Assembly (NCBI RefSeq): GCF_009914755.1
Contig: NC_060928.1
Length of the DNA: 64,000 nucleotides
Reading direction: 5' to 3' (one strand)
Source: the human T2T-CHM13v2.0 reference genome, Homo sapiens
Positions 1-64,000 of this stretch are shown piece by piece. Every line of letters begins with the position of its first letter. Within the stretch, counting starts at the first letter, position 1. Both the position numbers and the translations under genes were made by a program. A model generated the notes under the pieces. It searched no databases and had not been told where the DNA came from. It was given only the letters and a program-made list of their open reading frames with translations.

Positions 1-749
1 AAAATAAAATAATGAGACAAACACAAAGTGTTTTATTCCAATGAATAATAATCACACTTTAATATAATAACAAACATACAATACATTAAAGTTAGAACAC
101 TACTTTGATAAGACAATCATACTCAAGCTAAGATACAAGGTACAGACATACTGAAATTGTAAAGTGACCATTTTAATGTTTGATATTTACTTCTCTTATT
201 GGCACAAGACTAATAAGATAGATGGGTTGTATTACTCTTAAAATCTAAGACTTCTCCTCTAGCTCAGGGAAAATACTGGTGGAAACCTGTTTTACCCAAA
301 AGCAGCTTTAATATCTGTTTAACCAGGTTATTCTATAATAAGAACTCCATTTTAATGCACGTTATCCATTACAAATGTGTGAGATATTCTATAAAACACA
401 TATTTAAAGGTCCCTATCCTCATATAAAACATTGTTTAGTGAATATGCTACAGCTTTATTTCTATGTTTGAAAATCTCAACAAACGTTTTAAATCACAAC
501 TGATTTTTTTTCTTTCTGCCAAAATGCAAGCTTAGTGATCTGGGGGTCACATACAATCATAATTTATTTTCCCATAGTCTGGAAGTTAGCCAAGAAGTCA
601 GAAGAAAATAAGCCCTGGGTTGTTGAAAATAGTGGTCAAAATATTTACTTTATCAAAATTTAATAAATCTATAAAACTCACCCAAAGTTGCTTTTGTTTT
701 ACAAAGAGTTGTACGTTGATTATCTTATTTCTAAAATCATAATAGGCCC

Positions 750-1957
750 TGAATTACAAAACAGGCATAAAATTTTATTAAGTTTTTTATTGCACTCAAG
801 TATAGTTAAAGCTGAAGAGAATAAACATAGTATTTACCCTTGCAGAGGACTAGCTTAGTAATATCTTCTTTTATACAATACTCTCTTGCTATTACTTGCA
901 AATACAGTATACTCTAAGCCCTTGTTTTGTGTAAAAAGAATTAGAAACAGTGCGATTAAGTTCTCTATATACATTTTTTAAGGTCTCCAATGTGTTAAGT
1001 GGCACCCACTCTTTAAAAACTCCACAATTTGAGTTTTTAATCTTCCATTTTTTTATATCCTTGGACTGATGTGATGATCCCCGGAATATGATCCAGGGCC
1101 TGTTTGTTAATTAGATATATAGTTCATTTTCTTAAGTCCAAGTATCACTAGCTATTGACAATTTCTGAAATGGAAGAAGGCTGGAGTAATATGCATATAA
1201 CCGCCTTGATAAGAGATCATCAGGGGCTACTCCTGAGAAGGAGGCAGTCTTAACATAGCCTTAGAAGGTGTGTAATGTTCTAAATATCTCAGGGTGAGAG
1301 GGCAGTATTGACCTTTCATCCTATCACTTTTCTGTAACAAGTCCATGTACTATGGAGAAGAGAAGTGACTTGTGAGTCCTTTGCCAGGGGTAAGTGGGGG
1401 GGAGGGGGGCAATTTATCTTTATGAAGTGTTCATTCTAATGACCAGTGGACATTCAACATAGTGGATTTCCTGAATGAGCATCATCCTGGTTTCAGAAAA
1501 CATATTAGTTGCTCTTTGCTAAGCCATATTCATATTTTATGTCAATATCAGTAACAAGTTAGCCAATTACAATAGCCAAAATTAAAAAGTTAACCCATTA
1601 GTTGAAGAACATAGACCTTTTTAAATATAATATGAATAACTTTACTAGGAGCTTTATTTCTTTCCAATCCAAAAGAAAACATAAGATAGTGACTTTATTA
1701 TTTTTTCCTGAATAAACAAGAGGGTATATTGAAATAACAAAAAATAGATATTATAAATATGCTATAATCCAAAGACAGCATAAATGATAAAACAATAGTA
1801 CTAATACACTTAAAATGAAAATTGATATTTTACTGCTTCCCTGGGTGATCTCACACTCACTTTTATCCTATCTTTAGCATATTTTTATATGAACTATTCC
1901 TTAAGCAAAAGAAATAGAAATTTTGATTTTCAAGGTATTTAGAATTACTTTACTGTT
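750..1957 (-). other. ASB5: ASB5 3' UTR (extent inferred)
   Basis: AT-rich unique sequence after the stop codon, running to paired AATAAA signals. Confidence 0.65.
774..791 (-). terminator. Tandem polyadenylation signals
   Basis: Minus-strand AATAAA at 791-786 and 779-774, followed by GU-rich TGCCTGTTTTGT. More proximal AATAAA at 1699-1694 and 1658-1653. Confidence 0.6.
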
Positions 1958-2085
1958 TTATCGATACTGTAAGAAATTCTTCAGTAACGTTGGCAGCTGG
2001 AGTTGTGGGATAAGGTGCAATCTTGGTTTTCCTATGTAGCTTCGGATACAGAGTCGGCAAAGTTGGTAAAGAGAGCTTGGGGTAG
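1958..2085 (-). CDS. ASB5: ASB5 coding exon 7, SOCS box (ATPSSLYQLCRLCIRSYIG...LQLPTLLKNFLQYR*)
   Basis: Acceptor TGTAG|, 128 nt to TAA at 1960-1958. BC box SLYQLCRLCI and LPxx Cullin-5 box. All seven exons sum to 990 nt. Confidence 0.97.
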
Positions 2086-2711
2086 CTACAAGAAGACATG
2101 AATCTATTTGTTAATTAAAATAGAAATGAATTTTTTATGTTGTAAGGTACATAACATAAAACCATAAAAACTACAATGCTTTGTAGTAAACCTAGGATAG
2201 CATGACCACTATACTAGGGAAATTTATGTAAGCAGTTATATTGCTTTTATTTATAAGATCTTATTATAATTGAGATATATTCCATATACATTCCTTAAAA
2301 TATTATAATCCTCAGGCTTAGGAAATAATTGTTGAATTTAAAGCCTCAGAAACAAAGTCTGCTTTTTGAAGGAGATATAAATCAAAAGTCCTGAGAAGTA
2401 TTATGCACTAAAAGGGGAAATTTTAAAATTAAGTTTAATATTTACCCTAAAAGAAATATTATAGTCCCTGGACTAGGATTAAGAAATCCTATTTTAGAAC
2501 AAAAGTCTCAAATGTAAAAATATTTACTAATTTTATTTCTATAATATGTTATAGAAGGTTCATGTCCTTATAAAATGGGGCATGCTCCAAATATAAATCA
2601 GCAGATATTATACCAGAAGTGCATATAATGCATTACTGAAACTAATTGAATATATTTAACCAAAAATATATGAGAGTTTAGGTAAGATGAAAGAGAAAAT
2701 TAAAATTATCA

Positions 2712-3006
<295 letters not shown>

Positions 3007-3175
3007 GATATCTTCTTTATAGATAAAACCTAAGTTAAAAATCATCTACTTTCACAAATAATATTCCACATTTTATGCCATTGTTACTTTCCATGCCAAC
3101 AAAAACTCTCTCACTTTCATCTATTTTAGGCAAATATATTTTGTTTTTGTAAGTTTCCACATGTATTTTTCTTAC

Positions 3176-3367
3176 CTTCATGTTGAAGCAATATCCTTTC
3201 CACCATACTGCTAGACGTAGCTACATCTATAGGTCGCAGAAGCTCTGTATTTTTGGCATTGATATCTGCTCCAAATTCTAGCAGTAAGTTTACAATTTCT
3301 GTGCTGGATTGTTGAGCAGCAGCATGTAATGGAGTATCCCAATATTTGCCTTTCTGTACGTCAGCAC
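3176..3367 (-). CDS. ASB5: ASB5 coding exon 6 (GADVQKGKYWDTPLHAAA...RILLQHE)
   Basis: Acceptor TGTAG|, donor AAG|GTAAGA. 192 nt. TPLHAAA and GADINAKN ankyrin motifs. Confidence 0.97.
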
Positions 3368-4481
3368 CTACATGTAATACGGAGTGAAGATAAATATAAA
3401 TAAAAGTTGTTAAATAAGCCAGCTGCCTCAGTGGGGATAGAAAAGGAAAGGCAATAGAGGAAGGTTATTAAGGGGACTTCAACTCTATTTGTTATGAGTT
3501 ATTTCTTTATATACATATACAGTATCTACATACACATATATGCCTCATATGTACATATACATATATATAAACTGGGCACATCTGAATGGCAGAGGGTACA
3601 TACATTTGTTATGTGACTCTCTGATACTTTTCTGTATGCTTGAACTATCATAATAAAATTCTTTTTAACTTTTAAATGATTCCAAAAGTAACCATACTAA
3701 CTACTATTATAAAGAGTGCACAATTAAGTTCACTCATTTTTATTTTCATCATGGTTGATAGCTTTTAGAATTATTCAGGTGCTTATTTCTATTATTCTTT
3801 TCATTTATTTAAGGCAATGAAGCTCTTTGGTTTTCTTGGGAAACTCATGAATATGTGAGCTATTTAGGTAAAATGTATATAGATTTTCCTGCCATTTCTC
3901 ACTTATGTAGTTTAAGTCAGTAAGTATATAAAGATATTGAGCATTTTAAATCAAAAGGCACATTGATGATATCTGCATGAAAGGAAAGCTTTTAAAAATG
4001 CTTATGTTAAAATACAGCCTACATGCTACATTACCTATTGCATACTTACTTTATCCCAGTGCAAAGCCTGGCACATGCTGGTCATTCAATGCATTTGCAA
4101 TAAATAAATGCTGTTTAGTACTGTTAAAAATAACCATCCCATTTTCTGGTACATAAACGGTTACAATACCAGAAATGTCTACCAATAAAAATGCATAAGT
4201 TCTTTTCAACTCTGTTTTCCGATACTATCTTTAAAACTAATGATGTCTTCATGAAGCAGTACAGTTAAAGTGTCCCTTTATGGCCCTTCTGCTCCTTTCA
4301 AATTTCAATAAATGTAATCATTTTCAATATTTTTAAAACAAATATAAAATGTTTCGTGAAAAAATTATATTCCATAACAAAATTTCCATAAAGAAAGCAT
4401 AAACTTTGTTGGTTATGTCAATTTTATGGAAGAAAAGGGTCTGAAAATAACAATCAATCAACAATTACTAACAGTAATTTC

Positions 4482-6677
4482 TATATATATATATTTGTAT
4501 GATATATAAATATATATATTTGTATGATATATAAATATATATATTTGTATGATATATAAATATATATATATTTGTATGATATATAAATATATATATTTGT
4601 ATGATATATATATTTGTATGATATATAAATATATATATTTGTATGATATATAAATATACATGTATGATATATAAATATATATTTGTATGATATATAAATA
4701 TATATATATTTGTATGATATATAAATATATATATATTTGTATGATATATATATTTGTATGATATATAAATATATATTTGTATGACATATAAATATATATT
4801 TGTATGACATATAAATATATATATTTGTATGACATATAAATATATATATTTGTATGACATATAAATATATATGTATGATATATAAATATATATTTGTATG
4901 ATATATAAATATATATATTTGTATGATATATAAATATATATATTTGTATGATATATAAATATATATATTTGTATGATATATAAATATATATATTTGTATG
5001 ATATATAAATATATATATTTGTATGATATATAAATATATATATTTGTATGATATATAAATATATATATGTATGATATATAAATATATATATTTGTATGAT
5101 ATATAAATATATATATTTGTATGATATATAAATATATATATTTGTATGATATATAAATATATATATATTTGTATGATATATAAATATATATATATTTGTA
5201 TGATATATAAATATATATATTTGTATGATATACAAATATATATTTGTATGATATATAAATATATATATTTGTATGATATATAAATATATATATTTGTATG
5301 ATATATAAATATATATATTTGTATGATATATAAATATATATATATTTGTATGATATATAAATATATATATATTTGTATGATATATAAATATATATATTTG
5401 TATGATATATAAATATATATATATTTGTATGATATATAAATATATATATATTTGTATGATATATAAATATATATATTTGTATGATATATAAATATATATG
5501 TATGATATATAAATATATATTTGTATGATATATAAATATATATATTTGTATGATATATAAATATATATATTTGTATGATATATAAATATATATATTTGTA
5601 TGATATATAAATATATATATTTGTATGATATATAAATATATATATTTGTATGATATATAAATATATATATATTTGTATGATATATAAATATATATATTTG
5701 TATGATATATATATTTGTATGATATATAAATATATATATTTGTATGATATATAAATATATATGTATGATATATAAATATATATTTGTATGATATATAAAT
5801 ATATATATTTGTATGATATATAAATATATATATTTGTATGATATATAAATATATATATATTTGTATGATATATAAATATATATATTTGTATGATATATAT
5901 ATTTGTATGATATATAAATATATATATTTGTATGATATATAAATATATATGTATGATATATAAATATATATTTGTATGATATATAAATATATATATTTGT
6001 ATGATATATAAATATATATATATTTGTATGATATATAAATATATATATATTTGTATGATATATAAATATATATATTTGTATGATATATATATTTGTATGA
6101 TATATAAATATATATATTTGTATGATATATAAATATATATGTATGATATATAAATATATATTTGTATGATATATAAATATATATATATTTGTATGATATA
6201 TAAATATATATATATTTGTATGATATATATATTTGTATGATATATAAATATATATTTGTATGACATATAAATATATATTTGTATGACATATAAATATATA
6301 TATTTGTATGACATATAAATATATATATTTGTATGATATATAAATATATATGTATGATATATAAATATATATTTGTATGATATATAAATATATATATTTG
6401 TATGATATATAAATATATATATTTGTATGATATATAAATATATATATTTGTATGATAGATAAATATATATATTTGTATGATATATAAATATATATATGTA
6501 TGATAGATAAATATATATATTTGTATGATAGATAAATATATATATTTGTATGATATATAAATATATATATTTGTATGATATATAAATATATATATTTGTA
6601 TGATATATAAATATATATATTTGTATGATATATAAATATATATATGTATGATATATAAATATATATATATTTGTATG

Positions 6678-6710
<33 letters not shown>
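4482..6710. repeat. AT-rich minisatellite/VNTR, unit approx. TTTGTATGATATATAAA(TA)n, about 18-28 bp
   Basis: About 2.2 kb of directly visible tandem units, ending in pure (TA)n. Confidence 0.98.
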
Positions 6711-6938
6711 GGCTGGAGTACAGTGGCACGATCTCGGCTCACTGTTACCTCCACCTCCCGGGTTCAAGTTGCCTCAGCCTCTCGAGCAGCTGGGACTACA
6801 GGCACATGCCACCATGCCTAGCTAATTTTTGTATTTTTAATAGAGACAGGGTTTCACTATGTTGGCCAGGCTGGTCTCAAACTCCTGACCTCAAGTGATC
6901 CACTTGCCTAGGCCTTCCAAAGTGCTGGGATTACAGGC
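6711..6938 (-). mobile_element. Alu, truncated at both ends, abutting the minisatellite
   Basis: GGCTGGAGTACAGTGG...CAAAGTGCTGGGATTACAGG. The 3' end and A-tail are replaced by the TA repeat. Confidence 0.92.
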
Positions 6939-7016
6939 CCATATATTTTAAAACCCAGTATAAAATGTTTTGTGGAAAGAATAATATTCCTAGCAAAGGA
7001 ATGAAAGGCTCTAAAG

Positions 7017-7241
7017 CAGGGGTGTCCAATCGTTTGGTTTCCCTTGGCCACACTGGAAGAAGAAGAATTGTCTTGGGCCACACATATAATACACTAACAC
7101 TAATGATAGCTGATAAGCTAAAACAAACAAACAAACAAAAAACTTATAATGTTTTAAGAAAGTTTATGAATTTTGATTGGGCTGCATTCAAAGCCATCCT
7201 GGGCCTCATGGGGCCCACAGGCCGCAGGTTGGACAAGCTTG
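7017..7241 (+). mobile_element. MER30 (hAT-Charlie MITE)
   Basis: Termini CAGGGGTGTCCAA...TTGGACAAGCTTG, internal GAAGAAGAATTGTCTTGGGCCACACA, degenerate 8-bp TSD CTCTAAAG/CTAGAAAG. Confidence 0.85.
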
Positions 7242-8246
7242 CTAGAAAGCATAAACTCTATTGATCATACAAAATTCATGGGAGGGAGAACATAGCCAAA
7301 AAATAACAATCTGTCAATGACTATTAACAGAACTCATGTCTAAGACTGAGTAGGTGTAATGAGAATGAAATAGTAGATGTAGACCCTGCTTGCAAGAAGT
7401 TTCTCAGCTAGCTAAGATAATGTGAGTAGTGCATAAAAGGGCTACTAAAAATAAAGGTCAGCATTTATCAGGGATCAAATGATTCTCATAAACAATAAAT
7501 AGCATAGAACTCCATTTACTCATTTTATTTATATTCTAAACATCTATCAGATGAGAGGATGAGAGAGAGGAACGACGCTAAAGAAAAGAGGGATGGGAAA
7601 AAAAGGTATGATCCAAATCGTAAGGGGACTCTGAGTCCTATGGTAAGTGGGACCACTATGGCCTCAGTGGGTTAGGAATGTTTTTCAGGGGACTAAAGCT
7701 GAATTTACTTGAAACAAACCTTGAGGAATTGATTTGTTTCAAGTAAGTGGAAAAGGGCAGTAAGTCTTTTCAAGTAAGCAGGACAGAAAGTACAAAGTCT
7801 AGAAAAGTGCATGAGTTTTTAAGGTTAGCAGAAGACGAGGTTGTCCAAGCAGTTACTATCCTGAAAATTTCTTCTGATGGATTTGTTCCAAGACATATAC
7901 ATACTTGGCAACATCATATTCAATCTTGAGGATCCTAATTTTATGATAAAAGTAGAGCTTTCAGAATCCATTACATACCCAAATGTCTGCTAATGCAGTG
8001 CATGCAAAATATAGAGATTATGTATCTATCTGTGAGCTAGGAAGCCGACTTATCAAGAATGAGGTTCTTTTTTATTGCTTATCAAGAATGAGGTTCTTTT
8101 TTATTGGTTCTCTATTCATGTGTGAAAATGCTTAAAATAAGAACATTTTTTAGCAATGAGATCTAATTTTTAAAGATGCTCATTTAGAGAAATAAATAAC
8201 TGCTTGTGTGTATGGACAGAATGGAAGATGTTTTAAAGGAAAATAC

Positions 8247-8381
8247 CAGCATAAAGAAGCTTCCAGATGCAATGGAATTGCTGTGACATACAAGCTACAT
8301 AGAGAGGAGTTCCCAAATGAGGAATTTCTTGGTCAACATCTATGCCCCAGGATATCAGGATGTCAAGACATTCATGGTGAC
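8247..8381 (-). CDS. ASB5: ASB5 coding exon 5 (GHHECLDILISWGIDVDQEIPHLGTPLYVAC...KLLYA)
   Basis: Acceptor GGCAG|, donor CTG|GTATTT. 135 nt, phase 1 to 1. Confidence 0.96.
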
Positions 8382-8541
8382 CTGCCAACACAAAGTAGAG
8401 GAGTTTAACTTAATGCCCATCCACCCCACACACCTCACCCCAGGCTTCCCTTGTGGTGTCATTCATTGAAAGATCAACAGAGCACTGCAGGTTGCTAAAG
8501 AAACTTTCTTCCCTTGTCACTTAATCCCAGAACTAAGTTAC

Positions 8542-8692
8542 CTTTACTGGCGGCCTCATGCGTTGGGGATGGAAGACATGACTCCAGCTGGGCTTTGGCA
8601 CCATACTCCAGAAGCAGCTCTGCACAGCTTGGACTGCCTTGGGAGCATGCGTTGAATAACGGAGTCACGCCATCTATCGTGATTGCATTTAC
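8542..8692 (-). CDS. ASB5: ASB5 coding exon 4 (VNAITIDGVTPLFNAC...SPTHEAASK)
   Basis: Acceptor TTTAG|, donor AAG|GTAACT. 151 nt, frame continuous with exons 3 and 5. Confidence 0.97.
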
Positions 8693-9404
8693 CTAAACCA
8701 AACCAAAATATCCAAAACTAAGATTCATAAGTCATACATGAGTAACCGACTTAGGCATTGTCAAAAGGTATGTGATTTGCTAACAGAAATACGTAGGAAA
8801 ATGTGCACAGTAAATATGACAAAGTATACTTTGCTCTTATGCATTAACAAGAAAAGCTGTAAAACAGACAGAAATATGATATGGCAGATAATTCATTGGA
8901 ATGGGCATAAAACTAGTGGAAATCATGAAAAAATGCATGCTCAAATGGCAAATAAGATCTAATTCAATGATTAGATACTTTTCAGTAAGAGTAAAAATGA
9001 AGAAAAAAGTGTAATGATGATGAAGTTGTAATGAAGCCACATTGCTAGTTTAAAGTGGTAAAATTGGTAGTTCTATTTCTGAGACTTTATTTAAGGAAAA
9101 TCATCCAAAAGATGGGCAAACGTTATAGACCTAAAGATGTTCATCGATTGCTATTTACAGTCATGAAAGCAGGAAATAACCTACAGAATAGTCTATATTA
9201 TGATGCAGCATGCTACCCATTTATGCAATGATTGGAAATCCTTTTTAGAGTGCAATAAGAAGACTAAGGAATTCAAGAGCTTTATTTTTATTCTGCTATT
9301 TTTGAAAACTACCGAGAATGAAGGAAAGAAAAGTAAAATGAGAACTCTGTTGGATTCTCTCCGTCAGTAGATGTTAAATGATTAATGTTTTGAAAGGTAC
9401 TTAC

Positions 9405-9512
9405 ATTAGCTCCTGCTTCCAGCAGAGTTCTGGCACATGCCACGTGATCTCCAAGGCAGGCTTCGTGCAATGGGGTGACATGGTCTAAGGTTACTGCATT
9501 TACATTATAACC
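9405..9512 (-). CDS. ASB5: ASB5 coding exon 3 (GYNVNAVTLDHVTPLHEACLGDHVACARTLLEAGAN)
   Basis: Acceptor TTTAG|, donor AAT|GTAAGT. 108 nt. TPLHEA ankyrin motif. Confidence 0.97.
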
Positions 9513-9695
9513 CTAAATGTGGCATAATTTTGAAAGGTGAGCAAAGAGTTATATACTTAAAAAATCATCTATATGGATGTCACTAGAGAGTGATATATTT
9601 TAGAGATCAAAGAATCTCAGGCAAACGAGTTTCCAGTTTAGCAGGATAGGCCAGTTCAAATGCCATATCGTCAATCCGTTGTTCAGACTCCTTAG

Positions 9696-10168
<473 letters not shown>

Positions 10169-10284
10169 AACTTGTTTTGATTGAGGCTATAAAATTATAG
10201 GTCAGCCAAGAATGGGAGAAAAATACTCTAAACTATAGTAAACAGTTTTGTGAACTTTTGTCCCTAAATAGGTATGATGAAGTT

Positions 10285-10460
10285 GTGCACTAGTGGTTAA
10301 GAACTCTGACTATAAAATCAGTTAGACTTGGGTTTGAAGTGTGGCTCCATCACGAATAGTTTTGATTTGGACAAATACCTTAACCTCTAAATTTGAAGAT
10401 TATCATGACAATTAAATGAGATCATGCATGTAAAGCAATTATCATTATAATGCCCAGCAT
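10285..10460. mobile_element. MIR fragment
   Basis: AGTGGTTAAGAAC...AGACTTGGGTTTGAA...ATTAAATGAGATCATGCATGTAAAGCA core. Confidence 0.65.
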
Positions 10461-11312
10461 ATGAAGACATCATTTTATTGTAATTATTCAATCAAAACTA
10501 AGTAAACACTTTTTCACTGTATTCCAATCAAACTCAAAATATCACACTAAAATAATTAAATACTATTAGGATGTGAGATTGTTTGCCTTCTTGATATCTT
10601 TGGTATTTCATTGTCTATTGACAATCATACTAAGCACTGTAACAGGAAGAACCTCAAAGCCAAATCTTCATAACATATTACAGATCACCAAAATCTGTAA
10701 CACCAATATAGACAAGAAGAATTTTTAAATGAAGGCAAGAAAACATAATCCTTTCAAAGATTTTGAGTTGGCTAGCCAGCAGTCAGACCTGGGAAGCTAA
10801 TCCCACACTGCCACACACTAGAGGGACCAGATGTCAGAAGCACCTGAGAAGGCCAAGACTCCCTTTCACGTTGGGCTCTGGGGACAGCCTCTCGTGATTC
10901 TTGGCTGAACTGTCAGTGGATTAGAGACACACACTGAAAAATGTCCTAAGACTGCTCTTCTTCAAAGAACCACACGGCCCTTTCTGAGGAATTACCCTTT
11001 AGAATTTGTTGACCCCTTTTTAGTGTTTATTTTCCTCCCATCAAGTGATGAACAAAACAAAACAGTCACATGGTTATCACAGAACTGGAAGGCCCTAAGG
11101 AAGTGTCTCACTCTACAGATGAGAAAAGGAGGCTCAGGTAGGTTGTGATTCACCTCAAGTGCCAGCCTAGGATCCAGGTCTTGAGACCCAGGCAATGCTT
11201 TTTAAATTGGGCAACATGACCTTTCCTTTCTTCGTAGCCATCTGAGAATGTTCTTTCTCCTTGAGACTGGGAAACAGTAGCGCATGACTTCCAGATCTGG
11301 ATGTGCATTTGA

Positions 11313-11832
<520 letters not shown>

Positions 11833-12350
11833 TAAGGATTTGTGTTTTTTATTTTTCCTCTGGTGAGTCTGATGAACAGGCAAATATAGAAATGATTGTC
11901 CTGTAGCTTTGTTAGGCAATTGCCCATAGCATATTACAGATCACCACAATGTTAAAAAAGATTGCTTTGGCATCTGAACTGGTGACTTCTTTTTGGATAT
12001 GTTATTATTGAACTAAGTCTGTAATTAGCTGCACATATTGTGCAGAGTTAAGCATATTTAGAAAGCTCAATCAATAACACATAAATCCAATCATTACTTC
12101 TTTAAATGTCTATCGATGAACAAATATGCTGTCTGAGAAATCTGAAATACTAAGACATACAATTATATCAAAATATTTATAAAAGAAGTTTCAAAGATAA
12201 GTGAGAAACTATTGACTTCTCTGACATGAGTTAAAATAAAAGGGCAGAAGTAAAATGTAAGTGGTTTTATCATATTTGCATTGATTGGTTTTGACCATGT
12301 TCTGTGCACATGGAAAGGGGGTATATTTTAAACTATATGTAATATATTAC

Positions 12351-12430
12351 CTGTGATAATAATGTTCTCAGAGCAAGAAGGCGACCTTGACTTGCTGCTT
12401 CATGTAGTGGTGATCGATCTGCCCAGGAAC
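12351..12430 (-). CDS. ASB5: ASB5 coding exon 2 (GSWADRSPLHEAASQGRLLALRTLLSQ, ankyrin repeat)
   Basis: Long polypyrimidine tract with acceptor GACAG| and donor CAG|GTAATA. 80 nt, phase 1 to 0. SPLHEAA ankyrin motif. Confidence 0.97.
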
Positions 12431-12679
12431 CTGTCAAAAAAGAAAAAAAGAAAGAAAAGAAAACAAAAATCCAAGAGTCAAAGTGAATCCCAGTAGACAC
12501 AATCAATACCAAGATCACATAAATTATTCACACTCAGTGTTCAACAGGGTGAGCCAGATACTTACACTGTACATTAGGAAATTTGACTCTTATTGCAGGA
12601 ACCAGATAGGCAGTTCCCAACATGAGCCATGATGCATGCTCTGGAATTGACCCACCCCAGACTTACTGTGCCTTTTTAA

Positions 12680-12978
12680 ATTTTTTTATTTTATTTAATA
12701 GATGGAGTCTCGCCCTGTTGCCCAGGCTGGAGTGCAGTGGCATGATCTCAGCTCAGTACAACCTCTGTCTCCCATGTCAAGAGATTATCCCGCCTCAGTT
12801 TCTCGAGTAGCAGGGACTACAGGCGCACACCACCACGCCCGGATCATTTTTGTATTTTTAGTAGAGACAGGGTTTCACCATGTTGGCCAGGCTGGTCTTG
12901 AAGTCCTGACCTCAAGTGATCCACCTGCCTCGGTCTCCCAAAGTGCTGGGATTACAGGCGTGAGCCACCGCCCCCGGC
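12680..12978 (-). mobile_element. Alu (AluS-like)
   Basis: Reverse Alu consensus, TSD-like CTTACT(G/A)TGCCTTTT. Confidence 0.93.
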
Positions 12979-13135
12979 TTACTATGCCTTTTGAATTATC
13001 TGCACTCACTATTACCCCTAGTGACTCACTAGCAACATTTTTCTTCCAACCATTACCTTGTTGCTGCATTTATTTTGGAGATTAAGTATAGCTTAAGAAG
13101 ATGCATATAGGTGCCACGTTGACAAGGGATGGATT

Positions 13136-13717
13136 AGTGATGGTAAATTTCAGGTGTCAACCTGACTGAATTAAAGAACACCTAGAGAATGGGTAAAGCA
13201 TTGCTTATGAGTGTGTCTGTGAGGGTGTTTCCAGAGGAGATTGTCTTGTGAGTAGGTGGCTGAGTAGAGAGAGCTGCTTGCAGTATGGATGGGCACCATC
13301 ATATGGCTGGGGGCCTGGAGAGAACAAAAAAACCTCTCCTGGTGTTGGAACACTCTTCTCGAGTTGGGACACTCTCCTCCTCCTGCCCTTGGACATCAGA
13401 ACTCCAGGCTTTCTCTGACCTTGAGACTCTAGGACTTCAGTGGCCCCCTGGATTCTCAGGCCTTTGACCTCTGACTGAGAATTATATTGGCTTTCCTGGT
13501 TCTGAGGCTTTTGTACTTGGACTGAGCCATGCTACCTCATCCCAGGGTCTCCAGCTTGCAGACAGCCTGTTGAGGGACTTCTCAGCCTCCATAGTCATGT
13601 GAGCCAATTCCCCTAATCTCCTCTCATATAGCTGTGTCTTTCTCTGTCTATGTATCTAGGTATCTATCTATTTATCAGCTATTGGTTCTGTCTCTCTGGA
13701 GAACCCTGACTAATACA
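13136..13717 (+). mobile_element. MLT2-family (ERVL) solo LTR
   Basis: Start GTGATGGTAAATTT...TGTCAACCTGACTG, internal GTGAGGGTGTTTCCAGAGGAGATT, end GGAGAACCCTGACTAATACA. Confidence 0.85.
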
Positions 13718-14699
13718 CCTGACAGAGAAAAAGAGAATTAAGGTCACCAGATCAGCCACAAAAAAGTTCTGTTTCATGTTTTTTCACATTGAACCCCTCC
13801 TCTCAATTTTGTTTTGTCCCTTTAGCAGGAATAGCAGCTTGAATGCCCACCTCGCCACACTCCCAGCTCCTTCTGCTATTTCCTGTGGTCCCCCCACCCC
13901 AGCTTGCCTGGGCTCTGCGGTGTAGGGGCTGCAACATGTTGCCATGGAGGGCAAGTAGCTGAGCCCCGCGTCTGAAGTGAAGCATGAGCCCTGCTTCTGC
14001 ACCCAAGCTCTCCTGAATGACTCAACAGTGTCCTAGTGCTTAAGCATTCTATTGCCTGTTGCTATAAAACGGGTATCACCATTGTGGTAAGGAAAGACTT
14101 CCAAGACAGCTAGTTATCTCCCCTGCAGTAAAATCACTCTGCATAAACCAAAAGGCAAAACAAAGAAGACAATGAGTGGTCATGGCAGTCAGGGCTAGGA
14201 GCATCAGCTCTGGAGTTAGACCATATGACTCTCTAAATCATTACATTTCATCTAGATTTCATTTCCTCTAGTTGAGGATGGAAATAATAATTGTATATAC
14301 CTCAAGGAGATATGAGAAACTAAATCAGATAGTATACATTGTGCTTAGACTAGTGTACACACATAGTAAACACCATTCAACATTACCTGCTATTACCATT
14401 ACTTGTAAGTCAACAGAGAGAAGAGAGACTCTGCCTGCTTTCCCTTAGGATTTGTATTTCTGAGAAAATTCTGTAATATTACCAGATACAAAGGGATTGA
14501 TGACTGGTAAATGACTTCTGCCCTCTGCACCAGGCTGGAGTAACAACAATCTTAACATTGAGAAAAACCAACTTATTTAATGATAACCTGATTGCCTAAA
14601 TAAAAGCAGAGAACGCTTACACAGTCCTCACCATATGCCCATGTCCTGCCCTGGTTGCTGGGCATAAATTTACTTGTTTTATCCTCACCCTGATCCTTT

Positions 14700-14830
14700 G
14701 AGGTTGGCGCTATTATTATCTCTGTTTTCCAGGTGAGGAAACTGAGACATGCAGAAGTTAAATAACTTGCCTAAGGTCACACAGCTAGAAAGGGGTGGAT
14801 GTAAAATTCAAACTGCAGCCTCCTACCTGC
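14700..14830. mobile_element. MIR fragment
   Basis: GAGGAAACTGAGAC...AAGTTAAATAACTTGCCTAAGGTCACACAGCTAG core. Confidence 0.75.
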
Positions 14831-17800
14831 AGTGACAACACTTTTCACTTGTTGAGAGATAGCAATCCTATCTCTCAATACACACACACTCTCTCTCATG
14901 CACAGAGTCTGTGAAACATTTTAGCCAGTGGTAACAGCATACATCTCTCTGGGACATTTTGTTCCTGTCATTGATTTCATTACTATATTTTTCCTTCTAA
15001 CACCCCCTCCAAAATAAAACCCTTCAGTCTAAAGAGAAGTTTTATTTCATTTTATTCTCGGCAAAAGTAGGCTGTTGCTTGACAAGATAAAGTTTACTGC
15101 AACAAGATACTATAGCAATAGTGCAGGAATGTTGTAATCCATGCTAAATTGTAAGTAAACAAATTAGGGAGGCAAAGGCTAACTATGATTCGAAGTTTTA
15201 GCAAGATCTTTTTAATTTAGTGGGATGAAAATTAAAAGTACTTTTCTCATATTGGGTTCTGTTTCTTAGATAGTCAGGGAATTTCTATTGTCTACACAGT
15301 CTTTATTAATCATCTCTTACTATTTTAATATATAGTCTGTTTCATTCTGATTCCCTTTCAGCAAATTTCTTCTGCTCCCTGATGTCGAGAGAAAAAAAGA
15401 CAATGACAGTTAAGTCTTATCACATATTTATAAGAAGAAAAGCAATTCCTTGAATACGTCCCTGAAATGATAGAACTCCCAGCCAGTTTCTTGCATGGGT
15501 GTTTATCTTGAATTACAGAATAACGATAATTGAGGTTTACAATTAAAGACATTACAACTCCCAAAAGAAGACTAATGTATACTTTCTCTCTCAATAACAG
15601 ATATAAGTTTCCATCTAGTGTTATTTCTTGCTTATCTAGAAAAATTAGTAAGCCAGACACATAATTCTTTTGAGTTTTCATTTGCAACAAGTTACTGTGA
15701 TTAGCTTTTATGTATTACTTCTTTCTACTGTGTGACAGTTCTATTATATATTCAAGGCAGAATTGCAATAATGCACACCAACAAATATTTTTTGGTAGGA
15801 CAAAAATTGGTGGCAAGGTCATAACTTATAGGAAATTGGAACATTGTGTTATCATTAGGTAATATGCAAACGTTATCATCATAAATAATGTTCTTTTGGG
15901 GAAAGCATTTTGCCAGTTCCGGCTTCTAAGATGAAATCTGATGCTCTAAAAATCACAGGCATCTGTTTGTATGATCATTAAACAACATGATTGCAGAATG
16001 AAATTCTGCAGAACTTCACAACATATATCAATTTTTTGTGAACACTTAAATATTTAAGAAAATATGAAAATTATAATACTAACTTTGCAAACAGATTGCA
16101 TATGTGAAGCCACTTTGTTCAGTTCAATCAGCAAAGCAATAATAAATTAATAAAAATTTTAGTAATCAATGCCTAAATGTGTTTAAATTTAAATAACCAC
16201 TTATAATATTTATAATGATCAGTTTCCCTCTTGTATAATAGTATATTTCATTATCCTTAATTTATCTCTTAAACACAGGTGCTGAACTATATGATGCCGA
16301 CCCATTATCCCTGCCTATTTTTCCATTGTCACTAGTTAACAGGAAAATTAACCAGATGTTGTTGGGAATGTAAAGGCCTAGAGACGTGGCCTTTGGGATT
16401 CATTCTGGACTCATTCCTTTCTAGTATACCATGATGACCTTTAAGGGGAAGTAAAGCTAACAATATTTGTAGCTGAAGGGTACTTGATATTCCTTCCAGC
16501 CAGCTCTTCTCCCTTGCATACTAATGTGTTTGTTCATCAAAATGATTGTATTAGTCTTCTGAACAATTTCAGCATTACTTGCTAGGGTTGAGAGAGAGAG
16601 AGAAGGACAGGATTATTTAGAAAGCAGGCCACATAAGGGACAAAATAAAGAAACATAAGTATCCAAATCGCATCCCCCTGTTTCCCCCCAGGCTGTCGCT
16701 TAGCTTTCTGTCCCCACTGCCATTTTCTTTATCATCCAAACTTAAGTCCATCAAGATGGGGACAGGAAAAAAAAAACTGAAGCCAGATATTACGTATGTG
16801 CACTTGCTATTATTTCTATTAATAGGACCTCCTTTGGCATGAAAAAGTTTAATGTCATTGTCGTTCTCAGAAACGAGTTTTGAATGTTGGATGAGGGAGC
16901 CCTTGGCCCATCTTGCAGGAACAAGGCACATGCTATCATTTCATGAACTGAGCTCTGCTCGCCTGCAAAGGGCCTTGCAATCTCTCACTATTCCTTGAAG
17001 AAGGGGGTGGGAGTGGAGAGCAGAAGGAGGAGAAGAAAATAGAGAGCAGGAGGAAGTGAGAAATGGGATCGGGTGTAGGAAAAAAGCTGAGGGGCTGGGC
17101 AGGCCTGGATTGGCACCCCAGCTCAGGACAGTGGCCTTTATAAAGTCATCTAACCTCCCTGAGGTTTTGTTTCCTCATCAAATGAGAAAAGCACAATCCA
17201 TGAAGCAGGATTGAGGGAGGATTAGAAATGAGAATGTTAAGTGCCTGCTCTCTAAATGCACAATAAATAATAACTAGCATTATTGGCTAAACATAAGCTG
17301 GTAAATGGGGGAGATTTTAAGATGAGTTTTAGGGAACAATATTTTCCCCCAAGATAGGGAAACTAAAGTAATAAACAACATCATTTATTGACTAAAATAT
17401 TTTTGTGTGCTGTCACCTTAATTAAATGACATAAAACAATTGAGTGATTTATAAATATATATAAGCCAGCAACCAACAACTGCTGTTATATTTTTTCTTT
17501 CTGAAATAAGAAATGAAGCTCTATCAATCTATTAAAGAAGTAATTTCTAGAACATGTATACCACTCAATGAAAAAGAATCTTTTTATTTGTTTTGAACTC
17601 TGTATTTATGTCCCTGTTATTTATTTTCTTGTAATCCCTTAGAAGAATTTATGTAATTAATCTAATAACATATGAGAATCAAAGGATACTACAATGTATA
17701 TCACATTCCAATTTCTGTATGAACTAAGTTTTCACACCTTGTTCTTCCCCTTCAAAATCCGAAATTTAGCAACTACGTATTTCTATTCAAACATATTTAA

Positions 17801-18624
17801 TATTAAATATCTTATCTTTCAATATCAATATGCTTTATATCAGAGAGATTTACGAGCCATCTCAAGACCAAACAAGATATAAATATCTTTATGTGCAACT
17901 ACTTAGTAATTTTATAATTGTGTTAGACTTTCATTGAGTGTCTAAGATAAAAGCAATGCAACCCTTACTTTAAAAAATGTGTAATTTAACTCTTTAGGAT
18001 AAATTATTCAGTGTGAAATTGTTTTACAAAGTGTCTGTAACTTTCACCATGCTAATCAAATTCCTAGTTATTCTCTCTCTGTAGCTACACAGGAGGTGGC
18101 TATGCCTATATTTAGAAGCAACTCTTGTTCCCAGACATCTGGTATATAATTTACAGGGAGAGAGCCTGCCCTGTTTTGTAAACACCACATTGCTAGAGAA
18201 AAACACTCACATTTTTATATCTATGCGATTTTGTAAGGTTTGATACCATACCTAAATCACCATCTCCCCACGGCACTTCACACCAGCCACTGTCGAGGTA
18301 AATCCGACTCATAATTTTTTTTTTTTATCAGCAAGAAAAGAAAAAATCACTTGTCAGTTGCCAGTTCTGTTCGGCCATTTTAAGGAGCTCCAAGCTCCTT
18401 GTAATATGACCGTCGGCCTCCAAAAAGAAAAACAGCTTTTGAAAAGGTGATTTATTTCCAAAATTGCTTTTTCTTATTGATCACTCCTCTTTATTTGAGA
18501 AACTGCTGGTCCTAACTTATTTTTTCTCCTTACAGTATGTGCCCTGAATTGAAATAAAAGCACTACAATTAGACCTCTGTCCATGGCCATGGAAAAACCA
18601 TATTATTGTTATAAATGTCTTTGT

Positions 18625-18966
18625 GGCCGGGGGTGGGTGGCTTATGCCTGTAACCCCAGCTGCTCTGGAGGCTGAGGCTGAAGGATCATTTGAGCCCAGG
18701 AGTTTGAGATCAGCCTGGGCAACATAGTGAGAACTTGTCTCTGCAAAAAAAAAAAAAAAAAATGTAAATAAAAAAAATTATCTGGGCATGGTGGCATGTC
18801 CCTGTAAATGCCAGCTACTAGGGAAGTCCTGAGATGAGAAGATCGCTAGAGCCCGAGTTTGAGGCTGCAGTGAGCTGTGTTCCCAATACTGCACTCCAGC
18901 TTGGGCAACAGAGTGAGACTCTGTCTCAAAACAAAACAAAACAAAACAAAACAAATAAACAAAAAA
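18625..18966 (+). mobile_element. Alu (AluJ-like) with (AAAAC)n tail
   Basis: GGATCATTTGAGCCCAGGAGTTTGAG and GAGGCTGCAGTGAGCT AluJ features. Confidence 0.92.
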
Positions 18967-19221
18967 GTCTTTACCTGCTCCCAATCTTAGAACATCCCAT
19001 CAGCAGAAGCAGGATGTGGACTCAATAGAGAGCTAGCTTAGCAATGGTGCAGAGTTTAGCCACACCTGCTCTTCCTCAGTGTTCTCAAAATAGGAAAATT
19101 AGGGAATTAATTATAAGGAGAGGGAATAAGCAATGACATTTCATATAACATGTTCATTTCAGTAAAAAATGGCAATACCTTTTTCAGATCTCTTACCTAT
19201 TTTATATATATATATATATAC

Positions 19222-19513
<292 letters not shown>

Positions 19514-20789
19514 CCTGTAAAATATTAAACCAACAATCGTCTTCACAATGGAGGTGGATTTACCATGAAGCCAGTGAAACCCTTAACCTGCACAGACTCC
19601 CCTTCTAAGACTCTGTCCCTAATTTCATGTTACTTTTCTTAAAGGAGCCCCCAAAGTGTATACAGTATAAGCTTCAGACTTGACAACATGTAGCCCATCT
19701 CTACTCACAAGTTTATAAGCAAATTAAAAATCACCAGGCATTTACTAGCCTTTATTGTATACTTTCAGACAACCACAGAGCCACAGAAATCCTTGAAACA
19801 CGGTTTCAAGGGAAATAATGTCTGGCATCTCAATGCATTTCTAAAAGCCAACATCTTTCTCTTAAGACTAGCTATTCCTTTTTCACTTCTCTATTGGTTT
19901 AAACAGTGTTACCATTTCCCTCCATCACCTGGTAATAATCATATGGTCTCAAATTTAAGCACAATAATTTTCAAGCTATCAGCTATCTCAATTAACTATT
20001 ACTGATCACTGGTGCCATGGATAGAGCATGCTGGATTTAACTATAAGATAGACCTGAGTTCAAATTCCAGCATAGATATTTACTAGTTATGTGACCTTTG
20101 GCAGTTAACATCTTGAAACCCAGTTTTCTCAACTGTAAAAACAAGGATGAGTCTACCTGCCTCACTGAATTGTAATGAATGTAAAGTACTTAGCACAGTA
20201 CTAAATGCATTTGAAACATCACAAATACAACCCAAATTTCATTTTAAACAATTACTTTCATATATCTTCCCCATCAGCTTTTAACTACATCTTCTAAACA
20301 GAAGGAAGGATAACTTATTTAAGATAAAGATGCTTTATCTCATCTTATTCCTCTTGGCTATATATCTGTAGGAGACAAAAATAGATATTGTCAAAATTTA
20401 GTAACAATTATTACATGCATATGGATTACTCTAATCTACATAGCTCCCACGCTGATCTCTCCCACAAATTTCAGCGCCACATGTTAAAATTTACTTCTGG
20501 GGATTCACCTAGATATTTTCCTGGCATCTCAATCCATTTCTAAAAGCCAACATCTTTCTCTTAAGATTAGCTAGTCTTTTTTCATTTCTCTATTGGTTTA
20601 AACAGTGTTACCATTTCCCTCCATCACCTGGTAATGATAATATGGTCTCAAATTTAACCGCAATAATTGTCAAGGAAACTTTATATATTGAGTGTTTCGT
20701 GTGCTTCTTTGAAAGGAGTCAGTTGTTTTTGGCCCAGTGTTTTTTTCCATTGTTGCGGTAGTTTCTTTTCCCACCTTGAGTCCTCATCA

Positions 20790-21740
20790 TCCAAGCTCAG
20801 TCTTTGCATCTATCTACATTAACTCTTGAGGAGCTCCCTTCTAGTGCCATGAACATAAATATTATCCACATATTGATTACCCCAATTTTAGGTTTGGCTG
20901 TTCAACTTCTCCACTTGAATATCTAAATAGGTAATACAACTTAACATGTCCCAAACCGAACCCTTGATTCCTTACTCCTAACTTCTCCCGATCCGCAAAT
21001 GGCAACTGCACTCATCCAGGTGCTTCAAGGCCAAAACCCTCTGCATAATCCTTAGTTTCTGTTTCTCACACCCACCAGGCGCACACCAGGAAGTCATTTT
21101 GCCTCTATCATTTAAATGTATCCAAACTTTGTATCTCAGCCTCCACCACTATACCCTAGTCCAAGCCACCATTATTCTCATCTGATGTATTGCAAAAGTC
21201 TCCTAACTAGTCAGTGTGTTTCTGCCCATGCCCTTCCAGTAGTCTGTACTAAACATGGGAGCCAAAGCAATCCTTTGGAAGTTAGAAAGAATCCCATGGC
21301 TTCCCTTCACACCTGGAATAAAATCCGAAGTCTTTGTCATGACCTATGAACTCTCCAGGCTCTGATCTCGGGTTCTACCCACTTTTTCCTAGGCCCATCA
21401 TCCTCATCCAGACATACTGGCCTCCTTGCTTTTCCTTACACAACCTTCTGTTTGCTCTTTCTGAAGTACTCCTTTCTGAGACCCACATCACTTGTTCTCT
21501 GACTTTAGTGCTCTCTGAAATATCACCTTATCAGAGAGGCCTTCTTGACAACCTTCTATTAAAAAATCCTCCCTGTCCCTTCCCCAACATTCATGCTTTG
21601 TCTCCTTTCCCTGCTCTACTTTTCTTCTCAGCACTTATTACTAGAATGCTAGACCTTAGAAAGCGAGACTCAGTTGATTTCATTCATTACCATATCCTCA
21701 ATACCTAGCACATCAGTGAATGTTTGTTGAATGAATGAGT
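20790..21740 (+). mobile_element. L2 3' fragment
   Basis: CTTAACATGTCCCAAACCGAAC, CCCTAGTCCAAGCCACCATTATTCTCA and terminal ATGTTTGTTGAATGAATGA. Confidence 0.75.
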
Positions 21741-22949
21741 GCTCAAAGTCACATGATCACACCCAGCTTCATTAGAACCTTGTCTGAGCAGCCGTATGGA
21801 GCTTTGTAATGGGGTTAAAATCAAGGGCTGTGAAAGGAGGCATATCCGAATTGGACTCCTGACTCTATCACATATTGGCTCACTCTGTTTTTTACACTGC
21901 TAAGTTTCAGTTTCCTCACTATAAAATGGGGGCAATCATACTTACATATTCTAGTTGTTCTAAGGGTTACATGGACATGAGAAGTGTCTAACACAAAGTG
22001 TGTTCTTAAGAAAGTCAATGTTATGATTTCCATTGCATTAGGACTTAGGGGAATTAAATAACTTGCCTCAAGTTATAAACAATAACTGACAAAGCCAGGA
22101 AGCAAACTCTGTTCTTTGGAATGTCCAGTTGAAATTTTAGGGTACAATATTCTTTTCAACCCTAGAACTCATAGGGCACTTGGTGGACTGTTATTCCATA
22201 ATGAGTCCATAATAAATGTAACTAACAGACTAGACAAATGAAGAGTTACTTCAATAAAAGGAAGAATTGTGGAATTGTGTTTTCTACATTTTCATATAAT
22301 AATAGTATATTTGAAATAGTAGCAAAACACAGCAATACAGTACTATTAACTATAATACCTTATTGATTATAAAAGTTGTACATTAAATAAGTGAAATTTG
22401 ACATACACAAGAAATCATAGTGCTTATTTCTAAATACAACCATTATAAACATTTTAGGGTGTATCTTTCCAACTTTTTTCTAGAAACACACATTTTTTAA
22501 TCAAGATACAATCATAGTGTTTGTAAGGTTTTTAACTGATTTGTTTTCATTTAAGATATCTCATGGTCATTGTTCTATGTGAAAAAATATAGTTCTACCA
22601 CAAGTGATTATGATATATTGATATGTATTTAATCATATAGCTAGAGCATTATGTGTGTATTTATTTATTTAATTATCTATCAAATGATGTTTAGGTGGCT
22701 TTTAGTTTTGGGAAATCAAATATTATTACTTATCTTTGTGAATAATTATCTGCTTAGGGTAAATTCCTAAAATTTTGACACATACCATCAAATTACCTCC
22801 AGCAAGACTGATCCTATTTACATTCTCATTAACAGCACTGGGAAAATGTAAAGCTAAATCTAGTGAAAGTTTGCTAAGACTTTTCTTTTTTTTTTTTATT
22901 TTAAATCATAGCATGGGGGCATTTTTTTTATTATATATTTTTTCTTCTC

Positions 22950-23107
22950 CTTTTTTTCAGAGACAGAATCTTGCTCTGTCATCCAGACTGGAGGGCAGTG
23001 ATGTTCTGAACATCGCTCACTGCAGCCTTCAAATCAGGCTCAAGCAATCCTCCTGCCTCAGCCTTCTGAGTCACTGGAATAACAGGTATGTGCCACTGGG
23101 CCTGGCT
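22950..23107 (-). mobile_element. Alu monomer fragment (old)
   Basis: GAGACAGAATCTTGCTCTGTC...CTCAAGCAATCCTCCTGCCTCAGCC. Confidence 0.8.
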
Positions 23108-24386
23108 CTATATTTTCAGTATATTTAAGGCATGTCGAAAAAAAATTGTATAGAAAATTAGATTTTTGACATAAAACGATAGCTTATTTTCAACTTCCTT
23201 TAGAGTCTCTATCTGCATTGAAGATATGTGAGACTCATCCAGGTGAATTAGTTTACTTAATTTTTTTTTTTTAATTTTTGCCATTGACACAGTTCTATTA
23301 TGTTGCTAATGCCTGCGGTTTAGTGCATAGTTAGGTAACTTACCCTTCATTTAAGAAATGACAGGATTGTCTTTATTTCTTTAATAATTGCATTCCTTCT
23401 GGACTTTAAGGACCATGAAATGATGAGACTACTTATTGCTGCTCCCCGCCTCTAGCACAGTGTCTAGCACGCAGTCAACACTGGATAGGCATTTGTTGAA
23501 TTGTTGAATTGTCTTCTTTGTAGTCAACCACTTTTTTCCTTGCTGGTATATTTCTCAATTTTGTTGTTAATTATGTTGTTGAAAAGTAACAAAAAGGAAA
23601 TGTGTATTGGGGTGGGGAGTAGGGATCCAGTTGCTTTCTCAAACTTTGAAAGAAATTATAGTGTTTTAGCCTATTTGAAAATATGCTTTGTATGTTTGAA
23701 AAACATAATCATTTATAATAACATTCTTCAAGCTCCAGCTATTACATAGTAAATATAACTCTTACAATCTTGGGGGGCAAGAGTCATTTTCTCTCTGAAT
23801 CTGCATTTTCGACCCTTAAATTTATCATCTATCATACTGGTGTTCTACTAAAACTTATGCAAATGTATGGATATTCCTTTTTAAAAATAATTCCTCCTCT
23901 TTGGTACTGTGCTCATTCTCCTTTCTATCTTTCATAGTTTTCTATCATTATAATTAATGACTTCGTGTCAGAACACTTTTAGGAAGTTGCTCTACTCATT
24001 TTCTTGCCTAAATCATCCTCCTACTTGATGTCTAATTTACATGATTTAAAATTTCCATATTGCCTGTAAACAGTCTTTTCCTGCTTAATAGCATCTTTCC
24101 TTGTTTCCATACCAACTTAGAAACACCTGCTGAAACAGAAAGGTAAACAAACCAGAGTCTAAGAGTTTGCAGTCATGTTTAATATACAGTCACAAAAATG
24201 AGTCAGCCGATGCAGTTTCCATACACGAAAAGGCAAGAATACAGAGCAGTCCTTTGCCATGCCATACATGTGCATTTCAATCCGCATTCTGGAAAGCACC
24301 CGCAGTTTAAAGTTAGTATTTGCAAAAACAGGCCAATGTGGTTTATTTCAGGACACTGACAGATTTGAAATGGCTGCTATACTAAC

Positions 24387-24510
24387 CTTGACTGGTCAGA
24401 ATACCCCAGCTAGCTTTTCGTTTAGAAGAACATTCCTCTATACTCACTAGCCTTCTTTTCGTGAGGACCTGCTTAATGCAGTTCATTTCAACAGCAATAT
24501 CTGCGGACAT
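24387..24510 (-). CDS. ASB5: Candidate alternative first coding exon of ASB5 (MSADIAVEMNCIKQVLTKRRLVSIEECSSKRKASWGILTSQ)
   Basis: ATG with A at -3, 41 open codons + 1 nt, donor CAAG|GTTAGT. Phase 1 matches exon 2. Sequence appears unique. Confidence 0.65.
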
Positions 24511-25031
24511 AGTTTGGTTGACGTTTTTTGTCTGTGACAACCAGGTGTCATAAGTGCAAATGCTCTAGCAAGAAGAAATATCAGCGTCTGGATTTCTAAC
24601 TATTTTTTCCTTCCCTTCAGACTTTCACAAAGGTTCCTGTGTGCTAACTTGAGATGTCTTCAACATTGAACTCTATTCAGAAACACTTGGATCAGGGCTG
24701 GTAGGTGCAATGTGGAGGATGGGCCAGAAATGCTGGAGCATTTTCTATTTTTAAAGCAGAGACATGCTGCAGCCGGAAGTCTTTAACTATTTGTGTGATA
24801 TAGAAAGTAAAAAGTGGGTATAATTGCTTTTCCTAGTCGAAACAGAATAGAAATGAGCTCTATCGTTAAAAGATAAAAGCCTATTTAAAGAACCTACAAA
24901 TCAATCAAATGTAAAATTGCCTGTTGATAATGACTGCAGACAGAATATTGCAGCCAGAAAGCTCAGTAGTGATCAGTGACTAGGTTAGCCTTTCTCCTTC
25001 ATCCTCAGGAGTAAGTATGAGATGTGCCTTA

Positions 25032-25319
25032 GGGCTGGGCGTGGTGGCTCACGCCTGTAATCCCAGCACCTTGGGAGGCCGAGGCAGGCAGATCACCTGA
25101 GGTCAGGGGTTAGAGACCAGCCTGGCCAACGTGGTGAAACCCCGTCTCTACTAAAAATACAAAAATTAGCTGGACATAGGGACGGGGCGCCTGTAGTCCC
25201 AGCTACTCAGAAGGCTGAGGCGGGAGAATCACTTGAACCCGGGAGGCAGAGATTGTACCACTGCACTCCAGCCTGGGCGACAGAAGGAGACTCCGTCTCA
25301 AAAAAAAAAAAAAAAAAAA
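25032..25319 (+). mobile_element. Alu (AluSx-like) with small internal deletion
   Basis: GGCTGGGCGTGGTGGCTCACGCC...poly-A. The GGTTGCAGTGAGCC block of the right arm is missing. Confidence 0.93.
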
Positions 25320-28300
25320 GTGCATTACGGTCAGCTGGTAGCCAGCTCATGTTTTCATTTTGCAAGGATCTAAGTTTAGAATTGGCTTCAATACAAAATC
25401 ACAGTCCTCTTATTTATATAGGCACAGCTCACTATTGTGATTTTTCTAGAGGTCATCTCTAAATCAAAAGACGTCAGCAGTCAATTTAAGTACAGCTGAG
25501 ATTTTTCACCCTAAAAGGCAGAGGAAAGGGTAGTTGGCAGGATGAGAGGAAAAACCAAACATGTGCCTGGTATTTTTTACTGGCCTATAAAGTTGAAAAA
25601 GGCACAGAGTCTATGATGGAATCAAGAGCAGCGACCGAACTATGATAGGACTCCAAGGATTAACTGAGCTGGTGATCACGTTACAGAGTATTAACATACT
25701 GAAATCTGTCTTGCTGAAATATGGTGACAGATTCTGTTATCTATCTTTTTTTCATCAGTATTTTTAAGGCTCTACCTTCTGCTAGTATATAAAAGGAAAA
25801 AAGTATTACTGGGGTTATTGTCTTCATGTAACAAGCCAAGTAAGAGAAAAAAAAATTATGACTATAATTCTGTCCTATGCACTACCCTATGGACATTTGC
25901 TGCCATATTACACTGCCAGTGTTTACCTCAAGTTATCACTAATGAATACCACACATATCTTTTCCTTATCTTCAATTAAGTTCTAATCCTACCAGCTGTT
26001 TGTGTGACCTGGAGCGAGTAGCTTAATGACACCATAGTTTCCTTCTCTATAAAATGAGGAGCTTGGATAAGACCAGATTCTATGACTAACACACAAAAGG
26101 TAAGAGAGTGCGTGAGCTGTAGACATATTATATTACCACAGAAGAGGCTAGATATTCCCAATGAAACTGAAACTCAGAGCCAGCTTGGCCCAGGCTATTT
26201 GTATGGGTGGCACATTCCTAGGTGAAGTTAGAAAAGACTGAAGGGGCCTATTCAGTCCAGCATATTTACATGAAGCAATTGTCATTCACCACTGGCTCTT
26301 TGTCGCCTGGTTTGTACTTATAAGGGGAGTACGGTAATCTACACAAACCATACAGTAAAAGTAAATTTTAATTTTTGTTTAAAATTAAATTAATTAAAAG
26401 AAATTTCAATTTGAAGCTTATACTTATTATTCTGTAACAACAAAAGCTTTATGCTTTTGAATAATGCATATTCCTACAGAATGCATAATAATGCATAATA
26501 ATATTCCTACAGAATAAATGTAGGAAGTTTTATCATAAGTATTGTGACAATTTTTGTTTTATCATAAGTACTGTGACAATTTTTGTTCTGAAAACAATTT
26601 TAGACACCGTATATTATAATGATCTATTTCTCTGTGTCTCCCCCACTTAGTTGTGCACTCTGATCACAGAGACTGAGTCTATACAGCTGTTATTGCACAG
26701 GTCTAAGTACTGGACCTCTTAAGCCGTGGGCACTAAAAGAGTTGTTAAAGAGTAATTTGAATATGGAATTTTCTAGAATGCTTTAAGAAGGCTTTCTGTA
26801 GTCCTCGATGGTAGTAAACAAATTTCCAGGGCAGTGGGGAAAAAAGAAGCCATTGGATTTGAGTATAACTCACACTTACTGAACTGGGAGATGTGCTGCA
26901 CTGAAGGTGGACTAAGGAGAACCTATCAATACTTAATTCTTTTAAAAATTAAAAATGGATCAAAAGCAAAAGTAATTTTTAAAAATGACTCCATGGAATT
27001 GGAGGAAAATGATATGGTTAATTCACTAGAAAATAACAAAGAACAGAAGAGTGAATAGATTGAGTGTGCTCAGTGTACGTTCTGTGTGCTCAGCTGTATG
27101 GATTCATAAAAAGAAATGCACAGTGAGTGAACGCGTTAGGGACAGAATTGTTTAAATGCTAGATATCTGTGATTGTACCTGTAAGAGAGCACTGTGAAAT
27201 CTCGAGATATCTAGAAGAACATTAAGCCATATGAGTGGACAGAAGTTTTAAAGAGAGCCAGTATCAGATAAAACACTAGGAAACTAATAAAAATTGTAAT
27301 CTATAGAAGATAATGGACTCTGAATTATTATGGCTCAGAAAAAGCATCTAAGATATACCATAGATGAATGATGGTCTAACGTTACTACCGACAGGGACTA
27401 AAATAAAATGTTAAACCTTATAGGATATGAAACAAAGGCAATTCTATCTCCAGGAACTATTGTATTTCCATTTTAACCAGTGCTAATGTCCCTGAAAACA
27501 TGGGGACCTGTGTCTGGTTTGGTCACTAATCCTCAGTGGGAAAGTGATGTTAAAGCTGGAAAGTTTCAAAGAAGGGCACTGGAAACCATCAAAGACATGA
27601 AGACACTTCTGCAGCAGGGAAATCTTAATACTTATAGATGTTTCAAACTGGAAGGTTGAAATCGAAGAGGCATTATGACAGAAAGCTACATAATTATGAA
27701 AGGCATAGTTAAGAGTGAGTAAACGTTTTCAAGAAATTCTGAAAAACAAGAAAGCAAGATCACCTTCTGACAATTTTTAAAGCTAAAAACTTGGGGACAC
27801 AAATTTAGCTTTTTTGGCTTACACAACCAATTACAAACTTAAAGAGCTCACTGCTTCCAAGAAGTGGTATTTAGATAAATTAACAAATGAGTGATCCACA
27901 GATATGGATTTTTGAGGGTATATTCCTGAGTTTGGGGACTTAAAAGTAATTGTTCCTCCATTGTCAGAAAAAGAACATCAGGATAAATATATTCCTACTT
28001 GGATCTGGGTTGGCAGTTTTCCCCATTTTTTACTACAAAAATTTCAAACATATATGCACGTCCATGCACAGTGTCAACAATTATCAACTTACGGTTAGTC
28101 TTGTTTCAACTATAACTCACCCACTTTCCCACAAAAACTCCTAGGATTATTTTGAAGCCAATCTCAGTATATAATTTCATCCATAAATATTTTAGTATTA
28201 TCTCCAAACGATGAGTATTCTTTATAATTATAACCGCAATATCATAATCGCAAAAACAGCAATACTATAATATTAACAAACACAGGTTGATAATTTTTAT

Positions 28301-28553
28301 TTTCTGAAAAGCAACTCAGTTCACAAACTGCCTTCAATAATGATACTTAAGTTGATATAACTTTTAAGTCCTTTATCTCAGGACAAAAGTCTGTGATAAT
28401 CTTTTTATTTCTGAACGTCATTTTAAAAGTGTAAGTTTCCCATCCTTAGAAAAAAAATGAATGTTTACTCCAAAATTACTATTAAGGGCTCACTAAGTAA
28501 AAAAATAAAACCTCCTTAAATCATCACAGAGAAATCCTAAGGTTTTCTTTTAC

Positions 28554-28590
28554 CTGTTACTGCCAAATTTCCACCATTGCAAAGAGGCAT
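28554..28590 (-). CDS. ASB5: Candidate alternative N-terminal exon of ASB5 (MPLCNGGNLAVT)
   Basis: ATG, 12 codons + 1 nt, donor CAG|GTAAAA. Phase 1 matches exon 2 and would give 276 aa. Confidence 0.55.
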
Positions 28591-28859
28591 CTGGAAGGGG
28601 CCATTATTCAGTTCTCAGAGGCTGTGCTGCTTTGGGTTTCTTTACAAGGCCGTGCCCTCATACAACCTTTAGGAGTCATATCTGAGCCCAGTTCTTGCTC
28701 CATTTTATTTTTTATTCTACTTTACTTAAACATGAGTACCTAAATCTGTTGGCCTAGTGATAGTGAGTGAGGGCAGATGAGGTCTGAGAGTAAGCCTGAC
28801 ATAAGCATCTTGGAAAAAAAATTGAGCAGTTGTTATCCAACAGTTAACCTTTGTTCCAA

Positions 28860-29336
28860 AGGTCATTCATTTATTGTATAAAGGTTGCTGGGAAACTACA
28901 GACGTCAATCTTGTGGTGAGTGATATCTCCTCTCCTATAGGAGAGAATGGAGTGGTGATCTGGAAGCTATGGGGAAAAAAATCATGAACGTGTCTGTCTA
29001 TCACCATCTTTGTCCTCAATGACGTAGATGACCTAAGGAGAAAAGGGTGGCCTTCACCACAAAACTGCACATACACCTGGGACGCGGAAGGGTCAAAGGG
29101 GAAGATCCGGTGACAGGAGGACAAGCTTTACCTCCGCATGTTGCTAAATGACCAGTGACGTGTGCAAACACCCACGGCACCTGGTACCCTACAGCAAAAT
29201 TCAGAATCCCAGCTGCAGCTTCCTCACACTGCCATCCAACTCTTACATTATCTTTTCTTCCAATCTCACTTGGAACAACACAAAAAAGGGAAACAGATCC
29301 AACATAACCAAGCTGACACAACACGGAGCCACCACA
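28860..29336 (-). mobile_element. Probable old ERVL-type LTR fragment
   Basis: Minus-strand start TGTGGTGGCTCCGTGTTGTGTCAGCTTGG resembles ERVL LTR 5' ends. Family and far boundary are uncertain. Confidence 0.35.
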
Positions 29337-30012
29337 GATGACAAGGTTACTTATACTTGACTTCATGACAGGAGTTTGGGACTAGTCTCTTGTTTTCTCT
29401 ATTATTGTGGTTCACATACTAGAAATATTTCCACCTGTAATGCTTGGTAGAAGTCACTAGTAAAATTATCTGCTCTTGGAGTTCTTCTGAGGAATTTTAA
29501 AAACTACTTATACATATACATATTTGAATTTACAACTATTTAAGTTCTCTCTTCTAAACTCAGCTTAGATCAGTTGTGTTATTTAGAAAATTGTCCATTT
29601 TGTCTTAATATTCAAAATTATTGGCATTATGTTGTTATATAATAACCACTTATGGTAAAAATGTCAGCGGTATCTGCTATTATAGTCTCTTCCTCAATCC
29701 AGCTGTTGTTTATTTGCACCTCTGTAACAACGACAAGTTTGGACAGAGGTTGTCTGTCCAAAGAACCAGCTTTTGGCTTTGTTGATTCTTCCTGTCTTCA
29801 TTTTTCACTTTATTAATTTCTGCTTGCAGCTTTCTTATTTTCTTCATCAATTTGTGGAAAGTGAGTGTTTTATTCTTTACATAATTTTGATTTCTTGACC
29901 TATGAGTTACTTTAAAATATTTTTTCTTAACTTCCAAATAATTTTTTTTCTAATTACATTTTGTTATTGATTTCTACATTAAAATTACTGAGGCCAGTTA
30001 TATGCTCCCTAT

Positions 30013-30238
30013 CAGAGGTCAGCCAACTATGGCTCATAGGCCAAATTTAGCCTATCATCTGTTTTTGTAAATAAAGTTTTATTGTAACAGAACTAAACTC
30101 AATTGTTTATATATTATCTATATTTTCTTTTACATAACATCAAAGTTGAAACTGTACGCAACTAGTCCCACAAAGTTGACCCAGGAGACTAAAATATTTA
30201 CTCTTTAATCTTTTACAGGAAAAGTGTGCCAACCTCTG
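30013..30238 (+). mobile_element. MER58A (hAT-Charlie)
   Basis: TIRs CAGAGGTCAGCCAAC...GTGTGCCAACCTCTG, core TGTTTTTGTAAATAAAGTTTTATTG. Confidence 0.8.
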
Positions 30239-30562
30239 GACTCTATAATATTAGTCATTTAAAATTTACTGAGACATACTTTACAGTCCTGTGTATACTT
30301 AACTCTTATAAATGTTCAAAGTGTCCATGAAAAGAATGTGGATGTGAAGTTCCATATATCAATTAGGTCTTTTTAAATTCTTCTACATGTTTATATAATG
30401 AAGATGTCTGTCTGCATAACCAATCAATTACTAAGATAATTTGATTAAAATTTTTCTCCTTAAAAATTAGGTAAATTTTTGAATTTTATACTGTAAAGCA
30501 ATTTTATTATGTGAATAAGAATTATTACAGCTTTTTAGTAAATTCAACCTCTTATTATATAG

Positions 30563-30888
<326 letters not shown>

Positions 30889-31715
30889 CAATTTTTTCCC
30901 TTAAAGTCTTATTTTTCTCATATTAATATAGCAACAGCGCTTTAAGTTAGTATTTCCCTTGGGCACATCTTTCTTGATCCTTTTATTTTCAACCTTTCTG
31001 AATCCTTATGTTTTAGACAGGACATTTCTAAAAATATATTGCTGGATATTACAAAAATTCAATCTGAACATTGTAATCTTTTAACTGGAAAAACCATTCA
31101 ATTTATAGCTATTTAATCGCCGATGTATTTGGATTTATTTTTCCCACATTAGTTTGGTGCTTTGTATTTGACTCACCATTTCTATGTTTCTTTGCTCACT
31201 TTCTTTTGTTCTTTTAAATTTTTTTATAATCCCATATTTCTCGCTTCTACTCTGAATGGTATATATTATATTTATGATTTTTAAAACACTGTGCCTAAAA
31301 TTTTATTCAGACTCAAGCATTAAGGAGAGCTAGAATAAAATTATAGCCATAATCTTGTCTACAGAAGTGACATCTTTCAAGTATAAGTTTGGGGTGATAC
31401 ATGCTTCATACACCAAAGCACAAATTCATTGATGTACAGGGCATACCACATAAACCACATTTACATCCACAGCTACATACACCTATAGCACTGAATAAAA
31501 ATACTGCTGTTTTTAATAGGCCAATTACTACTTCAATTGCTATGTATGATTTAAATCTGGAACAGCTGTTTAAAAACACGACCTCACATCTAGTACAGGG
31601 AGGCACTGACTCTTCCTCTAACAGTGGCTATCTCTTTGATAAATCTCAATTTTATCCTACGACCAAGTGAAAATAGCCAAACTGTAAACAGTCACTTGAG
31701 TTAAGATGACCCAGG

Positions 31716-32074
31716 GGTTGGGCCTGGTGGTTCACACCTATAATCCTAACACTTTTGAAGACCGAGGAGGTGGGAGAATTGCTTGGGGCCAGTAGTTTGA
31801 GATCAGCCTGGGCAACATAGCAAGACCCCCATCTCTACAAAAAAATAATTTAAAAATTAGCTGGGCATGGTGACATGTGCCTATAACCCCAGATACTCAG
31901 GATGTCGGGGCTTATCCTGAGTAGCTGGGACTACAGGCACACTACAGGTTCAAGTGGGGAGGATCACTTGAGCCCAGGAGTTCAAGGCTGCAGTGAGCTA
32001 TGATTGCACCACTGTGCTCTCACCTGGGCAACAGAGATCCTATCTCAACAACAACAGCAACAATAACAAAAAAG
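31716..32074 (+). mobile_element. Alu (AluJ-like) with internal inverted insert
   Basis: Alu consensus with (CAA)n tail, interrupted at about 31904-31955. Confidence 0.88.
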
Positions 32075-32237
32075 ATGACCCAGGCCTCACCTCAGTCACC
32101 ACCCTCTTTATAAGCTGTCCCCTAAAGCCAGCTCTTCAGGAGTTCCCAGATAAACTTAATTATTCATTACCAGGAAGTGATGAGATACGTTATGAAGCTA
32201 TGCAAACATAATGAAACACAAAGAAATCCCCCATATT

Positions 32238-33160
32238 GACAAAGGGCTAATATCCAGAATCTACAAAGAACTTAAATAAATTTATGAGAAAAAATCAAAC
32301 AACCCCATCAAAAAGTGGGGAGAGGATATGAACAGACACTTTTCAAAAGAAGACATTTATGCAGCCAACAGACACATGAAAAAATGCTCATCATCACTGG
32401 TCATCAGAGAAATGCAAGTCAAAACCACAATGAGGTATCATCTCACACCAGTTAGAATGGCGATCATTAAAAAGTCAGGAAACAACAGGTGCTGGAGAGG
32501 ATGTGGAGAAATAGGAATGCTTTTATACTGTTGGTGGGAGTATAAACTAGTTCAACCATTGTGGAAGACAGTGTGGCGATTCCTCAAGGATCTAGAACTA
32601 GATATACCATTTGACGCAGCCATCTCATTACTGGGTATATACCCAAAGGATTACAAATCATGCTACTATAAAGACACATGCACACGTATGTTTATTGTGG
32701 CACTATTCACAATAGCAAAGACTTGGAACCAACCCAAATGTCCATCAATGACAGACTGGATTAAGAAAATGTGGCACATATACACCATGGAATACTATGC
32801 GGCCATAAAAAAGGATGAGTTCATGTCCTTTGTAGCGACATGGATGAAGCTGGAAACCATCATTCTGAGCAAACTATCGCAAGGACAGAAAAACCAAACA
32901 CCGCATATTCTTATTCTTCGGTGGGAATTGAACAATGAGAACACTTGAATACAGGGTGAGGAACATCACACACTGGGGCCTGTCGTGGGGTGGAGACTGG
33001 GGGAGGGATAACATTAGGAGAAATACCTAATGTAAATGATGAGTTAATGGGTGCAGCACACCAACATGGCACTTGTATACCTATGTAACAAACCTACACG
33101 TTGTGCACATGTACCCTAGAACTTAAAGTATATAAAAAAAATTACACAGATAAAAAAAAA
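32238..33160 (+). mobile_element. 5'-truncated L1PA (ORF2 C-terminus, 3' UTR, poly-A)
   Basis: ORF 32328-32948 is L1 ORF2 (CWRGCGEIG...CWW cysteine-rich domain). Perfect TSD AAGAAATCCCCCATATTGA at 32221-32239 and 33159-33177. Confidence 0.96.
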
Positions 33161-33819
33161 GAAATCCCCCATATTGATCTTGGTGTAAAATTAGTAATGG
33201 TTATTTAACTTAGGCTAATTAGAACTTGCTGTGTTGCTGTTAAAATATCAGAATTGGAAGAAGTGGGGGAAAATGTTTTACTGTATTTAATTTTAACCAT
33301 AAGGGGAAAGGCTTTTACAGCTACTATAAGACTATTTATGGGTCAAGAGATAATAGGGAAAAAGGAAGAATGATGCTATTCGATGAGATTTTTCTGAGGC
33401 AATCTTCTATAAAGTCTTTTTAAAATCTTATCTTAAGAAAAAGAAGAACCTTTCAGACCACCTATCAGATACATGCAGTACATGTATTCAGGATGTAAGG
33501 AATGGACTCTGAAAGATAATTTCACTTAAACCAGTATCACAGCACTAGCCATGACCACAGAGTATGAGTGTAGACAGTCCACACCACAGTGCAGTTGCTT
33601 ATTTAGTGAGTTCAGGTGCTGTGAACTGTTTCTCCAGATATTAAAGCTGAAACATGAACTACACCAATAATGATACGGGGAATGCTTTTTTAAAAATGCA
33701 TTTGCAGAAGCAAACTCTCCTCAGTATACTGAATGTCTAGATGTGTACACAGCTCAAAGTGAGATACTTCCTTAAGAATGGTAAGGGGTAGCTACAAAAA
33801 CAAAACAGAAAACCTTCAG

Positions 33820-36353
<2,534 letters not shown>

Positions 36354-36870
36354 TATACAGTTTTGTGTTTCAAAATCTTGTATTAAACTCTGTAAACAAA
36401 GTTCTGACCATTTTTCCCAGTTGCGGCGTATTTTATGATCAAGAAAATACTAATTAACAAAAAGATCCCAGGTAAAAAGATTTTAAAATAGAGGCAGAGG
36501 TTAACAGAAAATGCGACACTCCCAATATGAGAAGAGAAGAGTAAACACTTGGCTCTTCTTACCCTGCTGTTCTTTATTCCAACCTGCAGTCTTAGTGGGA
36601 CTCTCTGCTCTCCCTGATTGGGAGAGCAGATCTGCTGAATGTCTGCTCTACCACTGAGGGTAATAAGAGACTTCAGTTCTTCTCCCATTGGTGCTGAGAA
36701 GTAACAGGGCATCCGAGAAGACCTAGGAAATTTCTCCTCATATGAAACTGTGCTTGGTGGAGAGGATGAGAAAACATGGAGTTAGACGAGTGCTCCAGAG
36801 GGCTGGGGAAGCAAAATTTCCAACAGCATTCTTTAAGTGACCTTAGGCGATCCTTAAAAGAAAGTGAGTT

Positions 36871-37295
<425 letters not shown>

Positions 37296-38367
37296 TTACG
37301 TTCTGGAATAGGGTGGCTGAGGTCACGGGCGTGATAAATTCACAAAAGGTAGCTTGGGTTCTTTGTGCTAAAAGTTTCTCTGGCCAGGAAACTGATTCAC
37401 CAAAAGTCAAAATAAATGTGCATAGCATTATTTAGCATTCAGAGCTAAAAGTGGACGTAGAAATCATTTTCTTTAGCCATTTACAAATGGCTTCAAAGAG
37501 CCCGAGGAGTTCAATAAAGTACCTCAGAGTGTGCTGGCAAAGTGTGGGCTGTCTCCCATCAGGGTAGCTTCCACTCTCAGCTTTACAAAATGACCTTCCA
37601 GATCACAAAAGAAAGCCCCAATGGCTTTAGAAAAGATTCAAAAACCAGTGATCCCGTCTAACTCCTTCATTTTGCAGATAAAGAAACAGGTCGAGAGAGG
37701 GGAGGTGGCATTCTCAAAGCGGCTCATAGGGCTATCAGCAAAACAAGACAGGAACAGAGATTGTCTGCTTCTGACTTGGACTCTTTCCAATGTACTAGAT
37801 TGCTAGTTAACGCCACGTGCGAACAAATCTAAACTAGTGAATATAAAACAAGGAAGACAGAAACAGATCTCTCATCACCAGCACCTACATCATAAGGTTT
37901 TCATAAAGATTAAACGTGTTTATAATGGTACTTGTTTAGAGCAGTTCCTGGCATGTACATAAGAACTGGGCATTTACCATTCTTATAAAATGACACTTTT
38001 CTGGTCCTTTCATTCTTTTTACCCACTTTGTCCACACACCGTTTTATCTACCAACTGCCAGCTTGAAATTTTCAAAGGGTCGCAAATCCATACAAGGAAT
38101 AAAATCAACAATCTGTGTTCTCTAGTCTGAGGACAACAGCTGCCGAGGAGAAAATCTGATCTGCACCATGGACAAGGACTTCATGTAAGAACCATCTTAC
38201 ACATAAACCTTCTCCTCCCCATGGCTCTAGCCACAGATAGTTTTATCACCGCTTAACCATGTGCTCATGGGAGGTTTAGCTTCTGACAGCAGTTGGGACG
38301 TTTTATGTTGATACTTTTAATGAAAATCAAACGTATTTGCAGAAGTGTATCTTAAGAGCAGAAAGCA

Positions 38368-38713
<346 letters not shown>

Positions 38714-38872
38714 TTAAGAATAAAAATGTATTCAATTAAAAATGGAGAATCAAAAGGTGAACAAGCAGTGTTCTTTACTTAAAGGAAAACGATCTTCGAG
38801 TTAATAAGACATGAAAAAATACTTGAATACATTAGCAGCCATTAACTGATTCTAGTTAAAGAGAAACACATA

Positions 38873-39210
<338 letters not shown>

Positions 39211-40524
39211 TTATTTGGCGGAGTGTGCAGGGGTGCTGTTCTAATGCCACTTTTTGAGGTTAAAAGAAATCGGGAAAAGGGACAATATGTCTGATTAAGA
39301 AGAAGGAATGGAAGGCATTACTTATAGATTCAACTTCGGACAGTATTGATTTTCTGTCTTCACTTGTTGTTTGAAAATTAACTTCCAGAATCAATATCCA
39401 TTAACACTTATTCAGTGCACATGCACCCGCAACATTCAGCTAGGGACAGTTAGAACAGGTACCATCCTGCATTGAAAAGGGTAACAAATTCCATTCACTT
39501 AAGTTTGAGTCCCCTCACTTTCTCCCTTCCTCTTTCCCTTTCTTCCTTCCATGAATATTCATTAAGAACCTGCCATGTGCTGGCATTTGTCTAAATTCCG
39601 AAGATGAAGTGAATCTGTCTTCATATGGCATACAAGCTGGTAATGATATTGACTTGATGAGATGGTCAGTATTGAGTTTGTTTAGGCTGTCATGAAGATG
39701 GGGAAAAAGCCACATGGAAAATATTAAGATAATCCATGTCTTGCTGGGGTTGGTACAAAGACTCTGAAAGACAGATTGCAATCCAATACAGATATTAGCT
39801 CTAGACAAAGGACACTGCCTGTTTTGTAATATAAAGAAACAAAATCTCACAAATGGTAAGAATGCATGATGTCAGAAGCAATGTCAGAAGACCAGGGCTC
39901 ACATTTTTACTTTCCTCTAAGATCAATAACCTTGAGCAAATGCCTCTGCAGTTTAAAGCCTTTTTTCTTCTCTACAAAGGAAGCATAACATAATACCATT
40001 ACCTTATGTAGGGCACAGTTATGAGGATTATGGCATGTGTGAAAGTTTGTGAATTATAACAAAAATATAATGTATTAGCATTACATTAAAGTGTGAGGTA
40101 GGGCATGTTCAGGTCAAAGCCTAGGAAAAGAAAACGTCAAAAGAGACTGACTATACACATGTACTAAGTCCAATTACAAAACTTTGAGAAACATGAGACT
40201 TACTTTATGTTGAAGAGGATGTTTACTTTTTTCCATTTCTCATTGTCTCCTGTCTTCAAATATTAATCACATAATATATACTGGAAAAACAACTCACAGA
40301 TATACCTCAATTTTTAAAAATGTAGTCTAAAAAATGTACATTTATAAAACAGATTTTTTATTTCCAAAGGACAAAATTCAGTGATTTACTAAAAGTTCTT
40401 TTATACACAATTTATAAAGCACAACAGTGCACACATTCTGGTAAACTTTTTGACTGGTATTTTACCAAGTTTCAAACATAGCTTTTAAAGAACCTAGGAT
40501 TTAGCTATTTTGAAAAATAGTTCA

Positions 40525-42970
<2,446 letters not shown>

Positions 42971-43744
42971 GAAAAATAGCAATTATGCTACAATACTCCT
43001 ATTCTGGTATTATCACACAGAACTGGATTTCTATAATCTCAGAGAACAAAAGGTCATTATTGTATTATTAGCATTATTCTTTAAAAGTCTATTAGAGACT
43101 AGCAAGACTGAGCTATGTCCTGAAACTTTTAGGGGCTGTCATATATGGCTGTGTTATTCAAAAACGTTACTCTCAAGTTTGCAGTTCACCATAAGATATT
43201 CCATTTTGAGAGAGTTCTTTGTCCTTCATCATATTCCTGCCAAGCTTTGAGTAGTAAAAACTCATTTCTGACTTGAGGCTGAGATTCACACCTGCCTACA
43301 TCACATAGGAGAAAGCTAGCATCTCAGATCTTGCAACTAAGAGCATTAATTTTCCCACTGTTTTTATTATAATTTTGTTCCCTATTGTTAACATTTATGG
43401 TATAATGGTCTCATAGCAAAGAAAGAATACAAAAATCATTCTTTGTGTTTTATTATTTTCTCATTGGAGGCTTAGCCACCTTCAGACAGGCTTTGCAGTG
43501 GCCTGGTAAAGGGGCAAGGGTTCCTGGAAAGCTCAGTTTTAGGATCGATACTTTCTAAACCTGTGCATAAGGCTCCAGATAATTCAAAATATGAATTCAA
43601 GTTTGAGGTCTTTCAATGATTCTATGAGATAATTCCATATCTTCATTTCCAAATATACTCTGCTTATTTTTAAATGGTTTGTTTTTCTTTTTTCTCATAA
43701 GGAAAAAAACTTTCTGTAAGATATGACAAGGAAAACTATGTTTT

Positions 43745-44010
43745 GCCAGGCGTGGTGGCTCATGCCTGTAATCCTAGCTCTTAGGGAGGCCGAAGCAGGT
43801 GGAAGGCTTGACCTCGGGAGTCTGAGACCAGCCTGGGCAACATGGTGAAACCCTGTCTCTACAAAAATTACAAAAATTAGCTGGGCATGGTTGCTTGCAC
43901 CTGTAGTCCCAGCTACATGGGGGGCTGAGGCGGGAGGATTGCTTGAGCCTGAGGCAGAGGTTGCAGTGAGCCAATATCGCACCACTGCACTCCAAGAAAA
44001 AAAGAAAAGA
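43745..44010 (+). mobile_element. Alu (AluJ-like), 3' end shortened
   Basis: TSD AAAACTATGTTTTG. The body stops at CACTCCA before the A-tail. Confidence 0.9.
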
Positions 44011-47000
44011 AAAACTATGTTTTGGTCACTTCCTGAAGAGACCAGCTGGCAGAAAGGAGCAGAGAAAATAAAGGAAAAAAGACAAATCCCTGAGCTAGCT
44101 GACTCAGTTCTTTGTTGTGAATGTTGACATTAGATTTTGTCTTTCACTATCAGCTGCCAGAGATTATGAGAAAATAAAATAAAAGGACAAGAGGCTTTTA
44201 AGAAGGATGGTTTGGCAAAGGACGTTACTATCTGGTGCTTTGTTGTGTGCTGGAGGTTAAGCAGCTTTGACTCTTTCTGTGGCACTGACTATAATGGAGA
44301 GCCAAGAATTTGCCAAGACTTGCCATTGTTACATGCTGTTATGTAACTCATCAAAGAGTTCTTTCAGAGCAACCCAGGCTTTCCCACAGGACAACCATGA
44401 CCAGGTATTTGACCAAATGCGCCCAGGAAAACATTTCTGTTTGAAGAATTTCTGTCAAGAAAAGTTTCTTGGACAGAATAAGATTGTAGAAGAAATTTCT
44501 GCAAGTAATTTTAAAACTCCCAACTCTGAACTAGCCTTCCCAACCTTAACATTCTGCCTAGGTCCTGGTCACACTAGCCAAACTCTGCATTACTTTGCTC
44601 CAATCCTATGGAACAGCTCAGAATGTCTTACTTTCCTTTGTATCAGAGGGAGTACCTGCAAAAACATACCTTGAGTCTTAAAGGCATAAAATAAATGGCT
44701 TATTTTTGGCAAGCATTGTATTTTCTGTCTTTTAAAATAGTTATAGTTCTCCAATAACTTTCCTTTTATATAGAAAGGGCCAGTCGACAAGGCGCATGGA
44801 TGGCACAGAGACCTCATGCACACGAGGCTTTGATTTTGCCACTCACCCCGTGTTTATTCGGTGAGAAAGACCATGGAGTGGAAGAGGAATCTGGGTTGGA
44901 ATTCTGCTTCTTCTAGTTACTACCCGAAAAAACTGACAACTTACTAAGCTCTTTAGAGCTTCAGTGAATTGTTACATTGGCAGATAAATCAAGCTGACCT
45001 CTGAAACGATCTAACCAAAGAGCTAATATGATCCTGGGGTAGAACACCTGCTTAGTAGACAGGTCCTGGTATTATATTATGTGCTTGTAGTAACCGTTTG
45101 GCAAACATAGTTAATTTATTACAATGTTAATGTTACTATCTTTTCCTACTGATGCTTTCCTGTGTTACTAAATTATAGGCAATTCTATCCTGTTTTTGAA
45201 TTTTTTAAAAAAGTATGATATAGAAAGTTAACATCTATAGAGTGTTGACTTTACGCCAGACACTGTGGCAAGTGATTAAGGTAATAAATTATATTTCATA
45301 TAAGATTTCTATGAATCCGCTCAAGTAGTATCAATACCTCCATTAAACTGAGATCTACAGACGTTAAGCAACTTTCCTGAGATCACACAGCTAGAAAATG
45401 CTACAACCATGACAGAACAATTTATGTCTGGGTCAAACATTGTGCAATATGCAAGGGGTTTTTAACCTCCATATTCTCTTTTTTTAAGGTCTTTTATTCA
45501 TTCTACAACCATTTGCTGACTTTCTTCAATATCCAAAGCAGTGTTTTTCCTGCATGCCATTGAGAGTTATTTCAAGGACCAAGTGACTTTGGTCTAGGAA
45601 ATTGAAATTTTCTTCTCCATAATAAAAGCAGTTTTGACTGATCTACTTTTCTTGTAGCCCGTTAAAATTCAGTCTCTAGTCAAGTATTTGGCAAGAATCA
45701 CAGGTTTGTCTCATGAGCCTTAGGTTAATTATAAAGTACATAGTTTTTTTTCTTCTACTTAAAAACATTGTCTTTCAAAAGTAATGGAATATTCCTTATA
45801 ATGCTATAGAACCAGGTTTGTAGTCATTTTGTACATGCTTTCTAAAATGGAGCTTTAAACCTACAAAATCTCGATCACTGAATTCAATTAAGTTTCATAA
45901 ATAAAAATAAAAATGCTTTTTCAAAAAAATAGTATCATCAGTTTCAGTAGACTCCAAGTACTAAGCTTACTTAAACTGATTTCTTTTCACATTCTTGGAA
46001 TGTCACACCAATTAGATATGCAACTATTGTTTTGGGACTTAATGTTCAGTAAAGGTTTTTTTTCTCCAGCCAGAGCCAGTCTTGTTTTGTTGGTTTATTT
46101 GAGTAATGGTAAGTAGCCAGAAAACTTAGCCCCTATACTAGATTCTACTTGAGCATTTTCATCATAACTATGGTGGGTGGGAGAGAGAGAGAAGGAGAGA
46201 GATGCTTACAGTTTCATTTCACTCCTTTTCTTTTAGTTCTTGGAGTTACAATGAAGTATTTATTCTTTCCTGGATGCAACAGATCTGCGACCTGTGTATT
46301 TGAGCTCTAAAGAATTAGCACTTTTTCCTTTTCCAAATTCATGATTCTAGATCACAGGTCAAGATGGAAGTAAGACACAAAACTTCCAAATTCAAGAATT
46401 CATTAGGTGCATCATTTCATTCTAAAAATGAACTATTACTTTTACTTGATGAATGACGGAAACACCATTTCTCTAGTGAATGAAGTAGAATTTGGAAAAC
46501 ATAAGTGCACATAAATCTCCTCAGTGGCTAATCAAAGATGTATTTGGTTGCTACTGAGGGGTTGAGTCACTACCAAAGTCACCGCTGTTTCCATGGTCAT
46601 TATTTAACAGCTCTTGTAGTGCATTGAGTCTGCTTTAGAAGAAGTCTTGAGACTGCTTTAGAAGAAGGATTGCTTCCTTTCTCACTTTGACAGCCTTACC
46701 TGATTTAATTCACAAGGGACTTTGCGGCATTATGATGGTGAAGAGCAGATTTCCAATGGATGGGCCTTCACTTAAATTTTATCATTGTCAGCTTTCATTT
46801 AAATCACACTGCACACTTGACAGCTGAGGTGAGCCAGTGCTTCTATTTAAAAACATGAATGGCATTTTGGTGTTAAATTTCAGTTTGTTTGTACTCTACC
46901 CATAGTTTAAGACTATAAGCCTTCTGGAAAGAGTATGTGTATTTCTGAAGGTTTCTATTTTACTCAGTGGGTACCGGTGGCATGGAAATTTTAGCTGCCC

Positions 47001-47730
47001 TGATAGAGAGAGGATGCCTTCCTGACATTTCACATAGTTATGTACATGCCTGACAGGCCCCAAATGTTTGCTGCTCATCTAATCCCTAGGAAAGAATTTC
47101 GAAAGGATATTCAGCTATGACTCATATTATCAGATGGTTAGGTTCTGTAAAGATATGTGTAACAAATAATATTTTCCATAAACTGGGACAGTCTAGTTTT
47201 AAATATTATTTTATCCCTTTCTTTGAAGAAAAAATTATTACTATTTTAAAGCCCAACTTATGAAGATTTATGAAAGTAGAGTTGTTCTGTTCGAAAGGGG
47301 GAAGGGGACCCATGGGGACCTTGCCCCCTCACACCACCCTAGCTTCTGAGCCCCTGACGGCCTTCTAGAAAAATCTTAAATCTACCTTAAATATGGGATA
47401 TTAATCTATCTTAAATCTATAAGACAGATTTTTAAAATCCTTTTCCATGGTAACCAATGAGGAATTGTAGAATGAGGATTGAGAAAAAAAATCATCTAAT
47501 AAATGTTCACCTTTAACCTAAATTTCACAGAGTGGACTTGTTTAATCACAGACCACCTGGAAGATTCTTTCAGTATTCATTTAACAATTTATGATACTCC
47601 TTAAGCCTCTCCCTCCCTGACATGATATTCTTTGGGCATTTCCAGTCTAAAAAGCCAATGGTCTGCTTTGTAGCATTGCTGAGGGAAGGCTGGAAAGAAT
47701 AAATGACTTGTTCCCTATGCAGCTGATAAT

Positions 47731-48059
47731 GTTTTGTTTTGTTGTTGCTGTTGTTTGTTTTTGTTTGTTTGTTTTGTTTTTTTGAGACGGAGTCTAGCTC
47801 TGTTGCCAGGCTAGAGTTCAGTGGCGCAATCTCGGCTCACTGCAACTTCCGCCTCCCAGGTTCAAGGATTCTCCTTCCTCAGCCTCCCGAGTAGCTGGGA
47901 TTACAGGCACGTGCTGCAACACCCAGCTAATTCTTGTATTTTTAGTAGAGATGGGGTTTCACCTTGCTGGCCAAGATGGTCTCAATCTCCTGACCTCGTG
48001 ATCCACCTACCTCAGCCTCCCATAGTGCTGGGGTTACAGGCGTGAGCCACCACGTCGGC
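47731..48059 (-). mobile_element. Alu (AluSc-like) with GTTT-type tail
   Basis: Reverse Alu consensus. Confidence 0.92.
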
Positions 48060-50028
48060 AAGAAATGCGAAAAGTTCTACATCACTAGTAAGCAAATGCT
48101 TTCTGTCTTTTTAATTTTTAAAAATTATTTGAGGGTGGCTTTGGAGGAAGAGGTGTTCCAAATACTTCACCTGCTTTTAATGGCATGGTTTATCTGTCAC
48201 TGGGGATAATTGTTCTTCTCTCCTCTGCAGTTTAGAAAATGGGCTTAATTGCTAAAATTGTTGCCCAAGTCCACAGAATTACCATGGAACCACTCTGAGG
48301 ATGCGCAGTGCTGAGTCAGTGTTGGGGAGGTATTCCATCTTCTCTGAGATGTACTTCATGAAACACACATAATGACATATTAAATCATTATACCAAGTAT
48401 TTTGTAAAATATTTATGGTGGTAATTATTTCCGTCATTAGCTAGCGACCCTTTTTCATATGCTGAATCCTGTAAAGGTATTAGAAAGTTCTTAACAGAAC
48501 TTCTGACTTTTAGATATATGCTTCGAAATGTGTGTTTATTTTTCCCATTAGCATCAACCACTCAACTTACGTTTCTTCATCCCTGACATTTATACTTCCA
48601 CCTTTGCTCCAGATGAGACAGCCTTGTTTGGCTCCACATTCTAAACTTTTCCTCTTTTTTTCTTTATATTTAGCTTGGTTTCATCTCCACATCTACATAA
48701 CCAAATATGTTCTGCCTTTGGATTTCTGCCTTAAGCTCTGCTTTATTTATGAAGTGCTTACAGTCTCAGATGACCTCAATCTCTTCCCTTTCTGACTTAG
48801 AGGAGAACATCAATTGCAAAACTTGACTGTTTTCCTTTTAGCGCCATATGGTTTTCTACCTCCTTGCTGTTTAGGTTGTCTTACTTCTGCAATGTTTGGC
48901 TCCGCTCATCCAAGCCTTCTGCTTTTACTCATATATCACACATGGCAAACATATACATATATATAATACAGAAATTATATACATGATATAGTATGCATTT
49001 TATATTATATATTAGTTATGTATTACATATTATAGTTATTAAATACTATATATATTACAGATATGTTGGTATATGTGCATGTAGTACACAACATTGTGCC
49101 AGGAAGAGAGTAGATATCCCAGTATTTATTCAACTAAGCTACATTCAAAGCTATAGCAGTTATGGCAATGAATAAGAAAAATAGCTTATTTTAATAATTC
49201 ACTGTCTTCTAAAAGAGATAGTAAATTGAGAAGCAGAAAGTTAAGACCTAGTTTTCATTCCTTTTCTATCTTTACTATGTAAAAAATTTTAAAACGTTGA
49301 CAATATCAACGTCCCCTATCAAAGTACACAAAATCCATTTTGAAATTTTTTCATCAAAATATTTTCCATTTTTCACAAAGCATACTTGTGTCCTTCCTAA
49401 AAATAAATTCTTTTAACAACAGAACTCTGAGCCTAAGATAAAGCTTTAGGTAAGAGATATATGAGTCAGAAATAACAAATTGAGAAGTGAAAAAGTTGGT
49501 AGGAAGTGAAGGTGGGGACTTGGCAAGTTTTTGAGCATTGTGAATAAGGATGCATGCTTAGTTGTGTGAGAGAATGTGTGTATTGTTAGTATGGCTTCTG
49601 TGTAACTGGCATATCCTAGGCAGAACCATTCTTAGCTCTACATACATTTCTCTGTATAGCACCTTCCCATAGCACCTTCTTTAATCTTGTAAAATAGCAA
49701 TTTCCATGTTTTAAAATTACTTGCCTATCCATCTTTCTTCCACTAAACTGTGTACACTGTTGGGAAAGACAGTGGTTAGTTTCTATAGTTTATCCTTAGG
49801 GCCTAGCACAATGCCTTTGACCTGGTAGATACATAAATAAGTGTTGGGCAAGTACATTATGTTGTAAGTAATAAATGAGCAACTAACTGAATGATTAAAG
49901 GAAGGAAGAGATGAACAAAAGATATAAGAATATTCCTAGGAAAACTGATCCCTCCTAAACTATCACCACCTATGTCAATTTTTTAACTTAAAATATTTAT
50001 GCATTTCTCCAAATCTAAAGTTATTAAG

Positions 50029-50418
50029 TGCTATGGTTTTGATATTTGTCCCCTCCAAACCTCATGTGGAAATTTGATCCTCAATGTTGGAGGTGTATAG
50101 TCTAATGGAAGATGTTTGGGTTATGGGGATGGATCTCTCATGGATAGATTAATGCTTGCCCTCCCTCCCTTGATGCTGAGTGAGTTCTCACTCTATTAGT
50201 TTCGGAGAGTTCTGGTTGTTGAAAAGCACACACACCTGCCCCCACTCTCTTGAGTCTTACCATGTGATCTCTGCACATGCTGGCTCCCCTTCCCTTTAGT
50301 CATGAGTGGAAACAGCCTGAGGCCCTCAGCAGGCACCAGAATCATGAGCTAAATAAACCTGTTTTCTTTCCCCAGCCTCAGCTTTTCCTTTATAGTAACA
50401 CAAAATGAATAAGAAACA
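50029..50418 (+). mobile_element. MST (ERVL-MaLR) solo LTR
   Basis: TGCTATGGTTTTGATATTTGTCCCCTCCAAACCTCATG...TTTATAGTAACACAAAATGAA. Confidence 0.85.
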
Positions 50419-52019
50419 GAAGGAGAGGAAAAGCATTAATACATTAAAATTTGACAGAGTCTTTTCTAAACTTGTAAGTTTGTTCCCAGATTTCATTTTT
50501 GATTTGCAGGATTATAATGGTTTCTTCCACAAAAGTGTTTAGGCATTTCTGAAAAAGTAGAGCTTGGACAAAATTAAAACCTCCTTGAAAAAAAAATAGT
50601 AGCACTTTTGAGTATAATGTCATGTATTTTGTCATACAAGAGCAGTTCTATCGATTCCAGTTATTCTTCTGTGGAGTTGTTCCACCTACGTATAGAAAAT
50701 GGTCCAAAAACTTCCACATATTGAGAATATTTACCTTTATATAATAAAGATATTATTAAGAAGTCATCCTACAGATTTGCTACAGATTCTTTGCTGAGAT
50801 TCTCAGAACGTCCCTAAGATAACTAATCTCATGCAGAGGTAACCAGCAGCACCAAAAGTCACAGGAAACAAGTTGCTCCTCAGAAACAGGTATAGAGAAT
50901 ACTACTGCTTCTATTGCTAGCATTGGCTGTAAAGCTAAATTCCTAAAGTTGCTTTTAAACCTAGGATGGAGTTTATTAATGGAGAAAAAAAAGATATTAC
51001 ATCAAATTCTTACTGCTTTTCCTATCCAGGTTACAGTATTCTCCAAAATGCCAAGTTCACCTGCCATTCAGCTTAAGGTCACACATTTATAGTATGTCCT
51101 ATTTCCAAGTGTCTACCACAGACTTGACAAAAAAAAAAAAATTGCATGAGTAATGGCAACCCTAAAACAAAACTTATGAAATCACAAGCATAAATATTCT
51201 ATATGATGATTCTACATACATTGTGTATTCTACATAAAATCTCAACCGTGAAAGGAGCGCCTGAAGAGCTTGAGTGTCACCAGATTGTTTCTCAAGCAGC
51301 CTCACAGAGACACGTTATCTTGATGAATTTTCCACAATCCAAAATTTGGTCCATGGCCTTGCAGGCTCAGAAATCTGTCAGCAAAGCTGGAGTAAATTTA
51401 CATCTCAGAAGTGGACTTACAACTCAATGAACACAAAATACTGTTGATTGATATCAAGATGCAAATATATTAATTTGCAATAAGACCTATAAATGCCAGA
51501 TGGACTAAAACAGTCCTGAGGGCAAGCTGGCACATTTTCTTTCTGTGGTCAGATCAAGATGGGAGCCAAGTCACAATCAGAAGCCTTGGTGTTTAAAAAT
51601 ATAAATTGGAATGAAAAGAATACATTAAATAAATCAAATGCAAGACTAGAATTCAGATTCTAACTCCATTACTTCCTGATTTACTTTGATATTTCCCAGT
51701 AGGGATAGGTATGTAACCTACCAGACTCACCAAGCTCTAAGGGTCCACTTTCAAGGGGTGGCCTTGGCTGGAGGCTGCCTGCAGACTTGACCTGTGTGGC
51801 TAATCAGTCTTCTGATTGACATGTTAATATCTAACTCTGGGAGAAAAAGCTATGTTAAAATGAAAAAAGTAATATGTGAAAATGTTACTCTAAGGTAACA
51901 TTTTCTCTTTCTGCCAATTTAAAGGCTATTTGAATGCTATTTACAGGCATCATCAGATTCTTTCTTTCTTTCTTTTCTTTGCCTTTATTTTTTGTTGTCA
52001 TTCTATGTTTTCTGTCCGT

Positions 52020-52610
52020 ACCACTATTACCAAACTAGTCTAGGTCCTCATCTCCTCATGGCAAGGTCGTAACTGGTCAACTTATTTCAAATCTCTCTCG
52101 TCCAACTCCAAAGAATATTACTATATAAATCTACTTTAAATTATGGTTTAATACATACCCTTTTTTATTTTCCCACCTTCTTTCATACCAAAAACTTTCA
52201 ATGACTCCTACTGCCTTCAAAGTTAAGTCTGAATTGTTTAGCATGGCATTCAAATTCCTTCACATCTGGGCCCAACTTATTGTTACTTTTCTACTGCATG
52301 AACTCTCCACTCCAGCCAAATCTACTGACTCCCAACAGTCCATGTGCACCCATAAATCCATGCCTTGCTCATTCCTGGAGTCACCTCAAGCTCTGCCTCC
52401 TCTTTGAAGGTATCTCTGAAAGTACAGATTAGAAAATGACCCATTCATTCTTTAGAGTCATTTGGCAGTGAGTGTTCTGGAAAGTGACTATTAGCTGTAG
52501 ATAGCCTATCTCCTCAATTAGAATGTAAACTTAAGGATGAGAACAATACATTTTGCCTTTTATGTATACCGTATCCTCAGTGTCTTGATATCATGGGTGC
52601 TCAAAAAATC
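52020..52610 (+). mobile_element. L2 fragment
   Basis: CTAGTCTAGGTCCTCATCTCCTCA, TTTAGCATGGCATTCAA, TAGAATGTAAACTT. Confidence 0.55.
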
Positions 52611-54428
52611 AATGCTTAGAACTTGTCTTGTCCATTTGTAGCAAAAACTGCTAAACTTCTTCAGAGTCTAAGACAGAACTTAAAAAGTATTGCCCTTAAC
52701 AGAAGAGAAGAGCTGCCTCTTGAAGTATCTTTGGGAGTCAAGAAGTTTATGGCTTCTTCTAGGCCTTTGGTATGATTTCACCAAATTAACACATTTCTCC
52801 ACATCCTCATTCTCTCTGTATACTGTGTAATATTTCAGTGTAGCCTTGAAAGCCTGGTAGTCTCCCTGTTGGTTTCAAAGTAAAGAGCTAGCTTCAAGAA
52901 TAGACTAGGCCTCTGATACATAAAGATTGTAATCAGGACACTTAGCAGGAAGGATGATACAGGAGGTAGTTATACAAAAAAGCAAAGCAAAGAATAGGCC
53001 CCTGCAGTATGATGATGAGGGTGATAAAAGTCTTAAGAGATGAAAAGATAGATTTGTAAAGTTTAATGAAATAGCAAAAGGATCCAGAAGGAAATATCTT
53101 AAGCTATTTTTAGATACCATTTAGCTTTTCAGCATTCTCATGGGTAATCATACCTTGGTCTCAAGTCTGATAGGAAAGAGCTTTAAAAAAAACCACCAGA
53201 TATTTGTCTAATACAATCAGCTGATTTGCAATAATATCTAAGAAAATTAACAGTTGCTTTTATTTCACACCAAAGTACTACTGCTCATGGGGAGGGCATC
53301 CAGCATGTTGTCAACAGGGTCTTCGGTGATTATGAAAGACATGAAAATAATACACGCCATCTCTTATTTCATGGAATTTGGCAACTCCACATCAGAAATG
53401 TTGGGGAGCAGTCTGGCTAAGCCTTGAAAGTAGGAATGAGAAACCCAATTCAAAGTGGAATGAAGGTGATAATCTCTCCCAGGAAGGAGGAAATTGCTGG
53501 ATTAAACAGAGATAATTAAGCCTAATTAGTGACTTATAAAGACACAAACAAAATAAAAAATAGTTTACTTATAGTAAATAAAAGAAAAAGCTATGTTAAA
53601 ATGTAGAAAGTAATAATTTTCCTGGGCAAGAAAGAATGAATGCTTAGAAGTAGAAGATTAAGAAAGAGTTTTATAAGGTACCTGATTTGCTCTCTTAATG
53701 TTAAAATAAAATTAGAAACAAATTATGCTTATATTGAATTAAAATTATAATACTATATTCTATTGTTTCATATACAGATTAATGCATGATATTAGAGGGG
53801 AAATTTTTGTTAAATACATCTAACATTAAAAATAACACAAAACAAAATTTGTAAAAACTTTGCTTCCATTTTATATTTCCAGGAAAAGTGTTTCCTATTG
53901 ATATTGATTTCCTTTTTTCTTTCCTTCTTGAGACAAAAAATCCTAGAATTCTAATTTAATTTAAAACAGAATCCTAAAAGTATATGGGAATGTGGAAACC
54001 ATTGCATATATTCCCATGATTTCCCAGCATAAGCACACTAAGATAAGTCTAATGAGGGGATGAGTGTTTCTTTTTATTTGAAAATATGTACAAAAAGGAG
54101 CTTCCATGGCCTCCTCTAAAACTCTTTTCAACCCACAAAAATGTTTCTTCTGTTTAGGCAATATTTCATGTGTTAATGTAGAGAAATTCTCATAATACAT
54201 AGACAAGATCTGATTATGAAGTAATGTGCTACAGGCCGCCCATGAGGGTAAATTTTACCACTTTATGATCATGTAAGCTGTTTACTCGTGTATCTGCAAA
54301 TATGGCTTTTGTTTTAAAATTTAGTTTTCTATGTTTGCTGTTTTGTACACAAATATTCCATTTGCCAACTAAATTTTTTATGTACAGATTAATCACATAG
54401 TGTATATGTCACATTGTGATATAGTTCA

Positions 54429-54720
54429 GGCCTGGCACGGAGGCTCACACCTGTAATTCCAGAGCTTTCAGAGGCTGAGGCAGGAGGATCCCTTGAGCCC
54501 AGGAGTTTGAGACCACCTTAGGCGGACAATGTTGAGACTCTGTCTCTACAAAGAATAAAATTAGCCAGGCATGGTTGTGTGTCCTAGCTACTTAGGAGGC
54601 TAAGGCAGGATGATCCCTTGAGCCTAGGAGTTCAAGGATGCAGTGAGAATTGAGCCACTCCACTTCACTACACTCCAGCCTGGGTGATAATGTTAGCCCC
54701 AGTCTCCATAAATGTATAAA
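54429..54720 (+). mobile_element. Alu (AluJ-like, diverged)
   Basis: GGATCCCTTGAGCCCAGGAGTTTGAGACC. Confidence 0.88.
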
Positions 54721-55998
54721 ATATAGTTCTCTCTGTTCTAAGGCAGAGGTGGTAGGTAAAGGGTTAAATACAGCCTATTTACTTGAGATTTTATCTTTCC
54801 CTAAAGAGATTCTTATGAACATTTAAATTTTCCTCATTTTGAATAAGAACATCAATTCCTCATGTTGCAAATTGCAGTCTTCCTCAGGAAACATGTACTC
54901 ACTATCTACCTCACACACTAAAAAAGATTTTCCACCTTCACTCAACTTTCCATGTACTAATAGAGTAACCTAGATTTTAAAATGAGTCGCATCCCACATT
55001 GAAAAATGTAGGAACATGGATTTTAAGAAGGCAAGCTTTCTACTCTAAGAGACTTTTCTTTCAAGTTTACATGTTTAAATTGTGTGATAGTAAATTTCAA
55101 TGCTGACAATTTAAGTTGTTTTGGAGGTATTTGGGCTATAAATATTCATGCATGCCTGTTGATTTTCAAATCAGAAATGAATCTGAAGACTATGAGAATT
55201 TAAAAATGGCACTTTAAAGCCTGCCATATGAGTCATTTTTATTTTTTAGAGTACCTACCCAATAGAACCTAAATGGTTTTACAACCTTCTGAAGTCTATG
55301 GGTAATATTGTTTCTCATTTGGTTTCATACTACAATTTCTTCTAAAGAACATGGATGCACTTGGCTGCACACATATAAAATGTATTAATTATGTTTCTAT
55401 CCTTTTATAACCAATTTTTTACAAACTGAGCTGAGCAGTAACAATTCCATCAGAAAAACACATGTCGTCAATCTTCTTTGTGTGTGTGCTTTATTTTAGA
55501 GTCAAATGGTTATCTTATTAAAGTTGTGAGAAACCAAATCTTGAAATCCCCTCTTTTTAATAACAATTATTTTACACATAACTAAAGATTTAATTTAAAA
55601 TTATACAATCCAGGTACACATTAGAGGACGACTGAAGTGCAATCAATTACTTCTAAAACTAATCTCTAATACTATGACTTGGCAGATCAAATGTTTAACT
55701 TTTTAAAATGTTTCTTAATAGGAATAGATATATTTCTATTACATATATATATTCCTATTATATATATAGTATGCCTTCCTTAATCTCTTTTGCAATGATA
55801 CCTTGATTTTAACCCAAACATTTACATTAAAAAAGTAATTTTCCTTTTTATAAAGCCACGAAGTGAGTTACAAGTATTTCCCTTAACAAAAGTTTATAAA
55901 ATATTTACCTTGAAGCAGTCTAAAAAGAAAACATGTAATTGTGGATCAGATGAAAGTTAAACTCCACTTGAAACAAGAGAGGATTATCATAAACATAC

Positions 55999-56194
55999 CT
56001 TGTCCTTGGGTTACTCCATAAAATTCAGCTGCTATCCTTGCCGCTTCCTTGCGGTTGCCTTTCACTATGTAGAAATGACTGAGGATGGCAAGGCTGATTT
56101 TCACAAAAAGCTTAAAACAGAACAGCGAAAGTATTGTAAAGTAGACATTGGATAATTGTTGAGCAAACGGCCGATTTTCTTCTAACACCGACAT
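55999..56194 (-). CDS. ASB5: ASB5 coding exon 1 (MSVLEENRPF...FYGVTQGQ, hydrophobic N-terminal segment)
   Basis: ATG at 56194. 196 nt (65 codons + 1) ending at donor CAAG|GTATGT. The peptide is recognisable as the ASB5 N-terminus, with KGNRKEAARIA also seen in ASB11. Confidence 0.97.
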
Positions 56195-56269
56195 TGCTGC
56201 AGAAGAATCTGCGGCGGTCTTTAGTTGGATCCAAGTCTCAAATGTGCCTGGCTCTCGTCCGGGATGCTC

Positions 56270-56410
56270 CTGAACAGCTGGTCCTGAGGAAAGAAAATAT
56301 CAGCTGGTAGTGATGCCTACAGCTCAAAATATTTATACACTCCATAAAAGTTCTTCGCAAACTCCTATTGGTCTGAAAATATTCCATGGAAGCAATTGCA
56401 TCACGTGTCA
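56270..56410 (-). promoter_or_regulatory. ASB5 core promoter / 5' UTR
   Basis: Minus-strand TATAAA at 56337-56332 (predicts a start near 56305-56310) and CCAAT at 56371-56367. CAGCTG E-boxes at 56275-56280 and 56301-56306, CACGTG at 56402-56407. Confidence 0.7.
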
Positions 56411-59348
56411 CAAGTCTCCTGACTTTCCATTCTCAATATAAAATGACACTCCACCTCTGTGCTCCAAATTTCAAAATCCAGATATTGAAATATATATGCA
56501 TATCCTTTCCATTTTATATATTTAGTTATCAAGAACAATTTGAAGACAGTGTATGGGGTTCCCATTGTTAATGTAAATGATATTCATATCGAGTAAAGTT
56601 GTCTATCATTTAAGGCTTTAAAATGGCACTGTACTATTTGTAGACCATGAGCTAAATCAGTACACAGTCCATGGCTTGTATTTTAATGACTACTCATCAA
56701 ATTAACCAATTATGTTATTTTTACTGATTTAAAAAAACATTTTTCTTACAAGTCATTACACTGGAACATCACAGATTAATAACTTAACACGGTTCCTTCA
56801 TCCAATGGACACTTTTTAAGAACTTGGTATGTGTCAAACCCTTTGCTAGATTTTGAAGTGACAAAGACAAGTAGAATGGTCCCTGCCACAAGGAACTTAG
56901 AGTCTAGTGGAGGAAATGGAAAAGAAATCAGGTAAATATAAAGAAGGTAAAAACAGGTATTAAGGGAGCACAAAGAGGAAGCATGTAAACCTGGGAGGGA
57001 GGTGTCAGAAAAGACATATCCAAAAGAATTATCAAGTAAACATACGCATTTCATCAAGACTGTCCAAAACCAAGGAAAACAATATACATTTTAGGCCTAT
57101 AATCTTTGTTAACCCAAATATGTTTTATTCATTAATGAAATGCATCTGTATATAGGTATCCTTAGGCAACTTATATTTTAAAAGAGAAATAGAATAAATT
57201 ATTAAGAAAATGACATACAGCAGCAATATTTTGGCATTTAAGCCAAAAATGATATGCCAAAATACAAAATATCATTTCTTACAGGGAGCTTAGTTACATA
57301 TTTCTATGACTGGGTTTGGGGCCTGTTGATTGTGGTACTTGCTTCCTAATTCATTTGAGAAGTTCCAAAATAACAAAAAACAAACATAAGAAAATAGAAG
57401 TGGCCATTCTTGGAATAAGGAGCATACCCATGACTGGTCATACTAGTAAGTGTTGTGTGCTTCTCTCCCTCGGTGTATCCATTTTATGCTGAGTATCTTA
57501 ACTGACTGGACAGATTTACCTGACACATTCCAACACAGGAGAAATGGCTGTAAAATAAATATGTCAAATAAAGCAGGCTGCTTCTTTCCCCAATGAATGA
57601 ATGGCTCTCAGAAAATAATAATAATAATAATTAGATCTATATATTAGAAAGAAATTACCAAGCTTCTTATGAAAATGGCCCCTGGTATCATTTTCAGAGG
57701 CAGAATACTGGCTAGGCAGACATTAATTAGACCCAGTGTGCCATTTCATATGTGCTTTGGGAGTCAGTGAAAATTAACTTCAAATAGAAGATTAACAAAA
57801 TGTTCCTCTCTTTCACTACTGGTAAGACTGTGTCAGTTGAGTCAATACATGCTGATTCTTCTATGGTGAGTCTTCCCTCTGGCATGATGATGCCTGACTC
57901 CACACTAGAGAGGTATGCCCGTGGACAGCTGGGCCATCACAGTGCTCTGAGTCACTGCAGACTTCCTCTTCAGTGCTTCGGGATCAGAAATAAAACCTGC
58001 CTTAGTCACGTCTAAGTGCCCATCTAAGGTTTCAGTCCTTTCTCTTTACCAGTAAGTGCTATCATAAATAATTGTCTTCGCATGAGCTAATCAGGAGCCT
58101 GGATTCTTTGGGGTTAAGAAACATTTTCATTTCACTAAGGCTGGAATCATCGGTGCATTAAGTTTAAATCCTTCTAGTTTTACTAATACAAAAAACTACA
58201 GTATAATATTTAGGATTTTATGTCAAGATATCAGGTTTTGTTTTTATGAATTACTTGATTCCCATTTGTATGTTCTGTTGGTATACTCTCCCTCAGCAAA
58301 TTTCACCCTCTCTGAGTCTGCTAATTACTAAATAAAAATTAAGCCCAAATAAAATGACTCATAGCATACGAATTCTTCAAGTGGAAATTAGATGCTGTAT
58401 TTTTCATATTATAAACGCTTCCAAATAACACTATGAACAACTCTGTTAATACTTAAAAGACACATAACCACATTAAAAGTATTGTGCATCTATTTTCCTG
58501 GCATTTTCATTTCGTCAGGAAAATAAAATATTGATTAGTCATTGAAGTGACTTACTGAGATAAATGTTTTTATAATATACCATGTTGAGAGACTGTGGTA
58601 GCAAGGTCTAGTTGATTAGCTCAGTATATCTCAACTTTCCTAATTTTGTTAGCTTCGATCAATCAGTCAAACTAAAGTGTTGAAACTGAACTCAACATTG
58701 TAGTACTAGAATGAATGATGTGAGAAAAGTTAAAACATAGGAAAAATCATTTATTGAGGGTACGTTGGATGCTACATGCATATATTTATTTATTTATGAA
58801 TTTATTTCATCTTAGGGGGGTGAATATTATTATTCACATTTTAAAAATGAGAAAAGTTGGGCTCAGAGAGCTTTAGAGACCTATAAAAGTTAATTATAAA
58901 GAACAACACTATTTGAACATAGTTCTAACTAAAATACATGCTCAAGTTGCCTCTAAAATTTTCTATTTTTAAGCACTTACAATCTGATTGAGCAAATACG
59001 ACTCATACATACAGAGATTGAGACAGAGTCACACAGATTCACAGACACATACACATACTGCCCCCACCCACGACACACACAGAAGAGATCATACAAGATT
59101 ATATGTAATCAGGAACCTAAATTACTCCAGTAAGCTGCATACATGCTACAATGATTAAATAAGATGGAACTTTATGTGCGCTTACTAAGTGGGAATAAAG
59201 AAAGAGGGGCTAATACTGTTGGACTATTCAAAGCTAAGTGTTGGTGAGTGGTTTCCACTAAAACAACAGAAAGTCAAGTAAGGTAGTTGAGAGTTAGTAC
59301 ATTAAAAAACATTGAGCGTTCAAGGTAGGGTCCAGTGATTAAGAACTA

Positions 59349-59428
59349 TTAGGTTGGTGTAAAAGTAATTGCGGTTTTTGCAACTGCTTTTAATGGCAAA
59401 AATCGCAGTTATTTTTTCACCAACCTAA
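59349..59428. mobile_element. MADE1 (Hsmar1-derived MITE)
   Basis: 80-bp near-palindrome TTAGGTTGGTGTAAAAGTAATTGCGG...CACCAACCTAA, with TA on the left flank. Confidence 0.93.
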
Positions 59429-60025
59429 CAAAAGGATGAGGATAAAGGAAAGGATGTTGAGTCTGGCCAGAAGAAGTTCACTGATGACCTTCAACTCAGT
59501 ATTTTAATAAAATAATGGAGTGGGAATCAGGACATCAGTGTTCAGGGGATGATCCTTACAGCAGCTCCTCAAGAAGAAACGCTCCCTGGCTTTCCTCCTG
59601 CTGTCACCTTTTTAGGAACTGCCTCTTTTTCTCACCTCCATGCAGGTATCAGAGGACAGACTGTACAGCCGACCCCTAGGACTCCCCACCTTCCTCCTTT
59701 CGAGTCTCTTGCTCACTCTTCTCCTTCAGTGTCCCAGAGTACTACACGAATTGTTGCTGTGTTTTAGGGACTTTGCTTCATGTCACTCAGAAGTTGAATA
59801 TGAAAATGACTTTCAAATATAACCAGATTAGCCTTTAAATTCTCATAAAAGAGGGAATTTTGCATCTAGAGATTATGGGGCTAAACTGTTTTGACTTAGC
59901 TACAGTATTGATCCAAGCTATTAGATTGAAAATATCAATGGGTTATAATAAAAATTGCGTGTTTCTAGTGCTTTCCAGTTGCTAAATCTTAACAGGAGGG
60001 AAATATAGTGACCCACCTTCGATGA

Positions 60026-60256
<231 letters not shown>

Positions 60257-61959
60257 TAATATTCCAAAAAACAAAACCACAGGGATACATTCAAACAGCA
60301 AGGTTGCTAATGTTCAGCATAATGGCGACATGTTCCTAGCCCTAGAACAGGGTTGTTGAGGATTATTTGTATACAGTGAATACAAACTAAGAAAAGTCAT
60401 ATACCCATAAATTTGAAGGCCAATGATGGCTGATAAAGGGAAAGAGAAAAAAGTATGCAAGTTGTCACGGTAATATATTCACTATTGCATTTAAAACACT
60501 ACTGAAAACATAATCCTCATTTTTTTTGTTTTGTGAAATCTCGTGAGAAAAAAAAATAAAGGCAAATGGAACCCTTAGATGTTCATTTGGTCTCTTGCCA
60601 TACTACCAGTATGATGGAACAAAAGAGTAATTTCTGCTAGCATTGTGATAATCCATCAAAAAGATATTTAGCCACAAAAAGGGTCATTAACTTAGACTGC
60701 ATCCAGGTTCTTTGGAGAAAATCACTAGCTTTCCCCAGAACACAGAACAGCCTTTCTCCTAAAAATTGAGTTACATCAAACATCACATATTGAGATCTGC
60801 CCTAACTAGAAATTGCTTTAGGTTAAATGAGCTCTATTCGTATATATATGTTGTCCAGAAAAACTTGGCTGAAAGCTGGTAGTTCTGCATATATAAGAGT
60901 TTAAAAAATAGATTTCTTAAAACCATTAAAATTCTTGCTATATGCCAAGAAATTTTCTACACAGTTTATTAGAATGAAATGTTAGGAATTTGGTTTTTTG
61001 TTTTCTTATAAACCCAGCATTTCTTTAATGGATCGTATCTTGCCCAACCTAAGTCCATGTACTTATCTCCCGGCTCTCGAAAAGGTTACTTGACCAAAAC
61101 TAGCCAAGAAAGATATTTCTGGGACTTCTGCTGGAGTTTTGGAAAAAGTGCTCTTCCTCTGCAGGGGGAGGCTAAGATAGCAAGATCTAAGCTTAAAGAT
61201 GCTGGAGGTATAACTGACAGTAAAGAAATAGCTCGCCTAGGAATTCAGCCAATAAAAAGAAATGCACAGCTGAGATTTGAAAAGGCAGCATCACGGTACC
61301 TTCATTGGAGCACCTGGATCTAGTTAGTTGCACCTGAAGTAGCTGATCTGACAGTAATATAGATTTGACAGTAATATGAAGTAATAAAGTCATTTTTGCT
61401 GTTGTTAATCAAATCAATTTGAATTGAGGGCTTCTCTCACTTGTACGGAAAAAAAACCCCTGATATATTTATATTTTCTGGAGTCCTTGTAAAGAGAAAT
61501 TATGAAGCGGGTATCATTATCCCTTCTGTACAACAGATGAAGAAACAGAGACTGAAAGAAGGTAAGGAATTTGCACAAGATTATACATCTTGAAGTGGAA
61601 GTACTGAGATTCCCACCCAGGTTTTTTGCCCTGCAGTGCCTCTCAGGTTATTATTCAGATGTTAGTGTTGAAACATGGATAATTGCCTGGTTTAACCACT
61701 GTCCTCTGAGGTAGCCACACCCTGTGATCTACAGTGTACATTTGTGCCCTGTGTGGGTTATAAATAGCCTTTGGCTAAATAGTGGAGTATGTCACTGGGC
61801 CAAAGCTGATGTGCCTCACCCAAATCTTCTATGATTAAGAATTTGTTCTAACCATCTCATTTTAACTAACCACATATTTGAAAGACTATTGAAAGGGAAA
61901 CCTTTCAATGACATCATTTTGAAGATCCAAAGCATGGGACTACATTAGAAGTGAAATGA

Positions 61960-62301
<342 letters not shown>

Positions 62302-63119
62302 CTGCATAGCAATTTGATCAGCATTCTTATACACGTGTATGAATTAATAATGATCATTTCTTGAGGTAAAATATATGATTTACCCTGGAACATGGCCAAT
62401 TGGCTAATAAAATTGGGGTCTAGGAGGACCCTGTTTAGGATTCTAAGATTATAGTTTCTTTAACAACATAAGTACTGCCTTGTGTGCATGCATTTCAAAT
62501 CTATTTTAACTCCAGTTATGAATTTTAGAGAAAAAAATTATATTTTAAACATGTTCTTATTAGACTTACAAATTTAATACTTTTTATATAACATGAGCAA
62601 TACTAGTACATAGTTCACCTTTCTCCAGCAGTTTACACAGTCAACTTAGTACTCTTCCTGCTTCCATCTCCCAGCTCCCTACGATCCCATAGAATATGAG
62701 CAAAGGGGAGCCTCAGCACATGTCTGCTGGGGCTGCAGGAGTCACTCTGGTGACCACCACTCAGCCTCTGGCTAGTCCCTGCTAGCCTCTGGTGCTTCTA
62801 TCCTGGAGGAAGGAAGATAAGCACTAGTCATGCACTAGCTGGTAATATTCCCATCTTCATACTTGCAGGCAATAATACAAACCTGGAAATTGGGAACCTG
62901 TCAGCTGTCTGGGGAATTCAGCATCTGGCTGAGTCCCCTCTCCCTCATCCCCACTGCAGCGAGGCAAGCAGGAGGTAGAATTTATTCTTCCACCTGTGTA
63001 TAGAAGACAGAAAATGAGCTGGGCTTCATCTTTTCCTTGTTAAGCTTAATGGGATAAAATAATATGTGAAAAGGATACTACATATTCAACCTTGCTCTAA
63101 TTTCAAATATCTTACCCAG

Positions 63120-63345
63120 TGTAGTAAAACATAAACTAAGTTCAAGTATTGCCTCTACCATAGATGTGTAATCTTGGACGATCTGGTAACCCTCCCTGCA
63201 CCTCCACTTCCTTACCTGTAAAGAGTTCCATGATAAAAGTATCTACTTCACATGTTGGGAGGTTTAAATGCAATAATTCATATGAAGCACTCACTCGCCT
63301 GCACTGTAAGAGCTCAACAAATATTAGCTACATTGTAATTATTAC
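63120..63345. mobile_element. MIR fragment
   Basis: TGTGTAATCTTGGAC...CTTCCTTACCTGTAAA...GTAAGAGCTCAACAAATATTAGCT. Confidence 0.65.
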
Positions 63346-64000
63346 TTTTACTTTGTTATTTAAGTTAAATTAGAATCTGTTGCATGCCAGGCACTGAAAT
63401 TTTACTGTGTGCTTGTCTAGTGAAATGTCCAACTTCCAATAGTACCATACTCACTGCCTACTGTAGACATGTAACTATATAAAGGAAATCAATCAGCCCC
63501 CCTCTGGTGTTAGGAAATATATCCATTTCTATAATCAGAATTCATAACCAATGTTATATATAAAACAAATGATGTATTTTTTGCTCCATGGTATGAAAGA
63601 TAGCTGTAACTTCTTAAGAAATGTACACATCACAAATATTCTGAGTAATTTCATCTTCCCAGGCTCCATAACAAAGTCACTCAATAGTTTGATATATCCT
63701 GGGAAGACAGCAGATATTTTGGGTTTTAGAAATAAAACATATCCCACACTGGCATCCATGGCTCCTGATTTAAGAAATCAAGGCTCTGGAACTGGGAACT
63801 CTTACCTGAAGATGTGATCGTGGCAATGATAATAAGAATAGTAACAGCAAATACATCTTGTTGTATATTACCGTAACCCTAACGCAACCCGTGAATTAAC
63901 TGAAGTTGTACCAGTAGGGAAATGAAGACAACAAAAAGTACACGGCCACCTTAAAGCCTCGACATTTGCTCTGATGAGCATCTAGCAGCTGACATGCTGT

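What the first reader, a model, noticed from the sequence alone, without database searches (positions are those of the whole stretch)
24387..24510. Hidden alternative first exon giving ASB5 a basic, non-hydrophobic N-terminus
Seen: on the minus strand, in unique intron-1 sequence, ACT-ATG opens 41 stop-free codons (MSADIAVEMNCIKQVLTKRRLVSIEECSSKRKASWGILTSQ). It ends CAA G|GTTAGT, the same phase-1 CAAG|GT junction as canonical exon 1, and would read straight into GSWADRSPLH to give 305 aa (297 aa from the second Met). It is too short to appear in the supplied ORF track. Its ending WGILTSQ-G resembles exon 1's YGVTQGQ-G. Known: ASB proteins are Elongin BC-Cullin5 substrate receptors. Inference: this exon swaps the hydrophobic segment (VYFTILSLFCFKLFVKISLAILSHFYIV) for two basic clusters, KRR-x9-KRK, spaced like a bipartite NLS. 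Promoter choice could therefore move the same E3 receptor from membrane to nucleus or cytosol. It may already be annotated in some species.
Basis: partly seen in the sequence, partly recalled or inferred. Interest (0 to 1): 0.85.

Follow-up and report, generated by a model that had tools for sequence, protein, structure and literature searches.

The report
Conserved unannotated alternative ASB5 first exon
A short stretch inside the first intron of human ASB5 is the intact human copy of an alternative protein-coding first exon shared by mammals, birds and lizards, which gives this ubiquitin-ligase adaptor a different, non-hydrophobic front end and is absent from the supplied human RefSeq gene table.

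Summary
On the minus strand an ATG at 24510 opens 41 codons that end at 24387 before AAG|GTTAGT, in phase 1. Read into exon 2 (12430) this gives 305 aa.

Sequence alone does not prove it. A matched ORF-plus-donor sits at 44671-44817, and control phases and the antisense strand give similar counts.

Homology decides it. The 42-aa peptide hits 7 of 7 candidates at E 3e-14 to 6.5e-10. A profile of it hits 19 proteins. All carry ASB5 sequence or consist of the exon ORF alone, and they come from rodents, pangolins, a seal, dugong, platypus, lizards and birds. Ten are full-length models of 300-306 aa that start with this peptide and continue into exon 2; nine are named ASB5 isoform X2 or X3 and one 'isoform 1-T1'. 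The matched control ORF finds nothing.

M1, KR, RKASW and LTSQG are invariant in 21 of 21 sequences.

The exon is therefore real and ancient. It is annotated by prediction in other species but is missing from the supplied human RefSeq table. Human transcription, the start site and the proposed nuclear targeting remain untested. The claimed resemblance to exon 1 is not supported.

The parts
24387..24510 (-). Coding part of the alternative first coding exon: ATG to last exon base, 41 codons plus 1 nt, phase 1
   Evidence: Searches give the sequence and frame. Orthologous peptides appear in 19 database proteins plus P0021. The peptide is single copy in the window's own genome (E 5.3e-20; next best E 1.8).
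24508..24510 (-). Start codon in the context CAAACTATGT (A at -3)
   Evidence: The Met is invariant in 21 of 21 aligned sequences.
24385..24386 (-). GT of the 5' splice site AAG|GTTAGT, 8 of 9 matches to the recalled MAG|GTRAGT consensus
   Evidence: The junction residues ...LTSQ-G followed by SWADR are present in 15 of 19 database proteins.
24409..24459 (-). Conserved motif block K18 R19 - x10 - K30 R31 K32 A33 S34: a bipartite-NLS-like spacing, with RKASW resembling a basophilic-kinase site
   Evidence: KR-x10-[K/E]RKAS is found in 21 of 21 sequences, KR-x10-KRKAS in 19 of 21, and RKASW in 21 of 21. Function is inferred only.
24484..24486 (-). Second in-frame ATG (M9), which would give 297 aa
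   Evidence: This position is A, E, G or R in the other species, so this Met is not conserved.
24511..24567 (-). Upstream in-frame stretch of 18 open codons, closed by TAG at 24567-24565. Presumed 5' UTR or promoter-proximal sequence
   Evidence: Read as a cassette after exon 1, each of the 17 upstream AG acceptors (exon starts 24531-24697) meets a stop.
24549..24551 (-). Upstream out-of-frame ATG opening a 22-codon uORF that overlaps the main ATG. It matters only if the start site lies upstream of it
12351..12430 (-). ASB5 exon 2, the acceptor exon. It enters in phase 1 and begins G|GT TCC TGG (GSW...)
   Evidence: and the hub's RefSeq table.

Best explanation
Window 24387-24510 (minus strand) is the intact human orthologue of an ancient, amniote-wide alternative first coding exon of ASB5. 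Translation starts at the exon's own ATG. The exon is spliced through a phase-1 GT donor to exon 2, giving a 305-aa protein with the same ankyrin-repeat and SOCS-box body. The 65-residue canonical N-terminus, which contains a hydrophobic stretch, is replaced by a 41-residue unstructured tail. That tail carries the invariant block KR-x10-(K)RKASW-G-[IV]LTSQ. The transcript most likely starts at an internal promoter in intron 1. A non-coding upstream exon spliced in just 5' of the ATG cannot be excluded. The likely consequence (inferred) is an ASB5-Elongin BC-Cullin 5 receptor without the hydrophobic anchor. It would be soluble, and its tail would supply a short linear motif: a bipartite nuclear import signal and/or a basophilic-kinase phosphosite. 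Shown here: the sequence features, the orthology, the deep conservation and the predicted disorder. Inferred: human expression, the start site, localisation and motif function.
For: (1) The anatomy is intact in human: ATG, 41 open codons, AAG|GTTAGT donor and the same phase as exon 1. (2) The peptide alone finds 7 of 7 candidates at E 2.9e-14 to 6.5e-10, with 71-88% identity and 100% coverage. A profile of 8 such peptides finds 19 proteins at E <= 0.1 among 1087 candidates. Of these, 12 are named ASB5 or Asb5, 5 are 'hypothetical protein' and 2 are unnamed. Seventeen contain ASB5 ankyrin/SOCS sequence. The other two (P0013, P0015) end at the exon's last residue; P0013 also carries the canonical exon-1 N-terminus. 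(3) In 13 of the 19 the peptide is the very N-terminus, and in 15 of the 19 it is followed by SWADRSPLH. Eleven have both features, and ten of those are full-length models of 300-306 aa. (4) The taxa are rodents, pangolins, a seal, dugong, platypus, four lizards and four birds. (5) All length differences in the alignment are whole codons. M1, K18, R19, R31-W35 and L38-G42 are invariant in 21 of 21 sequences. (6) Human-to-other identity in the exon is 51-88%, against 75-93% for the rest of the protein (P0005, P0013, P0015 and P0017 are left out of these ranges because they are partial or did not align over the exon). This is ordinary coding-exon conservation. (7) P0005 is a contiguous 169-aa ORF on a 1544-nt contig. 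It joins this exon to exons 2-4, which only a spliced RNA-derived sequence can give. (8) The matched control pseudo-exon at 44671-44817 has no homologue. (9) An exhaustive phmmer search of 1,835,955,588 representatives finds only 3 hits at E <= 0.001, all the same exon. (10) The human peptide differs from the placental majority consensus at only 3 positions. A neutral-drift simulation gives P = 0.006 at 0.10 substitutions per site, and 0.0001 at 0.15, for staying intact with at most 3 changes. (11) AlphaFold2 on the Chinchilla X2 model gives residues 1-45 a pLDDT of 32-39 with no secondary structure, while the ankyrin core scores 84-96. (12) The maximum 19-residue Kyte-Doolittle hydropathy is 0.35 for this exon against 2.07 for canonical exon 1.
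Against: The supplied human RefSeq table (RS_2025_08, 4 transcripts) has no exon here. None of the RefSeq enhancer or regulatory marks falls on 24387-24800. No human or primate protein appeared as a cluster representative. This is not informative, because the human virtual isoform is 90-91% identical to P0003, P0008 and P0010 and could sit inside those 90% clusters. I had no RNA-seq, CAGE, Ribo-seq, proteomic or multi-species DNA data. The non-human models are computational predictions and I could not see their RNA support. The donor has T at +3, which I recall as the rarest base there. If the start site is upstream of 24551, a uORF overlaps the start codon. At a neutral divergence of 0.03 or less, an unused exon would still look like this with P about 0.43. 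Four literature searches found no description of this isoform.
Confidence: 0.82

Rival explanations
1. The exon is real and used in other amniotes but is no longer used in human or apes. It would be a recently silenced relic that has not yet decayed.
For: It is absent from the human RefSeq table supplied with the finding, although human transcript data are very deep. The simulation shows that an unused exon stays intact with at most 3 residue changes with P 0.43 at 0.03 substitutions per site and 0.09 at 0.06. No human literature was found.
Against: Every functional element is intact in human: ATG with A at -3, the ORF, the GT donor and all 21 invariant residues. The human peptide is essentially the placental consensus. 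A narrowly expressed promoter, for example one active only in a rare cell type, could easily be missing from RefSeq.
Confidence: 0.12
2. It is mainly an internal cassette or poison exon included between exon 1 and exon 2, as several ab initio models draw it, and not a first coding exon.
For: In 6 of 19 database proteins the peptide is internal. Four of them carry it after the canonical exon-1 N-terminus (Smutsia, Mirounga, Phrynosoma, Columba), and two have other upstream sequence (Mimus, and the unnamed P0015). A fair pyrimidine tract precedes the AGs that would start an exon at 24562 or 24564 (14 and 15 of 20 pyrimidines).
Against: In human, 0 of 17 AG acceptors within 190 nt upstream give an open cassette reading after exon 1; all 17 meet a stop. 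The five named internal placements are 'hypothetical protein' or unreviewed genome-project models. The ten full-length models of 300-306 aa all start at the Met. The Met is invariant in 21 of 21 sequences, which a purely internal exon would not need.
Confidence: 0.04
3. It is a chance ORF next to a decoy splice donor in intron 1, or a conserved non-coding element that happens to be open.
For: Sequence criteria alone are not significant. A second case with 49 codons lies in the same intron, and the control phases and strand give 0, 0, 0, 1 and 1.
Against: Homology reaches E 4.6e-24. The peptide is present at the start of ASB5 models from placentals to lizards, with only whole-codon length changes, an invariant Met and an invariant junction residue. 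The control ORF has no homologue. P0005 shows the exon spliced to exons 2-4 in a contiguous ORF.
Confidence: 0.02

Closest known systems
[quoted passage not shown]
   Same: The N-terminal peptide is the same (51-88% identity to human). The total length is 305 aa in seven of the nine, 306 in Arvicanthis and 300 in platypus. All share the ...LTSQ-G/SWADR junction and the same ankyrin and SOCS-box body.
   Different: These are predictions in other species. The human RefSeq table supplied has no such transcript. Human has an extra Met at position 9.
The two other human intron-1 first exons in RefSeq (28554-29520 and 18252-18762)
   Same: Both are alternative first exons with phase-1 donors into exon 2, and both remove the hydrophobic canonical N-terminus. 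In a script they give 276 aa and 284 aa.
   Different: Their private N-termini are only 12 and 20 residues long. Their donors match the recalled consensus at 7 of 9 and 6 of 9 positions, against 8 of 9 here. I did not test their conservation. They carry no KR...KRKASW block.
ASB11, the closest paralogue group (ASB5/9/11/13), described as an ER-associated Cul5 ligase
   Same: It belongs to the same ankyrin plus SOCS-box family. A review passage states that ASB11 is ER-associated and targets ribophorin 1 (PMC4812663, passages read). PMC8594701 (passages read) notes strong conservation among ASB5, ASB11 and ASB9.
   Different: No paralogous copy of this exon exists in the human genome at protein level (only the locus itself; the next hits have E 1.8 and 5.9). 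That the hydrophobic N-terminus is the ER anchor is my recollection. The primary paper was not held.
Classical bipartite nuclear localisation signal (nucleoplasmin type), with the rule recalled as (K/R)(K/R)-X10-12-(K/R)3of5
   Same: The pattern is met in 19 of 21 sequences, and the 10-residue spacer is never gapped. It lies in a predicted disordered tail.
   Different: This is a pattern match only. The two seal-like sequences have ERKAS (2 basic of 5). No import assay or importin binding was tested.

Membership tests
Orthologue of the ASB5 'isoform X2' alternative first coding exon | Significant sequence similarity to the N-terminal peptide of annotated X2 models | tested here: met
   E 2.9e-14 to 6.5e-10, 71-88% identity and 100% coverage; 19 hits down to birds and platypus.
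Orthologue of the ASB5 'isoform X2' alternative first coding exon | [quoted passage not shown] | tested here: met
   and the hub table (exon 1 at 55999-56308, exon 2 at 12351-12430, minus strand). The position in other species' genomes was not checked because no DNA was available.
Orthologue of the ASB5 'isoform X2' alternative first coding exon | Own ATG, an open frame and a phase-1 GT donor that reads into exon 2 | tested here: met
   M1 and G42 are invariant in 21 of 21 sequences.
Orthologue of the ASB5 'isoform X2' alternative first coding exon | Transcribed and spliced to exon 2 in human | not testable with these tools
   No RNA-seq, CAGE or EST resource was available. The only transcript-like evidence is the non-human P0005 (1544-nt contig, exons joined).
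ASB family Cul5 substrate receptor (ankyrin repeats plus SOCS box) | Ankyrin repeats followed by a C-terminal SOCS box | tested here: met
   on P0003: Ank E 6.2e-42 and SOCS_box E 5.6e-12. The human canonical CDS was reproduced at 329 aa. The alternative peptide itself matches no Pfam family (0 families).
Classical bipartite NLS | Two basic clusters, (K/R)(K/R)-X10-12-(K/R)3of5 (rule recalled) | tested here: met
   19 of 21 sequences, including human. The 2 seal-like sequences fail.
Classical bipartite NLS | Importin-alpha-dependent nuclear import that is lost on mutating the basic clusters | not testable with these tools
   This is a wet-lab assay and was not attempted.
Basophilic (PKA-type) phosphosite, R-[RK]-x-S-hydrophobic (consensus recalled) | Pattern present and conserved | tested here: met
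   RKASW is present in 21 of 21 sequences. Phosphorylation itself is not testable here.
In-frame cassette exon between exons 1 and 2 | An AG acceptor that gives an open reading from exon 1 through to exon 2 | tested here: not met
   0 of 17 upstream AGs in human, for exon starts 24531-24697. All 17 readings contain a stop.
Duplicate of canonical exon 1 | Detectable sequence similarity to the exon-1 peptide | tested here: not met
   no BLASTP alignment at E <= 100.

The most novel reading that the evidence does not exclude
ASB5 has had two promoter-selected forms since before mammals and reptiles split. One carries a hydrophobic anchor. The other is soluble, and its invariant KR-x10-KRKASW tail is a kinase-gated bipartite nuclear import signal. 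The same Cullin-5 receptor would then work on different substrates in the nucleus. The human gene keeps this second form, but the supplied human annotation and all published ASB5 work that I could search have overlooked it.
Probability: 0.2. Interest if true: 0.6.

Novelty: new member of a known kind. Interest (0 to 1): 0.45.

Why it matters
ASB5 is a muscle and satellite-cell E3 substrate receptor. In what I read, no substrate or localisation for it was described. A 2026 mouse knockout (PMC12990408, abstract and passages read) reports it as dispensable for muscle development and regeneration, and annotates only 'transcript isoform 1'. That knockout deletes part of exon 4, which both forms share, so it should remove both.

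A second N-terminal form conserved across amniotes (more than 300 million years by my recalled dating), with a 12-residue near-invariant motif, implies a selected function that studies of the 329-aa form would miss. If the exon is used in human, the supplied RefSeq annotation is incomplete. Variants in 24387-24510 would then be coding rather than deep intronic. Expression constructs, antibodies and isoform-level quantification for ASB5 would need to take it into account.

The finding is still an ordinary kind of thing, an alternative-promoter N-terminal isoform, and it is already predicted in other species' annotations.

Tried and rejected
1. Chance pseudo-exon. Sequence statistics were inconclusive. 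This reading was rejected on homology and on the empty matched control.

2. No alignment was found.

3. In-frame cassette use in human. None of the 17 upstream acceptors gives an open reading.

4. Repeat-derived sequence, or a paralogous exon in ASB9, ASB11 or ASB13. The peptide is single copy in the window's own genome. The profile version of that search was not accepted by the tool, and I left it there.

5. MEF2-like site YTAWWWWTAR at 24745-24754 as promoter evidence. The window has 27 matches against 22.9 expected, so this is uninformative.

6. Known domain in the tail. The peptide matches 0 Pfam families.

7. Literature.
- 'ASB5' with 'isoform': 49 papers, 20 listed. I read passages of PMC8594701, PMC2923625, PMC12990408 and PMC11345569.
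- 'ASB5' with 'alternative first exon': 1 paper, which only lists ASB5 promoter P1 as muscle-specific.
- A six-term search listed no paper containing ASB5 among its top 25.
- Three peptide strings: 0 papers.
- None of these describes this exon. Supplementary tables were not opened and may hold transcript-level data. This applies especially to Table S1 of PMC2923625.

8. The primary ASB11 ER paper (PMC3900953) is not held. I used only a review passage.

Full report
**Observation.** On the minus strand an ATG at 24510-24508 opens 41 sense codons. The last exon base is G at 24387, and it is followed by GT at 24386-24385 in the context AAG|GTTAGT. The segment is 124 nt long, so it ends in phase 1. 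Exon 2 begins at 12430 behind a long pyrimidine tract and reads G|GT TCC TGG.... A script rebuilt the canonical CDS from the hub's coordinates and gave 329 aa. Replacing exon 1 with the candidate in the script gives 305 aa, or 297 aa from the second Met.

**Is it more than chance?** On sequence alone, no. Intron 1 is 43,568 nt with 37% G+C. Its sense strand has 13 sites that match at least 8 of 9 positions of the recalled donor consensus MAG|GTRAGT. Five of the 13 end a phase-1 ATG ORF, and two of those ORFs reach 41 codons: the candidate, and one ending at 44670 with 49 codons. Three hundred dinucleotide shuffles give a mean of 0.16 such cases, and 1% of shuffles reach two or more. Real-sequence controls are less kind. 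The other two sense phases give 0 and 0, and the three antisense phases give 0, 1 and 1. At 7 of 9 matches the three sense phases give 3, 3 and 3. The annotated human alternative exons have donors matching only 7 of 9 and 6 of 9 positions. A reader scanning this intron would therefore meet such an 'exon' by chance.

**What decides it.**
- The 42-residue translation (P0001) was searched against about 5.8 billion proteins, restricted to longer proteins. It returned 7 hits out of 7 candidates, at E 2.9e-14 to 6.5e-10, 71-88% identity and 100% coverage.
- Five of the seven are named models or genome-project proteins of Octodon, Chinchilla, Manis pentadactyla, Arvicanthis (a cluster of 34 members) and others.
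- A profile of eight such peptides (A1) found 19 proteins at E <= 0.1 among 1087 candidates. The new ones are Perognathus (X3), Dugong, platypus (X2, 300 aa), the lizards Podarcis, Tiliqua and Elgaria (X2, 305 aa) and Phrynosoma, the birds Pitangus, Callipepla, Columba and Mimus, and one more unnamed record.
- Twelve of the 19 are named ASB5 or Asb5, five are 'hypothetical protein' and two are unnamed. Seventeen contain ASB5 ankyrin/SOCS sequence. P0013 and P0015 end at the exon's last residue.
- The matched control, the 49-codon pseudo-exon at 44671-44817, found no candidate at all with the same settings.
- An exhaustive phmmer pass over 1,835,955,588 cluster representatives found only three hits at E <= 0.001. 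All three are the same exon: P0021 (42 aa, 79% identity), P0013 and P0015.
- In the human genome the peptide is single copy. The locus itself scores E 5.3e-20, and the next matches score E 1.8 and 5.9.

**Anatomy of the conservation.**
- The peptide is the very N-terminus in 13 of the 19 database proteins. It is followed by SWADRSPLH in 15 of the 19. Eleven have both features, and ten of those are full-length at 300-306 aa.
- All length differences are whole codons: +1 in Arvicanthis, -3 in four birds, -7 in the bird-like P0015 and -5 in platypus.
- M1, K18, R19, R31-K32-A33-S34-W35 and L38-T39-S40-Q41-G42 are identical in 21 of 21 sequences. The first dozen residues vary.
- Identity of the human exon to the others is 51-88%, against 75-93% for the rest of the protein. 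Four records are left out of these ranges: the partial records P0005, P0013 and P0015, and P0017, which did not align over the exon.
- P0005 is a contiguous 169-aa ORF on a 1544-nt contig. It runs from this exon through exons 2-4 and then diverges exactly at the end of exon 4. A contiguous ORF across four exons can only come from spliced RNA or a retrocopy of it. This is the one piece of transcript-like evidence I have, and it is not human.

**First exon or cassette?** Four ab initio models (Smutsia, Mirounga, Phrynosoma, Columba) place the peptide after canonical exon 1, and Mimus extends it upstream. In human this cannot encode protein. Each of the 17 AG acceptors within 190 nt upstream gives a reading with a stop, and an in-frame TAG lies at 24567-24565. 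Together with the invariant Met, this favours translation from the exon's own ATG. I cannot tell whether the transcript starts just upstream or splices in from a non-coding exon. If the start site lies upstream of 24551, a 22-codon uORF overlaps the start codon.

**Human lineage.** The human peptide differs from the placental majority consensus at three positions: M9, V15 and V22. Two of these variants also occur in other species. A simple neutral-drift simulation of the 126 nt gives the probability of keeping the ATG, the frame and the GT with at most 3 residue changes. That probability is 0.43 at 0.03 substitutions per site, 0.09 at 0.06, 0.006 at 0.10 and 0.0001 at 0.15. From recalled rates, the human branch since the placental ancestor is about 0.1-0.15. 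The exon was therefore under purifying selection for most of that time, but a loss of use within apes cannot be excluded.

**Likely function (inferred).**
- The maximum 19-residue Kyte-Doolittle hydropathy is 2.07 for canonical exon 1 and 0.35 for the new exon. Both have a net charge of +3.
- AlphaFold2 was run on the Chinchilla X2 model with a 10-sequence alignment. It gives residues 1-45 a pLDDT of 32-39 with no secondary structure, and gives the ankyrin core 84-96. The alignment is shallow, so this is only suggestive of disorder.
- The peptide matches no Pfam family.
- KR-x10-KRKAS fits the recalled bipartite-NLS rule in 19 of 21 sequences. RKASW fits a recalled basophilic-kinase consensus in 21 of 21.
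- The most economical reading is a soluble ASB5 form with a disordered tail that carries a short linear motif for nuclear import and/or phospho-regulation.
- That the hydrophobic canonical N-terminus is a membrane anchor rests on hydropathy and on analogy with ASB11, which a review calls ER-associated (PMC4812663, passage read). The primary paper was not held.

**Comparison with what is known.**
- Alternative first exons that remove the hydrophobic N-terminus are already annotated for human ASB5. Exon 28554-29520 gives 276 aa and exon 18252-18762 gives 284 aa in my script.
- The exon studied here is annotated by prediction in many other species, but not in the human RefSeq table supplied.
- I could not query GENCODE, and primate entries could be hidden inside 90%-identity clusters.
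- Four literature searches and passages from four ASB5 papers gave no description of this isoform. Supplementary tables were not opened.

**Verdict.** This is a real, ancient alternative coding exon, and its human copy is intact. It is a new member of a known kind, not a new mechanism. Human expression and the localisation switch remain to be shown.

Noticed in passing
window 44671-44817 (-), donor AAG|GTATGT after 44670: A second 'hidden first exon' by the same sequence criteria: a 49-codon ATG ORF in phase 1 with a donor matching 8 of 9 positions. It has no protein homologue. It served as the matched negative control and is probably a chance pseudo-exon.
   Followed up: yes
window 28554-29520 (-) and 18252-18762 (-): The two RefSeq alternative first exons each carry a short in-frame ATG ORF (12 and 20 residues) that reads into exon 2, giving 276 and 284 aa. 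Both transcripts have several upstream ATGs. Their cross-species conservation was not tested and may be much weaker than that of the unannotated exon.
   Followed up: partly
window 24549-24551 (-): An upstream out-of-frame ATG opens a 22-codon uORF that overlaps the 24510 start codon. It would dampen translation if the start site lies upstream of it.
   Followed up: no
window 24745-24754: A perfect match to the recalled MEF2 consensus YTAWWWWTAR lies about 240 nt upstream of the ATG. The window holds 27 such matches against 22.9 expected, so it is not evidence by itself. ASB5 is listed as a conserved MEF2A target gene in chicken and mouse myoblasts (PMC11345569, abstract and passage read), with no site given.
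   Followed up: partly
P0018 (Columba) residues 66-82 and P0019 (Mimus) residues 27-43: In two distant birds, the 17 residues read in frame upstream of the exon's Met are nearly identical (DQSTCTNDRQAFLEKQ[V/I]). In mammals the 6-7 codons before the Met also align (RNISHA, RNASHA, and human KNVNQT). The sequence just 5' of the ATG is therefore conserved too, as expected for a UTR or core promoter.
   Followed up: no
P0005 (unnamed, 169 aa, 1544-nt contig): This record joins the alternative exon to exons 2-4 and then reads into what corresponds to the intron after exon 4. It looks like a partly spliced, transcript-derived contig from a carnivore-like animal. Its N-terminal peptide differs at 3 positions from the seal model P0006.
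   Followed up: partly
window 24484-24486 (-): The second in-frame Met (M9) is present only in the human sequence among the 21 compared.
   Followed up: yes
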